Positions 1-64,000 of a stretch of 64,000 nucleotides of DNA are shown in pieces; positions within the stretch are counted from its first letter, which is position 1, and each line of letters opens with the position of its first letter. The DNA is from a phage. Made by a program: the position numbers and the translations under genes. Where the stretch lies: the sequence record PZ053912.1. One strand, written 5' to 3'. The notes under the pieces are model-generated. The model had not been told where the DNA came from and ran no database searches. It saw only the letters and a program-made list of their open reading frames with translations.

Positions 1-115
<115 letters not shown>

Positions 116-116
116 T

Positions 117-752
117 ATGGCAACATACTACAGATTGTATATTACAACATTTGAAACATCCACCGGTATAAAGATTTATGGTGGTAAACACAAATCAGTT
201 TACGAAGACCCTTCAAAAGACCCTTATACTGGGTCTGGCACCTTTATACGAAGGGCCAAAAGAAAATACGGTCCGTCTTGTATAAAAGAAATTATATGGT
301 CTAAGCCATTTGAATCTAAAGCTCTAATGGATGAAGCTGAAGAGTTACTGGTAGATGAATTATCCATTTTAGAAAATTGCGCAAATCTTGTTAAAGGTGG
401 TGCAGGCGGAAGGTCGTATATTAACCCAGAAGATAATCCATCTATAGGACAAAAACGTTCAGCCCAATCTAAAAAGAAAATGTCTGACGCCGCAAAATCA
501 AGAAAATGGACTGAAGAAGGGTTAAGAAAACGTAAAGAATCTACAGCAAGAATGTGGAAAGATTTCAAACATAGACATCCTGATTTTTCTGGTTCAAAAA
601 ATCCAGCAGCTCGAAAAGTTAGTGTAAATGGTAAAATATTTAACACCTGCAAAGAATGTGGTGAAGAATTTAATATCACATCAAGCGCGGTTATAGGCCG
701 ATGCAAAAACAACAAACCTAAATGGGCAGGATGGAATTATGTCGACGTATAA
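117..752 (+). CDS. putative Seg-like GIY-YIG family homing endonuclease (211 aa)
   Basis: Degenerate GIY/YIG-like N-terminus (YYRLY...IKIYGGKH), RRAKRKYG and NLVKGGAGG motifs, basic S/K-rich linker ([21 protein letters not shown]), C-terminal CxxC...C cluster; sits between genes 13 and 14, which are adjacent in T4; 3' end overlaps gene 14 start. Confidence 0.55.
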
Positions 753-1503
753 TTCAAATTTATTTGCAAAGTTAGAAAACCGAGAAGGCTATTCTAAAAC
801 TAATGAAACCGAGATTTTAAACAAATACGTGAACTTCAACAAATACGAAAATAGTCAAACCCTAGCTGATGTTCTAGTGGCAGAAAGCATACAGATGCGC
901 GGTATTGAATGTTTTTATGTTCCACGTGAATATGTTGCCGTGGACCTTATCTTTGGTGAGGACCTTAAAAATAAATTTACTAAAGCATGGAAATTTGCTG
1001 CATATCTGAACTCTTTTGAAGGTTATGAAGGAGCGAAATCCTTCTTCAGCAACTTCGGAATGCAAGTTCAAGACGAAGTTACATTATCTATTAACCCGGG
1101 TCTTTTCAAACACCAGGTCAACAATCAGGAGCCCAAGGAAGGTGATTTAATATACTTCCCAATGGACAATAGTTTGTTTGAGATTAACTGGGTTGAACCA
1201 TATGACCCATTCTATCAAGTAGGTAAAAATGCGATTCGTAAAATTACTGCAGGCAAGTTTATTTACTCTGGCGAAGAAATCAATCCGGTGCTTCAGAAAA
1301 ATGAAGGTATCAATATACCTGAATTTAGTGACTTGGAACTTAACCCTGTTAGAAATCTTGACGGTATCCATGACATTAATATCGATGAATATTCTGAAGT
1401 TGAGCAAATCAATTCAGAGGCAAGTGAATACGTTGAGCCGTATGTAGTAGTTAACAACCGTGGTAGACAAAATTCACCATTTGACGATGGGTTTATGAAT
1501 TAA
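739..1503 (+). CDS. 14: neck protein gp14
   Basis: 254 aa ORF with AGGA RBS; size and position match T4 gp14; followed by gp15. Confidence 0.85.
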
Positions 1504-1552
1504 TAAATAGATAAGATAAAGCAAACACCGGTCGAAAGGCCGGTTAGGAGAA

Positions 1553-2377
1553 ATGATGTTTGGCTATTTTTACAACTCGTCGTTCAGGCGATATATCACA
1601 ATGATGGGCGATTTGTTTTCAAATATCCAAGTTAACCGTCAATTGTCTACAGGCAATAAATTAATTAGAGTTCCTATTACGTATGCATCTAAAGAGCACT
1701 TTATGATGAAACTTAATAAATGGACCTCTATAAACTCACAAGAAGATGTGGCTAAAGTCGAAACTATTCTACCACGTATAAATCTCCAAATGGTAGATTT
1801 CGTTTATAACCCGACGTTTAAAACGAATATATTGAATAACTCTCTTTTGAGTAAATCGACTAAGGATATTGTAGACCAATACAACCCATCACCAATTAAA
1901 ATGATTTTTGAACTGAGCATCTTTACTCGTTATGAAGATGATATGTTCCAAATCGTTGAGCAAATTATTCCATATTTTCAGCCGCATTTTAATACGACTA
2001 TGATTGAGCAATATGGGCAGGATATTCCATTTGAAAGGGATATTAAAGTCGTATGGATGGCAGCAGCAATGGATGAACAAATAGACGGTGATAATTTATC
2101 CCGTCGACGTTTAGAGTGGTCATTAACATTTGAAGTAAATGGATGGATGTATCCTCCGGTAGGCGCAGCTGAAGGCCTTATTAAAACGACTTATCTTGAT
2201 TTTCATGCTAATGAGCGAGACCTTCAAACAGCCGCCAGTGTTTTTGAATCAGTTGATACAGAAATTAAACCGAGAGACGTTGAAGCACAAGATTGGAATG
2301 GTGAAGTTGAACAAACTTATACTCATGATATTCCAATCCCGACTCCACCAACCCCTCCTGGTCCTAGAAAACAATAA
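1553..2377 (+). CDS. 15: tail sheath stabiliser / tail completion protein gp15
   Basis: 274 aa; N-terminus MFGYFYNSSFRRY and overall sequence match remembered T4 gp15; GGAG RBS. Confidence 0.9.
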   Translation: MMFGYFYNSSFRRYITMMGDLFSNIQVNRQLSTGNKLIRVPITYASKEHFMMKLNKWTSINSQEDVAKVETILPRINLQMVDFVYNPTFKTNILNNSLLSKSTKDIVDQYNPSPIKMIFELSIFTRYEDDMFQIVEQIIPYFQPHFNTTMIEQYGQDIPFERDIKVVWMAAAMDEQIDGDNLSRRRLEWSLTFEVNGWMYPPVGAAEGLIKTTYLDFHANERDLQTAASVFESVDTEIKPRDVEAQDWNGEVEQTYTHDIPIPTPPTPPGPRKQ

Positions 2378-4703
<2,326 letters not shown>

Positions 4704-4730
4704 AAATAAAGCAAATTAAGAGGAATTAAA

Positions 4731-6713
4731 ATGGCACTTCTCTCTCCGGGCGTTGAGCTCAAAGAAACTACCGTACAGAGTACTGTAGTTAATAACTCCA
4801 CTGGTACTGCTGCCCTGGCTGGAAAATTCCAATGGGGACCTGCATTCCAGATTAAACAAATCACTGATGAAGTTGCATTAGTTGATATGTTTGGTACTCC
4901 TAATACGGATACAGCAGATTATTTCATGTCTGCTATGAACTTCCTTCAATATGGTAATGACCTTCGTGTTGTACGCGCAGTTGACCGTGATACTGCTAAG
5001 AACTCATCTCCTGTAGCAGGCAATATTGAATTCACAATCTCTGCTGCTGGTAGTAACTATGCAGTTGGTGATAAAATTATCGTTAAGTATTTGACCGAAA
5101 CTGTCGAAGCAGATGGTTATGTCACTTCAGTTGATGTCGATGGTAAAATTCTTAACATTTATATCCCGACCGGTAAAATTATTGCTCGTGCAAAAGAAAT
5201 TAACGAATATCCGGCATTGGGTTCTAACTGGACCGCCGAAGTTGCCAGTTCTTCTTCTGGACTCTCTGGCGTTATTACAATTGGTTCTATCGTAACCGAT
5301 TCCGGTATTCTGTTAACTGAAGTTGAAACTTCTGAAGAAGCTATTACTTCTCTAACTTTCCAAGAATCTATTAAAAAATATGGCGTCCCAGGCGTAGTTG
5401 CTCTTTATCCTGGTGAACTTGGCGACCAGCTCGAAATTGAAATCGTATCTAAAGCAGACTACGACAAAGGTGCTTCAGCCCAGTTAAAAATTTATCCTGA
5501 TGGTGGTACTCGCGCATCTACTGCTAAAGCAATATTTGGGTATGGCCCACAAACTGATGACCAATATGCAATTATCGTTCGTCGTAACGATGCTGTAGTC
5601 CAGAGTGTAGTTCTTTCTACTAAACGCGGTGAACGCGATATTTATGGTAGTAATATCTTTATTGATGATTTCTTTGCTAAAGGCGCAAGCAATTATATTT
5701 TCGCTACTGCACAAGGTTGGCCAAAAGGTTTCTCTGGCGTAATCAAACTGGGTGGTGGCTTATCATCTAATGAAACGGTTGACGCTGGTGATTTAATGGA
5801 AGCTTGGGATTTGTTTGCTGACCGCGAATCTGTTAATGCGCAGTTGTTTATTGCCGGTTCTTGTGCAGGTGAATCTTTAGAAGTTGCTTCTACAGTTCAG
5901 AAACATGTTGTAGCAATTGGTGATTCTCGCCAAGATTGCTTGGTTCTTTGCTCACCGCCACGTGCAACTATAGTCGGTATTCCTGTTAATCGTGCAGTTG
6001 ATAATCTGGTTGATTGGCGTACTGCGTCAGGAACTTACACTGATAATAACTTTAATGTAAGTTCTACTTATGCTGCTATTGACGGTAACTATAAATATCA
6101 ATATGACAAATATAATGACGTGAATCGTTGGGTTCCATTAGCTGCTGATATTGCTGGTCTTTGTGCTCGCACAGACAATATTTCTCAGCCTTGGATGTCT
6201 CCTGCCGGTTATAACCGTGGACAGATTCTTAACGTTATTAAGCTTGCAATTGAAACTCGTCAACCACAGCGTGATCGTTTGTATCAGGAAGCTATTAACC
6301 CTGTTACTGGTACAGGTGGTGATGGGTATGTTCTGTATGGTGATAAAACTGCCACTTCTGTTCCTTCACCATTTGACCGTATTAACGTTCGTCGTTTGTT
6401 CAATATGGTTAAAACGAACATTGGTTCAGCATCTAAATATCGCCTGTTTGAATTGAACAACGCATTTACCCGTTCTTCTTTCCGTACAGAGACTTCTCAA
6501 TATCTACAGGGTATTAAAGCTCTCGGTGGTGTATATAACTTTAAAGTTGTTTGTGATACTACCAATAACACGCCAGCAGTTATCGACCGTAATGAATTTG
6601 TAGCTACTTTCTACTTACAACCTGCCCGCTCGATAAATTATATTACGTTGAACTTTGTAGCAACAGCAACTGGTGCCGATTTCGACGAACTGATTGGTGC
6701 TGTAGGTGGTTAA
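4731..6713 (+). CDS. 18: tail sheath protein gp18
   Basis: 660 aa (T4 gp18 659 aa); starts MALLSPGVELKETT; preceded by TATAAATA late promoter. Confidence 0.95.
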   Translation: MALLSPGVELKETTVQSTVVNNSTGTAALAGKFQWGPAFQIKQITDEVALVDMFGTPNTDTADYFMSAMNFLQYGNDLRVVRAVDRDTAKNSSPVAGNIEFTISAAGSNYAVGDKIIVKYLTETVEADGYVTSVDVDGKILNIYIPTGKIIARAKEINEYPALGSNWTAEVASSSSGLSGVITIGSIVTDSGILLTEVETSEEAITSLTFQESIKKYGVPGVVALYPGELGDQLEIEIVSKADYDKGASAQLKIYPDGGTRASTAKAIFGYGPQTDDQYAIIVRRNDAVVQSVVLSTKRGERDIYGSNIFIDDFFAKGASNYIFATAQGWPKGFSGVIKLGGGLSSNETVDAGDLMEAWDLFADRESVNAQLFIAGSCAGESLEVASTVQKHVVAIGDSRQDCLVLCSPPRATIVGIPVNRAVDNLVDWRTASGTYTDNNFNVSSTYAAIDGNYKYQYDKYNDVNRWVPLAADIAGLCARTDNISQPWMSPAGYNRGQILNVIKLAIETRQPQRDRLYQEAINPVTGTGGDGYVLYGDKTATSVPSPFDRINVRRLFNMVKTNIGSASKYRLFELNNAFTRSSFRTETSQYLQGIKALGGVYNFKVVCDTTNNTPAVIDRNEFVATFYLQPARSINYITLNFVATATGADFDELIGAVGG

Positions 6714-6745
6714 TAAGACGCCTGATGGGCTATTTCGGTAGCCCA

Positions 6746-6753
6746 TATAAATA
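6746..6753 (+). promoter_or_regulatory. late promoter (TATAAATA) for gene 19
   Basis: Exact TATAAATA in the 18-19 intergenic region. Confidence 0.6.
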
Positions 6754-6825
6754 TACTATATCATTTAAAAATTAATTCTATGGGCATCAGGTTAATCCTA
6801 AGCCCATATTACTACAGAGGCTAAT

Positions 6826-7317
6826 ATGTTTGTAGATGACGTAACTCGTGCCTTCGAATCCGGTGATTTCGCTCGCCCTAACCTGTTCGAAGTAGAAATC
6901 TCTTATCTTGGGCAAAACTTTAGCTTCCAGTGTCGTGCTACGGCTCTTCCTGCTGCGATCGTTGAAAAGGTTCCTGTTTCTTATATGAACCGTAAAATTA
7001 ACGTTGCTGGTGATCGTACATTCGATGATTGGACTATTACAGTAATGAACGATGATGCTCATAGCATTCGTCAGAAATTTGTTGATTGGCAAGGTATTGC
7101 AGCAGGACAAGGTAATGAAATTACCGGTGGTAAACCTGCTGAATATAAAAAGTCTGCTATCGTTCGTCAATTTGCTCGTGATGCTAAAACGGTCACTAAA
7201 GAAGTTGAAATTGTCGGCTTGTGGCCTACTAACGTTGGTGAAGTATCTCTTGATTGGGATTCTAATAACGAGATTGAAACGTTCGAAGTAACTCTTGCTC
7301 TTGATTGGTGGGAATAA
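6826..7317 (+). CDS. 19: tail tube protein gp19
   Basis: 163 aa; starts MFVDDVTRAFESGDFARPNLFEVEI; synteny between 18 and 20. Confidence 0.95.
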   Translation: MFVDDVTRAFESGDFARPNLFEVEISYLGQNFSFQCRATALPAAIVEKVPVSYMNRKINVAGDRTFDDWTITVMNDDAHSIRQKFVDWQGIAAGQGNEITGGKPAEYKKSAIVRQFARDAKTVTKEVEIVGLWPTNVGEVSLDWDSNNEIETFEVTLALDWWE

Positions 7318-7365
7318 TCTGGTTGGGGAGAAATCCCCAGCTTCCCGTGATGACGGAGAAGTCCA

Positions 7366-7373
7366 TATAAATA
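7366..7373 (+). promoter_or_regulatory. late promoter (TATAAATA) for gene 20
   Basis: Exact TATAAATA about 29 nt upstream of gene 20 ATG. Confidence 0.65.
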
Positions 7374-7401
7374 TAACTATAATTCCCATTCGGAGAATAC
7401 A

Positions 7402-8973
7402 ATGAAATTTAATATCTTAAGTTTGTTTGCTCCATGGGCAAAAATGGACGAACGTGATTACAAAGACCAAGAAAAAGAAAATTTAGAATCTATCACCACA
7501 CCAAAATTAGACGATGGTGCTAAAGAATACGAAGTATCTGAAAATGAAGCACAGCAAACATATAATGCTATGTTTCAGAGAATGTTTGGTAGTCAAGAAC
7601 CAGGGCTCAAATCAACCCGTGAATTAATCGATACGTATCGAAATTTGATGACGAACTATGAAGTGGATAACGCGGTCTCTGAAATAGTTTCTGATGCTAT
7701 AGTGTATGAAGATGATACGGAAGTCGTTTCTATAAATTTAGACAACACAAAATTTAGTCCAAATATCAAATCAATGATGTTGGATGAATTTAACGAAGTG
7801 TTAAATCATTTATCTTTCCAACGTAAAGGTTCAGACCATTTTAGACGTTGGTACGTAGATTCTCGAATTTTCTTCCATAAAATTATTGACCCTAAACGCC
7901 CTAAAGAAGGTATTAAAGAGCTTCGTCGTTTAGACCCACGCCAAGTTCAATATGTCCGTGAAGTTATTACAACCACTGAAGCCGGTGTTAAAATAGTCAA
8001 GGGTTATAAAGAATATTTCATTTATGACACATCACACGAATCTTATGCTTGTGATGGTCGCATATATGAAGCTGGCACAAAAATAAAAATCCCTAAAGCC
8101 GCTATTGTTTATGCCCATTCTGGTTTAGTTGATTGTTGTGGTAAAAATATCATCGGTTATTTGCATCGGGCTATTAAGCCAGCGAACCAATTAAAACTTC
8201 TTGAAGATGCTGTCGTAATTTATCGTATTACTCGTGCTCCCGATCGTCGTGTATGGTACGTTGATACAGGTAATATGCCTTCAAGAAAAGCAGCAGAACA
8301 TATGCAACATGTTATGAATACGATGAAAAACCGTATTGCATATGATGCTACTACAGGCAAGATTAAAAACCAGCAGCATATTATGTCGATGACCGAAGAT
8401 TATTGGTTACAACGACGTGATGGTAAAGCAGTAACAGAAGTTGATACATTACCAGGTGCAGATAATACTGGAAATATGGAAGATGTACGTTGGTTCCGTA
8501 ATGCGCTTTATATGGCTTTACGTATTCCTATTACCCGTATTCCAAGTGACCAAGGTGGTATACAGTTTGATGCTGGTACTTCTATTACACGAGATGAATT
8601 GTCGTTTGGTAAATTTATTCGTGAGCTGCAACATAAATTTGAAGAGATATTCCTAGACCCGCTTAAAACTAATTTAATTCTTAAAGGAATTATTACAGAA
8701 GATGAGTGGAATGATGAAATAAATAATATTAAGATAAAATTTCATCGGGATAGTTATTTCTCGGAATTAAAGGATGCTGAGATTCTGGAGCGCCGCATTA
8801 ATATGCTTCAGATGGCCGAACCATTTATTGGTAAATATATTTCTCACAGAACAGCTATGAAAGATATTCTTCAGATGTCTGACGAGGAAATTGAACAAGA
8901 GGCTAAGCAAATTGAAGAAGAGTCGAAAGAGGCTCGTTTCCAAGACCCCGACCAAGAACAAGAGGATTTTTAA
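7402..8973 (+). CDS. 20: portal vertex protein gp20
   Basis: 523 aa; near-identical to remembered T4 gp20 ([18 protein letters not shown]...); late promoter upstream. Confidence 0.95.
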
Positions 8974-9209
8974 TGGACGATTTAATTCAAGCTATTAAAT
9001 CAAACGACCTCGTTGCTACTCGAAAGTTTTTTGAAAGTGCAATGGCAGAAAAAACGGTTCGTTTGATTGAAGCACGCAAAGCAGAAATCGCTTCTCAATT
9101 TTTAATTGAAGGCGAAGAACCTGAAGAAGAAAAGAAAGCTAAAGCTTCGGAAGACGACGCTGATGAAGGCGATGACGACGAAGACGAAGATGATGAGGAC
9201 GATGAATAA
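8973..9209 (+). CDS. 67: prohead core protein gp67
   Basis: 78 aa with acidic D/E-rich C-terminus; position between 20 and 68 as in T4. Confidence 0.8.
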
Positions 9210-9634
9210 TGTATCTTATCCCTGAATCTTATGAATTGGTACTCGAAAATGTCGAAGCACTTATTCCTGAAGCACAGGGCCGAATCGATGCATTGTCTTC
9301 TGCTCTCGATATTGACGATATAAATACTATTATCGAGAACATGCTTGAAACTGAAACGGATTTAGCTGTTGCAATGGCTTCCATTATTAATGAAGAACAG
9401 TTAAATGAGTTTATCGTTAAACATGTTTCTTCTCGTGGTGAAGTCACCCGCACTAAAGACCGTAAAACTCGTGAACGTAACGCGTTCCAAACCACTGGTC
9501 TTTCTAAAGCAAAACGTAGACAAATCGCTCGTAAGGTCGTTAAAGCTAAAAAAGCTAACCCTTCAGGCCAAGTTAAAGGCTTGCGTAAGCGTAAAAAGGC
9601 TCTTAAACGTCGTAAAGCATTAGGATTAAGCTAA
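9209..9634 (+). CDS. 68: prohead core protein gp68
   Basis: 141 aa, basic C-terminus; ATGA-type overlap with flanking genes; T4 synteny. Confidence 0.8.
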
Positions 9635-10275
9635 TGAATAAACCCGAGTTACTTATTGAAACTTGGGGTCAACCCGGTGAGATTATTGATGGCGTTCCAA
9701 TGTTGGAATCTCATGATGGAAAAGATTCTGGCTTAAAACCAGGGCTTTATATAGAAGGTATTTTTCTTCAGGCAGAGGTTGTTAACCGAAATAAACGTTT
9801 ATATCCTAAACGCGTTTTGGAAAAAGCAGTAAGTGACTATATTAAAGAACAAGTCGCAACCAAACAAGCCCTTGGAGAATTAAACCATCCACCTCGTGCA
9901 AATGTTGACCCTATGCAAGCCGCTATCATTATTGAAGATATGTGGTGGAAAGGAAACGATGTATATGGACGTGCTAGAATTATTGAAGGCGACCATGGTC
10001 CCGGCGATAAATTAGCTGCTAATATACGAGCTGGTTGGATTCCAGGTGTTTCCTCTCGTGGTCTTGGTTCTTTAACCGACACCAATAAAGGGTACCGTAT
10101 CGTGAACGAAGGATTTAAATTAACCGTCGGCGTAGATGCCGTATGGGGACCTTCTGCTCCAGATGCTTGGGTTACTCCTAAACAAATATCAGAATCAGAA
10201 AATTCGGTGGAAACCACCAAAAACAGTGCTGATGAAGCATTTAAAGCTCTCGCAGAGAGTTTAAAAGCATTATAA
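9634..10275 (+). CDS. 21: prohead core scaffold protein and protease gp21
   Basis: 213 aa; sequence matches remembered T4 gp21 (LLIETWG..PGEIIDGVPMLESHDGKD). Confidence 0.95.
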   Translation: MNKPELLIETWGQPGEIIDGVPMLESHDGKDSGLKPGLYIEGIFLQAEVVNRNKRLYPKRVLEKAVSDYIKEQVATKQALGELNHPPRANVDPMQAAIIIEDMWWKGNDVYGRARIIEGDHGPGDKLAANIRAGWIPGVSSRGLGSLTDTNKGYRIVNEGFKLTVGVDAVWGPSAPDAWVTPKQISESENSVETTKNSADEAFKALAESLKAL

Positions 10276-10278
10276 ATA
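10271..10278 (+). promoter_or_regulatory. late promoter (TATAAATA) for gene 22
   Basis: Exact TATAAATA about 31 nt upstream of gene 22 ATG. Confidence 0.65.
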
Positions 10279-10308
10279 ATAATGTAATCTAAACCACAGG
10301 ACACTAAA

Positions 10309-11121
10309 ATGATCAAAGAACAACTTTTGAAAGAAGCTCAGAACATCGAGACTTCAGTTGCTCTTAATAGTGTTTTCGAATCAGTAGAACTGTCTCCGGA
10401 CGTTAAAGCTAATTTCAGCACTGTATTCGAAGCCACCGTTAAGCAGGAAGCAGTCAAACTGGCTGAATCTCATATCAAAGCCATCGCCGAAAAAGCCGAA
10501 GAAGAAGTTGAAAAGGCTAAAGAAGATGCTGAAGAGAAAGCTGATAAAAAATTGGCTGAACAAGCTTCTAAATTCCTAGACCATCTTGCAAAAGAATGGC
10601 TCGCAGAAAACCAAATCGCAGTTGATAAAGGCATTAAAGCTGATTTGTTCGAATCCATGCTTGGTGGTCTGAAAGAACTGTTTGTTGAACATAACGTTGT
10701 TGTTCCAGAAGAATCTGTAGATGTTGTAGCAGAAATGGAAGAAGAGCTGGCCGAACATAAAGAAGAAACCGCTCGTTTGTTCGAAGAAGTTACCAAACGT
10801 GATGCATATATCAATTACGTTCAGCGTGAAACCGCTATTAATGAAAGCGTAAAAGACCTGACTGAATCTCAGAAAGAAAAAGTTATTGGCCTGGTTGAAG
10901 GTATGGATTATTCTGACGCATTTGGTACTAAGTTAACTGCTATTGTAGAAATGGTTAAAGGTTCTACTAAAGAAGAAGCCGCTATTACCGAAAGTATAAA
11001 TACAGTTGACAATGACGCTGCCGGTCTTAATTTTGTTGCCGAAGCAGTTGACACTACCACAACTCAGGTAGAACAGAATTCTAATGTAAGTTTATATGCG
11101 AAAGTCGCATCTCGTTTCTAA
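10309..11121 (+). CDS. 22: prohead core scaffold protein gp22
   Basis: 270 aa acidic coiled-coil-rich protein; TATAAATA late promoter upstream; T4 synteny. Confidence 0.9.
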   Translation: MIKEQLLKEAQNIETSVALNSVFESVELSPDVKANFSTVFEATVKQEAVKLAESHIKAIAEKAEEEVEKAKEDAEEKADKKLAEQASKFLDHLAKEWLAENQIAVDKGIKADLFESMLGGLKELFVEHNVVVPEESVDVVAEMEEELAEHKEETARLFEEVTKRDAYINYVQRETAINESVKDLTESQKEKVIGLVEGMDYSDAFGTKLTAIVEMVKGSTKEEAAITESINTVDNDAAGLNFVAEAVDTTTTQVEQNSNVSLYAKVASRF

Positions 11122-11138
11122 TTTAAAGGTTAACACAA

Positions 11139-12707
11139 ATGACTACTATCAAAACTAAAGCTCAGCTCGTAGACAAATGGAAAGAACTGCTGGAAGGTGA
11201 AGGCCTGCCGGAAATCGCTAATAGCAAGCAGGCTATTATCGCTAAAATCTTCGAAAACCAGGAAAAAGATTTCGAAGTATCCCCTGAATATAAAGACGAG
11301 AAAATCGCTCAGGCATTTGGTTCTTTCTTGACCGAAGCTGAAATTGGTGGTGACCATGGTTATAATGCTCAGAACATCGCAGCAGGTCAAACCTCTGGTG
11401 CAGTAACCCAAATTGGGCCGGCAGTTATGGGTATGGTTCGTCGTGCTATTCCTAATCTGATCGCTTTTGATATTTGTGGTGTTCAGCCTATGAACAGCCC
11501 GACCGGTCAGGTATTTGCTCTCCGCGCAGTATATGGTAAAGACCCTATCGCTGCTGGCGCTAAAGAAGCTTTCCATCCGATGTATGCCCCAGACGCGATG
11601 TTCTCTGGTCAGGGTGCTGCTAAGAAATTCCCAGCTCTGGCTGCTGACACTACTACTGTTGTAGGTGATATCTATACTCACTTCTTCCAAGAAACTGGTA
11701 CTGTATATCTGCAAGCTTCTGCTATCGTAACACTTGATTCTGGTGCAACTGATGCAGCTAAATTAGATGCAGAAGTTAAGAAACAAATGGAAGCTGGTGC
11801 ACTGGTAGAAATCGCTGAAGGTATGGCTACTTCTATCGCTGAACTCCAGGAAGGTTTCAACGGTTCTACCGATAACCCATGGAATGAAATGGGCTTCCGT
11901 ATCGATAAACAAGTTATTGAAGCTAAATCTCGCCAGCTGAAAGCTGCTTACTCTATCGAATTAGCACAAGACCTTCGTGCAGTACACGGTATGGATGCTG
12001 ATGCTGAACTGAGCGGTATTCTGGCTACAGAAATTATGCTAGAAATCAACCGTGAAGTTGTTGATTGGATTAACTACTCTGCACAGGTTGGTAAATCTGG
12101 TATGACCCTGACTCCGGGTTCTAAAGCTGGTGTATTTGACTTCCAGGACCCGATTGATATCCGTGGTGCTCGTTGGGCCGGTGAAAGCTTTAAATCTCTG
12201 TTGTTCCAGATTGATAAAGAAGCAGTTGAAATTGCTCGTCAAACCGGTCGTGGTGAAGGTAACTTCATTATCGCTTCCCGTAACGTAGTTAACGTACTGG
12301 CTTCAGTTGATACTGGTATTTCTTATGCTGCACAGGGTCTGGCTTCTGGTTTTAATACCGACACTACTAAGTCTGTATTTGCCGGTGTACTTGGTGGTAA
12401 ATACCGCGTATACATCGACCAGTATGCTAAACAGGATTACTTCACCGTTGGTTACAAAGGCGCTAACGAAATGGATGCAGGTATTTACTATGCTCCTTAC
12501 GTTGCACTTACCCCACTGCGTGGTTCCGATCCTAAGAACTTCCAGCCGGTAATGGGCTTTAAAACTCGTTACGGTATCGGTGTTAACCCGTTTGCTGAAA
12601 GTTCCCTGCAGGCTCCAGGTGCTCGCATCCAGTCCGGTATGCCGTCTATCCTGAACAGCCTTGGTAAGAACGCTTACTTCCGCCGTGTATATGTAAAAGG
12701 CATCTAA
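11139..12707 (+). CDS. 23: major capsid protein gp23
   Basis: 522 aa; near-identical to remembered T4 gp23 over most of its length; followed by strong hairpin terminator. Confidence 0.98.
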   Translation: MTTIKTKAQLVDKWKELLEGEGLPEIANSKQAIIAKIFENQEKDFEVSPEYKDEKIAQAFGSFLTEAEIGGDHGYNAQNIAAGQTSGAVTQIGPAVMGMVRRAIPNLIAFDICGVQPMNSPTGQVFALRAVYGKDPIAAGAKEAFHPMYAPDAMFSGQGAAKKFPALAADTTTVVGDIYTHFFQETGTVYLQASAIVTLDSGATDAAKLDAEVKKQMEAGALVEIAEGMATSIAELQEGFNGSTDNPWNEMGFRIDKQVIEAKSRQLKAAYSIELAQDLRAVHGMDADAELSGILATEIMLEINREVVDWINYSAQVGKSGMTLTPGSKAGVFDFQDPIDIRGARWAGESFKSLLFQIDKEAVEIARQTGRGEGNFIIASRNVVNVLASVDTGISYAAQGLASGFNTDTTKSVFAGVLGGKYRVYIDQYAKQDYFTVGYKGANEMDAGIYYAPYVALTPLRGSDPKNFQPVMGFKTRYGIGVNPFAESSLQAPGARIQSGMPSILNSLGKNAYFRRVYVKGI

Positions 12708-12730
12708 TCTTAATTGATTAAATCTTATTT

Positions 12731-12755
12731 TGGGAGACTTCGGTCTCCCATTTTT
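12731..12755. terminator. bidirectional intrinsic terminator (UUCG-loop hairpin) after gene 23
   Basis: tgggagacTTCGgtctccca palindrome followed by TTTTT; A/T runs on both sides. Confidence 0.75.
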
Positions 12756-12759
12756 GGTT

Positions 12760-13029
12760 TTATTTCTGTGCAATTTCGATGTAAGTTTTCAAAATATTTT
12801 GCCAATTAGGCATACCTTCTTGGACATATGCTAGAGAACCGTCTTTGTTTTTGAATGATGCAAGTTTATCAGTGGCCCAATAACCTTTAGCTCGAGCTTC
12901 AGAATCAACTTTCATCCATACTTTGTTGAAGGCATTACCATTAACTTTTGCACCATATTTTTCTACTAACTTAACTGCTTCAGCTTCTAGAACTTTTAAA
13001 GTATCTCGTAAGAAACGTGCTTTAGTCAT
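12760..13029 (-). CDS. hypothetical protein (89 aa), antisense to the late capsid genes
   Basis: ORF on minus strand with GAGGAG RBS, early-promoter-like motif upstream and hairpin terminator downstream; no recognisable domain. Confidence 0.6.
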   Translation of the reverse strand: MTKARFLRDTLKVLEAEAVKLVEKYGAKVNGNAFNKVWMKVDSEARAKGYWATDKLASFKNKDGSLAYVQEGMPNWQNILKTYIEIAQK

Positions 13030-13059
13030 TTTGTTTACTCCTCTGTAGTTGATAAGTCT

Positions 13060-13089
13060 ATAGTATCACATACCAAATACGTTGTAAAC
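13060..13089 (-). promoter_or_regulatory. early-type promoter (GTTTAC-N18-TGnTACTAT) for antisense 89-aa gene
   Basis: Minus strand GTTTAC, 18 nt spacer, TGaTACTAT, about 30 nt upstream of the ORF start. Confidence 0.5.
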
Positions 13090-13095
13090 AATCTT

Positions 13096-13103
13096 TATAA
13101 ATA
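13096..13103 (+). promoter_or_regulatory. late promoter (TATAAATA) for gene 24
   Basis: Exact TATAAATA about 28 nt upstream of gene 24 ATG. Confidence 0.65.
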
Positions 13104-13130
13104 ATCTATATCACATAAGGAAAAAATGCA

Positions 13131-14414
13131 ATGAGTAAAATCCAAAAATTATTGCGTGAATCTACAACGTCTACTAGCAACTCAGTTGGTCGCCCAAATC
13201 TCGTTGCTTTGACTCGCGCTACGACTAAATTAATATATTCTGACATTGTAGCAACACAAAGAACTAATCAACCTGTTGCTGCTTTTTATGGTATCAAATA
13301 TCTTAACCCAGATAACGAATTCACATTTAAAACTGGTGCTACTTATGCAGGCGAAGTTGGATATGTGGACCGAGAAAAAATTACTGAGCTCACAGAAGAT
13401 TCAAAAGCCACACTAAATAAAGGCGATTTTTTCAAATATAATAATATCGTCTATAAAGTGTTAGAAGATACACCGTTTGCAGATATTCAAGAAAGTGATC
13501 TAGAACTAGCTCTTCAGATTGCAATCGTTCATTTAAAGGTACGGTTATTTTCAGATGCAGCGGTAACAAGCAAATTTGAAAGCTCTGATAGCGAAATTTC
13601 TGATGCAAGATTCCAGATTAATAAATGGCAAACTTCAGTCAAATCTCGTAAACTTAAAACTGGTCTCACGGTTGAATTAGCACAAGATTTGGAAGCGAAT
13701 GGATTTGATGCCCCTAACTTCTTAGAAGATTTGCTTGCTACTGAAATGGCTGATGAAATTAATAAAGATATTCTTCAGTCTTTAATTACTGTATCTAAAC
13801 GCTATAAAGTTACTGGAATTACTGACACCGGATTTATTGACTTGAGCTATGCATCCGCTCCAGAAGCAGGTCGTTCATTATATCGAATGGTGTGTGAAAT
13901 GGTATCACACATTCAAAAAGAGACAACTTATACTGCAACGTTTTGTGTAGCCTCAGCTCGTGCAGCTGCTATTCTTGCTGCTTCTGGTTGGTTAAAACAT
14001 AAGCCAGAAGATGACAAGTATCTTTCACAAAATGCTTATGGATTCTTGGCAAATGGATTACCTCTTTACTGCGATACCAACAGCCCGTTAGATTATGTTA
14101 TTGTGGGTGTTGTAGAAAATCTCGGCGAAAAAGAAATTGTAGGGTCCATCTTTTATGCTCCATACACTGAAGGAGTGGATTTAGATGACCCGGAACATGT
14201 CGGTGCATTTAAAGTTGTAGTTGATCCAGAAAGCTTGCAACCGTCTATCGGATTATTGGTTAGATATGCCTTATCAGCAAATCCTTACACAGTAGCAAAA
14301 GATGAAAAAGAAGCGAGAATAATTGATGGCGGGGACATGGATAAAATGGCAGGACGTTCAGACTTGTCTGTTTTACTCGGTGTTAAGCTACCAAAAATTA
14401 TCATTGATGAATAA
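13131..14414 (+). CDS. 24: capsid vertex protein gp24
   Basis: 427 aa (same as T4 gp24); gp23 paralog; late promoter TATAAATA upstream. Confidence 0.95.
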   Translation: MSKIQKLLRESTTSTSNSVGRPNLVALTRATTKLIYSDIVATQRTNQPVAAFYGIKYLNPDNEFTFKTGATYAGEVGYVDREKITELTEDSKATLNKGDFFKYNNIVYKVLEDTPFADIQESDLELALQIAIVHLKVRLFSDAAVTSKFESSDSEISDARFQINKWQTSVKSRKLKTGLTVELAQDLEANGFDAPNFLEDLLATEMADEINKDILQSLITVSKRYKVTGITDTGFIDLSYASAPEAGRSLYRMVCEMVSHIQKETTYTATFCVASARAAAILAASGWLKHKPEDDKYLSQNAYGFLANGLPLYCDTNSPLDYVIVGVVENLGEKEIVGSIFYAPYTEGVDLDDPEHVGAFKVVVDPESLQPSIGLLVRYALSANPYTVAKDEKEARIIDGGDMDKMAGRSDLSVLLGVKLPKIIIDE

Positions 14415-14420
14415 AACAAA

Positions 14421-14443
14421 AGGGACCTTACGGTCCCTTTTTC
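14421..14443. terminator. bidirectional terminator between gene 24 and rnlB
   Basis: agggaccTTACggtccct hairpin flanked by A-run and T-run between convergent genes. Confidence 0.7.
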
Positions 14444-14444
14444 G

Positions 14445-15443
14445 TTATGATACTAATTCAATCCATGCAGGACGCAGAACATCTTGCACCATTCGGACTA
14501 ATTCTTTCTTAACAAGATTCGGATTATCAGATGTTGTTAATACAATACCTTCACGAGAAGTTTCTTCCAGAATATCTTGAACAGTCAATCCCATCACTTT
14601 GCCAAAATCTTTTGGCGTTACAGTCCCAATCTTAGAAATCACATTATTAACACGATTTAATGTAACATAACAAGCTAGAACATCAAGCAAGTTTTTGTCA
14701 ATTTCGGTTAATGGAACCTGAGTTTTAATAGGCTTATCAGACTTTTTCTTTTCACTGAATTTAGAGTTCTTGCACTTAATAGCTACACGAGTACCGTTTG
14801 GCAACCATTTAGGGAAACAAGGCTTCAGAACATAACCTTCTGCTGTATTATCGCCAATAACATTAGCATCAAATACACAATTATTTGCTTCTACAAGATC
14901 TTCTGACGCAGTAGCATTATAAGCGGCTAAGACAGAATCAAGGTCGTTTGGAATCATGATAAGAGCATCGAATGTTCCACGACCGAGCATTGGTGCCATT
15001 TTAAAACCGAATTCATTACAGAAATCTTGCATTTCGTAATCGGTCAAATACGTATTATCACCACTTTCTGTATTGATAAGGATATCGAACACATAAAAAT
15101 CTTTTTCACCGTAGTCAACACCTTTCTGGATTCCACCACCAGCGAATTCACCGAATACTTGATATGATACGGCTCGAGCTGTGTGCATTAATTCCTGAAC
15201 GGCTTTAATAGCTTTATCATACTTCTTGAGTACGACTTCATAACCATAAAAATCTTCTGCTGGAAGAATAGGGCCTGTGCGCTTGGCGCATGTGACGTTG
15301 TCACGTTCAATTATTAACGAGAAGTTGGTCCCATGGATTTTCTCACGTGCTACCCAAACACCAGTAGTCAAACCATTAGTGTAGAGTTTTTCAATAAACT
15401 TAGAGTTGTAGTGGTTTTCAAGACTGCTGTATTTCTTAAACAT
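14445..15443 (-). CDS. rnlB: RNA ligase 2 (RnlB)
   Basis: 332 aa; N-terminus [21 protein letters not shown]...[10 protein letters not shown] (KxHG adenylation motif) and C-terminus ...[12 protein letters not shown] match remembered T4 Rnl2. Confidence 0.95.
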
Positions 15444-15561
15444 AAATCACCATTATAAATAATAATATCAAATAATTAGCAGAGACTCTATCTCTGACCA
15501 GATGTTTAATTTGAATGGATAGAACCTAGATTCATTATACCATCAAAAAATGTAAAGCATA

Positions 15562-15813
15562 TTAGAACTTGATTTCTATCCAGTGCCCATCACGTTGGTC
15601 GTGATTAATTTTATACTGAAAGCCATTATCACGTAACCACTGCCCGACTTGCTCTGTGATAGTTAAATCATTCTTTGATGGATAGTATGTGAATTGTGTC
15701 TGACCTTTGTCAGCAGCTTTCTCTGCTATTACTGAGAAGTTAGTAATAAAATCACTCAACAAATTGGCTTTAGTGGCCAGAGCCCTTTCTCTTAATTCCT
15801 GTGCAAAACTCAT
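15562..15813 (-). CDS. hypothetical protein (83 aa; 24.2-like position)
   Basis: ORF in rnlB-hoc interval, overlaps next gene by 4 nt. Confidence 0.55.
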   Translation of the reverse strand: MSFAQELRERALATKANLLSDFITNFSVIAEKAADKGQTQFTYYPSKNDLTITEQVGQWLRDNGFQYKINHDQRDGHWIEIKF

Positions 15814-16016
15814 TTCTTCACCTTTTTGTTAATCAAACGTTTACGGTATACAACTTTTTCTTTTGCTTTAAACTTTGACCGAGCTGTCTCGGCTTTAGTC
15901 CATAGTAATCCAACTTCTTTAGGTTGTAAACCGATTTTTTGAGCAATTTCTACGAATGAAAATCCCGCCTCGTGTAATGTATAAACTTCAACTTCAGCTC
16001 TCATAATCAATCCCAT
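15810..16016 (-). CDS. hypothetical small protein with HTH-like segment (68 aa; 24.3-like position)
   Basis: ORF with FSFVEIAQKIGLQPKEV helix-turn-helix-like segment and basic C-terminus. Confidence 0.5.
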   Translation of the reverse strand: MGLIMRAEVEVYTLHEAGFSFVEIAQKIGLQPKEVGLLWTKAETARSKFKAKEKVVYRKRLINKKVKK

Positions 16017-16085
16017 ATTATTTGGTTTGTGCCATTATACACATCAATCTCAAGTTGTGTTTTGTATGCTTTAAAAACGAAGAAA

Positions 16086-16099
16086 GGGGCCGAAGCCCC
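16086..16099 (-). terminator. terminator hairpin after hoc
   Basis: ggggcCGAAgcccc; minus-strand reading is followed by a U-rich tract. Confidence 0.55.
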
Positions 16100-16105
16100 T
16101 TACGA

Positions 16106-17524
16106 TTATGGATATGTATAGATGATACCAGTTTCCAAAGCAGTTTTATGGATGATGTATCCATTACGTGATTCTTGAACATCAACTTCTGGATAGTCTT
16201 TCATCATCTTCTGAAGGGTGTAACGATGCAGGTAATATTTACTATCTGGGTCGTCAGTTTTCCAATCTTTACCTTCTTCAGTCATTTTTTGGATTTCATC
16301 CATAACCCACCAACCGCACCAGATGTAAGCTGAAGTACGATGTGGAAGAGGATGAACATAAGGTAGTTCACCTTCTGGTTCTGGAGCAACTTTATCAGTT
16401 ACCTGAACTTGACCTTCTGCTGTAATAGTTTTGCTATCGTAATCAGTTGCAGTAATAGTTGCAGTAACTTCAATAGTTTGACTTCCAATAGATGATGTAT
16501 CAACGGTGTATACATTAGTTGACCCTTCTACAGGAGAAGAATCTTTCTTCCATGAATACGTAATTTGTGCTTCTTCCGGAGCACCCGTAACGTTAGCAGT
16601 AAATGTAGCCGAAGCATCTTGCTGAACGTTAATAGAAGGAGGAGTCAATGTAACCTGTGGATTCATTGTCTTCTTATTAACCGTTAATGATACTTCATTC
16701 GAAGTAACTTCCTTTGCATCATAATCTGTCGCAGTTACTTGGGCTACACATTTAATTCTTTTTACACCACTTGTAGTTGGAGTATAGCTAAATGTAGAGT
16801 TAGTTTCTCCACCAACCTGTGAATCATCTACATACCACTGGTACGTAGCAGACGCTCCAGCCGGTTGAGAAGCTAAGGCAGCAGTAAATTGAACTGGGGT
16901 TCCAATTACTCCAGCTGAAGGACTATTGGGAGTTACTGCCAAGGTAGTTGTCTGCGTCTTTTTATTAACTGTTAATGATACTTCATTAGAAATAACGCTT
17001 AGTGCATCATAATCTGTCGCAGTTACTTGAGCTACACACTTGATTTTTTTAACTCCGCTTGTGTCAGGAGTGTAATTGAATGTAGCAGAAGTTGCTTCGT
17101 CCACAGGAGAACCGTCAACGTGCCATTGATACGTAGCGTTTGCACCTGATGGTTGTGAAGCTAAGGCAGCGGTAAATTCAATTGGAGTTCCAATCACTCC
17201 AGCATCAGGGCTACCAGGAGTTACAGCTAAGGTAGTTGTCTGCGTCTTATTTTGAACTGTAATAGTTGTACTAATTTCAGCTGTTTCAGCTTCAGAGTCA
17301 GGAATAGTATTTGTTGCAACAACTTTAATAGTCTTTTGACCAGCAGGTCCTTTTAACACATAATCAAAAGTTTCTGCTGATCCTACTTGAGGAGCATCGT
17401 CTACACTCCATGCATAAGTAATAGTTCCACCTCCAGTTTCACCACTGGGAGTAGCAGTAAACTGCTTAGTCTCATCTATAACTCCAGTAGGTGTTTTAGG
17501 AGTTATATCAACTGTAAAAGCCAT
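16106..17524 (-). CDS. hoc: highly immunogenic outer capsid protein Hoc (472 aa, Ig-like repeats)
   Basis: Repeated ~95 aa Ig-like modules (TTTLAVTP..ATYQW..VKxIKCVAQVTATDYDA) plus C-terminal capsid-binding-like tail ending GIIYTYP; position between 24-region and inh. Confidence 0.9.
   Translation of the reverse strand: MAFTVDITPKTPTGVIDETKQFTATPSGETGGGTITYAWSVDDAPQVGSAETFDYVLKGPAGQKTIKVVATNTIPDSEAETAEISTTITVQNKTQTTTLAVTPGSPDAGVIGTPIEFTAALASQPSGANATYQWHVDGSPVDEATSATFNYTPDTSGVKKIKCVAQVTATDYDALSVISNEVSLTVNKKTQTTTLAVTPNSPSAGVIGTPVQFTAALASQPAGASATYQWYVDDSQVGGETNSTFSYTPTTSGVKRIKCVAQVTATDYDAKEVTSNEVSLTVNKKTMNPQVTLTPPSINVQQDASATFTANVTGAPEEAQITYSWKKDSSPVEGSTNVYTVDTSSIGSQTIEVTATITATDYDSKTITAEGQVQVTDKVAPEPEGELPYVHPLPHRTSAYIWCGWWVMDEIQKMTEEGKDWKTDDPDSKYYLHRYTLQKMMKDYPEVDVQESRNGYIIHKTALETGIIYTYP
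16670..17248 (-). repeat. tandem direct duplication (2 x ~290 bp) inside hoc encoding adjacent Ig-like domains
   Basis: Two consecutive ~290 bp units with clearly similar sequence ending in the same ggtagttgtctgcgtctt block. Confidence 0.8.
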
Positions 17525-17533
17525 AAGTTATCC

Positions 17534-18202
17534 TTATTTTAATGTTACGAAAGAAGAATTACGAGTTTCACGAATTAGAACTGATCCATCGCGATTAATA
17601 TAATAAATTAAACTAAATAATGTTTGGTGAGCAGAAGCATGCACAAAACTAGTTGGGCGAGATTTCCAATCTGGGGTTTCGGCTATCCATTGATAAATCC
17701 ACCAAGGAACAGTAACATATCCAGGGCCTTTGCCTAATTTAATGAGTGTAGGACTAAAATTTTCAGGCAGAACAAATTTTACTTCTTTATTTACCTCTGA
17801 CTCAGGCTCTTTTTCAGATTCAACAACCTGAGTAATTGCTTCTTCGAATTTATCATGGTCGAATTCTTTTTCTTGTTCGACAACTTCTAATACTTCAACT
17901 TGTTCTGTTGGAGAATCAAACAACAGAATAGCTTCTTCTTTAACTTCTTCGTTGGTGAAATTAACACCGTCTACATCATCTGCGGCAGTAATTAAATCGG
18001 TGATAGATAATCCATCAGTTTCAGGTAATGGTTCATCAGCCAGTGCGTTAAGAGCTTCTTCGATATCAATAACAATATTATCGAATGATTTTGTTTTCTT
18101 AACACTAATGCCAAATTGTTCCGCATATTCAAACAGTTTAGCTTTGGCTTCCTTTTTATCAGAAAGAGCACGTAACTCTTCAATATAGTCTTTATCGATC
18201 AT
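17534..18202 (-). CDS. inh: inhibitor of prohead protease (Inh)
   Basis: 222 aa acidic protein adjacent to hoc, size and position as T4 inh. Confidence 0.7.
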   Translation of the reverse strand: MIDKDYIEELRALSDKKEAKAKLFEYAEQFGISVKKTKSFDNIVIDIEEALNALADEPLPETDGLSITDLITAADDVDGVNFTNEEVKEEAILLFDSPTEQVEVLEVVEQEKEFDHDKFEEAITQVVESEKEPESEVNKEVKFVLPENFSPTLIKLGKGPGYVTVPWWIYQWIAETPDWKSRPTSFVHASAHQTLFSLIYYINRDGSVLIRETRNSSFVTLK

Positions 18203-18215
18203 GGTATTTCCTCAT

Positions 18216-18223
18216 TATAAATA
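18216..18223 (+). promoter_or_regulatory. late promoter (TATAAATA) for uvsW
   Basis: Exact TATAAATA about 30 nt upstream of uvsW ATG. Confidence 0.6.
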
Positions 18224-18252
18224 TAACTATATTTATTACATGGTAATTTGAC

Positions 18253-19767
18253 ATGACTGACATTAAAGTACATTTTTATGATTTTAGTCACGTGCGCATT
18301 GAATGCGACGAAAGTACGTTTTACGAACTTCGTGACTTTTTTAGCTTTGAAGCTGACGGGTATAAATTTAACCCAAAATATCGCTATGGGCAATGGGATG
18401 GTAGAATTCGACTTTTAGATTACAACCGTTTGTTACCATATGGACTTGTAGGACAAATAAAAAAGTTCTGTAACAATATGAGTTATTCTGTATGGATTGA
18501 CCCTAAAATCTTTGAGACCGAAGACCTTACCAGGGAAGATTTTGACGCATGGCTTTCTAAACAAGAGATTTATTCGGGCAACGCCAAAATCGAACCACAT
18601 TGGTATCAAAAAGATGCAGTATATGAAGGACTAGTTAATCGTCGTCGAATTTTAAACCTTCCGACATCAGCAGGTAAATCACTAATCCAAGCACTTTTAG
18701 CTCGATATTATCTAGAGAACTATGAAGGTAAAATTCTCATTATCGTCCCTACAACAGCATTGACAACCCAGATGGCTAATGATTTTGTTGATTATCGCTT
18801 GTTTAGTCATTCGATGATTAAGAAAATTGGCGGTGGTGCTGATAAAGCAGACAGAGCTAAAAACGACGCTCCAATTATTGTTGGCACATGGCAAACGGTA
18901 GTTAAGCAGCCTAAAGAATGGTTCTCTCAATTCGGTATGATGATGAACGATGAATGCCACTTAGCAACAGGCAAAAGTATTTCTTCAATCATCTCAGGAT
19001 TAAATAATTGCATGTTTAAATTCGGTTTATCTGGCTCATTAAGAGACGGAAAAGCCAATGTAATGCAGTACGTAGGTATGTTCGGCGAAATCTTCCGTCC
19101 TGTTAGCACGTCTAAATTAATGGAAGACGGACAGGTAACTGAGCTTAAGATTAATAGTATTTTCCTTCGTTATCCGGACGAATTCACCGTTAAATTAAAA
19201 GGTAAAACATACCAAGAAGAAGTTAAAATTATTACCGGACTAAAACGACGTACAAAGTGGATTGCTCAACTGTCAGTCAAATTGGCTAAGAAAGACGAGA
19301 ACGCCTTTGTAATGTTTAAACACGTTACACACGGTAAAGAAATATTTGAAGCTATTAAAGAGCTTGGATACGAAAAAGTTTATTACGTATCAGGTGAAGT
19401 TGATACTGAAACACGTAACGCGCTTAAAGTCATGGCAGAAAATGGTAAAGGCATTATTATTGTCGCATCATATGGAGTATTCTCTACTGGTATTTCAGTC
19501 AAGAATCTTCATCATGTTATTTTCGCCCATGGTGTTAAATCAAAAATTATCGTACTTCAAACCGTAGGTCGCGTGCTTCGTAAGCATGGTTCTAAAGCTG
19601 TTGCTACAGTTTGGGATCTCATCGATGACGCAGGTGTAAAACCTAAATCATTAAATACTAAAAAGAAGTATACTCATCTTAATTACTTGTTAAAACACGG
19701 TATTGATCGTATCCAACGTTACGCTGATGAGAAATTTAACTATGTAATGAAAACAATTAATTTATAA
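18253..19767 (+). CDS. uvsW: UvsW helicase (SF2 ATPase)
   Basis: 504 aa; N-terminus MTDIKVHFYDFSHVRIECDESTFYELRDFF as T4 UvsW; helicase motifs (TSAGKS, DECH); late promoter upstream. Confidence 0.95.
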   Translation: MTDIKVHFYDFSHVRIECDESTFYELRDFFSFEADGYKFNPKYRYGQWDGRIRLLDYNRLLPYGLVGQIKKFCNNMSYSVWIDPKIFETEDLTREDFDAWLSKQEIYSGNAKIEPHWYQKDAVYEGLVNRRRILNLPTSAGKSLIQALLARYYLENYEGKILIIVPTTALTTQMANDFVDYRLFSHSMIKKIGGGADKADRAKNDAPIIVGTWQTVVKQPKEWFSQFGMMMNDECHLATGKSISSIISGLNNCMFKFGLSGSLRDGKANVMQYVGMFGEIFRPVSTSKLMEDGQVTELKINSIFLRYPDEFTVKLKGKTYQEEVKIITGLKRRTKWIAQLSVKLAKKDENAFVMFKHVTHGKEIFEAIKELGYEKVYYVSGEVDTETRNALKVMAENGKGIIIVASYGVFSTGISVKNLHHVIFAHGVKSKIIVLQTVGRVLRKHGSKAVATVWDLIDDAGVKPKSLNTKKKYTHLNYLLKHGIDRIQRYADEKFNYVMKTINL

Positions 19768-19792
19768 GGGCTTCGGCCCTTAGGAGATAAAA

Positions 19793-20026
19793 ATGGTACT
19801 TGAATTTAAACAATTTTTATACGAAGCATCTATTGACGAATTCATGGGTAAAATTGCTAGTTGTCATACCTTAGAAGGGCTTGAAGAATTGGAAGCTTAT
19901 TATAAGAAACGTATAAAAGAAACGGAATTAAAAGATACAGATGATATTTCTGTCAGGGATGCCTTAGCAGGTAAGCGTGCCGAACTTGAAGGCGACGATG
20001 ATGAGGATGAGGAAGAAGACTTCTAA
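19793..20026 (+). CDS. uvsW.1: UvsW.1 small acidic protein
   Basis: 77 aa with acidic DDDEDEEEDF tail directly after uvsW. Confidence 0.8.
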   Translation: MVLEFKQFLYEASIDEFMGKIASCHTLEGLEELEAYYKKRIKETELKDTDDISVRDALAGKRAELEGDDDEDEEEDF

Positions 20027-20084
20027 TTAAAAAAAGGCCCGACCTTTTTGGAAGGGCCAAAAACCATAGGCAAAAAAGGTAACA

Positions 20085-20252
20085 CTATAGTAAAAGTTGG
20101 GTTTCGTTCAATTGCTCTTCTGAACTTTCTGAAACCGGCATTTGTTGGACATAATTATAACAAGGACCAGGATGTGCTGGACCTTTGTCTGTTTCAACAA
20201 CCAATGCAGAATCGATTGGAGTTTTACAGACAACACAAATCTTATCTGACAT
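20085..20252 (-). CDS. uvsY.-2: UvsY.-2-like small cysteine-rich protein (55 aa; not in ORF track)
   Basis: Minus-strand ORF MSDKICVVCKTPIDS...PGPCYNY with CxxC...C and strong AGGAGG RBS; below the 60 aa ORF-track threshold. Confidence 0.6.
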   Translation of the reverse strand: MSDKICVVCKTPIDSALVVETDKGPAHPGPCYNYVQQMPVSESSEEQLNETQLLL

Positions 20253-20284
20253 GATTGCCTCCTAAGTTGAAATTACATATCTAT

Positions 20285-20509
20285 TTATACCATTCGCATG
20301 CACATATCGATACCCATATCTTTTGTATAAAAATACTCGTCGATGTACCCAGCAAACTTCCCTTTAATATAAAGGACGTCTTCGCCACAAGGATGGTCTG
20401 CCAGAATACGAATATCCTGGCGACGCAGACGATACTTTTCCATTAAGAATTTAATTTCAGTTTCAAATTCTTCATCATTATTAAAGGCATCTTCAATTGA
20501 ATAACGCAT
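20285..20509 (-). CDS. uvsY.-1: UvsY.-1 conserved hypothetical protein
   Basis: 74 aa ORF immediately downstream of uvsY, T4 synteny. Confidence 0.7.
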   Translation of the reverse strand: MRYSIEDAFNNDEEFETEIKFLMEKYRLRRQDIRILADHPCGEDVLYIKGKFAGYIDEYFYTKDMGIDMCMRMV

Positions 20510-20922
20510 TATTGTCCCGCTTCAAATTCTCGCATATCCTGGATATGTTTAAGTGCAAAACTACGAGACTTAACTGCGTCAAGTGCACCACTACAGAACT
20601 CAAGTAAAATTCCCCAGTATTGTAAAGTAGTCTCTATTTTAAGCACATCTTTATCTGCAGCCAGGACAGTTTTCATTTCAGATTTCTCGTATCGGTCCAT
20701 ACTGAATTCATCACCATCACCTCGTCCCGAGTAGTAGTCTAATCTTGCTTTTAGAGCAGTTTTCTTCTGGGTCTCTATACGCAACATTTCTTTACGAATA
20801 AATGAGTGCTTACGTAGCCATTTGCTGTATAACTTAACATTATTCGCCGTCTCATATTGCAACTTTGTCGTATCAATAGCTAAGTCTGCGTCTAACTCTT
20901 CCTGTAAATCTTCCAGCTTCAT
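20509..20922 (-). CDS. uvsY: recombination mediator UvsY
   Basis: 137 aa from internal ATG (MKLEDLQEEL...), matches remembered T4 UvsY in length and sequence; longer track ORF rejected. Confidence 0.95.
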   Translation of the reverse strand: MKLEDLQEELDADLAIDTTKLQYETANNVKLYSKWLRKHSFIRKEMLRIETQKKTALKARLDYYSGRGDGDEFSMDRYEKSEMKTVLAADKDVLKIETTLQYWGILLEFCSGALDAVKSRSFALKHIQDMREFEAGQ

Positions 20923-20977
20923 AATATTCTCTCTTTTAACTAATAATCTCCCGGCTGTATCGGAAGGACCTAAAACC

Positions 20978-21002
20978 ATTATACATAGGTTGCCTTGAAG
21001 CA
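20978..21002 (-). promoter_or_regulatory. MotA-dependent middle promoter for uvsY
   Basis: Minus strand reads aTGCTTCA-12 nt-TATAAT, i.e. MotA box followed by sigma70 -10, about 55 nt upstream of uvsY ATG. Confidence 0.6.
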
Positions 21003-21401
21003 TTACACTCTATTGCTTGACGCTAACTGAAGTTTAATTTGTTCGATATCATCAGGGTTATCTACGACCGAAAATCTAATCTCTACTATAACCGTATAGT
21101 CATCATATACTGGCGTTACACTCACAGAAAGTTTGTCGATGCGTGGCTCATAGTTACGAACAGCTGCCTGGATATTACGCTCAATCGTATCGGCTGTAAG
21201 TGGTGTCATGTTCTCGAAAAGTTCGTCGACCAAATCGCATCCAAATTCAGGGTCGAAGGGGCGTGAGCCTTTTCTAGTTGTCACTATACCAAGAAGACTA
21301 TTTTTAATAGAACGAAGTCCTACAGAACGAGCAACGTCCTTGTTCCAATCCATACGCATTTCTGGGTCGATATCTGAATAAAGTTTATTGATATTAGACA
21401 T
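21003..21401 (-). CDS. 25: baseplate wedge subunit gp25
   Basis: 132 aa; near-identical to remembered T4 gp25 (NINKLYSDIDPEM..IKLQLASSNRV). Confidence 0.95.
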   Translation of the reverse strand: MSNINKLYSDIDPEMRMDWNKDVARSVGLRSIKNSLLGIVTTRKGSRPFDPEFGCDLVDELFENMTPLTADTIERNIQAAVRNYEPRIDKLSVSVTPVYDDYTVIVEIRFSVVDNPDDIEQIKLQLASSNRV

Positions 21402-22027
21402 TATAGTAACTCAAAGAATTCTTTGAGGCCTCGTATTGTGTGAACGTGTGACGCCCCACATTTGGGACATTTAATAGGGGTTGCCAGATAAATTGATGGC
21501 GATACTAAAAGATTTTTAATATTGATCATGTCATCTTCTGTTATAAGGCCGTAAAGGTCGTTTATTTCTGCTTCAGTTAAATCTTCAACAGGGATGGACT
21601 CTCCATTGACAAAAACGGCCTCAATACATGAAGCAATCATTAATGCGATATTTTTATCGTCAAATAATTTAGGTTGACGGAACTTAATTTTAATACCACT
21701 GAACGAATACCAGGGATTGGCCTGTTCATCTAATTGAGTGTGCAATAAATTCATATAGACTTGAAATGAATGCCCACAGGAACAATTCCAGGTGTGTTCT
21801 TGATTCACTTCACCTAATGAATGTGCCCACAGATTTACCAACAATAACTCGGCTTCTTGTTTAGTCAAGTTTTTAGCGTTAGAGCAATTAGTGATAATAT
21901 TGTTCACTGCCGATTCAATAGTACCGGTAGCCCGCGCACCTATGAGTCCTAAATATTCTTTTAAAGTAAAGGCTCTACAATTCACTTCTTTATCGCCTAA
22001 ACGTACGGTAAACGTATATTTGTACAT
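21401..22027 (-). CDS. 26: baseplate hub subunit gp26
   Basis: 208 aa; position upstream of 25; paralogous to gp51. Confidence 0.85.
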   Translation of the reverse strand: MYKYTFTVRLGDKEVNCRAFTLKEYLGLIGARATGTIESAVNNIITNCSNAKNLTKQEAELLLVNLWAHSLGEVNQEHTWNCSCGHSFQVYMNLLHTQLDEQANPWYSFSGIKIKFRQPKLFDDKNIALMIASCIEAVFVNGESIPVEDLTEAEINDLYGLITEDDMINIKNLLVSPSIYLATPIKCPKCGASHVHTIRGLKEFFELL

Positions 22028-22045
22028 GTTAACTCCTTTATTGTG

Positions 22046-22053
22046 TATTTATA
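22046..22053 (-). promoter_or_regulatory. late promoter (TATAAATA on minus strand) for genes 26-25
   Basis: Plus strand tatttata; overlaps the divergent gene 51 promoter. Confidence 0.55.
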
Positions 22054-22057
22054 AATA
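22050..22057 (+). promoter_or_regulatory. late promoter (TATAAATA) for gene 51
   Basis: Exact TATAAATA 18 nt upstream of gene 51 ATG. Confidence 0.6.
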
Positions 22058-22074
22058 ATAGAAAAGGAGTAATT

Positions 22075-22827
22075 ATGGCTAATATAATTCGTTGTAAATT
22101 ACCGGATGGTGTTCATCGTTTCAAGCCGTTCACCGTAGCGGATTATAGAGACTTTTTACTAGTTAGAAATGATATCGAACATCGTTCGCCACAAGAACAA
22201 AAAGAAATAATTGCCGATCTGATTGATGATTATTTTGGCGAGTACCCTAAAACATGGCAACCATTTATATTCCTGCAAGTTTTTGCAGGCTCTATAGGCA
22301 AAACAAAAGTTCCCGTTATTTTCACTTGCCCTAAATGCTCTAAAGAAAAAACTGCACCATTTGAGATATATCAAAAAGAACTAGTCGAACCTGAACTTGA
22401 TGTTGCTGGTATAAAAATACGTTTTTCTTTCCCTGAAAAGTTTTATGACAATAAAGCATTAATGATAAGTGAAAACATAAAGGAAATATATTATAATGAT
22501 GAATGGTACCCATGGAATGATTTGACTGAAGAGAACCAAATCCAAGTAATAGAAGCAATAGACATTGACTCGCTCGAGAAGGTTATTGCTTCTATGAACC
22601 CTATTAATTTGACCCTTAGATTAGGTTGTTGTGAACGTCATGTTAAAACATATACTGATATCTTAGAGGTTTTTAAATTGTTAGTTAACCCTGATGAGAT
22701 TTTTACATTCTATCAGATAAACCATTCACTAGTAAAGAGTCAATACACATTGGATTCTATTATGCAAATGATTCCTGTTGAACGTGGTATTGCTTTAACA
22801 TTAGTAGAAAAGGACCATAAAAAATGA
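22075..22827 (+). CDS. 51: baseplate hub assembly catalyst gp51
   Basis: 250 aa; divergent from gene 26; shares GIKIxF..P(K/E)xFxDxKALMI block with gp26. Confidence 0.85.
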
Positions 22828-23996
22828 AAGTATTCCAACGTCCAGGATATCCTAACTTAAGCGTTAAATTATACCAAGATTATTCGGCTTGGCAAGAAAA
22901 TAGATACGTTGAACTCGCAGCAACAATAACAACTTTAACCATGCGAGATTCGCTATATGGAAGAAATGAAGGGATTCTTCAATTTTATGACACTAAAAAC
23001 ATCCACACTAAAATGGATGGTAGACAGATAGTCCAAATCTCTGTTTCAAATTCAAACACACCTCTCCAAGTTAGAACTCGAATTTATGGATGTAGACATT
23101 ATTCTGTGTCTGTGGACTCAAAAGGTGACAATATTATTGCAATTGAGCTTGGAACAATACATTCTATAGAGAACCTTAAATTTGGGCGACCATTCTTCTC
23201 AGACGCAGGAGAATCTATACGTGAAATGTTAGGTGTCATATATAAAGACCGTACGTTAATTACTCCGCCAATAAACACTATTAATGCTTATGTTCCTGAT
23301 ATTCCTTGGACAAGCACATTTGATGATTATTTGGCATATGTCAGAGAATTAGGACTTGCTACAGCGAGTGATAAGTTCGTATTCGTATGGCAAGATATTT
23401 TAGGCGTAAACATGATTGACTATGATACTCTTATTGGTCAGGAAGGCATTAAGATGATTGTAGGCGAGCCAAATACTGTAGGTCAGTATATTCAAGAGCT
23501 TGAGTATCCATTAGTATGGGATTTCACCTGGATGACTAAAGCTAACCAATTTACAAGAGACCCTATTAAAAACGCCACGATATTTGCTCATTCATTTTTA
23601 GATACATCTATTCCGGTTATTGTTACAGGTGATGGTGATAATGCTATTCTTGTGTCAAGATCAGGTGGATATTCCGAAATGACCTATCGTAATGGATTTG
23701 AAGAAGCAAGTCGTCTTCAGACAATGGCTCAATATGACGGATATGCTAAATGCACTACTACAGGTAATTTTAACATAACGCCTGCTACTAAAATTATATT
23801 TGTTGACCAAAAGAACCAATTCAAATCCGAATTTTACGTGGATGAAGTTATTCATGAGTTATCAAATAACAACTCACAAACTCATCTGTACATGTTTACC
23901 AACTCAATGGTGTTAGAACCTGTTAACCCAGTTAAGGTTAAAAATGAACTTAAATCTGATTCTACCTCTAAAGAAAATAATTCTACCACAGTCTAA
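22824..23996 (+). CDS. 27: baseplate hub subunit gp27
   Basis: 390 aa (T4 gp27 391 aa); synteny 51-27-28-29. Confidence 0.9.
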
Positions 23997-24477
23997 TAAA
24001 AAGGTAATGATTCCTAAATTAGGACTCAAACATTATAATCTTTTAAAGGACGTTAAAGGTCCTGACGAAAACATGAAAATCTTAGCAGATTCTATTTGTA
24101 AAAATATGAGTCCAGCAGATTTTGATTTTGCATGTCTACACATATTGGAATTTAATAACAAACTTAAGTCTGAAGTTGAAAAAGATGGATTCACTTATAA
24201 ACTAGATGACGTCTATGTATGCCAACGAACAGAATTCCAATTTCAAGGTAATACTTTTTATTTTAGACCACCGGGCAAATTTGAACAATTCGCTACAATC
24301 AGTGAAATGCTATCAAATTGCTTAATAAAAGTTAATGACGAAGAGAAAGAAATTTCTTTCCTTGAGATGCCTGCTTTTGTAATCAAATGGGCAGAAGACC
24401 TTTCGACAACTATTGCTATTCCAGGCCCTAATGGCCCTATTAAGGGTATAGCAGAAATTATTGGATTGCTTGAATGA
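23944..24477 (+). CDS. 28: baseplate hub distal subunit gp28 (alternative start possible at 24007)
   Basis: 177 aa ORF overlapping end of gene 27; an internal ATG at 24007 with AAGG RBS is an alternative start. Confidence 0.75.
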
Positions 24478-26246
24478 AACCTGAAGAAATGAAATCCATG
24501 CGTAGAAATAAGGTCATTGCCGATAATAAACCACAAAAAGTAGCTGCAACAGCAGCTACCGATTCATTAGAAGCATTGAATGACATTTCATCAAAACTAG
24601 ACGATGTCCAAGCCGCGTCTGAACTCACATCACAAAGTGTAGAAGATAAAGGCAATGGAATTATTGAATCAATTGGAGACTTAAAGAATTCGACAGATAA
24701 TACTGCTGAAGGCACAGAGCTTATCGCAGAAGTTATTGAAAAACAAACTGAAGTCACTAAAAGTATAAACGAAGTTTCTAGTGCAATAAGCTCTAAGTTA
24801 GATCGATTAGCTACATTATTAGAGCAAAAATTACAAACATCCACCGCTATTCAAAATACAGGAGGCACCTCTCTTGAAGTAATTGAGAACGCAATACCTG
24901 TTAAAGTGGTTGAGAATGAAACTTATGATGAGCTGTTTAAAGCATTACCTACACCTGAAAAGATTGATAATAAGCCAGACGAAGATTTCTTCCCAGCCCC
25001 GGTTCAAGAAAGTGCTAATTCTACTTCCGATTCTAAAGGCGGAATTAGCTTTAAATTGAGCGATAAAATCGCAATGCTCACCAAAACAGTTCAAGCCGGG
25101 TTTAATAAATCAATATCAATTTCAGACAGAATTGCTGGAATGCTTTTCAAATACACTATAACGGCTGCTATTGAAGCAGCAAAAATGGCCGCACTTATTC
25201 TTGGTATTGTTATCGGTATTGATTTATTGATAGTCCATTTCAAATATTGGACAGACAAGTTCACTTCTGCCTGGGATTTATTTGATGAAAACTTTACTAA
25301 ATTCTCCGATGAAGCTAAAGAGTGGGGTAAATTCTTAAGTGATATATTCACTTCTATTGACTCTATAAAACAATTGTGGGAAGCTGGAGACTGGGGTGGT
25401 TTAACCGTTGCTATTGTCAAAGGTGTAGGAACAGCATTAATGAACTTAGGTGAACTAATTCAATTAGGAATGGCTAAACTCTCTGCGTCTATATTGCGTG
25501 CTATAGGTTTTGGTGATACCGCGGACGAAATAGAAGGACGTGCTTTGGAAGGATTCCAAGAAACTACTGGGAACACATTAAAGAAAGAAGACCAAGAGAA
25601 AGTCGCTAAATATCAAATGAAGCGTGACGATGGGGAATTAGGAACCGTTTCTAAAGGTCTTGATATGTTACAACGCGGCAAAACATTCGTTACTAACTGG
25701 GTTCGTGGTAATGACAATAAAGAAGAGTTTAGTACAAGCGATGAGCGTGCTGCGGAATCGGCAAAATTAAAAGAGTTACCTGAAGAGGAGCGTAAAGAGG
25801 CGTATATAAAAGCTAATGAAACTCGTGCGGCACTGGTTAGATTTGAGGATTATATCGATAAAATCGATATGACTAATCCAGAAAATGCTAAAAACGTCGA
25901 GAAGTCTTATGCTGATTTAAGTAAACTTATTAAAGACCCTGAACTTAATAAAACTCCTGTTGTTAAAAAGGAATTAGATGCTAGATTTGAAAAGCTAAAT
26001 AATAAAATGGCTGAAGCCAAAAAGGCTCAGACAACAGTTAAGCCTGAATCTTCGACTAAATCTCCTGAAGCAAAACAAGTTCAGTCAATAGAGAAAGGAC
26101 GTGCTTCTGAATCTAAACAACAGCAACCGGTAGCGGCGATTAGTAACACAAATAATGTCGTCAAAAAGAATACCGTAGTCCAGAATATGACCCCTGTAAC
26201 AAGTACAACGGCTCCTGGAATTTTCCATGCTACCGGTGTTAATTAA
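24474..26246 (+). CDS. 29: baseplate hub subunit / tail length determinator gp29
   Basis: 590 aa, same size as T4 gp29; internal hydrophobic segment; synteny. Confidence 0.9.
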   Translation: MKPEEMKSMRRNKVIADNKPQKVAATAATDSLEALNDISSKLDDVQAASELTSQSVEDKGNGIIESIGDLKNSTDNTAEGTELIAEVIEKQTEVTKSINEVSSAISSKLDRLATLLEQKLQTSTAIQNTGGTSLEVIENAIPVKVVENETYDELFKALPTPEKIDNKPDEDFFPAPVQESANSTSDSKGGISFKLSDKIAMLTKTVQAGFNKSISISDRIAGMLFKYTITAAIEAAKMAALILGIVIGIDLLIVHFKYWTDKFTSAWDLFDENFTKFSDEAKEWGKFLSDIFTSIDSIKQLWEAGDWGGLTVAIVKGVGTALMNLGELIQLGMAKLSASILRAIGFGDTADEIEGRALEGFQETTGNTLKKEDQEKVAKYQMKRDDGELGTVSKGLDMLQRGKTFVTNWVRGNDNKEEFSTSDERAAESAKLKELPEEERKEAYIKANETRAALVRFEDYIDKIDMTNPENAKNVEKSYADLSKLIKDPELNKTPVVKKELDARFEKLNNKMAEAKKAQTTVKPESSTKSPEAKQVQSIEKGRASESKQQQPVAAISNTNNVVKKNTVVQNMTPVTSTTAPGIFHATGVN

Positions 26247-26254
26247 GGATTATT

Positions 26255-27364
26255 ATGATTAGTGTAAAAGAAATAGTAGTAGATGCAAAGGATTTAAATA
26301 AAGCAATCCCAGTCTCAGAAAGTGCTGGGCAAAGCACTAAAACCGAAACAACTACTAAAACTTATGTTGCTCAATTTCCTACAGGAAGAGCAGCCGGAAA
26401 TGACTCCACAGGAGACTTCCAGGTAACAGACCTTTATAAGAATGGATTATTATTTACCGCGTACAATATGTCTGCACGCGATTCAGGATCCCTCAGGAAT
26501 TTACGTCCGGCATACGCCGGCACTTCATCTAATGGTATCATATCAGATTTAACTGATAATGTGAAAGATGCAGTGACTAAATTCTCTAATGGGTTGCTTC
26601 CTGCCGGAGCTAATAAACCTACTATAAATAAAACTCCTGTTGCTAATATACTTTTGCCACGTTCCAAATCTGACGTTGATACAACTTCACACCGTTTTAA
26701 TGATATTGGCGATAGCCTTATTACTAAAGGTGGAGGTACTGCTACAGGTGTTTTAAGTAACATTGCTTCTACCGCAGTTTTTGGTGCATTAGACTCTATT
26801 ACTCAAGGGCTTATGGCCGATAATAACGAACAGATTTATACGACTTCTCGTAGTATGTATGGCGGTGCTGAGAACCGTACTAAAGTCTTTACATGGGATT
26901 TAACTCCACGTTCAACTGAAGACCTTATGGCTATTATAAACATTTACCAGTATTTTAACTATTTCTCATATGGTGAGACTGGTAAATCACAGTACGCCCA
27001 AGAGATTAAAAGTTATTTAGACGAGTGGTACCGTTCAACGTTTATTGAGCCTATGACACCAGACGATGCAGTAAAAAATAAGACATTGTTTGAAAAGATT
27101 ACTGCGTCATTAACAAATGTATTAGTTGTAAGCAACCCTACAATTTGGATGGTTAAAAACTTTGGTTATACGTCTAAATTTGATGGATTAACTGACGTAT
27201 TTGGCCCATGCCAAATTCAAAGCGTACGTTTTGATAAAACTCCAAATGGACAATTTAATGGTCTCGCTGTTGCTCCTAACTTACCGTCAACATTTACGTT
27301 AGAGATAACAATGCGAGAAATTATTACATTAAACCGTTCTTCACTTTATGCGGGGACTTTCTAA
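26255..27364 (+). CDS. 48: baseplate tail tube junction protein gp48
   Basis: 369 aa; synteny between 29 and 54. Confidence 0.85.
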   Translation: MISVKEIVVDAKDLNKAIPVSESAGQSTKTETTTKTYVAQFPTGRAAGNDSTGDFQVTDLYKNGLLFTAYNMSARDSGSLRNLRPAYAGTSSNGIISDLTDNVKDAVTKFSNGLLPAGANKPTINKTPVANILLPRSKSDVDTTSHRFNDIGDSLITKGGGTATGVLSNIASTAVFGALDSITQGLMADNNEQIYTTSRSMYGGAENRTKVFTWDLTPRSTEDLMAIINIYQYFNYFSYGETGKSQYAQEIKSYLDEWYRSTFIEPMTPDDAVKNKTLFEKITASLTNVLVVSNPTIWMVKNFGYTSKFDGLTDVFGPCQIQSVRFDKTPNGQFNGLAVAPNLPSTFTLEITMREIITLNRSSLYAGTF

Positions 27365-28326
27365 TGTACTCTTTAGAAGAATTTAATAACCAAGCTATAA
27401 ATGCAGATTTCCAACGAAACAATATGTTTAGTTGTGTATTTGCTACTACACCATCAACCAAATCGTCTTCACTAATTTCGTCAATTGGTAGTTTTGCTTA
27501 TAATAACTTAGGGTTGGATTCTGATTGGTTAGGATTAACTCAAGGTGATATCAATCAGGGCGTAACAACCCTGATTACAGCAGGAACACAGAAATTAATT
27601 CGAAAATCAGGTATAAGTAAATATCTGATTGGAGCAATGAGTCAACGTACGGTACAAAGCTTGTTAGGCGAGTTCACAGTAGGAGCTTATCTGATAGACT
27701 TCTTCAATATGGCATATAATAATACAGGTTTAATGATTTATTCTGTAAAAATGCCTGAGAACCGATTATCTTATGAAACAGATTTCAACTATAACTCCCC
27801 GAACATCCGAATTACCGGCCGTGAAATGGACCCGTTAGTAATAAGCTTTAGAATGGATTCTGAAGCATCTAACTTTAGAGCAATGCAAGACTGGGTAAAC
27901 TCAGTCCAAGACCCTGTAACAGGTCTTCGTGCTTTACCACAAGACGTCGAAGCAGATATTCAGGTTAATTTACATGCACGAAATGGTTTACCACATACCG
28001 CTGTCATGTTCACCGGATGTATTCCTGTTAGTGTCTCTTCTCCTGAGTTAACGTATGATGGTGATAATCAGATAACAGTTTTTGATGTAACATTTGCTTA
28101 TCGCGTTATGCAATCAGGTGCTGTAAATAGACAGGCTGCTTTAGAATGGCTGGAATCAGGACTTATTAGTAGTGTTTCAGGAATGTTTGGAAATAATCAG
28201 AATGATTCTGGTCTAGGAAGTGCAGTATCAAGACTTTCTAGATTAGGTGGGACTGCTGGAGGTGTGTCTAATATAAACACATTGACAGGTGTTGTGAATT
28301 CTGCGTCAAGAGTTTTAGGACTATAA
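27364..28326 (+). CDS. 54: baseplate tail tube initiator gp54
   Basis: 320 aa (same as T4 gp54); followed by hairpin terminator. Confidence 0.85.
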   Translation: MYSLEEFNNQAINADFQRNNMFSCVFATTPSTKSSSLISSIGSFAYNNLGLDSDWLGLTQGDINQGVTTLITAGTQKLIRKSGISKYLIGAMSQRTVQSLLGEFTVGAYLIDFFNMAYNNTGLMIYSVKMPENRLSYETDFNYNSPNIRITGREMDPLVISFRMDSEASNFRAMQDWVNSVQDPVTGLRALPQDVEADIQVNLHARNGLPHTAVMFTGCIPVSVSSPELTYDGDNQITVFDVTFAYRVMQSGAVNRQAALEWLESGLISSVSGMFGNNQNDSGLGSAVSRLSRLGGTAGGVSNINTLTGVVNSASRVLGL

Positions 28327-28333
28327 GAAAAAA

Positions 28334-28354
28334 GGGAGACAACGTCTCCCTTTA
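28334..28354. terminator. bidirectional terminator between gene 54 and the convergent minus-strand block
   Basis: gggagacAACgtctccc hairpin flanked by A-run upstream and T-rich tract downstream. Confidence 0.65.
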
Positions 28355-28359
28355 GGGGT

Positions 28360-28653
28360 TTATTTACGGAATGAAAGGAATGCTGGTGCTCGGAATGGAG
28401 TATCATCTTTAGAGTATTTAACTAATACGACCATTGGTACCTCTGTTTCTAAATGACCTGTCACTACACCGACAAAAATTTGATCAGTGTGCTCAGGGTC
28501 ACGAAAGTTTTTAAGAGGTTCCATAGCAATATGGAATGCACCTGGGAATACTCGATTCAATTCGTCAATCACAGCTTCGTTAAAAACATCATCCGCTGGG
28601 ATAACATCTTCAACTACTAGTTCTTGACCATTAAAGCGAAGCATAGATTTCAT
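28360..28653 (-). CDS. hypothetical protein (97 aa from internal ATG)
   Basis: Minus ORF; start placed at ATG 28653 with GAGGAAA RBS because an early-promoter-like motif lies inside the longer track ORF. Confidence 0.5.
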   Translation of the reverse strand: MKSMLRFNGQELVVEDVIPADDVFNEAVIDELNRVFPGAFHIAMEPLKNFRDPEHTDQIFVGVVTGHLETEVPMVVLVKYSKDDTPFRAPAFLSFRK

Positions 28654-28683
28654 AACGTTTTCCTCATGTTGTTGATGGGATGA

Positions 28684-28711
28684 TAGTATCACACATCCAT
28701 GTGTTTGTAAA
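28684..28711 (-). promoter_or_regulatory. early-type promoter (GTTTAC-N16-TACTAT)
   Basis: Same motif family; directly downstream of alt stop, upstream of the 97-aa ORF. Confidence 0.45.
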
Positions 28712-30799
28712 CTATCCTTGGACAAATTTAAACGGAACTGATTCTAAATCCATTAAAGATGCTAACAATTTCAATCCTTTAGGAGCACTAGTTTTTTCTA
28801 CAAACGTGGAGAACGATACCAGCTCATCTGATTCGATTTCACCCGTCATAGCAACCACCTCGCCTGTTTCCATGAGAACATCACCGTCGTAAATGACAGC
28901 TTCGTCCAACTGGTCTGAGGACATGACTTCAGCTTGAATAAATTTAAGGTTGGATTCTAAACCTGCACCAGTGTCAGATGACGCATCTGTAATTTTATTT
29001 ATCTGCAAGAGAATGCCTCTAGGCAAAATAATTTCTTGCTCGTTAGGGTGATTACTCAACTGTCCAGGATAAATCACGTTAACTTTATGGGCGCCATCAA
29101 TAGCCCATCCAACGTTAACACGGATTTGGTCTGGTGCATGCATAGCTGTTCTTACTTGACTAGGAGAAATAGTAACACCTTCGTCATTATTGTCAATGTT
29201 AAGCTCTTTGCGAACTTCTTCAGGAGCAAGTCCAAGGGCAACGTTCTCTTTAAACCCACCGAAAATAATAGGAGCTAGTGAAGTGGAAACATAGTTTCTG
29301 AAGTAGAATACCTTATTTTTAACCATTGCTTCGTAAATAGGCATTCTGATAGACTGAGCTCTATATAACGTTAGTCCTTCAGGTAAACGGTCTCCATTTA
29401 AAAACGCTGAATCAAGACCATCAATAGCGCGCTTAACTTCATCTTCATCTGCAACATCGTAAAAATCTGGTTTATAACGACCTAACAACATATTATTGAT
29501 ATCGGTATACGCAGAAGAGGCATATTCACGAATAGCTCGTTTTTCAGCAACAGAGTATTGTTTAGGGTCCCGATTCATTGTTATATTAAAGGTGCCTCTA
29601 GCCGATTCTCGTGCATAAGTATACATCACATTAGACAAGAACGCTGATTTACGTTGTTTCCAAGTTCTTTCAGATACTTCAGCTAAAACATCGTCAGGCA
29701 GTTGGAAATTATCACGTCTAAAATCTTCAAACCATTCGTCTCTAATAGAGTCTGCAATTTCGTTTGCAGCTTCAACAAAAGCGGCTAATGCTTTAACAGA
29801 TGTTGTTTTTTCAGTTTTAATTTTCTTAGCAAACTTTTCTAAAGTCGGCTTAATAACACTACCATAAGAAACTTCATCAGCAAATTTAAAGGATTCATCA
29901 ATACGATTATAAATCTTATTTTCGATATCAGCAACTAAAGTGCCTTTTGCTGTGGACGATGCTTGGGCTAGTACAATTTCATATGCTTCAGGAAGTAATT
30001 CGGCTGTAGCCGGGCCACTAACTTCTTTAGCAGAATTTTCGTATTTCTGGAATAACTCACCTTCTTGTCGGTCAGCTTCTAAAGATTGACTTGCTGCAAT
30101 AGCACGACGAGAAATTTTAGTACGAGCAATAACAGGCTTATCTTTACGTTTTTCTTCTACAGCAGCAATAGAACCAGCGATAGCCGTTTCTTTGGTGACC
30201 TTTTCGCCAGTCTTTTTACTCACATAAACTTCGCCAACATCAGAATCTACTTTCGTGTACAACTCTGTGTTAATGTTAGGGATGCCTTTAATATCTTCAA
30301 TGTTGGCATTTTTACGAACCATCATCACATAGGTGTGTTTACCTGTGAATTGATACATTGCCGACAATACTTTAAAACGACCACCGGTTTTAGTAGAAAC
30401 TAAACGAGCAAGAAGAGTTTGAAGTTGTTGTCCACGGCCTTTCAATTTCTTGGTAGGGAACCGGAACAGAACTGCATCCATACGAAGAGCTTTAACCTGT
30501 TCATATACTGTATTGAAAATAGTGTTGATTGCATCAATAGGAGCAGGACCAAGGCCATTTTTCAATTCAGCGAGATTGCCCTTTTCAGATAGACTCATAA
30601 TAACAACATGAGCGTATTTGTCGCCAAGTTTAACTTGTTTTACAGCATCACCTTCGGAAAGGTAAGAGAATAAGCGAACTACGATGTTTGTATCGATATC
30701 ACCAATTTTCCAGACTTGTGGAACTTTAGCTTTAGGGTTCAAATTGACGACAGGAAGACTGCCTTCAGATTCAAACACTTCATTTAATTGTTCAGACAT
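28712..30799 (-). CDS. alt: Alt-like mono-ADP-ribosyltransferase (packaged RNAP-modifying enzyme)
   Basis: 695 aa (T4 Alt 682 aa); R...STS...ExE arrangement (LYRAQS, YVSTSL, EQEIILPRG); position between 54 and ligase as in T4. Confidence 0.85.
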   Translation of the reverse strand: MSEQLNEVFESEGSLPVVNLNPKAKVPQVWKIGDIDTNIVVRLFSYLSEGDAVKQVKLGDKYAHVVIMSLSEKGNLAELKNGLGPAPIDAINTIFNTVYEQVKALRMDAVLFRFPTKKLKGRGQQLQTLLARLVSTKTGGRFKVLSAMYQFTGKHTYVMMVRKNANIEDIKGIPNINTELYTKVDSDVGEVYVSKKTGEKVTKETAIAGSIAAVEEKRKDKPVIARTKISRRAIAASQSLEADRQEGELFQKYENSAKEVSGPATAELLPEAYEIVLAQASSTAKGTLVADIENKIYNRIDESFKFADEVSYGSVIKPTLEKFAKKIKTEKTTSVKALAAFVEAANEIADSIRDEWFEDFRRDNFQLPDDVLAEVSERTWKQRKSAFLSNVMYTYARESARGTFNITMNRDPKQYSVAEKRAIREYASSAYTDINNMLLGRYKPDFYDVADEDEVKRAIDGLDSAFLNGDRLPEGLTLYRAQSIRMPIYEAMVKNKVFYFRNYVSTSLAPIIFGGFKENVALGLAPEEVRKELNIDNNDEGVTISPSQVRTAMHAPDQIRVNVGWAIDGAHKVNVIYPGQLSNHPNEQEIILPRGILLQINKITDASSDTGAGLESNLKFIQAEVMSSDQLDEAVIYDGDVLMETGEVVAMTGEIESDELVSFSTFVEKTSAPKGLKLLASLMDLESVPFKFVQG

Positions 30800-30839
30800 A
30801 GTGTTTTCCTTTTAGTAATAATTTATATTTATGCCAAAA

Positions 30840-30855
30840 AGAGCCCGAAGGCTCT
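30840..30855 (-). terminator. terminator hairpin upstream of alt
   Basis: agagccCGAAggctct; minus-strand reading followed by UUUUUGG. Confidence 0.55.
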
Positions 30856-31064
30856 TAATCCACAATCGGGAGCAAAGTACGATAAACTTCAAAATTAGGG
30901 CCTTTTTCGTACTTATCAAAATTGTCCATAAAAATATTATAGGAATCGTTATTAGGAAAATCTAATATAATCTGAGAGCAAGAGGTGGAAACATCTCCAC
31001 CATCCTTCTTAGCTACAATAACTGTTTCTAAATAAGCTTTCATTATAAACCTGTCTGGGACCAC
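30855..31064 (-). CDS. hypothetical protein (69 aa)
   Basis: Small ORF between ligase and alt, followed by hairpin terminator. Confidence 0.5.
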   Translation of the reverse strand: MVPDRFIMKAYLETVIVAKKDGGDVSTSCSQIILDFPNNDSYNIFMDNFDKYEKGPNFEVYRTLLPIVD

Positions 31065-32536
31065 GGTCCAAATACGTCTTCAAATGAATCCGCTTCTGTT
31101 TTATCAAAACGGAACCCTTTAATAATTGGAAGGAAAATACCTACAGTGCCTTCACGGCCTTTAGAATGAACCCAACCATTACATTCACAATCAGCGATAC
31201 GTCCGATTAATTTACCTTCACGAGCTTCGGTCATTAATCGTTCACGGTCTAAATCATGACGCTCGTCTAAAGGAATAAGAACCTTTACACCGTCAACTGT
31301 TTTATGAGTTGTATCTTTAAACCCTGAACCACAATCGGTTGTAATACGACGACAACGTGATACGAGTTCGACACCACCTAATTTGTTAGGGTCTTTAGAG
31401 TGTTCATAGTATCCTACAACTTCTAAAGCGATATCAATAACTTCTTTAAATTTAATTAGGTTCTTAGAGCGTTTGTTTTCCCAATATGAATCACGGTTTT
31501 TAAGGATAATACCTTCAAGACCTTGGTCAACATATTTTTTATAAACCACTTTAGCTTCATCAAGATTACGAACTAACTGATTTTCAATTGGCTCGATTCG
31601 CTTAAAGCCTTCAGCCATATTTTCAAGAGCAGCAAAACGAACATCGTATTTCTGACCTTTAATTTTGCCGTCAGAATAGACTTCATCTAAAGGAACATAG
31701 TCCCAGGCTTGAAGAACCATACCTTCCGCTTCTTTAGGAGAAATAGTCCCTTGAAGAGATTTATTTGCTAAACCATTTGAAGTGCTACGGTCTGCAACTT
31801 GTACTTCTTCAGATTCTTCATTATCACCAAATAAGAATGACAGGTCATTTCCTGAGCTCACAGCCTTTTTAATATCGAATGAATGATAAACTAATTCACC
31901 GTCGATTAAAACCCCATTAGGGTGTCTTTCACGAGCTTCTTTAGTCATTTCCATTAGTTCATCCTCTAATAGAGTAAGACCATGGTATTCGTTACCGGCA
32001 CGAGAAAAGAATTGAACACCATCATCGCGAACTTCAGCGAAACAACGAGCGCCATCTGCTTTTAATTGGGCAAATGCAGGCCATTTAATATTTTTAGTAA
32101 TCAATTTCTCATCATATGCAGATGCTAACATCTGTGGTTGCAATTGAATAAGTCCAGGCCACACCTTATTAGCAATAGACACTGAAGCACCTACTTCAAG
32201 GTCGCGCATCATTACACGACGAAGGACTTCTACATCATCAGGTTTACCATCAGCGATATAACCCATGAGCTCTTTAATTGCAGCATTACCAGTGAGTTTA
32301 CGAGTGGCTAATGTGAACTCAATAAAATCCAACATGTCATCTAATTCAAGAAGACCATATGCTTGAGACCTTTCACCCGGCCCTGGCCATTTCTTAATAT
32401 AATACTGGATACCACGTGCATATGTTAAACGATACACACGTTCAAGTAATTTGTTGTCCTTATTTCTCTTAAGGATTTCTTGTTTTGTTTTAGTAGAACC
32501 GATCGCAGCTATTTGGTTTAAAATATCTAAAATCAT
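31043..32536 (-). CDS. 30: ATP-dependent DNA ligase gp30
   Basis: 497 aa; adenylation motif I KADGARC; size and position as T4 ligase. Confidence 0.95.
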   Translation of the reverse strand: MILDILNQIAAIGSTKTKQEILKRNKDNKLLERVYRLTYARGIQYYIKKWPGPGERSQAYGLLELDDMLDFIEFTLATRKLTGNAAIKELMGYIADGKPDDVEVLRRVMMRDLEVGASVSIANKVWPGLIQLQPQMLASAYDEKLITKNIKWPAFAQLKADGARCFAEVRDDGVQFFSRAGNEYHGLTLLEDELMEMTKEARERHPNGVLIDGELVYHSFDIKKAVSSGNDLSFLFGDNEESEEVQVADRSTSNGLANKSLQGTISPKEAEGMVLQAWDYVPLDEVYSDGKIKGQKYDVRFAALENMAEGFKRIEPIENQLVRNLDEAKVVYKKYVDQGLEGIILKNRDSYWENKRSKNLIKFKEVIDIALEVVGYYEHSKDPNKLGGVELVSRCRRITTDCGSGFKDTTHKTVDGVKVLIPLDERHDLDRERLMTEAREGKLIGRIADCECNGWVHSKGREGTVGIFLPIIKGFRFDKTEADSFEDVFGPWSQTGL

Positions 32537-32802
32537 TTGATGTCCTCGATTTTGGTTACGGTTCTATTATAAGCCACTTCATCTAGAAGCGATTTCAACG
32601 TTTTCTGATAAGTGGTAATCCATTTACCAAGACCTTCAACATAATATTCTGAAATGTAGATGAACCCTTGTTCAACACACTCTTTAAATATTTCTGCGTC
32701 TTTTACTGAACGAAACAATGGCCAGTCTCGAAAGAACATGTTAACGTGACCGTAGTCACGCGTTGTGTTTTTACCATCTGTAATATCATGAACTACAAAC
32801 AT
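32533..32802 (-). CDS. hypothetical protein (89 aa; 30.1-like position)
   Basis: ORF overlapping ligase start by 4 nt. Confidence 0.55.
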   Translation of the reverse strand: MFVVHDITDGKNTTRDYGHVNMFFRDWPLFRSVKDAEIFKECVEQGFIYISEYYVEGLGKWITTYQKTLKSLLDEVAYNRTVTKIEDIK

Positions 32803-32811
32803 AATTAACCC

Positions 32812-33636
32812 TTAACAATTTGTAGACCAAGTCCATTTGGACGAATCTAAAGGAAAGTTTTGAATCGTCCACCACGGCTGCATATCAGTTGGTCCTGGGG
32901 TTCGCCAGGTATATGGAGTACGTGTTGTCGAGGGGCCACCAATTTGATTAGGCCATGCACCTGGACTTGTTGCACCAGATTCTTTAAGCAAATCCGCCAA
33001 TCGTTTTAAAAGGTCTTCACGATCTGAATCTGAATTATTCTTAGGCAGAACCAAACGAGATTCAATATCATCCCACGTGTGTACACGTTGTGCAGTACGA
33101 GGAATGGCATCACGTTCACCACGAGCCAACCAATAAATCGGTACATTAAGAATTTCTGCCGCATGGTCACAGTGATGAGCTAAATCGTCAACGTAACAAA
33201 TCACGTTATATTTTGTTTTAGCTAGTTCAAATAATTGTTCCTTTGACGAATCATGACCACACATCATTACTTCAGAGAAAGCGCCTGGGAACAAAGCATT
33301 CAAATTAAATTGTCTATTCAATCGAGCATCAATTGAATCACCTAGCGCCGTCACGGCTACAAAATTATAGTCTTCTTTTAGTTTATTGATAACTCGAAGA
33401 GCATCCGAATAAGGCGCTAAGTAACGAATAAAATCAGAGCTATTATATTTTTCTATTAATTGTTTACCGAGGTTATCGTCGGTATTGAATAGTTTACCAG
33501 GAGAAATAAATTTTTCATCCTGAATCATTTTTAAAATATGTTCTAATGGAAGATTATATTTTTGGGCAAAATAAGGAAGTCCAGATTGCCAGCTTAAACA
33601 TACACCATCAATATCAGTCAAAATAGTAGGTTTCAT
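32812..33636 (-). CDS. HAD-superfamily hydrolase-like protein with W/P/T-rich C-terminal tail (274 aa)
   Basis: N-terminal DIDGV (DxDG[TV]) motif and later YVDD motif typical of HAD phosphatases; unusual Trp/Pro-rich last ~50 aa. Confidence 0.5.
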   Translation of the reverse strand: MKPTILTDIDGVCLSWQSGLPYFAQKYNLPLEHILKMIQDEKFISPGKLFNTDDNLGKQLIEKYNSSDFIRYLAPYSDALRVINKLKEDYNFVAVTALGDSIDARLNRQFNLNALFPGAFSEVMMCGHDSSKEQLFELAKTKYNVICYVDDLAHHCDHAAEILNVPIYWLARGERDAIPRTAQRVHTWDDIESRLVLPKNNSDSDREDLLKRLADLLKESGATSPGAWPNQIGGPSTTRTPYTWRTPGPTDMQPWWTIQNFPLDSSKWTWSTNC

Positions 33637-34100
33637 AAAGAGTCTCTTAATAGGTTTAACACATCAACAAATTCAGCTTCGGTTAGTATTGTATCATCTT
33701 TTGTTAGACCGCTAGCCATGCTGTGCTTCAAAATTTTTCCTTTAGAGGCTTGTAAGGCATCACGAAACCCCTTGTTTTGGAACGCTGCTTCAAAATATGC
33801 ATTTGTGTATAATTCTTTCCACGCCGGAGAGTATCTTGAAAACGGAACTCCAAGCCAAAAGAGGGTCCCACGGTCCTGAGCTCTAGCATAAGACCTTCCA
33901 GCTTGTTGGGCGGCAAGCCCGGATAACCCAAATATACGACGTTGCTGTTCAACATTTTTCACCTTACATCCTTGGAGAAATCCTTCAAGACCTCCGAATT
34001 GAATACCATCCATAACAAAAGGCCATTGGGCAAAGTTACTTAATGCACATGATGGCCATTTGAAATTGCTTCTTATTTCTAATTCAGACATCTTTAACAC
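33633..34100 (-). CDS. NADAR (YbiA/DUF1768)-like domain protein (155 aa)
   Basis: LSNFAQWP...DG...EGFLQGCK and later FEAAFQNKGFRDALQAS blocks resemble YbiA-type NADAR proteins (FSNFAAWP...EHYFQAQK); assignment from memory. Confidence 0.45.
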   Translation of the reverse strand: MLKMSELEIRSNFKWPSCALSNFAQWPFVMDGIQFGGLEGFLQGCKVKNVEQQRRIFGLSGLAAQQAGRSYARAQDRGTLFWLGVPFSRYSPAWKELYTNAYFEAAFQNKGFRDALQASKGKILKHSMASGLTKDDTILTEAEFVDVLNLLRDSL

Positions 34101-34302
34101 TTATAATTTCAACATCAGCCCAATGGCCATATCCAGGTATACGGTCTTCGATAGATAAATTTCCGTCATTTTTAGGAATTTTAATTGACGTAACATATGG
34201 TTCTAAACGGTTTTCTGCATAATATGGAAAAACGTCTGTTACACGATAAGTAACTTCGATCATTTCCGTACCAAACAATTTCTGGATTAATTTATTCAAC
34301 AT
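34084..34302 (-). CDS. hypothetical protein (72 aa)
   Basis: Small ORF in operon-like overlap with neighbours. Confidence 0.5.
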   Translation of the reverse strand: MLNKLIQKLFGTEMIEVTYRVTDVFPYYAENRLEPYVTSIKIPKNDGNLSIEDRIPGYGHWADVEIISVKDV

Positions 34303-34489
34303 GTTTCAACCCTTTAATAGGAGATAACTCTTTACCCATACGTATGTCAGAAGTCCAATCAACCCATTGAACAGCATACGCTTCATTGATAATTCCAGCG
34401 CCGGTTTTAAATTCAGGGAGAACTTTAAAAATCACCCCAGGAATTCCAACACCTTTTAATTGAACTGTTTGTGCTATTAAAAATTTCAT
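34292..34489 (-). CDS. hypothetical protein (65 aa)
   Basis: Small ORF, overlapping arrangement. Confidence 0.45.
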   Translation of the reverse strand: MKFLIAQTVQLKGVGIPGVIFKVLPEFKTGAGIINEAYAVQWVDWTSDIRMGKELSPIKGLKHVE

Positions 34490-34543
34490 ATTTTTCCACT
34501 TACTAAAGAAATCATTATACTCTAATCCGTCCTTGGATGTAAA

Positions 34544-35158
34544 CTACTTAACGAAATTAATTTCCACCGGATGAACAACAGGTTGAGCAGTGATATATTG
34601 AGTAATTGCTTTCATGACTAGAGCTTCAGAACCAGGATTTTTCTCAACGAATTCACGTGCTTGGTTATGAGCTTCAAGTTCACTTAGTAAACCACTTCGT
34701 TGGCATCCACGGTCTTGAGTACCCTGTTCAGATAAAAAGACGACGATGTATTTTTCATCGTCATACGGTTTAGACGGTTGAGCAAATGTTCCTTTACTTC
34801 CAAAAGGAGAGTTATGACGCCACATCACGCCATGAGGAGTTTCAACCTTGGTATATTCGTGCGGACCATTTTTCTTAGTTTCTTGTTGCGGAACTTCATG
34901 GACCTTATGGTTATGACATTCAATAAAATGCTCATCTAAATCAGTCGAGAATATTAAAGTAAAACAATTACTGAATTTACCAACACCTGCCTGATAAATT
35001 TTACCTTCAGAAGTTCTAATTTCACAAACCGAGCCGGCGTCAGTAACTTCTAAAACTTCAAAAGGCTCGATAAGGTCATATGAGAACATGTTTTTAAGGC
35101 GTGGAGTAATATCCCCATTTTTAAAATTCATTTTATAAAAAGTATTAACTTTAAACAT
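34544..35158 (-). CDS. hypothetical protein (204 aa)
   Basis: ORF with GAGGAAA RBS immediately after a UUCG-loop hairpin; no recognised domain. Confidence 0.6.
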   Translation of the reverse strand: MFKVNTFYKMNFKNGDITPRLKNMFSYDLIEPFEVLEVTDAGSVCEIRTSEGKIYQAGVGKFSNCFTLIFSTDLDEHFIECHNHKVHEVPQQETKKNGPHEYTKVETPHGVMWRHNSPFGSKGTFAQPSKPYDDEKYIVVFLSEQGTQDRGCQRSGLLSELEAHNQAREFVEKNPGSEALVMKAITQYITAQPVVHPVEINFVK

Positions 35159-35193
35159 AATTTCCTCAGTGGGAGCCGAAGCTCCCAGTTAAA

Positions 35194-35559
35194 TTAGATA
35201 TCGAATTCGTTAAGAACTACATCAAAGATTGCTTCGAGATGTTCATGTTTAGCTCGGTTACTCAGGATATGACGAATCCAAGTTTTAACCAGAAGTTTAC
35301 GATTAACACCGTTCCAGCAAGGATGAGTACCTAAATCACGTTGACGGAAATCGTCATCTAATGCAATTTTGAAGTTGGAACCTTCCATCGTGATTGAAAC
35401 CGTGATGCCATTTTCAAATCGCATATAAACGTAATTAGGAGTCATATACTGCTCAATTTCGCATACTGAACCATTTTTATGCTTCCACAAACAAACCATA
35501 TCGATAGAACCAGCGATACCGTTAGAAACATATTTACGTTCGAAGTTGATGTAGTTCAT
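35194..35559 (-). CDS. hypothetical protein (121 aa)
   Basis: ORF preceded by early-promoter-like motif at 35601-35629. Confidence 0.6.
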   Translation of the reverse strand: MNYINFERKYVSNGIAGSIDMVCLWKHKNGSVCEIEQYMTPNYVYMRFENGITVSITMEGSNFKIALDDDFRQRDLGTHPCWNGVNRKLLVKTWIRHILSNRAKHEHLEAIFDVVLNEFDI

Positions 35560-35600
35560 TTTATTCTCCAGATGTTTAAGTTGTTTATTGGTACAGGTCT

Positions 35601-35629
35601 ATAATAACATAACCTGTACCAAAGTAAAC
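35601..35629 (-). promoter_or_regulatory. early-type promoter (GTTTAC-N17-TATTAT) overlapping a 9-bp inverted repeat
   Basis: Motif on minus strand; inverted repeat GGTACAGGT...ACCTGTACC spans the spacer and -10. Confidence 0.45.
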
Positions 35630-35633
35630 TGTT

Positions 35634-36002
35634 TTATGCAACTTTAATCCAATTGTCTAAATTTAAAACACCTTTGGCTTTCATTTTTTCGATCAGGTTA
35701 TCTGCTGTAATGCGTCCATTTTGATACCATGTAACATCTTCAGAGTAACCAGTTTCTTCGTCAACATATGTTTCTGAACGAATTTTACCGGTAATAATAG
35801 TTTTTAATTCGTATGTGTCACCTGTGAAAAAGTTTGCTAACACAATTTTCCAAGAGAAATCATCTGAAGGACCTTCAGGGGTCATACAACCTACGAACTC
35901 AAATTGCTCTTTGTATAACATCCACTGGAATTCTTTAATTTCGATAGCTTTATAACCATCGTGGTCTTTACATTTGATGTATGAGTTCAGATTGATTTTC
36001 AT
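35634..36002 (-). CDS. hypothetical protein (122 aa)
   Basis: ORF preceded by early-promoter-like motif at 36045-36073. Confidence 0.6.
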   Translation of the reverse strand: MKINLNSYIKCKDHDGYKAIEIKEFQWMLYKEQFEFVGCMTPEGPSDDFSWKIVLANFFTGDTYELKTIITGKIRSETYVDEETGYSEDVTWYQNGRITADNLIEKMKAKGVLNLDNWIKVA

Positions 36003-36044
36003 TTTGTTCTCCGGTTTGTTTTATTGATTAGGTGGTACAAGTCT

Positions 36045-36073
36045 ATAGTAACACATCCTACAGGAGAGTAAAC
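36045..36073 (-). promoter_or_regulatory. early-type promoter (GTTTAC-N17-TACTAT)
   Basis: Motif on minus strand about 40 nt upstream of the 122-aa ORF. Confidence 0.45.
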
Positions 36074-36110
36074 ATCTTTTTTAAACTTTTTCTGCCCTAA
36101 ACGCACAAAA

Positions 36111-36128
36111 GGGAGACCGAAGTCTCCC
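36111..36128 (-). terminator. terminator hairpin (GGGAGACUUCGGUCUCCC-UUUU) after small basic ORF
   Basis: Same 18-nt element as at 12733 and 60440, here on minus strand followed by U4. Confidence 0.65.
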
Positions 36129-36133
36129 TAAAA

Positions 36134-36313
36134 TTATGCAACAACCTTTCCAAAACGAGAAGCATCATCTCGAAGAACTGCACGTGCTCTGCGCATGATC
36201 TTCTCAACTGTTTGATTAATACGAGAGTTCGACCCACGCTTGTATCCAGCGCGTTTAGAGGTACCATCAACTTTCTTTTCAACTGCTTTCTTTGCTTTAG
36301 CTTGTTTTGCCAT
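36134..36313 (-). CDS. small basic lysine-rich protein (59 aa; not in ORF track)
   Basis: Hand-translated minus ORF MAKQAKAKKAVEKK...RFGKVVA ending TAA, immediately followed by GGGAGACUUCGGUCUCCC-UUUU terminator; weak RBS. Confidence 0.45.
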   Translation of the reverse strand: MAKQAKAKKAVEKKVDGTSKRAGYKRGSNSRINQTVEKIMRRARAVLRDDASRFGKVVA

Positions 36314-36476
36314 TATAAATTCTCTTTAAATGAAAATGCAGGACTTATTGACATTGCCTGCGCAAGCCCTCAATGGGAACATAGGTTTTGGGTATTTAAC
36401 GACAGGATAACCATAAACCCGTCATCATACTTACCATGACTTACACAGCTAACCTTTTGCTGACGCATGATAGTAA

Positions 36477-36725
36477 TTATTTCAAAGTAATAACAAAATG
36501 ACGAACTGCTTTGCGTGCTGCAGAAGCCAGAGGCTTAGCATATTTCAATTCATCTTTAGCTTCCAGTTCAGAAGCCAGAGTAGCCTGAGCAGGATTCAGG
36601 TGTTTGAAATAACGCAGGATTTCCAGTGCTTCGGCTTCAACATCAATCGACGCGCCATAGTTTTCGTGACCGTTATTCCATGCGTTGCGTTGCAGTTCAA
36701 GAGCGTGTTGTAATTGTTTAATCAT
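36477..36725 (-). CDS. rIII: lysis inhibition accessory protein rIII
   Basis: 82 aa; near-identical to remembered T4 rIII (MIKQLQHALELQRNAWNNGHENYGAS...). Confidence 0.95.
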   Translation of the reverse strand: MIKQLQHALELQRNAWNNGHENYGASIDVEAEALEILRYFKHLNPAQATLASELEAKDELKYAKPLASAARKAVRHFVITLK

Positions 36726-36849
36726 TTTAAATTCTCAATTCGAGATAATATTTAGTAGCCACGTTCGTCTGAATTTCACCTTCTTTCGACAAGTCTCTCA
36801 GTTGTAGGCTACCGCTTAGAAGAGTGTTCTCTTCATATAGTTATTTATA

Positions 36850-37182
36850 TCACTTATAAAGACACGGAATAGCTTTATAGTGGCATGTTACGAATTTCTG
36901 TTTAATTTCTTTAGGTTGTTTAAGTCCCAAAGCCACAAATGGATGTGGAACATTTCGAATTTGTCCAACTGGTAGTGGAGTCAAATCACCGACTTCAACA
37001 AAACCTTCAGGAACATCAGGACCTACAGAATGAACTACACATAGTTCAGGAACTTCACCTTGAACACGTTTACCAATCACAAGTCCTGATTCTGTAACTT
37101 CTTCATCACCTGCTTGAGCGGGTTCAGAAACCAGAATGACATATTCACCAACAGCACGAATTGGGAGTTGTACTTCAGACAT
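36850..37182 (-). CDS. 31: head assembly co-chaperonin gp31 (GroES-like)
   Basis: 110 aa; near-identical to remembered T4 gp31 ([25 protein letters not shown]...). Confidence 0.95.
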
Positions 37183-37239
37183 CTTATTTCCTTGTTGTTT
37201 GACGATAGATTAATAATACCATACTATTCGTAAAGCATA

Positions 37240-37536
37240 TTACATAAGAAGCAAACGTTCCGCCGGAGTACCATCAACCGAAATTACTTTATCAAGGCGG
37301 AAAGAACGCCACTGACCTAACTTGGTATCGAATGCTCGAACTGATTCACGAGGTTCATAACGAACTTCTGTTGCCGGATTGTTATTTTCGTATTTGACTT
37401 CAAGTTCATCGCGCGAAGCAAACATAGTGCGTACCTCACCGTTAGCCTTTTCAAATACAACACAATGAACGCCTACAGACAGAATAGTTTTAATACGTTC
37501 ACGAAGAACCATAGTTTCTTGTTCAGTTAAAATCAT
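37240..37536 (-). CDS. hypothetical protein (98 aa; 31.1-like position)
   Basis: ORF between cd and 31. Confidence 0.55.
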   Translation of the reverse strand: MILTEQETMVLRERIKTILSVGVHCVVFEKANGEVRTMFASRDELEVKYENNNPATEVRYEPRESVRAFDTKLGQWRSFRLDKVISVDGTPAERLLLM

Positions 37537-37538
37537 AA

Positions 37539-38120
37539 TTATTCACCACAAAAGTTTCGGATTTGTTCCCAATTCAGAGAACGAAGATTATTACGAGAGT
37601 ACTGAATTACTTCAATACCGGCTTGTTTTAGAATGTCTGCCCAATTTTCAGGAGATCTGTCATATAATTCTGCGTATACAACCTTTTTAATACCTGACTG
37701 CGTAATAGCTTTAGTGCAATCAGGACATGGAGAAAGTGTCGTATACAACGTAGCACCTTCAATAGAATTACCTTTACGAGCTGCAAACAAAATGGCATTC
37801 AATTCAGCATGGATTTCGTTATTAGCAGACCATGCACTATGAGCGGCCCGATGTTCTTTAGCCAAAACAAAATTATCCACCCGTCCAAATGCTGTAGTGC
37901 CTTCTTTATGTCCAGCAACGATGACCGGGCTTGGTTTATTCTTCAACCAACCATTTTCGGATGCATGTTCACAACAGTTAACGCCACCTGCTGGTGAGCC
38001 ATTATATCCAGTAGAGATAATGCGTCCATCTTTTTCAATGACTGCGCCAACTTTCCATGAACAACATTTTGATTCTTGAGAAATCAGATATGCAATCTGA
38101 AGGTATGTGCTAGCTTTCAT
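37539..38120 (-). CDS. cd: dCMP deaminase
   Basis: 193 aa; zinc-binding HAE and PCxxC motifs (NEIHAELNAI, SPCPDCTKAI); size as T4 cd. Confidence 0.95.
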   Translation of the reverse strand: MKASTYLQIAYLISQESKCCSWKVGAVIEKDGRIISTGYNGSPAGGVNCCEHASENGWLKNKPSPVIVAGHKEGTTAFGRVDNFVLAKEHRAAHSAWSANNEIHAELNAILFAARKGNSIEGATLYTTLSPCPDCTKAITQSGIKKVVYAELYDRSPENWADILKQAGIEVIQYSRNNLRSLNWEQIRNFCGE

Positions 38121-39112
38121 TATTGAACCTTATTAATATAAGTTAACAGCTCTTTAGTTTGTTCCCAACTGATGCACGCATCGGTAACGGAAACACCATA
38201 GGACATATTATCGGAAATTTTTTGATTTCCTTCATGTAGGAATGATTCTATCATAATTCCTTTGACCAAATCATTAGCTGCTAAATTTTTACCAATACCA
38301 ATTTGATTGCTATAATGTCCATCAGCGTTTGCATGGCTACAGTCAACCATTACATAATGATTCAGACCTACTGCCCTTGCTTTGTTAGAAGCTTCTTGAA
38401 TATCAGAAGAATGATAGTTCGGGCCGTTAGTCCCGCCACGCAATACGATATGCGTATTCTGATTACCTTCAGCTTCAACAATGCCTACAGTACCATCGAC
38501 GTCCATACCCATATACCGATGAGGCCAGGCGGCACTATACATCGCGTCTGTAGCTACTTTAATAGAACCATTGGTTGCGTTCTTGAAGCCTACGCACATC
38601 GGTAGACCTGAAGCAATTTCACGATGCGTCTGACTTTCAGTCGTACGGGCGCCAATAGCAACCCATGAGAAAATACCAGAAAGATACTTAATCGTGAATG
38701 GGTCTAATACTTCAGTTGCTAATGGAAGTCCCATACGTAGAAGTTTACGACACAATGTTCGTGCAACTATAAGACCGTGGTTCATATCAAAACTTCCGTC
38801 AAGATATGGATCATTTACAAGACCTTTCCAACCTACGGTAGTTCGAGGCTTTTCAAAATAAACGCGCATCACTAACAGAACATTAGGAAGACGAGTTTGA
38901 AGTTCAGCCAGACGTTTGCCGTATTCAACAGCAGCAATAGGGTCATGAATTGAACAAGGACCTACAACAATAAGTTTGCGTGGGTCTTCACCGTTCATAA
39001 TCGAATTAACTTGTTCGCGATGAGAAGCCACTTGTGATGCGTAAGCTTCCGACAAAGGAATAATCTCAGCCAGTTCTTTTGGAGAAATAAGTTTTCTGAT
39101 GACAGGTAACAT
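38120..39112 (-). CDS. 3-deoxy-D-arabino-heptulosonate-7-phosphate (DAHP) synthase, class I AroG-like
   Basis: 330 aa aligns along its length with remembered E. coli AroG: LIVVGPCSIHDP, RVYFEKPRTTVGWKGL, AIGARTTESQ.HRE.ASGL, FSHAN, ESFLHEGNQ, TDACI.WE; metal ligands Cys/His/Glu/Asp conserved; AAGGA RBS; stop overlaps cd start. Confidence 0.9.
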   Translation of the reverse strand: MLPVIRKLISPKELAEIIPLSEAYASQVASHREQVNSIMNGEDPRKLIVVGPCSIHDPIAAVEYGKRLAELQTRLPNVLLVMRVYFEKPRTTVGWKGLVNDPYLDGSFDMNHGLIVARTLCRKLLRMGLPLATEVLDPFTIKYLSGIFSWVAIGARTTESQTHREIASGLPMCVGFKNATNGSIKVATDAMYSAAWPHRYMGMDVDGTVGIVEAEGNQNTHIVLRGGTNGPNYHSSDIQEASNKARAVGLNHYVMVDCSHANADGHYSNQIGIGKNLAANDLVKGIMIESFLHEGNQKISDNMSYGVSVTDACISWEQTKELLTYINKVQ

Positions 39113-39233
39113 AACAATCCTTAGGAGATATAAACAGATTCTGATTCAACAATACCTTTAACCGGATTAGACAGGCTAAGTTGGTAGTGCTCAGATTTAT
39201 GACCATTCACGATAGTAATGAGATAGCTCCTCA

Positions 39234-39470
39234 TTATAGTGTTCCATATACTCGAGTTGCTTCAACAAGACCATCACTGCCTAATTTAAGATTAGTAATT
39301 TGGTCACCATCTTTAGGATTAACGATTATGAGAAAAGAACGTGGAGATTCTTGAATAACTCGTAATGTTGCATCTTGGAAACGTTCAGACACTTTATTGA
39401 TGAGTGCTTGAGCAAATTCTTTTACTTTAATCTGAAATTCGTGTACTGTAATTGGGTTTTCACTTAGCAT
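39234..39470 (-). CDS. hypothetical protein (78 aa)
   Basis: ORF preceded by early-promoter-like motif 39499-39528. Confidence 0.55.
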   Translation of the reverse strand: MLSENPITVHEFQIKVKEFAQALINKVSERFQDATLRVIQESPRSFLIIVNPKDGDQITNLKLGSDGLVEATRVYGTL

Positions 39471-39498
39471 TTCTATTTCCTCATTTGTTGGTAGAGTT

Positions 39499-39528
39499 AT
39501 AGTATCACAACTCCACCATGTTGTAAAC
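39499..39528 (-). promoter_or_regulatory. early-type promoter (GTTTAC-N18-TGaTACTAT)
   Basis: Motif on minus strand about 30 nt upstream of the 78-aa ORF. Confidence 0.45.
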
Positions 39529-39530
39529 CA

Positions 39531-39806
39531 TTAAATTGCTTTGCATTCAATTTTTTGTGTACCGAAATTGATATCACATTGGATAACTAAATCGCCGTCA
39601 AGATCAAATACCACTATGACGTGTGCAGACCCAGGGAGAAGAGTAATAGCAATAGAATCTACTTGGTCTGGGAGCAAAGCATTGAGTACATGAGTTAGTT
39701 GAGCATGAACTCTGAGTTCGGCTGCATTATCAAGCACTTCAAACATATTATTAGCAATAATCTGACTGAAGACTACCTTTACAATTTCAGAATAAGTTGG
39801 GAACAT
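39531..39806 (-). CDS. hypothetical protein (91 aa)
   Basis: ORF in pseT-cd hypervariable interval. Confidence 0.5.
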   Translation of the reverse strand: MFPTYSEIVKVVFSQIIANNMFEVLDNAAELRVHAQLTHVLNALLPDQVDSIAITLLPGSAHVIVVFDLDGDLVIQCDINFGTQKIECKAI

Positions 39807-39813
39807 AATTACC

Positions 39814-40038
39814 TCAGTGTACAGTATTTACTTTAACTCGAACAACAAATCGCTCGGTCGGTTCACCTACAGGAACAAACTCTACATGATATTCACCTTT
39901 GTAACGAGTATTCAGATCATTACGAATTCCTGCGAGTTTGTTGATTAATGTAGGACTCATATTAAGTCCCACTAGTTTACGAAGCATTTTGTATGCTTCA
40001 TCTTCGATTTCATGATGTTTATCGTACATAGTTTTCAT
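39814..40038 (-). CDS. hypothetical protein (74 aa)
   Basis: ORF in pseT-cd interval. Confidence 0.5.
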   Translation of the reverse strand: MKTMYDKHHEIEDEAYKMLRKLVGLNMSPTLINKLAGIRNDLNTRYKGEYHVEFVPVGEPTERFVVRVKVNTVH

Positions 40039-40209
40039 TTAACCATTCAATTGCCTGGTCGACGTTATCAAATATACCGCCGTCCAACCATTCTTCATGT
40101 TCATAGTCCAGCACATCAATACCGAACCGTCCATTTACTAAAGGCCATACTACAAACAAATATTCTTTATGCTGTTCGATGGCCTCAATCACTTCATATA
40201 ATCGTTTCA

Positions 40210-40210
<1 letters not shown>
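40019..40210 (-). CDS. hypothetical protein (63 aa)
   Basis: ORF immediately downstream of pseT. Confidence 0.45.
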
Positions 40211-41296
<1,086 letters not shown>

Positions 41297-41297
<1 letters not shown>

Positions 41298-41596
41298 TAT
41301 TTTATTCCTAAGAAAATTTCAAGAATACGAATGTTATGCTCGCGCCGGTCTTTATTAATTTCAGCAACGTTTTTATTAATTGACGTACTTCTAACGTTTG
41401 AAGAAATAAATTTAATCATATGACTTTTGAGTTGTTGCAAATCCAACCCTTTTTCTTTAGCAGCTTTACGAAGAGCTTTACCTGCTTCATCTAGTGCCTT
41501 TGCTGCATCTTTGTCATAATTGCCGAGTGACATTCCACGACAGATATCAATGTACTCATCAGACCGTTTGATGTAATTCTCTAGTAATGTTTTCAT
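41297..41596 (-). CDS. hypothetical protein (99 aa)
   Basis: ORF upstream of pseT. Confidence 0.5.
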
Positions 41597-41653
41597 TTAG
41601 ATTTCCTCAATTATCCATAGGAGCATTATACTCTGCTCCCGAGAGTTTGTAAA

Positions 41654-41878
41654 CTATTTTACTAAAGATTCAATATACTCATGAAGAGCTTTAGTCGCTA
41701 CTGCCCACTTATTCCGGTATTCATTTTTCAGATTAGCACGAGACTGAACTAACAAGCGGTCATTAGTTGGAGGCAAAGATTCTAATCGTTGAATCTGTCG
41801 CCCATAAATCATAGCCGCCATTTCAGATTCATAGATAAGCCCTTTAATGTATTCATGCTGTTCTTTAGTCATTGGCAT
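41654..41878 (-). CDS. hypothetical protein (74 aa; pseT.1-like position)
   Basis: ORF overlapping o-spanin end. Confidence 0.5.
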   Translation of the reverse strand: MPMTKEQHEYIKGLIYESEMAAMIYGRQIQRLESLPPTNDRLLVQSRANLKNEYRNKWAVATKALHEYIESLVK

Positions 41879-42159
41879 TTTTCCTCTTTTAAACCACTAC
41901 GATAATAACATAACATAGTCTTCTGGTCATGTACATATCTTTTTACGTCGTTTAACCAGATACGAAATTCTTGAGAGTCTTCAAACGGCATTCCAACCCA
42001 TGGATTACCATCAATAACCTTTACTTGCCATTTCTGGTTATATTCAACAATAGATTCTGGCCATGGCGGATGTAAAGTTTCTTTAGGGCTTAAAGGCACA
42101 TCCTGGGCACATCCGGCCAAAATGCCAATAGATAATACAACTGCGGTTAATTTAATCAT
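41869..42159 (-). CDS. outer-membrane spanin (Rz1-like lipoprotein; T4 pseT.2 equivalent)
   Basis: 96 aa with signal peptide and lipobox LAGC; 4 nt overlap with upstream i-spanin. Confidence 0.7.
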   Translation of the reverse strand: MIKLTAVVLSIGILAGCAQDVPLSPKETLHPPWPESIVEYNQKWQVKVIDGNPWVGMPFEDSQEFRIWLNDVKRYVHDQKTMLCYYRSGLKEEKCQ

Positions 42160-42512
42160 TCTGAGAGCTTCCTGAGGTCTTCTGCAAAGGAATCGAAGGA
42201 CTTGTTGATTTGTTTTTCGACCAATCCTGGCTTACTCGCCACCACGTTCTTCTTCTTCGAATCCTTACGGAGCTTTTCATTTTCGGCCTTAAGTTGGTCA
42301 ACTAAAACACGGTTCTTATAAGTCATTTCTTCGATTGACTGATACTGAACCTTGAAGTCGTCTAATACTTTAGCATTGTTTTTAGCGGTCTCTTTGACAG
42401 AAGCTAATTCAGTATTCAACGAATCAACTTTGTTGTTTAAGACAACTATTGTTACCGTAGAAACTAGAGCAAAAGCTGCTACTATAGTATAAATCGGATT
42501 TACTTTAAGCAT
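42156..42512 (-). CDS. inner-membrane spanin (Rz-like; T4 pseT.3 equivalent)
   Basis: 118 aa with N-terminal TM helix (IYTIVAAFALVSTVTIVVL) then charged coiled-coil-like region. Confidence 0.7.
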   Translation of the reverse strand: MLKVNPIYTIVAAFALVSTVTIVVLNNKVDSLNTELASVKETAKNNAKVLDDFKVQYQSIEEMTYKNRVLVDQLKAENEKLRKDSKKKNVVASKPGLVEKQINKSFDSFAEDLRKLSE

Positions 42513-43000
42513 GTTTTAATAATCTCAATGATTTCATCTCGGGATAATCCATTGATAAGAACGGTTTTCGGACCATCGCACTGGATTTTGTACGATTCAA
42601 ACAATACACACAACTCTTCTGCTGTATGATACGGACTTGAAATTCCGAGGCGGTTGAATTTGTCGGTAAGAGGGTCGCAAATAATGTAGAATTTTATACC
42701 TGCGATATGTACATTTGGTTGACTAATATTAATGAACACATTAGCGTCATATTTAGTCAAATTGTTTTGAAGAAATTCTACCATGGCATTAACTGCTTCT
42801 GGCATCGCTTCACGTTTCTCTTCGGTGTAACGTGTTGAATATTCCTTTTGCTTTAACTTCTTTTTAGCATTTTTGGCCAGTGTAACACGTAGGTCAGTAA
42901 GATAACCAACTGGACGTCCTTTCTTAAAGACCCTGATTCCATCTGAAGAATCACCAAATGCTGCCACAACCATATCGTTAGTAATCAATTGCATATTCAT
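42500..43000 (-). CDS. alc: Alc-like host transcription inhibitor (position-based)
   Basis: 166 aa from internal ATG with GGAG RBS; size and position between pseT region and rnlA as T4 alc; sequence identity not confirmed. Confidence 0.55.
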   Translation of the reverse strand: MNMQLITNDMVVAAFGDSSDGIRVFKKGRPVGYLTDLRVTLAKNAKKKLKQKEYSTRYTEEKREAMPEAVNAMVEFLQNNLTKYDANVFINISQPNVHIAGIKFYIICDPLTDKFNRLGISSPYHTAEELCVLFESYKIQCDGPKTVLINGLSRDEIIEIIKTCLK

Positions 43001-43030
43001 AATTTTCTCCTCGTGATGTTGATAAAAGCC

Positions 43031-43060
43031 ATAGTAACACCTTCCTTGGTGTTTGTAAAC
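43031..43060 (-). promoter_or_regulatory. early-type promoter (GTTTAC-N18-TGtTACTAT) upstream of alc
   Basis: Motif on minus strand in the rnlA-alc gap. Confidence 0.5.
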
Positions 43061-43062
43061 CA

Positions 43063-44196
<1,134 letters not shown>

Positions 44197-44214
44197 TCAG
44201 TTAGTTTTTTTTAA

Positions 44215-44244
44215 ATTGTACCACAATCCTTGTGGCATGTAAAC
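44215..44244 (-). promoter_or_regulatory. early-type promoter (GTTTAC-N18-TACAAT) upstream of rnlA
   Basis: Motif on minus strand; spacer contains palindrome CCACAAGGATTGTGG. Confidence 0.4.
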
Positions 44245-44654
44245 TACTTTTTCTTATGTTGGATATTCCAAGGCGGGTTGAACTTTTTGATAAAAAGCGG
44301 TTCTTCAAGGTCCATTGTTGCGATGGTCATTGAACCAAGTTCGTTGGTGACTGAAAGGTCAAAACATTGGCGGGCCCAGAATTCAACCTTTTTGCCTTGC
44401 ATTAAGGCATCCAAAATCATAAGTGATTTTCTTGAATCTGAAGTCTGGTCTTTTCGATTTATGGCTGTTCGATAATAGTTAATGCGTTTCTTTAAATTCT
44501 TGGTTTTACCAATATACACAAGTTCGTCATCTATAGCAATAGCGTATATGACATTTTTCTTATTAGGGACATCAACTGTTTTAATTGTTGCATCTTCTAA
44601 TAGCTCCAATTCTGTATATTTAATAAAGGAATATTCGGCGGCAATATCTTTCAT
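44244..44654 (-). CDS. denA: endonuclease II (GIY-YIG family)
   Basis: 136 aa; matches remembered T4 EndoII (YSFIKYTELEL...VIYAIAI.DELVYIGKTKNL.KRINYYR...FNPPWNIQHKKK). Confidence 0.95.
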   Translation of the reverse strand: MKDIAAEYSFIKYTELELLEDATIKTVDVPNKKNVIYAIAIDDELVYIGKTKNLKKRINYYRTAINRKDQTSDSRKSLMILDALMQGKKVEFWARQCFDLSVTNELGSMTIATMDLEEPLFIKKFNPPWNIQHKKK

Positions 44655-44680
44655 AATAAAGTGGGACCGAAGTCCCGTCC

Positions 44681-45820
44681 TTAGAAATATTTTTTGTATG
44701 AATTGATTACATTTTGGTCTACATCATTATCAATTTGTGCGACAAGATAAGAACTGATTTCAACTTCCTGAGGAGCTGCTTGAACTAAATCAGAGTTCAG
44801 ATATTCACGAATCCAAGGATACGGATGCTTGGTCGGAGCATCAGTGATTGGGCATGGCAAACCACACTGTTTCATACGAGACACAGTCAAGTAATCAACA
44901 AAAGCACACATACTCTGCGTATTGATACCTGGGCATGTACCGTCTTTAAAGAGGTGTGCGGCCCATTCCTTCTCTTGACGGTTAACTTCCATAAAAATGT
45001 CAACTGCTTCTTGTTCACATTCTTTAGCAATTTGAACCCACTCATCGCCGTCAATACCAGATTGAAGTTGACGAATAATGTACTGAGTACCCTTGAGGTG
45101 GAGTTGTTCGTCACGAGCAATGAACTTCATAATCTTTGCATTACCTTCCATGATTTCCATATTTTTATGGAAGTTGAAAGTACATGCAAATGATACGTAA
45201 AAACGAATAGCTTCCAGAGCGTTGATTACATGCAGACAGAGGTAAAGAGAACGCATTAGTTCGTATTTAGCCTGTTTTACGCCTTCGCTAAACTCGTGAT
45301 ATTCTTCTAAAGCATTCTGGTAAAGGCGAGTCTTGACTAGAACATCATCGTAATATTTACCTATTGATTCAGCTCGTTTCATGATTGCTTCGTCTAATAC
45401 AATTTCATCAAATACCTTAGATGGATCCGTATAAAGATTTCGCATAATATGAGTATACGAACGAGAGTGAATAGTTTCACTGAATGTCCATGTTGCAACC
45501 CACGTATCTAATGAAGGGTCGGAAATCAGTGCCATAAGTACCGCAGATGGGGCCCTGCCTTGGATAGAATCTAATAATGATTGATACTTAAGATTGTTTG
45601 TAAAGATGTCCTGTTGGAACTGAGGAAGCTTATTGAACTGCGCAGAGTCCAACATCAAGTTTACCTCTTCTGGGCGCCAAAAAAACGATAATTGCTTTTC
45701 GGTCAAATCTTCAAAAACTTTATGGCGTTGAATATCATAACGCGCAATACCAAGACCAGAACCAAAGAACATCGGTTCATTCAAAACATCAACTTGTTGT
45801 GTGTTAAAAACTGTACTCAT
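44681..45820 (-). CDS. nrdB: ribonucleotide reductase small subunit NrdB (uninterrupted)
   Basis: 379 aa from ATG at 45820 (MSTVFNTQQVDVLNEPMFFGSGLG); continuous reading frame; the track start 12 nt upstream is a GTG. Confidence 0.95.
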   Translation of the reverse strand: MSTVFNTQQVDVLNEPMFFGSGLGIARYDIQRHKVFEDLTEKQLSFFWRPEEVNLMLDSAQFNKLPQFQQDIFTNNLKYQSLLDSIQGRAPSAVLMALISDPSLDTWVATWTFSETIHSRSYTHIMRNLYTDPSKVFDEIVLDEAIMKRAESIGKYYDDVLVKTRLYQNALEEYHEFSEGVKQAKYELMRSLYLCLHVINALEAIRFYVSFACTFNFHKNMEIMEGNAKIMKFIARDEQLHLKGTQYIIRQLQSGIDGDEWVQIAKECEQEAVDIFMEVNRQEKEWAAHLFKDGTCPGINTQSMCAFVDYLTVSRMKQCGLPCPITDAPTKHPYPWIREYLNSDLVQAAPQEVEISSYLVAQIDNDVDQNVINSYKKYF

Positions 45821-45872
45821 TATATTTCTCACTTAGTTTAACTCATCCATGAGTAAATTATAATCAAAAGTC

Positions 45873-46862
45873 TTAAAGCTTACAAGCAGAACAATCTTCA
45901 GCTTTAGGTGTTTCTAATTCATAGTCATCTGTACCTGACCCATCACGAGTGTTATGATAGTAGAGGTTTTTTCCGCCAAAGTACCAGAAGTAAAGTAGAT
46001 CGTCAAGCATTACTGACATTGGTACTTTACCTTTCTCAAATACTGCAGGGTCATAGTAAGTATTAGCAGAAGCAGATTGGCACACCCATTTCAACATGAT
46101 AGCAACTTGGGTCAAATAAGGTTTATTACCTTTCTTGGCAAGTTTCCACGCGTAGTCGTAAAGACTCATGTTATGTTCTATATTAGGAACAACCTGACGG
46201 AAGTTGCCTTCTTTAGATTCTTTAATACTTACTGGACCGCGCGGTGGCTCAATCCCGTTTGTAGAGTTTGATACTTGACTGCTTGACTCGCAAGGCATGA
46301 GTGCAGACAACGTTGAGTTACGAATTCCATGTTCTTTGAGTTCAGCTCGAAGTTCTTCCCAGTCACAGACGTAGTTCGGGGCTGCGATTTGGTCAATCTT
46401 TTTATTGTACCAGTCGATAGGTAATTCGCCTCTAGACCATTTAGTGTCTGAATAATACTCGCAACATCCTTTTTCTTTGGCGAGTTTGATTGAAGCTTTG
46501 ATAAGGCCATATTGCAATCTCTCAAACAATTCATGAGTCAAATCGTTAGCGTCTTCATACGAAGCAAAGTTAGAAGCTAACCATGCAGCATAGTTCGTAA
46601 CACCAACACCAAGATTACGACGCTTTTTGGCTTTTAAAGCTTCTGGAACCGGATAATCTTGATAGTCTAACAGGTTATCAAGTGCACGTACTTGTACTTC
46701 AGCAAGTTCATTAATTTTATCTTGGTCTTGCCAATCAAATTTATCAAGAACAAAGGCAGAAAGAGTGCAGAGGCCCACTTCACCTTTGTTTTCAATAACT
46801 TGTATTGTTGTATACTCATCATCTTCGTAAAATTCATCTACAAATTCATAATCAATATTCAT
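45873..46862 (-). CDS. nrdA: ribonucleotide reductase large subunit, C-terminal piece (NrdA-b)
   Basis: 329 aa starting with own ATG; carries GEVGLCTLSAF and C-terminal ...CSACKL redox tail matching the C-terminal third of class Ia NrdA. Confidence 0.9.
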   Translation of the reverse strand: MNIDYEFVDEFYEDDEYTTIQVIENKGEVGLCTLSAFVLDKFDWQDQDKINELAEVQVRALDNLLDYQDYPVPEALKAKKRRNLGVGVTNYAAWLASNFASYEDANDLTHELFERLQYGLIKASIKLAKEKGCCEYYSDTKWSRGELPIDWYNKKIDQIAAPNYVCDWEELRAELKEHGIRNSTLSALMPCESSSQVSNSTNGIEPPRGPVSIKESKEGNFRQVVPNIEHNMSLYDYAWKLAKKGNKPYLTQVAIMLKWVCQSASANTYYDPAVFEKGKVPMSVMLDDLLYFWYFGGKNLYYHNTRDGSGTDDYELETPKAEDCSACKL

Positions 46863-47562
46863 TTAATTCTTCTACCTTTTTTCGAGATATTCCTAGAGCT
46901 TTAGATGCTCGATGTATTGATTGATATTCTATACCGTTTATTTTTACAGCAATTAAGTTATGGGGTTTTAATCCCTTTGGATGAGGTTTACTGACGTATT
47001 CTTGATTATCGTTTTCAGAGATATTATCAAGCTTTCGACACTTAAAGCCTTTATGTTGAGACCTTTTGCCTTTGCATACGGCCGACATTGCCGAAGCATT
47101 GAGTGAATGTAGTTCGCAAAATTCTCTTAGGCCTTTATGGATTTCTTCATGACCGTCTGGGAAAGTAAATACCCAAGTTGTTTGAAGTTTTTCTCTATGC
47201 TCGTCAGTTACCGGAATACCTTTGTTCCAAGCTGGTTTGCCTTTATTATTTTCAGATACAGAAATAGCCAATTTTCTTCTAAGCCACCCATGGCGTTTAT
47301 TGGTGTTCTTTCGTTCAATATTATCTTCAGAATAAACACACATCATATTAGCGGCAAATACCAATTTATGATTATCTGGATATATCTTTACTAATAATTG
47401 ATGAGCTATGTAATGCTCTTCGGGTGTCAAATCTACCAGGTTTTCCTTTGTATCAGAACCACCAATACACAGAGGTATAATATGGTGTGATTCGGTATAG
47501 CAATCTAATTTTCTGTTCTTAGCTTTAGAAATAAGGTTATTGTAAATTTTAGAATAATCCAT
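46852..47562 (-). CDS. HNH homing endonuclease (MobE-like), free-standing within nrdA
   Basis: 236 aa; HNH motif ESHHIIPLCIGGSDTKENLVDLTPEEHYIAH; own GAGGAAA RBS; stop overlaps start of nrdA C-terminal piece by 11 nt. Confidence 0.85.
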   Translation of the reverse strand: MDYSKIYNNLISKAKNRKLDCYTESHHIIPLCIGGSDTKENLVDLTPEEHYIAHQLLVKIYPDNHKLVFAANMMCVYSEDNIERKNTNKRHGWLRRKLAISVSENNKGKPAWNKGIPVTDEHREKLQTTWVFTFPDGHEEIHKGLREFCELHSLNASAMSAVCKGKRSQHKGFKCRKLDNISENDNQEYVSKPHPKGLKPHNLIAVKINGIEYQSIHRASKALGISRKKVEELNEY

Positions 47563-47607
47563 AACTTTTCCTCTTGTTATGGATTATTTATTAACGGTCT
47601 GTGTACT

Positions 47608-49032
47608 TTATTTGCTTTGAATTATACCGCCAGGATTAGCTTCATAAAACTTAGCTACATCCGACTTCTTAATTTTGATTAAACGGGTTTGTTGGCTATT
47701 CACATCATTAGTTGGAATAGCGATTTCACAACATAAGTTACTCTGACGAATTGGAGCTTTTTCGCGAATAAACGGAGTGTAGTTATTCGTGTTATCAACG
47801 AATTGTGGATAAATTCGAGCAGTGCCAGAACGTTCAGTCATGAACAATTCAAAGAGTTCTAGTGCTTTGATTCTTTTCTTTCTGATTGTTGGGTCTTTTT
47901 CAGCTTTCTCATAAAGCTCACGGAATTTATCTTGATCTTCAAAGAATGAGTAGTATAGTTCGCCTGACATTTCGTGAGGGCTAAATAAAGTAATATAATC
48001 ATTTTTACCAAGGCGTTCCATCATAAGGTCATTAATCTGAATTCCGTAGTCCATATGTCGAATACGGTTTTCATCCACGCCTTTGTTATTTTTCAGAACT
48101 AATAGGTTCTCTACTTCTAAGTGCCACATCGGATAATACGCTGTAGCAGCACCACCACGAATACCACCTTGAGAACAAGATTTTACTGCCGTTTGGAAAT
48201 GTTTCCAGAATGGAATAACACCCGTATGTCGAACTTCACCCATACCGATCTTAGAACCTTCTGCACGAAGCATACCAACGTTGATACCGATGCCAGCTCG
48301 TTTAGAAATATATTCAATAATTGATGCTGAAGTTTTGTTAATAGATTTTAACGAATCACCTGCTTCAATAACTACACAACTAGAGAACTGGCGAGTTGGA
48401 GTACGAGCACCCGCCATAATTGGGGTTGGCAATGAAACTTGATGAGTAGAAACGGCATCATAAAAACGAATAATATGTTTCAAACGGTCATGAGTTTCGT
48501 CTTGGTGTAAGGCCATACCAATAGCCATGATAGCAAACTGTGGAGTTTCATAAATCTTCCCAGTTGTTTTATCTTTAACTAGATATTTTTCTTTAAGCTG
48601 CATAGCACCGGCATAAGTCAGGTCAAAGTCTCGTTCATGTTTAATCTGTGAATCGAGATAAATGATTTCTTCTGCTGAATATTGAGACAACAGCTCAGGG
48701 TCATATTTGCCTTCATTAACACAGTAAGAAATATGGTCGATAAAAGCAGGCGGTTCAAACTGCCCGTATACATCTTTACGAAGTGCAAACATTAGTCCTT
48801 TAGCGGCGACATACTGATAATCAGGTTCTTCGACAGAAATCGAGTTAGCTGCAACTTTAATACAAATCTTCTGAATATCTTTGGTGCTCATCCCGTCGAC
48901 AAGATGGGGTTTAATTTCTTCATATAATTCATATGGGTCAATTTGTGTTCCTTCACATTGCCAAGTTAAGACTTGAATAATTTTCTGTGCATCAAAATTT
49001 TGGGATACACCACTACTCTTAGTTACTTGCAT
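47608..49032 (-). CDS. nrdA: ribonucleotide reductase large subunit, N-terminal piece (NrdA-a)
   Basis: 474 aa; ATP-cone and catalytic region through SNLCCEIAIPT, then a short non-homologous tail and stop. Confidence 0.9.
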   Translation of the reverse strand: MQVTKSSGVSQNFDAQKIIQVLTWQCEGTQIDPYELYEEIKPHLVDGMSTKDIQKICIKVAANSISVEEPDYQYVAAKGLMFALRKDVYGQFEPPAFIDHISYCVNEGKYDPELLSQYSAEEIIYLDSQIKHERDFDLTYAGAMQLKEKYLVKDKTTGKIYETPQFAIMAIGMALHQDETHDRLKHIIRFYDAVSTHQVSLPTPIMAGARTPTRQFSSCVVIEAGDSLKSINKTSASIIEYISKRAGIGINVGMLRAEGSKIGMGEVRHTGVIPFWKHFQTAVKSCSQGGIRGGAATAYYPMWHLEVENLLVLKNNKGVDENRIRHMDYGIQINDLMMERLGKNDYITLFSPHEMSGELYYSFFEDQDKFRELYEKAEKDPTIRKKRIKALELFELFMTERSGTARIYPQFVDNTNNYTPFIREKAPIRQSNLCCEIAIPTNDVNSQQTRLIKIKKSDVAKFYEANPGGIIQSK

Positions 49033-49120
49033 ATATTCCTCAGTATAGGTTGATAGACATTACTCCAAACGGGATAGTATTTATCCCGTTAATTTATTAT
49101 ACAACTTTTAAACTGAAGCG

Positions 49121-49375
49121 TTAATTATCCTCAGCAATAATTTCTTTGTATTCTTTAGGTGTCAAGACTGTGATATCGAAATAAACCAACGGTTCTTTTT
49201 CTATACCGTAACCACCACAAAATTCACGATATTCATAAATTCGTTCATGTGAATAGCAAATGAATCGTTCACCTTTAATTGTGATTTCACTATTCGGTGA
49301 AGGGATATCCAGTTCGGTAGGATTTTTCATTTCAAAAATTGTGGTGCCATATGAATTAATAAAACGTAAAATCAT
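49121..49375 (-). CDS. hypothetical protein (84 aa; nrdA.1-like position)
   Basis: ORF between td and nrdA. Confidence 0.5.
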   Translation of the reverse strand: MILRFINSYGTTIFEMKNPTELDIPSPNSEITIKGERFICYSHERIYEYREFCGGYGIEKEPLVYFDITVLTPKEYKEIIAEDN

Positions 49376-51061
<1,686 letters not shown>

Positions 51062-51063
51062 AA

Positions 51064-51312
51064 TTATTTCCTCAGATTTTTCTTAACAACTTTCCAATCA
51101 GCTTTAAACTGATCGACGTCAGAATGATAAATCCAGAATCCTGCACTTTCACCATCTTCGTAGAGTGGACATCCATCACATTCTTCGTTCCAACCCATTT
51201 CTCGTAAAGCTTCTTCAGCTTGTTCAAGGAGTTCAGCGTCTTTACCGACGATGTTGAAGTACCATTTACCTCTAACTTCCGAATCTTTGATGCTCTGGCG
51301 TTGCAATCTCAT
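51064..51312 (-). CDS. hypothetical protein (82 aa)
   Basis: ORF between frd and gene 32. Confidence 0.55.
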   Translation of the reverse strand: MRLQRQSIKDSEVRGKWYFNIVGKDAELLEQAEEALREMGWNEECDGCPLYEDGESAGFWIYHSDVDQFKADWKVVKKNLRK

Positions 51313-51376
51313 TTTATTCTCCGCTTCACTTTTGATTTGATAGGGCTACTATAACATAGCCCTATCTTGTTATAAA

Positions 51377-51769
51377 CTACTTTTTAAAAGTTTTTTGCAA
51401 AAGTTCAATGACTTCGTCGACGTTGGTTTCATCTACAATACAATGTATTTTTGTTACACCTAAAGCTATACCTTTGTTAGTAGGTTGAGGCTTTACTAAA
51501 TCTACCTCAGTAAAGTATTTGAACTCGTCAGGATAAATCTCAAAATAAGTTTCAATTTCACCACCAGCAGAACATACCGTACCATCTTCCATAGTTACAC
51601 TTACTACGTTTGACGTATCGCTATCATAATCAGGTTCCATTCCGTTTACAACAAAACTAGGCCCGTGGAGTTCAATCAATTTTAACATCTTAGCGTTATT
51701 GTGTGGTGCTTCTTGAACAAAGTCGTCTTTAAACAAAGGGTTAATGATATAAGATTTTCCGATTTCCAT
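51377..51769 (-). CDS. hypothetical protein (130 aa from internal ATG)
   Basis: Start chosen at ATG 51769 with GAGGAAA RBS to avoid overlap with upstream ORF. Confidence 0.5.
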   Translation of the reverse strand: MEIGKSYIINPLFKDDFVQEAPHNNAKMLKLIELHGPSFVVNGMEPDYDSDTSNVVSVTMEDGTVCSAGGEIETYFEIYPDEFKYFTEVDLVKPQPTNKGIALGVTKIHCIVDETNVDEVIELLQKTFKK

Positions 51770-51779
51770 TTTGATTTCC

Positions 51780-52031
51780 TCATTTGTTGATGTGTTGTAA
51801 TAAAGATTCTGCAAACATCTCATATGATTCCAGGTGTTCTTCTTTAATGCGAACTGCATGATTATCACCCGAAGAATAGAACATCTGTACGATAAGAGCT
51901 TCGTAATCAGACGAAATACATGCTACGTTTTCCGGCTTCAGGCATTCATTGTATGTCGCAACTGGGTCAGTGAAAGCTGCAACGTTTTTGCTACCGCAGT
52001 AATCCATACTTCTTTGAATAATAAAAATCAT
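51780..52031 (-). CDS. hypothetical protein (83 aa)
   Basis: ORF preceded by early-promoter-like motif 52062-52090. Confidence 0.55.
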   Translation of the reverse strand: MIFIIQRSMDYCGSKNVAAFTDPVATYNECLKPENVACISSDYEALIVQMFYSSGDNHAVRIKEEHLESYEMFAESLLQHINK

Positions 52032-52061
52032 TTTATTTTCCTCTCATTTGTTGATAAGTCT

Positions 52062-52090
52062 ATAGTATCATGTTTAAAGGAAAAGTAAAC
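52062..52090 (-). promoter_or_regulatory. early-type promoter (GTTTAC-N17-TGaTACTAT)
   Basis: Motif on minus strand just downstream of the gene 32 terminator. Confidence 0.5.
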
Positions 52091-52121
52091 AACTTTTTTG
52101 GCAATTTACAGATACTCAAAA

Positions 52122-52139
52122 GGGAGACCGAAGTCTCCC
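52122..52139 (-). terminator. terminator hairpin after gene 32
   Basis: Same GGGAGACUUCGGUCUCCC element on minus strand followed by UUUUG. Confidence 0.65.
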
Positions 52140-52145
52140 AATTTA

Positions 52146-53045
52146 TTATAGACCAGCTAACAGGTCATCGAGGTCGCCATCGTCAGAAGACGAGGAACTC
52201 ATGAAGTCATCTTCAGTTTTTGCAGAACTAAAGGCTTCCATGTCTTTATCAAAATCGTCGAGGTCAGAAGCAACTTTATCTGCAACAGAAGCTGCGGCAG
52301 CTGCTGCACCACCAAGAGCGGCAGTACCAAGAACTTGAGTAAATTTAGTATTCAATTCTTCAAACGATTTGAACTTATCTTTAGAAGTCATTTCAGAAAG
52401 GTCAACCATTTGTTCGAACAATTCTTTCTGGAAAGATTCATCATCAATGTTTGGAATCGCAGATTGATTCAGGAATTTAGATTCGTCGTAGTTACTGAAA
52501 CCAGAAACCTGTTTAACTTTCAGCACAAAGTTAGCACCTTCCCATGGGCAAGTTACATCAACAGGAGTTTCACCCATTTCAGTATCGACTGCAATCATTG
52601 CATTGATTTTGTCCCAAATCTTTTTACCGAAACGATATTTGAATACTTTACCTTCATTATCTGGAGCTTGTGGGTCTTTAACAACCAGGATATTAGCCCA
52701 ATAAGAAGTTTTACGTTTCAGTTGAGAATATTCTGTTTTGTTTGTATTGTACAGGTCATTTTTACTAATGTACTGACATACCGGACAAGAGTCGTAATCG
52801 CCGTGTGTAGATGAACAGGTTTCAATATACCATTTACCATTTTTCTTGAACCCGTGGTTAACAAGAATTGCAAACGGAAGTGCGTCATCTGTTTTTGCCG
52901 GCAGGAAACGAATTACCGCTTGACCATTACCGGACGCATCGAGTTTCAGCTTCCATTCACCTTTATCTTCTGAAGAGAAACCTTTGTTACCATTCAGTTT
53001 AGCCATCTGAGCTGCGAGGTCTGCGGTACTTTTACGTTTAAACAT
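52146..53045 (-). CDS. 32: single-stranded DNA-binding protein gp32
   Basis: 299 aa; Zn-binding core and acidic C-terminal tail ([17 protein letters not shown]) as in T4 gp32; terminator hairpin downstream. Confidence 0.95.
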
Positions 53046-53158
53046 TTTATTTGCCTTTATTTAGATTAATTAAATTTTACAGTTGGTTGCTACGACACTT
53101 ATACCTCGTAGCTGGTATGATTTATTTATAAAGTAATTTAACACACAAGAAATAAAGC
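53046..53158 (-). promoter_or_regulatory. gene 32 leader: late promoter, hairpin and AU-rich unstructured region (autoregulatory translational operator)
   Basis: Minus strand carries TATAAATA (plus-strand coordinates 53123-53130), then 7-bp stem GCUACGA...UCGUAGC, then A/U-rich UAAAAUUUAAUUAAUCUAAAUAAA immediately before the ATG. Confidence 0.55.
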
Positions 53159-53812
53159 TTAATACTTACATGATTTGATTGTTTCTATGAACAATTTCTT
53201 AGCAGCATTTCCATCGATTTGAAGTATTTTTCGATATGCCTTTAATCTGGTAGAATAATTTTGCCAGACTAAGTTATCGGTGAGTTCGTCGTGCTTATCT
53301 ATAATATTCAAAAATGAGTCCAACAATAAGAAAGTCTCAAATGAAATTATATTGCTTTGTAGCAATTTGAATATGTAGCTCGACTGAACGTTGTTATTAT
53401 AATCAAATATCTCTTGAAGCGCACTAACTTCAACTTTCTTACTGAAATAGTAGATGTTACGTACATCTTCAGCAAACGTCTCTTTAGCTTGTTTGAGACG
53501 TCCAATATATTCCCTATAGAAAACTAATGCATCAGCGTCTGATATCTCACCAATCCATGCGTCTTGGTTAGCAACTAAGTTGCTTATGAATATCAAGGTG
53601 AGTTCCTTCAATTTATATTTCTCTGATAGTTTTTCAAAGAAATATTTATCTCGGCGTTTTTGATACGCATTATCAGAAACACGCATGCACCAGTTATATT
53701 TGATTACGTCATACCGACCACCAAAATGGTTTTTGCACATCAAGTATAGTTTATATACCGATTTTCCGTTAATATAACGTTCTCCATCAGGAGGCATGCG
53801 TATTTTAATCAT
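53159..53812 (-). CDS. 59: helicase loader gp59
   Basis: 217 aa, same length as T4 gp59; position between 33 and 32. Confidence 0.9.
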   Translation of the reverse strand: MIKIRMPPDGERYINGKSVYKLYLMCKNHFGGRYDVIKYNWCMRVSDNAYQKRRDKYFFEKLSEKYKLKELTLIFISNLVANQDAWIGEISDADALVFYREYIGRLKQAKETFAEDVRNIYYFSKKVEVSALQEIFDYNNNVQSSYIFKLLQSNIISFETFLLLDSFLNIIDKHDELTDNLVWQNYSTRLKAYRKILQIDGNAAKKLFIETIKSCKY

Positions 53813-54147
53813 AATAAGAAATCTAACGTATTAGTTTTTTCGCCACGAGCAACTGATGGGCGAAGCATGTTTTCGTCAATTGCTTCGCTTGTAATTTTTT
53901 CAACAATTCCTGTAGGAATAAATTTAGCAAATTGTGTTTCTGGAATAGAATTTTCTTCCAAGAAAGCAGTTGTTGCTTCTAAATAAGACATACCAAATCG
54001 TTCAACCATGGATTCGATAATGAATCCGTTTTCTTGTCGGTCAAGTAATTTAGCGATATCATCTTTATCGTGTTTTACTGCTAATTCTTGTTCAGATAAA
54101 CCGGCCTCATCAACCGGTTTAATATCACTTAGTGAAAACTGTGTCAT
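53809..54147 (-). CDS. 33: late transcription accessory protein gp33
   Basis: 112 aa, same length and position as T4 gp33. Confidence 0.9.
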   Translation of the reverse strand: MTQFSLSDIKPVDEAGLSEQELAVKHDKDDIAKLLDRQENGFIIESMVERFGMSYLEATTAFLEENSIPETQFAKFIPTGIVEKITSEAIDENMLRPSVARGEKTNTLDFLL

Positions 54148-54394
54148 AAAGCTCGACTACCTCTTCGTTTTCAGCTTCAAATTGATCACGAGCGTCTTTA
54201 TGATAAAGAGCTAACAAACGATTAAACATTTTTCCATCGACGCCAAGCTCTTCTTTAGCACGAGTACGAATGTCTTTAATCAGTTCATTATAACCAGAAA
54301 TTTTAAGTTTGTTATCGGAAGCTTCCTTGACTAGTTTAGCCAGTTCTTCACCATGCACATCTTGATTAAATTCAACTGCTTCTTTCTTAGCCAT
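54125..54394 (-). CDS. dsbA: dsDNA-binding protein DsbA
   Basis: 89 aa from ATG at 54394 with GAGG RBS (MAKKEAVEFNQ...); position between rnh and 33. Confidence 0.8.
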   Translation of the reverse strand: MAKKEAVEFNQDVHGEELAKLVKEASDNKLKISGYNELIKDIRTRAKEELGVDGKMFNRLLALYHKDARDQFEAENEEVVELYDTVFTK

Positions 54395-54401
54395 GTTTAC
54401 C

Positions 54402-55319
54402 TCAGAATTCATTAATTACACTTGTTAATTTAGAAAGACCAGATTTTACAAAGTATGAATAAATCTTGCCTTTAGGTTGTGGTTTATATGAGTTATAATA
54501 CTCTATAATGGTTGAAGCAATATTATCAGGGATATAATCAAAATCAATAAGAACCAAATTTTCTTGATACCGTTTATATTCTTCCGCACTTAATAATACT
54601 TCAGCTTGAGAACGGTCATTGGCAATTGCTTCAATAATCGTTGTTTTCATGCTCGGAGTTCGTTCACCATCAACTCTGGTAAACCAGAAGTCGCCACGAA
54701 CTCGAACAGATGCAACGCCGTCTTTACGGTCACCTTTAAGAATTTTAGTCATGCAATCAATTTCAGCAGAACCGTTCTTAATTTTAACCCATTTTTTCTG
54801 TGGTGGCGACCACTGTTTAACGTTAGGATATTTGTGTAATTGTGTAAAGTCACCATCTGATGCAACAATACATACCTTATGTCCAGCTAATGACAAATAT
54901 TTAGTTAATACACCGATATGGTCATCCGCTTCGTATTTGTCAATATCCATTACAACGTATGGCATGTATTTCTTAATCTCATCAACAACTTGATGGAGTG
55001 CAGTAAAATATCCTTCCCAATCCCACTTTGAAGCTTCACGATCGGTTTTACGATTTTTCTTATAATAGTAAGCAAAGTCACGTCGCCAATAACCTGAAGT
55101 AGCATTATCCATACACAATACAAATTTTGTATAACCTTGCTTACGGAACATCACTACGTTTTTACGAATTGAATTCAAGATTACATGGCGAACCATCGGA
55201 ACAGTAATTTTATCGCCGTCTTCAAAGTTGTTTAATGCGGCTGCCAATGCAATGTTACTAAAGTCGGCAAGTGCAATACCTTCTTTGTAATCTTCATCCA
55301 ACATCATTTCTAAATCCAT
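54402..55319 (-). CDS. rnh: RNase H (5'-3' exonuclease, FEN-like)
   Basis: 305 aa, same as T4 RNase H; acidic active-site clusters (DDHIGV, ASDGDF); early-promoter-like motif upstream. Confidence 0.9.
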   Translation of the reverse strand: MDLEMMLDEDYKEGIALADFSNIALAAALNNFEDGDKITVPMVRHVILNSIRKNVVMFRKQGYTKFVLCMDNATSGYWRRDFAYYYKKNRKTDREASKWDWEGYFTALHQVVDEIKKYMPYVVMDIDKYEADDHIGVLTKYLSLAGHKVCIVASDGDFTQLHKYPNVKQWSPPQKKWVKIKNGSAEIDCMTKILKGDRKDGVASVRVRGDFWFTRVDGERTPSMKTTIIEAIANDRSQAEVLLSAEEYKRYQENLVLIDFDYIPDNIASTIIEYYNSYKPQPKGKIYSYFVKSGLSKLTSVINEF

Positions 55320-55351
55320 ATGAACCTCTTGTTCAGTTAGTCAACTTGTCT

Positions 55352-55381
55352 ATAGTAACACACTCATTTGAAAGCGTAAAC
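55352..55381 (-). promoter_or_regulatory. early-type promoter (GTTTAC-N18-TGtTACTAT) upstream of rnh
   Basis: Motif on minus strand about 33 nt upstream of rnh ATG; back to back with the gene 34 late promoter. Confidence 0.5.
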
Positions 55382-55384
55382 TGG

Positions 55385-55392
55385 TATAAATA
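55385..55392 (+). promoter_or_regulatory. late promoter (TATAAATA) for gene 34
   Basis: Exact TATAAATA about 31 nt upstream of gene 34 ATG. Confidence 0.65.
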
Positions 55393-55422
55393 AGTATTAT
55401 TGAAACAATAAAGGAAAAACGA

Positions 55423-58400
55423 ATGGCCGACATCAAACGTAAGTTCAGAGCCGAAGACGGTCTGGACGCCGGTGGCGACAAGATTGTTAACGTAGCATTA
55501 GCCGACCGTACAGTAGGTACTGATGGCGTAAACGTTGACTTCCTGGTACAAGAAAACACCGTTCAAGTATATGATTCTACGCGTGGATATAACAAAGGAT
55601 TTGTTGTTCTTTATGACAACCGTTTATATCAAGCAATAAATGATATCGTGTCTCCTTCCGGGGCATTTAACCTTTTACAATGGCGTGCAGTTCGTACCGA
55701 TGCACAATGGATAACTGTAGCTTCTGGGACTTATCAACTTTCTTCAGGTGAATCGATTTCGGTTAACACTGGTGCCGGCAATGATATGGTTTTCACGTTG
55801 CCAAATGCGCCGGTTGATGGTGACACTATTGTTTTAGCTGATATCGGTGGAAGAACCGGGACAGTTAAAGTACAGATTAACGCGTCTGTGCAGAGTATTT
55901 TAAACTTTAGAGGTGAACAAGTTCGTACAGTTTTAATGACGCGCCCACGTTCACAACTATTGTTTGTGTTTAGTAATCGTTTGTGGCAGATGTATATCAT
56001 TGATTACGGTAAAGAATCAATCACTGTTACACCTGCTACACCACATCAAGCGCAAGCAAACGATTTTATTGTTCTTCGTTTTACTAGTGCAGCACCAATC
56101 AACATTACACTTCCACGTAATGCTAACAATGGTGATATAATCAGCCTAGTTGATTTAGATAAATTAAACCCACTGTATCATACGATTATTAAAACATTTG
56201 ATGATACAACGTCTATTGGCGAAGTCGGGACTCATATCGTCGAAGGTAGAACTTCTTCTGACGCGTTTTTTGTTTTTGATGCTGCAAATAGTTTATGGCG
56301 TATATGGGAAGGCGACCAGAAATCACGTCTTCGTATTATCCGTACAGATTCAAATATTCGCCCAAATGAAGAAGTTCTTATTTTTGGTACAAATAACGCT
56401 ACAGCAGAAACTATTAACCTTACGCTTCCTACAGGAATTTTGACCGGTGACACTGTTAAAATTTCAATGAACTACATGCGTAAAGGCCAAACAGTAAAAA
56501 TTAAAGCTGCCGAAGGTGATACAATTGCTTCTTCTGTCGCATTACTTCAGTTCCCTAAACGTTCTGAATATCCACCTGATACTCAATGGGTCTCTGTTAC
56601 TGAACTAGAATTCAATGGCACTACTTCATATGTTCCTGTATTAGAATTAGCGTATATCGAAGACACCGATTCTGACACTCATTATTGGGTTGTGCAACAG
56701 AATGTCCCTACGGTAGAACGTGTTGATGCTGGAACTGATGCTACACGAGCTCGTTTAGGTGTTATTGCTCTTGCTACTCAAGCGCAAGCAAATGTTGATT
56801 TAGAGAATACTCCAGCTAAAGAAGTGGCTATTACTCCTGAAACGTTGGCAAATCGTACAGCAACTGAAGCTCGACGCGGTATCGCTAAAATTGCTACAAC
56901 AGCACAAGTTAACCAGAATTCCACAGCATCATTTGTGGACGATACTATTGTTACGCCTAAAAAACTAAATGAGCGTACAGCAACTGAAACTCGTCGCGGT
57001 CTTGCTGAAATTGCTACTCAGACTGAAACCGATGCTGGTCTTGATGACGCAACGATTATTACGCCTAAGAAATTGCAGGCACGTCAGGGCTCTGAAACGC
57101 TGTCTGGTATAGTTAAATATGTATCGACTACTTCTGCTACTCCTGCTGAAACTCGTGGGGCTGCAGGCACTAACGTTTATAATAAAACCGTAAATAATTT
57201 AACTATTTCTCCTAAAGCCCTTGACCAATATAAAGCAACTTATGCTCAACAAGGCGCAGTAATTTTAGCTATTGATAGTGAAGTAATTGCTGGTCAATCA
57301 CAAGCAGGTTATTCTCACGCTGTAGTAACTCCTGAAACACTACATAAGAAAACTTCTACTGATGGACGTATTGGTTTAATTGAAATTGCTACGCAAGCAG
57401 AAACTAATGCTGGGACTGATTATACACGTGCAGTAACGCCTAAGACGTTAAATGATAGGAGAGCGACAGAAGGATTATCCGGCATAGCCGAAATTGCTAC
57501 GCAAGTTGAATTTGATACTGGAACTGATGATACTCGTATCTCAACTCCACTGAAAATTAAAACTCATTTTGATTCTTCCGACCGTACCAGTGTTAATTCT
57601 GATTCCGGACTTATTGAAGAAGGAACCTTGTGGAACCATTATACTCTTGATATTTCTAAAGCAAATGAAACACAACGTGGTACACTTCGCGTAGCGACCC
57701 AGGCAGAATCTAAAGCAGGAACTTTAGATGATGTTCTTATTACTCCTAAAAAGCTTTTAGGGACTAAGTCCACTGAAACGTCTGAAGGCGTAATTAAGGT
57801 TGCTACTCAGGCTGAAACTGTAACAGGAACTTCTGCTAATACTGCTGTATCTCCTAAGAATTTAAAATGGATTGTGCAGAGTGAACCAACATGGGCTGCT
57901 ACTACAGCAATTCGTGGATTTGTTAAAACTTCATCAGGTTCTATTACATTCGTTGGTAATGATACAGTCGGTTCTACACAGAACTTAGAGCTATACGAGA
58001 AAAATAGCTATGCAGTATCACCGTATGAATTAAACCGTGTATTAGCAAATTACTTGCCATTAAAAGCAAAAGCTGCTGACACGAATTTATTGGATGGCCT
58101 AGATTCATCTCAGTTCATTCGTAGGGACATTGCACAGACGGTTAATGGTTCACTAACCTTAACCCAACAAACGAATCTGAGTGCCCCTCTTGTATCATCT
58201 AGTACGGCTACGTTTGGTGGTTCGGTATCTGCTAATAGTACATTAACTATTTCTAATACAGGTGCTTCAACTCGCTTAATATTTGAAAAAGGTCCACAAA
58301 CTGGAAACAACCCTGCTCAGGCGATGAATATCCGTGTATGGGGTAACAAATTCGCCGGCGGTTCTGATACATCTCGTGCTACGATATTTGAAGTTGGTGA

Positions 58401-59298
58401 TGAAACATCTAACCACTTTTATTCACAACGGGATAACCTTGGTAATATTACTTTCAGCATCAACGGTACAGTTCGGCCGATTAATGTTAATGCATCCGGA
58501 ACATTGAATGCTAATGGTGCGGCAACATTTGGACGTTCGGTGACAGCACAGGGTGAATTTATAACCTATAGTGCAAATGCTTTCAGAGCAATAAATGGTG
58601 ATTATGGATTCTTTATTCGCAATGATGCTGCTAACACCTATTTTATGCTTACTGCATCAGGTGATCAGACTGGCGGATTTAATGGATTACGTCCTTTGGC
58701 TATTAATAATGCATCTGGACAAGTAACGATTGGTGAAAGCTTAATCATTGCCAAAGGTGCTACTATAAATTCAGGTGGTTTAACTGTTAACTCGAGAATT
58801 CGTTCTCAGGGTTCTAAAACTGCTGATTTATACACTCGTGCTCCTACTGCTGATACAGTCGGATTCTGGTCAATCGATATTAACGATTCAGCCACTTATA
58901 ACCAATTCCCGGGTTATTTTAAAATGGTTGAAAAAACTAATGAAGTGACTGGGCTTCCGTACTTAGAACGTGGCGAAGAAGTTAAATCTCCTGGTACATT
59001 GACTCAGTTTGGTAACACGCTTGATTCACTTTACCAAGATTGGATTACTTATCCAACAACTCCGGAAGCACGTACCACTCGCTGGACCCGTACATGGCAG
59101 AAAACTAAAAATTCTTGGTCAAGTTTTGTTCAGGTATTTGATGGTGGAAACCCTCCTCAACCTTCTGATATTGGCGCTTTACCTTCTGATAATGCAACAA
59201 TCGGAAACTTGACAATAAGGGATTTCTTAAGGATTGGTAATGTCCGCATTATTCCAGACCCTGTGAATAAATCTGTTAAATTTGAGTGGATTGAATAA
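55423..59298 (+). CDS. 34: long tail fibre proximal subunit gp34
   Basis: 1291 aa; N-terminus MADIKRKFRAEDGLDAGGDKIVNVALADRTVGTDGVNVDF and C-terminus ...NKSVKFEWIE closely match remembered T4 gp34. Confidence 0.95.
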   Translation: MADIKRKFRAEDGLDAGGDKIVNVALADRTVGTDGVNVDFLVQENTVQVYDSTRGYNKGFVVLYDNRLYQAINDIVSPSGAFNLLQWRAVRTDAQWITVASGTYQLSSGESISVNTGAGNDMVFTLPNAPVDGDTIVLADIGGRTGTVKVQINASVQSILNFRGEQVRTVLMTRPRSQLLFVFSNRLWQMYIIDYGKESITVTPATPHQAQANDFIVLRFTSAAPINITLPRNANNGDIISLVDLDKLNPLYHTIIKTFDDTTSIGEVGTHIVEGRTSSDAFFVFDAANSLWRIWEGDQKSRLRIIRTDSNIRPNEEVLIFGTNNATAETINLTLPTGILTGDTVKISMNYMRKGQTVKIKAAEGDTIASSVALLQFPKRSEYPPDTQWVSVTELEFNGTTSYVPVLELAYIEDTDSDTHYWVVQQNVPTVERVDAGTDATRARLGVIALATQAQANVDLENTPAKEVAITPETLANRTATEARRGIAKIATTAQVNQNSTASFVDDTIVTPKKLNERTATETRRGLAEIATQTETDAGLDDATIITPKKLQARQGSETLSGIVKYVSTTSATPAETRGAAGTNVYNKTVNNLTISPKALDQYKATYAQQGAVILAIDSEVIAGQSQAGYSHAVVTPETLHKKTSTDGRIGLIEIATQAETNAGTDYTRAVTPKTLNDRRATEGLSGIAEIATQVEFDTGTDDTRISTPLKIKTHFDSSDRTSVNSDSGLIEEGTLWNHYTLDISKANETQRGTLRVATQAESKAGTLDDVLITPKKLLGTKSTETSEGVIKVATQAETVTGTSANTAVSPKNLKWIVQSEPTWAATTAIRGFVKTSSGSITFVGNDTVGSTQNLELYEKNSYAVSPYELNRVLANYLPLKAKAADTNLLDGLDSSQFIRRDIAQTVNGSLTLTQQTNLSAPLVSSSTATFGGSVSANSTLTISNTGASTRLIFEKGPQTGNNPAQAMNIRVWGNKFAGGSDTSRATIFEVGDETSNHFYSQRDNLGNITFSINGTVRPINVNASGTLNANGAATFGRSVTAQGEFITYSANAFRAINGDYGFFIRNDAANTYFMLTASGDQTGGFNGLRPLAINNASGQVTIGESLIIAKGATINSGGLTVNSRIRSQGSKTADLYTRAPTADTVGFWSIDINDSATYNQFPGYFKMVEKTNEVTGLPYLERGEEVKSPGTLTQFGNTLDSLYQDWITYPTTPEARTTRWTRTWQKTKNSWSSFVQVFDGGNPPQPSDIGALPSDNATIGNLTIRDFLRIGNVRIIPDPVNKSVKFEWIE

Positions 59299-59306
59299 GA
59301 GGTATT

Positions 59307-60434
59307 ATGGAAAAATTTATGGCTAAGTTTAGACAAGGATACGTCCAAACGCCATTTTTATCGGAAAGCAATTCAGTACGATTTAAATTAAGCATAGCGG
59401 GATCTTGCCCGCTATCAACATCTCCTGCTTATATTAAGTTCCAGGATAATCCACTTGGGTCCCAGGTTTTTTCCGTTGGATTAAACGTTCGTGTAATAAA
59501 TCCTACAACAGGTGCAGTAGTTGAATCTAAGACATATAATTTCTCTACTGAAAACGACGCCACGTCAAGTGCATTTGTTACTTTCATGGACACATATGCT
59601 TCAAATTTTATATTTGCTCTTGTTACTAACGCTAAAACAAACTTTCCACCGGAAGTTCTTGCATGGTTTAATAAAGCCGGGAGTTCTGCTATTCCATTAG
59701 CTCAACAAGTTTTAAATATAGTGGACATTTCTTATTCGGCATTTTATATTTCTGGTAAGAATGCTATAGCACTAGAACATATTAAGTATAGTAATAAGAA
59801 AACTTCAACCGACTATAGTACACCACTTGATGTTGTGTATGACACGATCGACGATATTGGTGCTACCGGCTTCCCTAGTCGTACGTATGAATCGACAGAC
59901 ACATTTTTATCTGCCGTTGGAGGTACTAATAATGAAATTAAAAGGATGCCTACAACATCCCTTATTACACCTCTCGCTGGGTATAAATTGAAGCCTGGAG
60001 ATTTCCTTTATATGAAATTCCAACTAATGGCCGATGCCGATTTGTTAGCACAAGGGACGACACGACTTTCTATTCGGTTCTTTAAATCTCCTTCTACTTC
60101 ACCTATTTCATTTAAGGATATAAACTTTGATGGGGGTGCAGGTGAATGGAAGATATATGAAGACTACATAGAAATTCCTGCCGGTGCTGACGGGTTCACG
60201 ATTTATTGTTATCGTACAGCTCCAGTCGGGCAAGGTGGATTAAGAAACGTTATATTCACTGAAGTATCATGTAATGGAAGCGTTTCAAAACCTGCCGAGT
60301 TTGGTATAAATGGTATTCGTGTAAATTATGTTTCAGAATCTTTAAGTGCCCCAGACATAATGACATTACCTACTCAATCTTCAACTGATACTGGTAAGGT
60401 ATTTGGACAAGAATTTAAAGAAGCGTCAGAATAA
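59307..60434 (+). CDS. 35: long tail fibre hinge connector gp35
   Basis: 375 aa (T4 gp35 372 aa); synteny 34-35-36-37. Confidence 0.85.
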   Translation: MEKFMAKFRQGYVQTPFLSESNSVRFKLSIAGSCPLSTSPAYIKFQDNPLGSQVFSVGLNVRVINPTTGAVVESKTYNFSTENDATSSAFVTFMDTYASNFIFALVTNAKTNFPPEVLAWFNKAGSSAIPLAQQVLNIVDISYSAFYISGKNAIALEHIKYSNKKTSTDYSTPLDVVYDTIDDIGATGFPSRTYESTDTFLSAVGGTNNEIKRMPTTSLITPLAGYKLKPGDFLYMKFQLMADADLLAQGTTRLSIRFFKSPSTSPISFKDINFDGGAGEWKIYEDYIEIPAGADGFTIYCYRTAPVGQGGLRNVIFTEVSCNGSVSKPAEFGINGIRVNYVSESLSAPDIMTLPTQSSTDTGKVFGQEFKEASE

Positions 60435-60439
60435 ATTTA

Positions 60440-60464
60440 GGGAGACTTCGGTCTCCCATTTTTG
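60440..60464 (+). terminator. terminator hairpin after gene 35
   Basis: gggagacTTCGgtctccc followed by atttttg, then late promoter for gene 36. Confidence 0.7.
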
Positions 60465-60472
60465 TATAAATA
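60465..60472 (+). promoter_or_regulatory. late promoter (TATAAATA) for gene 36
   Basis: Exact TATAAATA directly after the gene 35 terminator hairpin. Confidence 0.65.
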
Positions 60473-60496
60473 TGGTATACATATAAGGAGACAACT

Positions 60497-61159
60497 ATGG
60501 CCGATTTAAAAGCTGGTAGTACAACTGGTGGTGCTGTTATATGGCACCAAGGTAATTTCCCTTTAATGCCAGCAGGTGATGACGTCCTGTATAAAACGTT
60601 TAAACTCTATTCAGAATATAATAAACCACAAGCGGCTGATAACGATTTCGTTTCTAAAGCTAATGGTGGTACTTACTCCGCGACTGTTCGATTTAATGGA
60701 GGCGTACATGTTCCTACTATAGGTAGTAGTCAACAGTGTGGTGTTTATCCAGGTAACGGTGATGCAGCTACTTTTGCTATGGCAAATATTGACATCGTTT
60801 CGTGGAATGGTATTGGTTTTAAGTCATCACAAGGTTCAGCAGACCGAACTGTTGTAATTAATGCACGTAATGGTGATATTAGTACAAAAGGCGTTGTGAC
60901 AGCAGTAGGTCAAATAAGAAGTAATGCAGTTGCTCCAGTTGCAGTGAATGACCTTACTCGTAAAGATTATGTTGATGGACGAATAAATATTGTTACGGAT
61001 AACGCAAATTCCCGTGTATTGCGTTCTGGCGATACCATGACTGGTACTTTAACAGCACCAAACTTTTTCTCACAGAATCCGGCGTCTGAGGCTAATCATG
61101 TTCCTCGTTTCGACCAGATTGTAATTAAAGATTCTGTTCAAGATTTCGGCTATTATTAA
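60497..61159 (+). CDS. 36: long tail fibre distal subunit, small (gp36)
   Basis: 220 aa; late promoter TATAAATA upstream; synteny. Confidence 0.85.
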
Positions 61160-61167
61160 GAGGACTT

Positions 61168-64000
61168 ATGGCTACATTAAAACAGATACAATTTAAAAGA
61201 AGCAAAGTAGCAGGAGTTAATCCTACTGCAGCACAATTAGCCGAAGGCGAATTAGCGATAAACTTAAAAGATCGAACTCTTTTTACTAAAGATGACCTCG
61301 GTAATATTATTAGCCTAGGCTTTGCTAAGGGTGGGGATATTAACGGTAATGTAACTCAAAATGGTGATTATTTACAAAACGGCACGTATAATCTTAATGG
61401 AAACCAGTTTGTTTATGCCGGTAAATATATTGAATTTTTACCTAAGACCGTCGGTAACGGTGCCTGGGCTAACCAACATAAAAATAAAGCTCCTATCTTT
61501 ACAGATTTGAGTTCAACTACTTCTACTTCAGAATACCATCCGCTAATTAAGCAGCGTTATAAAAATGGGACTTTTTCTGTTGGCACGTTAGTAAACAAAG
61601 GAAGTTTTAAAATTCATTATATCGATGAAACAGGTGTGTCCAAATATTGGACCTTTAATCGTAATGGTAATTTTCAAGTTGATACCGGTGATATTGCTGC
61701 AGGTGCTGGTAATATCTGGGCTTTAGGTAACTTGGAATCTCGTAATGGATTTATTTCAGGTCCTCGTGTTATCACCAAAAATATCAACGTAAGCACCAAA
61801 ACATTTATCCCAAATAACGACGCAGGTTATGATATTGTTTCTTTACCGACTTGGATTTATAATCCACCAGCAGATGGTTCCGACCGTGATACAAACGGAT
61901 TGAACTACATGCGGAAAATGCGAGCTTCAAATACTTCTAGCATTTTCCATGAAATAGTTGACTGTCGTTCGGGAAAGCCACAGGAAATTTCTTGGTGGAC
62001 CGGCGTAGGACCTTCGTCTTTCCAGTGGGCCTTTGATACCTCTGGTCGTATTACTGCAGGTAAATCTATTTCAGTAGGTCTTCCTGATAGCGGTACAAAT
62101 GGTCGTTATCCACTTGAATCTGCAATTTCTATTGGTATTGCAATTGGTGATAATGACACTGGTATTAAATGGGTTCGTGATGGCGTTTATGACCTGATGG
62201 CTAATGGTATTTCAACTGCTACCATTTTGAATAACGGTATTAACAGCACTAAGAAATTGACAGTTGGTTATAGTCGAGATTCCGGTTCTACTTGGGATTT
62301 CCCAAATAACAACCAAGCAATGTTTACTGCGCGCACCGATATTGATGGTAATAATAACGGCGATGGTCAGACTCATATCGGTTATAGCAGCAATTCTAAA
62401 ATGTATCACTATTTCCGTGGTACAGGTCGTATGGCTGTTGGTATGTCCCAAGGTCTCCTTGTTGAACCAGGAATTTTAGATATTAACACTGGTTCTAACA
62501 GAGTTGCTATTAGAGCAGATGGTACATTTGATTCAACCCAGCGTATTTCTATGCGTACAGGTTTATTTTTTGGCGGCGATGATAACACTAATGCCTTATC
62601 ATTTAAAGCGCCTACAGGTGTTGACGGGACAAAAACCATTAACTGGGATGCAGGTACTCGTAATGGACAGAATAAAAATACTGTAACCATTAAAGCGTGG
62701 GGTAACTCATTTAACTCAACTCCAGGTAATAGAGAAACTGTATTCGAAGTTTCAGATTCACAAGGTTATTATTTTTACGCTCAACGTACCAACCCGGCTT
62801 CTGGTGAAACAGTAGGTCCGGTTAACTTTAAATTTAACGGAACTGTCGAAACAGGCCATATCATAGGCCTTGGTAATATAAGTGCCTCCGGTACAGGTTC
62901 TTTTGGTGGTAATGTTACCATGTCTAATGGTTTGTTTGTCCAAGGCGGTTCTTCTATTACAGGCCAAGTAAAAATTGGTGGAACAGCAGATGCATTGAGA
63001 ATTTGGAACGCCGAATATGGCGCTATTTTCCGCCGTTCTGAAGATAAGCTTTATATTATTCCAACCCCGCAGAATGCTGGTGAATCAGGTGGTATTTCTA
63101 ATTTACGTCCGTTCTATATTACATTAAGTAATGGTAAAGTTTCCATGGATCATGATGTAGATATCGGTGGCGGTAGATTTAAAGTAGAAGTGGCTGGAAC
63201 AACATCAGGGCAACGTATTACAGTTAATATGGCATCAGATGCTATTAGAATAAATGCTCCAACGCAAGAGTCTTCTAACTTCATCCAAGGACGTAAAGCA
63301 GATGTTCCGAAATGGTATTTAGGTATTGGCGATGGCGGCAACGTCGTTCGTATGCACAGTTACACCTACTCCCACGGTATTGCATTAAACTCTGATACGG
63401 TTGATATAGCTAAACCTCTTAGAATAGGTTCAGCTCAATTAGGCACTGATGGTAATATCACCGGTGGTTCTGGCAACTTTGCTAATTTGAATACCACAAT
63501 AAATAACCTTAAGACGGATATTGTCTCAAGTTACCCAATTGGCGCTCCGATTCCTTGGCCTACTGATACACCTCCTGAAGGTTATGCCATAATGGAAGGT
63601 CAAACATTTGATGCTGACTTGTATCCTAAGTTAGCTGCTGTGTATCCTTCCGGCGCTCTGCCTGATATGCGTGGTCAAACTATCAAGGGTAAACCATCTG
63701 GGCGCGCTGTATTAAGTACAGAAGCAGACGGTGTTAAGTCACATAGCCATAGTGCAAGTGCATCAAGCACAGATTTGGGTACTAAGACCACTTCTAGTTT
63801 TGATTACGGTAGCAAAACGACTTCAAGCTTTGATTATGGTACTAAGACCAGTAATACCACTGGTAACCATAACCATACAGTGAGTGGTAATACTAGTTCC
63901 GCAGGAGCTCACCAACACGCGCGTTCAGGTCCTCAGGTACAAGGCGGCATACCCACTAGCGTATTCTATGATGGATACAATAGTGCGGGTCCAAACGGCA
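61168..64000 (+). CDS. 37: long tail fibre distal subunit, large (gp37), 3' end outside window
   Basis: Open frame from ATG 61168 to window edge; N-terminus [13 protein letters not shown] and distal His-rich receptor-binding region (SHSHSAS...GNHNHT) as T4 gp37. Confidence 0.95.
63781..63840 (+). repeat. 30-nt tandem duplication in gp37 tip region ([20 protein letters not shown])
   Basis: Two adjacent 30-nt units encoding near-identical decapeptides. Confidence 0.8.

Follow-up and report, generated by a model that had tools for sequence, protein, structure and literature searches.

The stretch of DNA analysed here (the window; 64,000 nucleotides, sequence record PZ053912.1) is from a T4-like coliphage (Mosigvirus) in which NrdA, the large subunit of class Ia ribonucleotide reductase (RNR), is encoded by two ORFs with an endonuclease gene between them. 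The main question raised by this locus is how an enzyme gene can be interrupted in its active-site region and still serve the phage. Is the interruption removed from the RNA or from the protein, do the two polypeptides reassemble, or are the pieces dead? The most probable answer, to which we give a probability of roughly 0.8, is that a Mosigvirus nrdA was invaded by a cassette that is self-contained, about 0.95 kb long and of the mobE-in-nrdA lineage seen in Aeromonas phage Aeh1, that the halves reassemble and that the endonuclease is expressed late.

The phenomenon of a genes-in-pieces RNR and its mechanism have been in print since 2007 and 2010. The nrdA-a/mobE/nrdA-b arrangement of Aeh1 was described as a 'genes-in-pieces' RNR (Friedrich et al. 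2007, as cited in PMC3045599), and the split holoenzyme was found to be fully active (Crona et al. 2010, PMC3045599). A split in 'several other' myoviruses has been mentioned in passing (bioRxiv 10.1101/2022.08.31.505936). The window is the E. coli-phage counterpart of the Aeh1 case, and the coliphage members of this group are uncharacterised.

Organization of the locus

A sequence-only reading of the window had proposed that nrdA is divided into two ORFs around an HNH endonuclease gene, with the endonuclease stop overlapping the start of the downstream piece by 11 nt. All three ORFs and the overlap are present, as follows.

47608-49032, minus strand: nrdA-a, 474 aa, N-terminal piece of the class Ia RNR large subunit (ORF and Pfam)
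47698-49032, minus strand: native residues 1-445 of nrdA-a
47611-47697, minus strand: a-tail, 29 aa, SQQTRLIKIKKSDVAKFYEANPGGIIQSK, cassette-borne C-terminal extension of nrdA-a
47608-47610, minus strand: stop codon of nrdA-a
47563-47607, minus strand: 45-nt spacer between nrdA-a and the endonuclease gene, holding a late-promoter-like motif and the 5' arm of a hairpin
47585-47592, minus strand: T4-late-promoter-like motif AATAAATA, within this spacer
47553-47588, minus strand: RNA hairpin with a perfect 13-bp stem, AAUAAUCCAUAAC / GUUAUGGAUUAUU (computed fold)
47560-47562, minus strand: AUG of the endonuclease gene, in the 3' arm of the hairpin
46852-47562, minus strand: gene for a MobE-like HNH homing endonuclease, 236 aa (Pfam, homology to Aeh1 MobE, AF2 model)
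46869-46878, minus strand: run of purines AAGGTAGAAG resembling a Shine-Dalgarno element, serving nrdA-b and lying within the 3'-terminal part of the endonuclease ORF
45873-46862, minus strand: nrdA-b, 329 aa, C-terminal piece of NrdA (ORF and Pfam)
46779-46862, minus strand: b-head, 28 aa, MNIDYEFVDEFYEDDEYTTIQVIENKGE, cassette-borne N-terminal extension of nrdA-b
46852-46862, minus strand: overlap of the endonuclease ORF and nrdA-b, 11 nt, the first 11 nt of the b-head
46761-46778, minus strand: recoded exon tract, codons V-G-L-C-T-L (three-way and eight-way allele comparisons)
46762-47709, minus strand: extent of the mobile unit judged from lateral transfer, 948 nt (comparison with Tequatrovirus HY01)

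The td (286 aa) and nrdB (379 aa, counted from its ATG) genes are uninterrupted, as had been claimed, and the 52-nt spacer between nrdA-b and nrdB contains no gene among the window ORFs. At the gathering threshold, no Rfam family was matched anywhere in the window. Relative to the intact 751-aa allele of phage S143_2, which is 98% identical on both sides, the net insertion is 904 nt and replaces only the loop residues G/S-P-D-A; the exact boundaries were drawn from intact alleles of two genera. Because the same arrangement is found in 35 phage records and 7 metagenomic contigs, the split is not an assembly artefact.

The endonuclease

The earlier reading named a mobE-split nrdA in Aeh1, and this precedent proved to be not only correct but homologous: aligned over 96% of the query length, the window endonuclease and Aeh1 MobE share 47.6% identity, and both lie at the same position in nrdA. 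The protein has an N-terminal HNH motif, a central I-HmuI/NUMOD-like region and a C-terminal helix-turn-helix-like region. It was matched by PF22083 with 32.2 bits (cut-off 27) and by the Pfam HNH model with 17.9 bits, under the curated cut-off of 21.4, and the segment HHIIPLCIGGSDTKENLVDLTPEEHYIAH could be aligned with the HNH core of McrA. H26, H27 and N41 show no variation among 17 homologues, and H50 and H54 almost none. The AF2 model (pLDDT 88.3) has I-HmuI (1U3E) as its sole significant PDB match, with the whole target aligned (E 1.2e-4, probability 1.0). The ORF is intact in 35/35 phage records and has a dN/dS of about 0.2 between alleles. Homologues at 51-67% identity form a graded series linking the window protein and Aeh1 MobE, and each of the 7 checked in this range interrupts an nrdA gene and is accompanied by conserved tails.

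Transfer and distribution of the cassette

A block of 948 nt has a single mismatch against Tequatrovirus HY01, whereas the flanking nrdA is 22.7% divergent (binomial P ~4e-104); with its length of about 0.95 kb, the cassette forms a discrete unit. It was found in 35 phage records representing 28 distinct phages, or about 4% of the records with a similar nrdA, and a split nrdA is also present in 7 more distant metagenomic contigs. The carriers are T4-like phages that infect E. coli, Shigella, Yersinia and Salmonella. Presence or absence of the cassette is polymorphic among phages that are 98% identical, and the Mosigvirus and Tequatrovirus backbones each include carriers of either endonuclease allele class. 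In the GenBank record of HY01, both nrdA pieces are unannotated.

About 20 nt of the downstream exon, in recoded form, also belong to the cassette. All split alleles have the tract GTG GGS CTY TGY ACY CTY where the intact alleles of both genera have ATT GGW TTR TGY ACA TTR. The co-conversion tracts are very short and reproducible. Presence or absence at one site, lateral transfer and co-conversion, all seen for this cassette, together make up the population signature of homing. The recoded tract beside the insert is consistent with a predicted endonuclease target nearby. Free-standing T4 endonucleases can cleave far from their own genes.

Could the cassette nevertheless be a fixed relic, with an endonuclease that no longer cuts and a spread due to descent and ordinary recombination only? 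The endonuclease activity of this clade is a prediction from sequence, the Pfam HNH score is sub-threshold and only about 4% of the related phage records have the cassette, all of which a relic would allow. We consider it quite unlikely, since a near-identical 948-nt block lies within flanks that diverge by 22.7% across genera, the co-conversion tracts are so short and reproducible, both backbones hold both allele classes, and the endonuclease is under purifying selection with its HNH residues invariant or nearly so.

The two NrdA pieces and their tails

The nrdA-a product ends ...SNLCCEIAIPTNDVN, followed by the 29-aa tail, and is 98% identical to the intact S143_2 allele as far as ...NDVN. 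The nrdA-b product begins MNIDYEF..., carries GEVGLCTLSAF and terminates with CSACKL. In Pfam comparisons, the ATP-cone and the all-alpha domain (Ribonuc_red_lgN) were matched on nrdA-a and the RNR barrel (PF02867, Ribonuc_red_lgC) was divided, with profile positions 1-221 on nrdA-a and 219-523 on nrdA-b, so that the NrdA domain set is complete when both pieces are combined. The motifs SSCVVIE, SNLCCEI, LCTLSAF, LYYHNT and CSACKL are all found across the pieces. Both pieces can be aligned to E. coli NrdA structures (nrdA-b with E. coli NrdA 453-525), which places the insertion in the loop at residues 454-457, between C439/E441 and C462. The equivalents of C225, N437, C439 and E441 are on the nrdA-a side, and those of C462, the YY pair and the C-terminal Cys pair (CSAC) are on the nrdA-b side; the view that the split falls between active-site residues is thereby upheld.

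Both ORFs are intact and of unchanged length in the 28 phages and 7 metagenomic contigs. In all carriers, each piece appears to have its own start codon and Shine-Dalgarno-like element, in agreement with the ATG and ribosome-binding site that had been assigned to nrdA-b and the ribosome-binding site assigned to the HNH gene. The element for nrdA-b, often GAGG, is at the same place in every carrier, and the overlap of the endonuclease ORF with nrdA-b ranges from 1 to 20 nt. Between two split Mosigvirus nrdA alleles, dN/dS is 0.01-0.03, a low value for the nrdA core that largely reflects history before the insertion.

Homology with the intact allele stops at 47698, next to the a-tail. The sequence-only reading had called this tail unrelated, a description that does not hold. 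The a-tail is basic (computed pI 10.0) and the b-head acidic (computed pI 4.05). The a-tail core L[IVF]K[IV][KR]K[SKC][DE][IV]xxF is kept in Aeh1 and the 7 metagenomic carriers, and the b-head core YE.V.EFYED[DE]EYTT[ILV][QE][VI] in Aeh1 and all carriers. Both tails of the window are homologous to those of Aeh1, being a conserved part of the cassette and not a leftover. The b-head has a dN/dS of about 0.05 between allele classes, and along the carrier series its identity equals or surpasses that of the endonuclease. The tails, the nrdA-b Shine-Dalgarno element and the nrdA-b start codon are kept while the endonuclease drops to 47-68% identity. Among the coliphage alleles, the constancy of tail and spacer is not independent evidence of selection, because these alleles are mosaic and vary almost exclusively within a central block of 250 nt. 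The first a-tail codon encodes Ser, a residue native to Tequatrovirus and not to Mosigvirus. In Aeh1 the tails are essential for activity (Crona et al. 2010, PMC3045599), and by analogy the tails of the window probably allow the halves to reassemble. The overall pattern supports the idea that tails and endonuclease are passed on together, the tails being an integral means of offsetting the harm that the endonuclease does.

The pieces could also be non-functional remnants of a dispensable gene, inactivated by the insertion, with host RNR supplying the dNTPs. Phage nrd genes, including those for the aerobic RNR, are dispensable in laboratory hosts and host RNR compensates, as known from T4 genetics; for this reason selection for a working split enzyme could be weak. 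The experiments on split RNR concern Aeh1 and no coliphage carrier, and the HY01 record leaves both pieces without annotation. Set against this are the intact ORFs of constant length in so many carriers, the retention of every catalytic residue, the low dN/dS between split alleles, the upkeep of tails and nrdA-b initiation signals beside a diverging endonuclease, and the full activity of the homologous Aeh1 enzyme. Decay of this kind is very unlikely.

Trans protein splicing, in which the tails would be the halves of a (mini) split intein that joins NrdA-a to NrdA-b, appears highly improbable. It has some appeal: split inteins in nrdA whose halves flank a free-standing endonuclease gene are known (PMC2677866), a degenerate-intein origin was suggested as possible by Crona et al. 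(PMC3045599), the first tail residue is Ser, and in one carrier (L022) a true intein lies a mere 10 residues or so upstream. However, neither piece gave a HINT or intein match in Pfam, although the L022 intein was detected by the same procedure. The tails sum to 57 aa, against about 130 aa for a HINT domain, and the b-head ends ...ENKGE-V, lacking the His-Asn plus Cys/Ser/Thr junction that the L022 intein displays as VHN|C. In Aeh1, moreover, the tails remain in the mature proteins (PMC3045599).

A group I intron containing the endonuclease ORF, with RNA splicing restoring the nrdA frame as in T4 td, nrdB and nrdD, is scarcely credible: intron-borne endonucleases are common in T4-like nucleotide-metabolism genes (PMC2988022, PMC3653736) and a conserved active-site region is a typical intron location, but a search for the group I core (P3-P9) with Rfam Intron_gpI was negative in 45700-49200 even with E values up to 10 allowed, and likewise window-wide at the gathering threshold, the flanking pieces each have their own stop or start codon, the tails are kept as protein across carriers with diverged DNA, and the mature Aeh1 enzyme contained both polypeptides, tails included (PMC3045599). 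The proposal of a free-standing HNH gene with no intron agrees with these Rfam results and with the lack of an intein domain in Pfam.

Hairpin and late-promoter motif

The loop of the computed hairpin holds the Shine-Dalgarno sequence GAGG, and its 3' arm covers the endonuclease AUG. Analogous hairpins are predicted in Aeh1 and in all carriers; RNAalifold across the carriers gave 12 conserved pairs, 3 of which show compensatory double changes. The window motif AATAAATA is one mismatch from the T4 late consensus, and the exact TATAAATA is at the equivalent place in three carriers (L019, L021 and L022). In carriers, a putative late promoter of the TATAAATA type abuts the 5' arm of the hairpin. 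Control by hairpin and late promoter was demonstrated experimentally in Aeh1 (Gibb and Edgell, as summarized in PMC2988022).

Comparison with known systems

The Aeh1 locus has the same gene order as the window, with ORFs of 473, 237 and 323 aa against 474, 236 and 329 aa. The junctions match residue for residue, with the same insertion residue, and both loci have an endonuclease ORF that overlaps the nrdA-b start, a basic a-tail with an acidic b-head, and a hairpin over the endonuclease translation start beside a late-promoter motif. The Aeh1 split was described as a unique transposition event, with tails that had no database matches, and tail-dependent, non-covalent assembly into an active (a/b)2-NrdB2 complex has been demonstrated only there (PMC3045599). 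The differences are that Aeh1 is an Aeromonas Cinqassovirus, whereas the window type belongs to E. coli Mosigvirus and Tequatrovirus; that the distal a-tails are unrelated; that the window hairpin pairs the start codon and first codons and not the Shine-Dalgarno element; and that biochemistry is available for Aeh1, whereas the coliphage version is known from sequence. The window type also has intact sister alleles at 98% identity, by which the coliphage insertion is recent and polymorphic.

T4 mobE has an N-terminal HNH domain, lies in the nrd operon and homes with co-conversion, target polymorphisms protecting the carrier genome much as the window cassette would (Wilson and Edgell 2009, PMC2790892). 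However, it is intergenic, between nrdA and nrdB as the sequence-only reading had stated; it splits nothing, targets nrdB and has no tails, and its similarity to the window protein is limited to roughly the first 100-140 residues. T4 mobA, another HNH Mob-family endonuclease gene, interrupts the active-site domain of an essential enzyme, the topoisomerase, whose large subunit is encoded in two parts by genes 39 and 60; the two products gain C- and N-terminal extensions and reassemble (PMC3045599; bioRxiv 10.1101/2022.08.31.505936). It differs in its target gene and in carrying a 50-nt translational bypass, and no sequence similarity of the tails has been reported.

Fractured genes, nrdA among them in many cases, likewise consist of two ORFs around a free-standing endonuclease gene (Dassa et al. 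2009, PMC2677866), and fragment association is thought to be driven by charge, as may be the case for the window tails. There, HINT trans-splicing restores one polypeptide, whereas the window has no detectable HINT domain. I-TevI (td) and I-TevIII (nrdB) are also selfish endonucleases in nucleotide-metabolism genes, with translation limited to late times by a hairpin and late promoter (PMC2988022), but they are neutralised by RNA self-splicing, and there is no intron in the window.

Proposed mechanism and significance

Under the cassette reading, the mobile unit would consist of the 29-codon basic extension, a stop, the 45-nt spacer, the hairpin, the endonuclease gene, the 28-codon acidic extension and about 20 nt of recoded exon. 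During co-infection, the endonuclease would nick or cut an intact nrdA in a related phage, close to this loop, and repair would copy the cassette plus a few flanking bases, a step suggested by the sequence patterns and by T4 MobE genetics. The recoded tract would protect carriers against cutting. The oppositely charged tails would favour formation of an (a/b)2 large subunit able to function with NrdB2, its composite active site spanning two polypeptides. On early and middle operon transcripts, the hairpin would block translation of the endonuclease, and late transcripts starting inside the 5' arm would release it. Activity of the split enzyme, function of the tails and cleavage by the endonuclease are expected in the window phage by analogy with Aeh1 and T4.

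A bolder proposal is that endonuclease, tails, hairpin and recoded tract form an ancient, horizontally mobile 'split-and-reassemble' module, in its boldest form with tails derived from a split intein that lost splicing and kept fragment association. We regard it as unlikely. If true, it would be a third route, besides introns and inteins, to neutralise an insertion into an active site, and tails of split-intein descent would be portable and could rejoin other proteins cut at a surface loop.

What the present analysis adds to the published phenomenon is that an Aeh1-type cassette, tails included, is now circulating among T4-like phages of E. coli, Shigella, Yersinia and Salmonella and among uncultured relatives that are more distant. 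The system is thereby placed in the most tractable phage-host pair, and the natural cassette-free sister phages at 98% identity make homing crosses, tail swaps and target mapping feasible. The practical value is modest: annotators should avoid calling the nrdA pieces pseudogenes, as was effectively done in the HY01 record.

Organization of the split nrdA locus

The large subunit of class Ia ribonucleotide reductase (RNR) is encoded here by a gene pair, nrdA-a plus nrdA-b, for the N- and C-terminal halves of the protein, with a gene for an HNH endonuclease between them. The gene order on the minus strand is frd, td, DUF5496 ORF, nrdA-a, HNH gene, nrdA-b, nrdB, and denA. The three ORFs recognized in the sequence-only reading were re-found with exactly the same coordinates and lengths, and their positions confirm the 11-nt overlap of the HNH stop with the nrdA-b start.

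47608–49032, minus strand, nrdA-a, ORF of 474 aa
46852–47562, minus strand, HNH endonuclease gene, ORF of 236 aa
45873–46862, minus strand, nrdA-b, ORF of 329 aa

The assignment of both pieces to NrdA was borne out by Pfam, which divided the barrel domain between them. Piece a has the ATP-cone, the all-alpha domain and RNR barrel profile positions 1–221, with the catalytic motifs SSCVVIE and SNLCCEI, and piece b has barrel positions 219–523, with LCTLSAF, LYYHNT and CSACKL. The pieces are thus complementary, with no duplication or loss.

Escherichia phage vB_EcoM-ZQ3 (Mosigvirus) matches the region at 98.4% identity. In very close relatives nrdA is uninterrupted; one of them, phage S143_2, is 98% identical on either side of the insert. 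Alignment with the intact allele gives a net insertion of 904 nt. Homology ends after ...IPTNDVN and restarts at E-[IV]-G-L-C-T-L-S-A-F, so that the only residues replaced are the loop G/S-P-D-A. A second pair, Tequatrovirus HY01 (split) and phage BF15 (intact), has identical boundaries. In E. coli NrdA numbering NDVN is 450–453 and homology resumes at E458, which places C439 and E441 on piece a and C462 on piece b; the split does fall between active-site residues, as had been proposed.

Two observations concern the neighboring genes. Annotated relatives have denA (endonuclease II) at the place of a 136-aa GIY-YIG ORF downstream of nrdB (44244–44654), and this synteny identifies the ORF as denA and not as a further homing endonuclease. 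NrdB of the window (379 aa) lacks 13 residues of a variable surface segment (nrdB ~45240–45325) compared with ZQ3 and HY01 (392 aa) and agrees there with S143_2; nrdB is therefore mosaic among otherwise 98%-identical Mosigviruses.

Alternatives to a split gene

Read-through from nrdA-a into the endonuclease was considered, the two ORFs being in the same frame, and was rejected: two in-frame TAA codons separate them, and the spacer differs in length among the carriers of the split gene and is not a multiple of three in the others. Read-through is therefore not a conserved feature. An intein was rejected since Pfam found no HINT/intein domain on piece a or piece b, whereas the same kind of search flags a genuine intein in the metagenomic carrier contig L022, its junction at the catalytic Cys having the canonical form VHN|C. 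The group I intron is dismissed because the search for its core, suggested earlier, gave no match in 45700–49200 even at E up to 10 (Rfam), and the gathering-threshold scan of the whole window (1–64000) returned no Rfam family, be it a tRNA or any other curated RNA. By the same scan td and nrdB are uninterrupted, as had been stated, in contrast to T4, in which both have group I introns.

Relation to the Aeh1 reductase and conservation of the tails

The element in the window is of the same kind as the "genes-in-pieces" reductase of Aeromonas phage Aeh1. The resemblance to that mobE-split nrdA, pointed out in the sequence-only reading, proved apt, as the locus anatomy is the same (473/237/323 aa in Aeh1, with an overlap of 14 nt instead of 11 nt). 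NrdA-a ends in a 29-aa extension (a-tail) and NrdA-b begins with one of 28 aa (b-head). The a-tail LIKIKKSDVAKF aligns with LFKVKKSEVDKF of Aeh1, YEDDEYTTIQV of the b-head aligns with YEDEEYTTVEI, and the tails of the window and of Aeh1 have a charge asymmetry in common (in the window, pI 10.0 for the a-tail and 4.05 for the b-head). The short tail of the N-terminal ORF had been called unrelated in the sequence-only reading; this does not stand, because the tails align with those of Aeh1 and their cores are conserved in the carriers. When the Aeh1 tails were used as database queries in 2010, no matches were reported (Crona et al., PMC3045599). The same study found that the Aeh1 tails are retained in the mature proteins and that their deletion lowered activity ~2000-fold and impaired (a/b)2 assembly (PMC3045599).

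A search of a large protein collection gave graded full-length homologues of the endonuclease, from 67% down to 51% identity. In all seven homologue contigs examined, the endonuclease lies between NrdA-a and NrdA-b, in a locus preceded by td and followed by nrdB; NrdA-a has 474–485 aa, except in L022 (614 aa, with the intein), and NrdA-b has 324–328 aa. The core conserved across the series reads L[IVF]K[IV][KR]K[SKC][DE][IV]xxF in the a-tail and YE.V.EFYED[DE]EYTT[ILV][QE][VI] in the b-head. Identity to the window is 72, 72, 58, 65, 48, 65, 48, 42% for the b-head and, in the same order, 68, 66, 61, 56, 54, 53, 56, 47% for the endonuclease; the b-head values follow those of the endonuclease or lie above them. 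The alternating hydrophobic/charged pattern of the two cores suggests that they may form two strands extending the native hairpin. By every sequence-level criterion the window and Aeh1 elements belong to one lineage.

In a tblastn search of phages with the b-head, split and intact alleles could not be told apart, the low-complexity filter having masked the acidic head. Two low-power tests looked for "scar" alleles, in which the endonuclease has been lost and the tails are fused in frame: a junction-only query gave two short fragments, and HMMER, run exhaustively with the N-terminal 60 aa of NrdA-b, gave nothing informative.

The cassette, a mobile unit of ~0.95 kb, was found in 28 distinct sequenced phages (35 records) of E. 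coli, Shigella, Yersinia and Salmonella, a frequency of ~4% against ~830 records with similar nrdA. The class of element and its mechanism are already published, "several other" MobE insertions inside nrdA, their terminal extensions conserved, have been mentioned as an unpublished observation (bioRxiv 10.1101/2022.08.31.505936), and split nrdA pieces have been labelled by GenBank annotators; the window element is therefore an uncharacterised member and not a new phenomenon. The points added here are tail homology throughout the lineage, the exact limits of the mobile unit, its recent transfer between genera, covariation support for a hairpin, and a recoded exon tract that moves along with the cassette. 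For the window phage, an active enzyme, a role of the tails, cleavage by the endonuclease and use of the late promoter are predicted. In the HY01 record (KF925357.1) the endonuclease is annotated, the nrdA pieces (2986–4410 and 5156–6145) are unannotated, and the numbering passes over the locus tags HY01_0220 and HY01_0218; the annotators probably took the split nrdA for a pseudogene.

Translation signals

In a perfect 13-bp hairpin (47588–47553), the endonuclease AUG is part of the 3' arm and the SD lies in the loop; equivalent hairpins occur in Aeh1 and all the other carriers. In a six-carrier alignment 12 hairpin pairs are conserved, 3 of them by compensatory double changes (as in ATGGAT/ATCCAT versus ATGAAC/GTTCAT). 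A T4-late-promoter motif adjoins the 5' arm (AATAAATA in the window, 47592–47585; exact TATAAATA in three carriers), so a late transcript would begin inside the arm, and in the window phage such a transcript would be unable to form the hairpin. Published experiments (PMC2988022) demonstrated this logic for Aeh1 mobE and I-TevI. In all carriers the endonuclease ORF contains, in its 3' end, an SD-like element for nrdA-b.

Mobility and co-conversion

The nrdA flanks of the window and HY01 are 22.7% divergent; within the 948 nt from 47709 to 46762 the two sequences differ by one mismatch (binomial P ~4e-104). Each of two endonuclease allele classes occurs in both Mosigvirus and Tequatrovirus backbones. 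The first tail codon is Ser in the window, the native Tequatrovirus residue, where Mosigvirus has Gly, which phage JM17 keeps; the Ser points to a donor of Tequatrovirus type and a left co-conversion tract of <15 nt. On the right side every split allele reads GAA GTG GGS CTY TGY ACY CTY, compared with GAA ATT GGW TTR TGY ACA TTR in intact alleles of both genera, and beyond this tract split alleles revert to backbone-type sequence. A target-destroying, cassette-linked tract would look like this. T4 MobE offers a precedent, being a nicking enzyme whose own host genome is protected by target polymorphisms (PMC2790892).

Just past the recoded tract (46740–46761), nrdA-b has silent substitutions, TCTGCCTTTGTTCTTGAT, unlike both the same-genus intact allele and HY01, a possible sign that a third parental sequence contributed to the co-conversion history.

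The endonuclease and its relatives

The HNH core of the 236-aa protein, HHIIPLCIGGSDTKENLVDLTPEEHYIAH, aligns with the McrA HNH domain, and the central region is I-HmuI/NUMOD-like, over the Pfam cut-off. The sole significant PDB match of its AlphaFold model (pLDDT 88.3) is the homing endonuclease I-HmuI. Aeh1 MobE is the closest full-length relative outside its own group among sequenced phages (47.6% over 96%). T4-type mobE, located between nrdA and nrdB, is similar only over the first ~100–140 residues, so the nrdA-internal endonucleases are a separate lineage. An IMG/VR scan with the endonuclease alignment returned Aeh1 as the sole split carrier; the remaining matches were classic nrdA-HNH-nrdB layouts with similarity confined to the N-terminal domain.

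The endonuclease is intact in 35/35 records, with dN/dS of ~0.2. The two allele classes among coliphages (>=96% and ~89–90% identity) are nearly alike outside a central block of ~250 nt (46993–47232, ~28% divergent), which encodes residues ~111–193, the DNA-binding region (NUMOD/I-HmuI-like), and are therefore mosaics. This pattern suggests module swapping within the endonuclease, possibly with retargeting. Phage F2 is an intermediate, its differences being limited to the first 50 nt of this block. Selection on tail and spacer (0/135 differences between the classes) was withdrawn as a reading because the differences are confined to this block; since the classes are mosaics, tail/spacer invariance among coliphages is not counted as evidence of selection.

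Other elements are found around the cassette. The L022 intein (L022:707–2551, ENA ERZ14207129 contig; Pfam PT-HINT/Intein_splicing; junction ...VHN|CLEIAIPT, at the catalytic Cys) lies only ~10 residues upstream of the cassette, so that one gene has received two different selfish elements within ~30 nt of its coding sequence. Some carriers have a second ORF of 213–258 aa between nrdA-b and nrdB (L018:4269–4910, with a NUMOD3 match; L021:2219–2995; L022:4329–5093). This is the classic T4 mobE position, and both sites can thus be occupied together; in the window, by contrast, it is empty, the nrdA-b/nrdB spacer being only 52 nt. The metagenomic carrier L019 has another endonuclease gene (GIY-YIG plus NUMOD3; 311–1039) between td and nrdA-a, in the opposite orientation, which adds to the signs of a homing-endonuclease hotspot in the td-nrdA-nrdB region.

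Many T4-like phages of E. coli and phages of Yersinia (for example, phage records AV121, HY03, vB_EcoM-G28 and PYPS2T) have full-length homologues of the endonuclease, with 34–36% identity, adjoining uvsW/DNA helicase genes; these form a related lineage of endonucleases whose home site is different.

Follow-up and report, generated by a model that had tools for sequence, protein, structure and literature searches.

The distal end of the long tail fibre gene in this phage (record PZ053912.1, of which we analysed a stretch of 64,000 nucleotides, hereafter the window) carries a ten-residue unit repeated in tandem among His-rich boxes, and raises the question of what such a repeat does in a fibre tip. 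A sequence-only reading of the window had taken the duplication for a likely hotspot of host-range variation within the region that determines receptor specificity. We consider it probable instead that the repeat is a structural stem rung of a needle of the T4-gp37/lambda-Stf type, and that each such rung needs a matching His box on the strand that returns from the tip. The argument draws on the identity of the gene, the position of the repeat relative to the T4 receptor contacts, and the covariation of the two strands across the family.

Gene 37 and its surroundings

The gene is a T4-type gp37 with g34-g35-g36 immediately 5' to it. The features that place it are as follows.

55423-59298, open reading frame upstream of gene 37, match to T4 gp34 (82% protein identity)
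59307-60434, open reading frame upstream of gene 37, match to T4 gp35 (63% protein identity)
60497-61159, open reading frame directly upstream of gene 37, match to T4 gp36 (79% protein identity)
61168..64000, + strand, gene 37, long tail fibre distal subunit (open reading frame from the ATG at 61168, 944 codons visible, by translation)
63241..63465, + strand, gp37 trimerisation region, residues 692-766 (Pfam PF20744, E = 2.2e-10)
63541..63684, + strand, collar domain, residues 792-839, equivalent to T4 domain D10 (Pfam PF07484, E = 4.5e-11)

The gene 37 product matches T4 gp37 with a blastp E-value of 0, being 50% identical to it overall (only about 45-50% over the N-terminal two thirds) and 85% identical to the gp37 of phage NRG-P0074. 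Its last 200 visible residues match the T4 tip structure 2XGF (phmmer E = 1.8e-68), with query residues 18-197 aligned to chain residues 2-173, a span that takes in the collar and the outbound part of the needle. The PF07484 collar lies directly before the needle, scores 43 bits against a cut-off of 24, and aligns to 2XGF chain A. The T4 gp37 match, the 2XGF match and the g34-g35-g36 genes upstream confirm the earlier identification of this gene as the one for the long tail fibre protein gp37. It had also been described, correctly, as truncated by the window: the open reading frame is still open after the 944 visible codons and, since full-length gp37 in the relatives is 1037-1041 residues long (1041 in the NRG-P0074 homologue), some 97 codons lie past the window end.

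In the relatives the next gene downstream encodes a 183-residue protein 68% identical to the T4 gp38 chaperone, so that gp37 belongs to the T4-type arrangement and not to that of T2 and T6. The distal fibres of the T2/T6/S16 type share its genomic position and its role as host-range determinant, but there a separate adhesin, a gp38 of about 260 residues, caps gp37, whereas the His-box needle of the window lies within gp37 itself (PMC3157838). A T2/T6-type gp37 with a separate gp38 adhesin was ruled out on both grounds, the needle in gp37 and the T4-type gp38 of the relatives. Scans of the window for tRNAs and Rfam families gave no matches.

The decapeptide array and the His boxes

The visible part of the tip consists of three outbound His-x-His boxes, the decapeptide array, and the beginning of the head.

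63742..63750, + strand, first outbound His-x-His box, SHSHS (H859/H861, equivalent to T4 H883/H885)
63763..63852, + strand, decapeptide array, three in-register units with a period of 30 nt or 10 residues (repeat search; units at 63763, 63793 and 63823)
63778-63807, + strand, decapeptide unit 1 in the register of the sequence-only reading, residues 871-880
63808-63837, + strand, decapeptide unit 2 in the same register, residues 881-890
63868..63876, + strand, second outbound His-x-His box, GNHNHT (H901/H903, equivalent to T4 H915/H917)
63910..63918, + strand, third outbound His-x-His box, AHQHA (H915/H917, equivalent to T4 H929/H931)
63919..63999, + strand, head (tip) domain, first 27 of about 52 residues (from the head segments of relatives)

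Both decapeptides that had been named are present, as are all three His-rich motifs, and a partial third unit, GTKTSNTTG, follows directly after the two full ones. The array sits between the first and second His boxes, so the earlier description of a repeat just before the His motifs is accurate for GNHNHT and AHQHA, but the repeat comes after SHSHS. The outbound boxes are spaced by 42 and then 14 residues (residues 859, 901 and 915), in agreement with the family spacing of d1 = 12 + 10n followed by 14, and the same pair of spacings, 42 and 14, is shared by 21 further tips that have three outbound boxes. The head starts after AHQHA, at residue 918, with the array ending 22 residues earlier.

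The Pfam family PF03335 (Phage_fiber) models the 14-residue His-box repeat, with a summed cut-off of 20 bits, and leaves the decapeptide uncovered; the window fragment, in which only three boxes are visible before the window ends, scores 12.8 bits, and the full tips of P0003, P0006 and T4 score 25.5, 38.6 and 42.4 bits respectively. An AlphaFold2 monomer model of the close homologue P0003, built on an alignment of 18 sequences, had a pLDDT of 53 and a pTM of 0.19 and was judged unusable.

Position of the repeat relative to the receptor contact

The T4 tip provides the frame for placing these elements. Its collar (D10) is formed by residues 811-881 and 1010-1026 and its needle (D11) by residues 882-1009 (Islam 2019, PMC6957217). 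Within the needle, which is about 150 Å long (PMC3004832), each chain of the trimer leaves the collar for the head and then returns to the collar, so that six strands surround a core in which Fe is coordinated by His-x-His motifs (PMC12609058, PMC6957217). On the outbound strand of T4 the His boxes begin at residues 883, 915 and 929; those of the returning strand begin at 966, 980, 989 and 998. In T4 the decapeptide corresponds to residues 895-905, which belong to the proximal stem of D11, where two in-register units occupy residues 890-909.

The T4 residues needed for LPS/OmpC binding are about 929-959 (Islam 2019, PMC6957217), and the T4 unit at 895-905 ends 24 residues before the first of these, H929. 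The repeat of the window is therefore placed in the proximal stem, outside the head that contacts the receptor, contrary to the earlier suggestion that it lies in the region of receptor specificity. By homology, the head segment visible at the end of the window would be the actual receptor-contact region. Two published contacts in the T4 tip, G921-F970 and G964-H929 (Islam 2019, PMC6957217), imply an antiparallel register in which outbound residues 895-905 would lie opposite returning residues at about 987-997, that is, opposite the 9-residue His boxes. From the spacing of the sequence and these two contacts, we infer that the decapeptide faces the returning boxes.

The sequence-only reading had pointed to T4 and its relatives for comparison, and relative to T4 the decapeptide is indeed duplicated. 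The T4 tip (2XGF: collar, needle with seven Fe sites, head) has the same collar, SHSHS-type box, decapeptide spacer, two outbound boxes and head as the window, within the same gene order of g34-g35-g36-g37, and in the relatives of the window a T4-type gp38 of 183 residues follows. T4 differs in having one unit fewer, seen as a clean 10-residue gap in both the 2XGF and the four-way alignments, so that its first two boxes are 32 residues apart as against 42 in the window. It also has seven His-x-His motifs as against eight in the relatives of the window, which have one extra returning box, and a head of 34 residues that is unrelated in sequence to the head of about 52 residues here. The C-terminus of the lambda Stf protein (orf-314 of J02459) is identical in stem layout, with spacings of 42, 14, head, 14, 9, 9 and 9, and has the same ...ENTVKNIAFNYIVRLA end; it differs in its head sequence and shaft, and belongs to a siphovirus with a much shorter fibre.

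A proposed paired stem rung

The structural reading, in which the repeat is a stem rung, can be set out as follows. The decapeptides would occupy the outbound stretch from the first His box to the second, and alongside them would run the returning strand, as a series of 9-residue xIGxHxHxV His boxes, so that one rung would consist of one outbound decapeptide and one returning His box. As the chain also returns from the head, residues inserted on the way out should have to be balanced by a partner on the way back. The number of decapeptides would then set the length and stability of the stem, with the head after AHQHA making the receptor contact, and differences in copy number would arise mainly through the exchange of whole tip modules or through paired changes.

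This phage has one rung more than T4, with three in-register units as against two. By analogy with all of its close relatives it should carry five returning boxes rather than four, and eight His-x-His motifs rather than seven, the eighth of which predicts one extra metal site in its needle. Scaling from the T4 needle, in which about 150 Å correspond to about 50 outbound residues (PMC3004832), the needle of this phage would be roughly 3 nm longer than that of T4.

Covariation of decapeptides and returning His boxes across the family

To see how the two strands vary together, we assembled 127 unique complete tips (duplicates removed) from a protein search, IMG/VR loci, GTDB genomes and phage records, and separated outbound from returning boxes by their spacing patterns. 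The matches listed by the protein search were at most 349 residues long, prophage fibres and fragments for the most part; the phage records supplied the full-length gp37 sequences. The record of phage moskry ends inside gene 37, and HY126 was used in its place.

The spacing between His boxes 1 and 2 was 22, 32, 42, 52 or 62 residues in these tips, one spacing of 31 apart, and the last returning boxes were separated by 1, 2, 3, 4 or 5 steps of 9 residues (n9). The two quantities are tied by the rule n9 = (d1 - 12)/10, which is exact in 123 of the 127 tips, as compared with 54 on average and at most 71 when the counts were permuted; as the tips are mutually related, such counts overstate the number of independent events, and at least six co-changes are supported. 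The two-unit state found in the window, a spacing of 42, is the commonest (75 of 127 tips), and the T4 spacing accounts for another 34. Full FDYG units number from 0 to 4 per tip, and throughout the family the unit is conserved in the same register.

Three of the four departures from the rule have trivial causes: in one tip a His of one box has become Tyr, in another, from the degenerating genome of Erwinia dacicola, a box is truncated, and the third has an indel of a single residue. The one real exception, L005 (a 10.5-kb IMG/VR contig, IMGVR_UViG_3300030021_000020), combines two full decapeptides with four returning boxes, and may represent either an unmatched stem that is tolerated or a mis-assembled contig. 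Outbound and returning lengths are thus matched in 126 of the 127 tips, which suggests that selection acts against a change confined to one strand. A further metagenome contig, matched through the unit junction, also fits the n9 rule; it is not the source of the window.

When the heads were clustered at 50% identity, six clusters each contained two stem lengths, and the number of returning boxes tracked stem length in all six, with L005, in one of these clusters, as the sole exception. The head class of the window is itself found on both stems, on the 32-residue stem in three of the sampled tips (L007, L009 and L011) and on the 42-residue stem in NRG-P0074 and phiD1. Head identity can thus be separated from stem length, the same head class occurring on two stem lengths.

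Close relatives and a proposed exchange of tip modules

Over positions 63400-64000 the closest DNA is that of NRG-P0074, a20, phiD1 and phiC600P9 and of a 3.4-kb fragment, ECO26.1 3-1, all at 96-97% identity, while no database record is close to the whole of gene 37. The gene is a mosaic in which local DNA identity to any single relative swings between 55% and 100%. Thus the tips of NRG-P0074, a20, phiD1 and phiC600P9 resemble the window in their decapeptides, including the GSK variant of unit 2, and in head class, but in mid-gp37 their local DNA identity drops to 55-70%, and the proteins are 80-85% identical overall. In metagenomes, an IMG/VR contig with an exact 52-nt match proved only 81% identical, and a 49-nt pattern matched nothing in the metagenome collection.

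The relatives indicate what probably lies past the window end. NRG-P0074, phiD1 and HY126, each 96-97% identical to the window in DNA over the visible tip, have the same extra decapeptide together with an extra 9-residue returning box, HTVGIGAHS, that is absent from T4, and five returning boxes are present in all the relatives that are 96-97% identical over the visible tip. The C-terminal ...ENTVKNxAFNYIVRLA and the returning boxes at 9-residue spacing occur in all close relatives.

The homology of the HY126/moskry group to the window stops at query position 2751, or window position 63918, at the AHQH box. Past this box the group has a different head followed by the same five-box returning strand. 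Between phages, homology is lost at the head-flanking His boxes and not at the decapeptides. As summarised in PMC3157838, conserved motifs have been proposed to mediate the swapping of adhesin specificity (Tetart 1996, 1998), and a homology break at a head-flanking His box fits such motif-mediated exchange.

Alternatives to a paired rung

The repeat could instead be what the sequence-only reading took it for, a copy-number hotspot in the specificity region where gain or loss of a unit alters host range. Copy number does vary among the relatives, from none to four full FDYG units, and T4 has one unit fewer than the window. There is also a precedent in work by Tetart and colleagues from 1996, in which duplications in the 3' end of T4 gene 37 reportedly expanded host range. 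Against this stand the location of the unit in the proximal stem, 22 residues before the head (24 residues before H929 for its T4 counterpart), the matched strand lengths in all but one of the tips, the occurrence of the window head class on both the 32- and the 42-residue stem, and the breaks in homology, which fall at the head-flanking His boxes and not within the array.

The DNA of the array also argues against a hotspot. The two adjacent full units share 23 of 30 nucleotides, above the maximum of 21 of 30 reached in 1000 codon shuffles, and six of the seven differences are synonymous; between adjacent units of the array as a whole the identity is 19-24 of 30 nucleotides. The returning His boxes are equally diverged, with 15-21 of 27 nucleotides in common. 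The DNA copies have diverged too far for Tandem Repeats Finder to call the array, which was recovered instead by a repeat search and direct counting. Copies this far diverged point to old duplications that are a poor substrate for slippage, which we regard as unlikely. With diverged copies, matched strands and the same head on two stem lengths, a host-range hotspot is improbable here. The unit proved largely standard among the relatives and outside the receptor-binding domain, a combination that the sequence-only reading had itself set against its proposal, although copy number is not identical in all of them.

Less likely still, in our estimation, is an extra decapeptide that has no matching returning box in this phage and bulges or loops out from the stem. 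The window ends before the returning strand, and L005, with its two full units and four returning boxes, would imply such an arrangement. L005 is, however, a single tip among 127, on a short metagenome contig, and five returning boxes are present in every relative with 96-97% identity to the window over the visible tip, so that we hold a bulge here to be very unlikely. Finally, chance similarity in a compositionally biased region rich in Ser, Thr and Gly, with which the lack of a Tandem Repeats Finder call would agree, is refuted both by the conservation of the unit in register throughout the family and by the identity of the adjacent decapeptides at 9 of 10 positions, when 5000 shuffles of the last 200 residues, with composition preserved, never gave even 8 of 10.

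A known feature and its uses

The repeat is already known in kind: the duplicated decapeptide is a long-published standard feature of the family, its two-unit layout being shared by the published sequence of lambda and by many T4-like phages and prophages. As a discovery it matters little, the fold having been solved for T4. It does bear on annotation, where the decapeptides mark the stem and not a determinant of specificity, and on the engineering of tips, where outbound units should be matched with returning His boxes and swap junctions set at the head-flanking His boxes. The 10 + 9-residue pairing rule also gives a simple sequence check by which intact tips can be told from damaged ones.

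Greater interest would come only from an effect of stem length on infection, if there is one. With the same head on a shorter or longer needle, a phage could reach its receptors across thinner or thicker surface layers, and stem length might then be a second axis of host adaptation, open to selection and independent of the head, a suggestion that we regard as doubtful. The paired change of 10 and 9 residues could itself be a recurrent but constrained evolutionary move, with at least six co-changes and from one to five rungs across the family.

Mosaicism of gene 37

Gene 37 of the window (61168-64000, + strand, running off the window end) is a mosaic. Measured in 150-nt steps, its DNA identity to the related genes of phages HY126, NRG-P0074 and phiD1 swings between ∼55% and 100% along this length. 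Homology to the HY126/moskry group ends exactly at the third His box (AHQHA, ending at window position 63918), and the head beyond it differs.

Among the 127 unique complete family tips compared, a single one combines two full decapeptides, the 10-residue units of the outbound strand, with just four returning His boxes:

L005: IMGVR_UViG_3300030021_000020, contig range 1904-5569

The needle of this tip may be unmatched in nature, or its His-box repeats may have collapsed in assembly.

The g35-g36 spacer and RNA gene scans

Upstream, the spacer between tail-fibre genes g35 and g36 was the sole tandem-repeat call in 60000-64000.

60438-60484: spacer between g35 and g36, in which a T4 late-promoter motif follows a G+C-rich hairpin and its T run
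60465-60472: T4 late-promoter motif TATAAATA, after the hairpin

The spacer also holds a second, degenerate copy of the motif, TATACATA, and TATAAATA occurs 18 times in the whole window, against ∼7 expected. Scans of the whole window (1-64000) turned up neither a tRNA gene nor, at gathering thresholds, any Rfam match.

Tips in bacterial assemblies

Tips 100% identical to that of phage lambda stf/orf-314 lie on GTDB genome contigs of unrelated bacteria (loci L037-L048 and L088), among the assigned organisms Pseudomonas, Shewanella, Paenibacillus, Chromatium, Leeuwenhoekiella, Kitasatospora and Bradyrhizobium. A length of ∼48.4-48.5 kb and a coverage of ∼1x are shared by several of these contigs, and the assemblies look to be contaminated by lambda DNA.

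The insect symbiont Candidatus Erwinia dacicola carries several tip copies (contigs L065, L057, L059, L081 and L100). One His box in L065 is truncated (GAH-TVAIG), which suggests that these are prophage fibre genes in decay.
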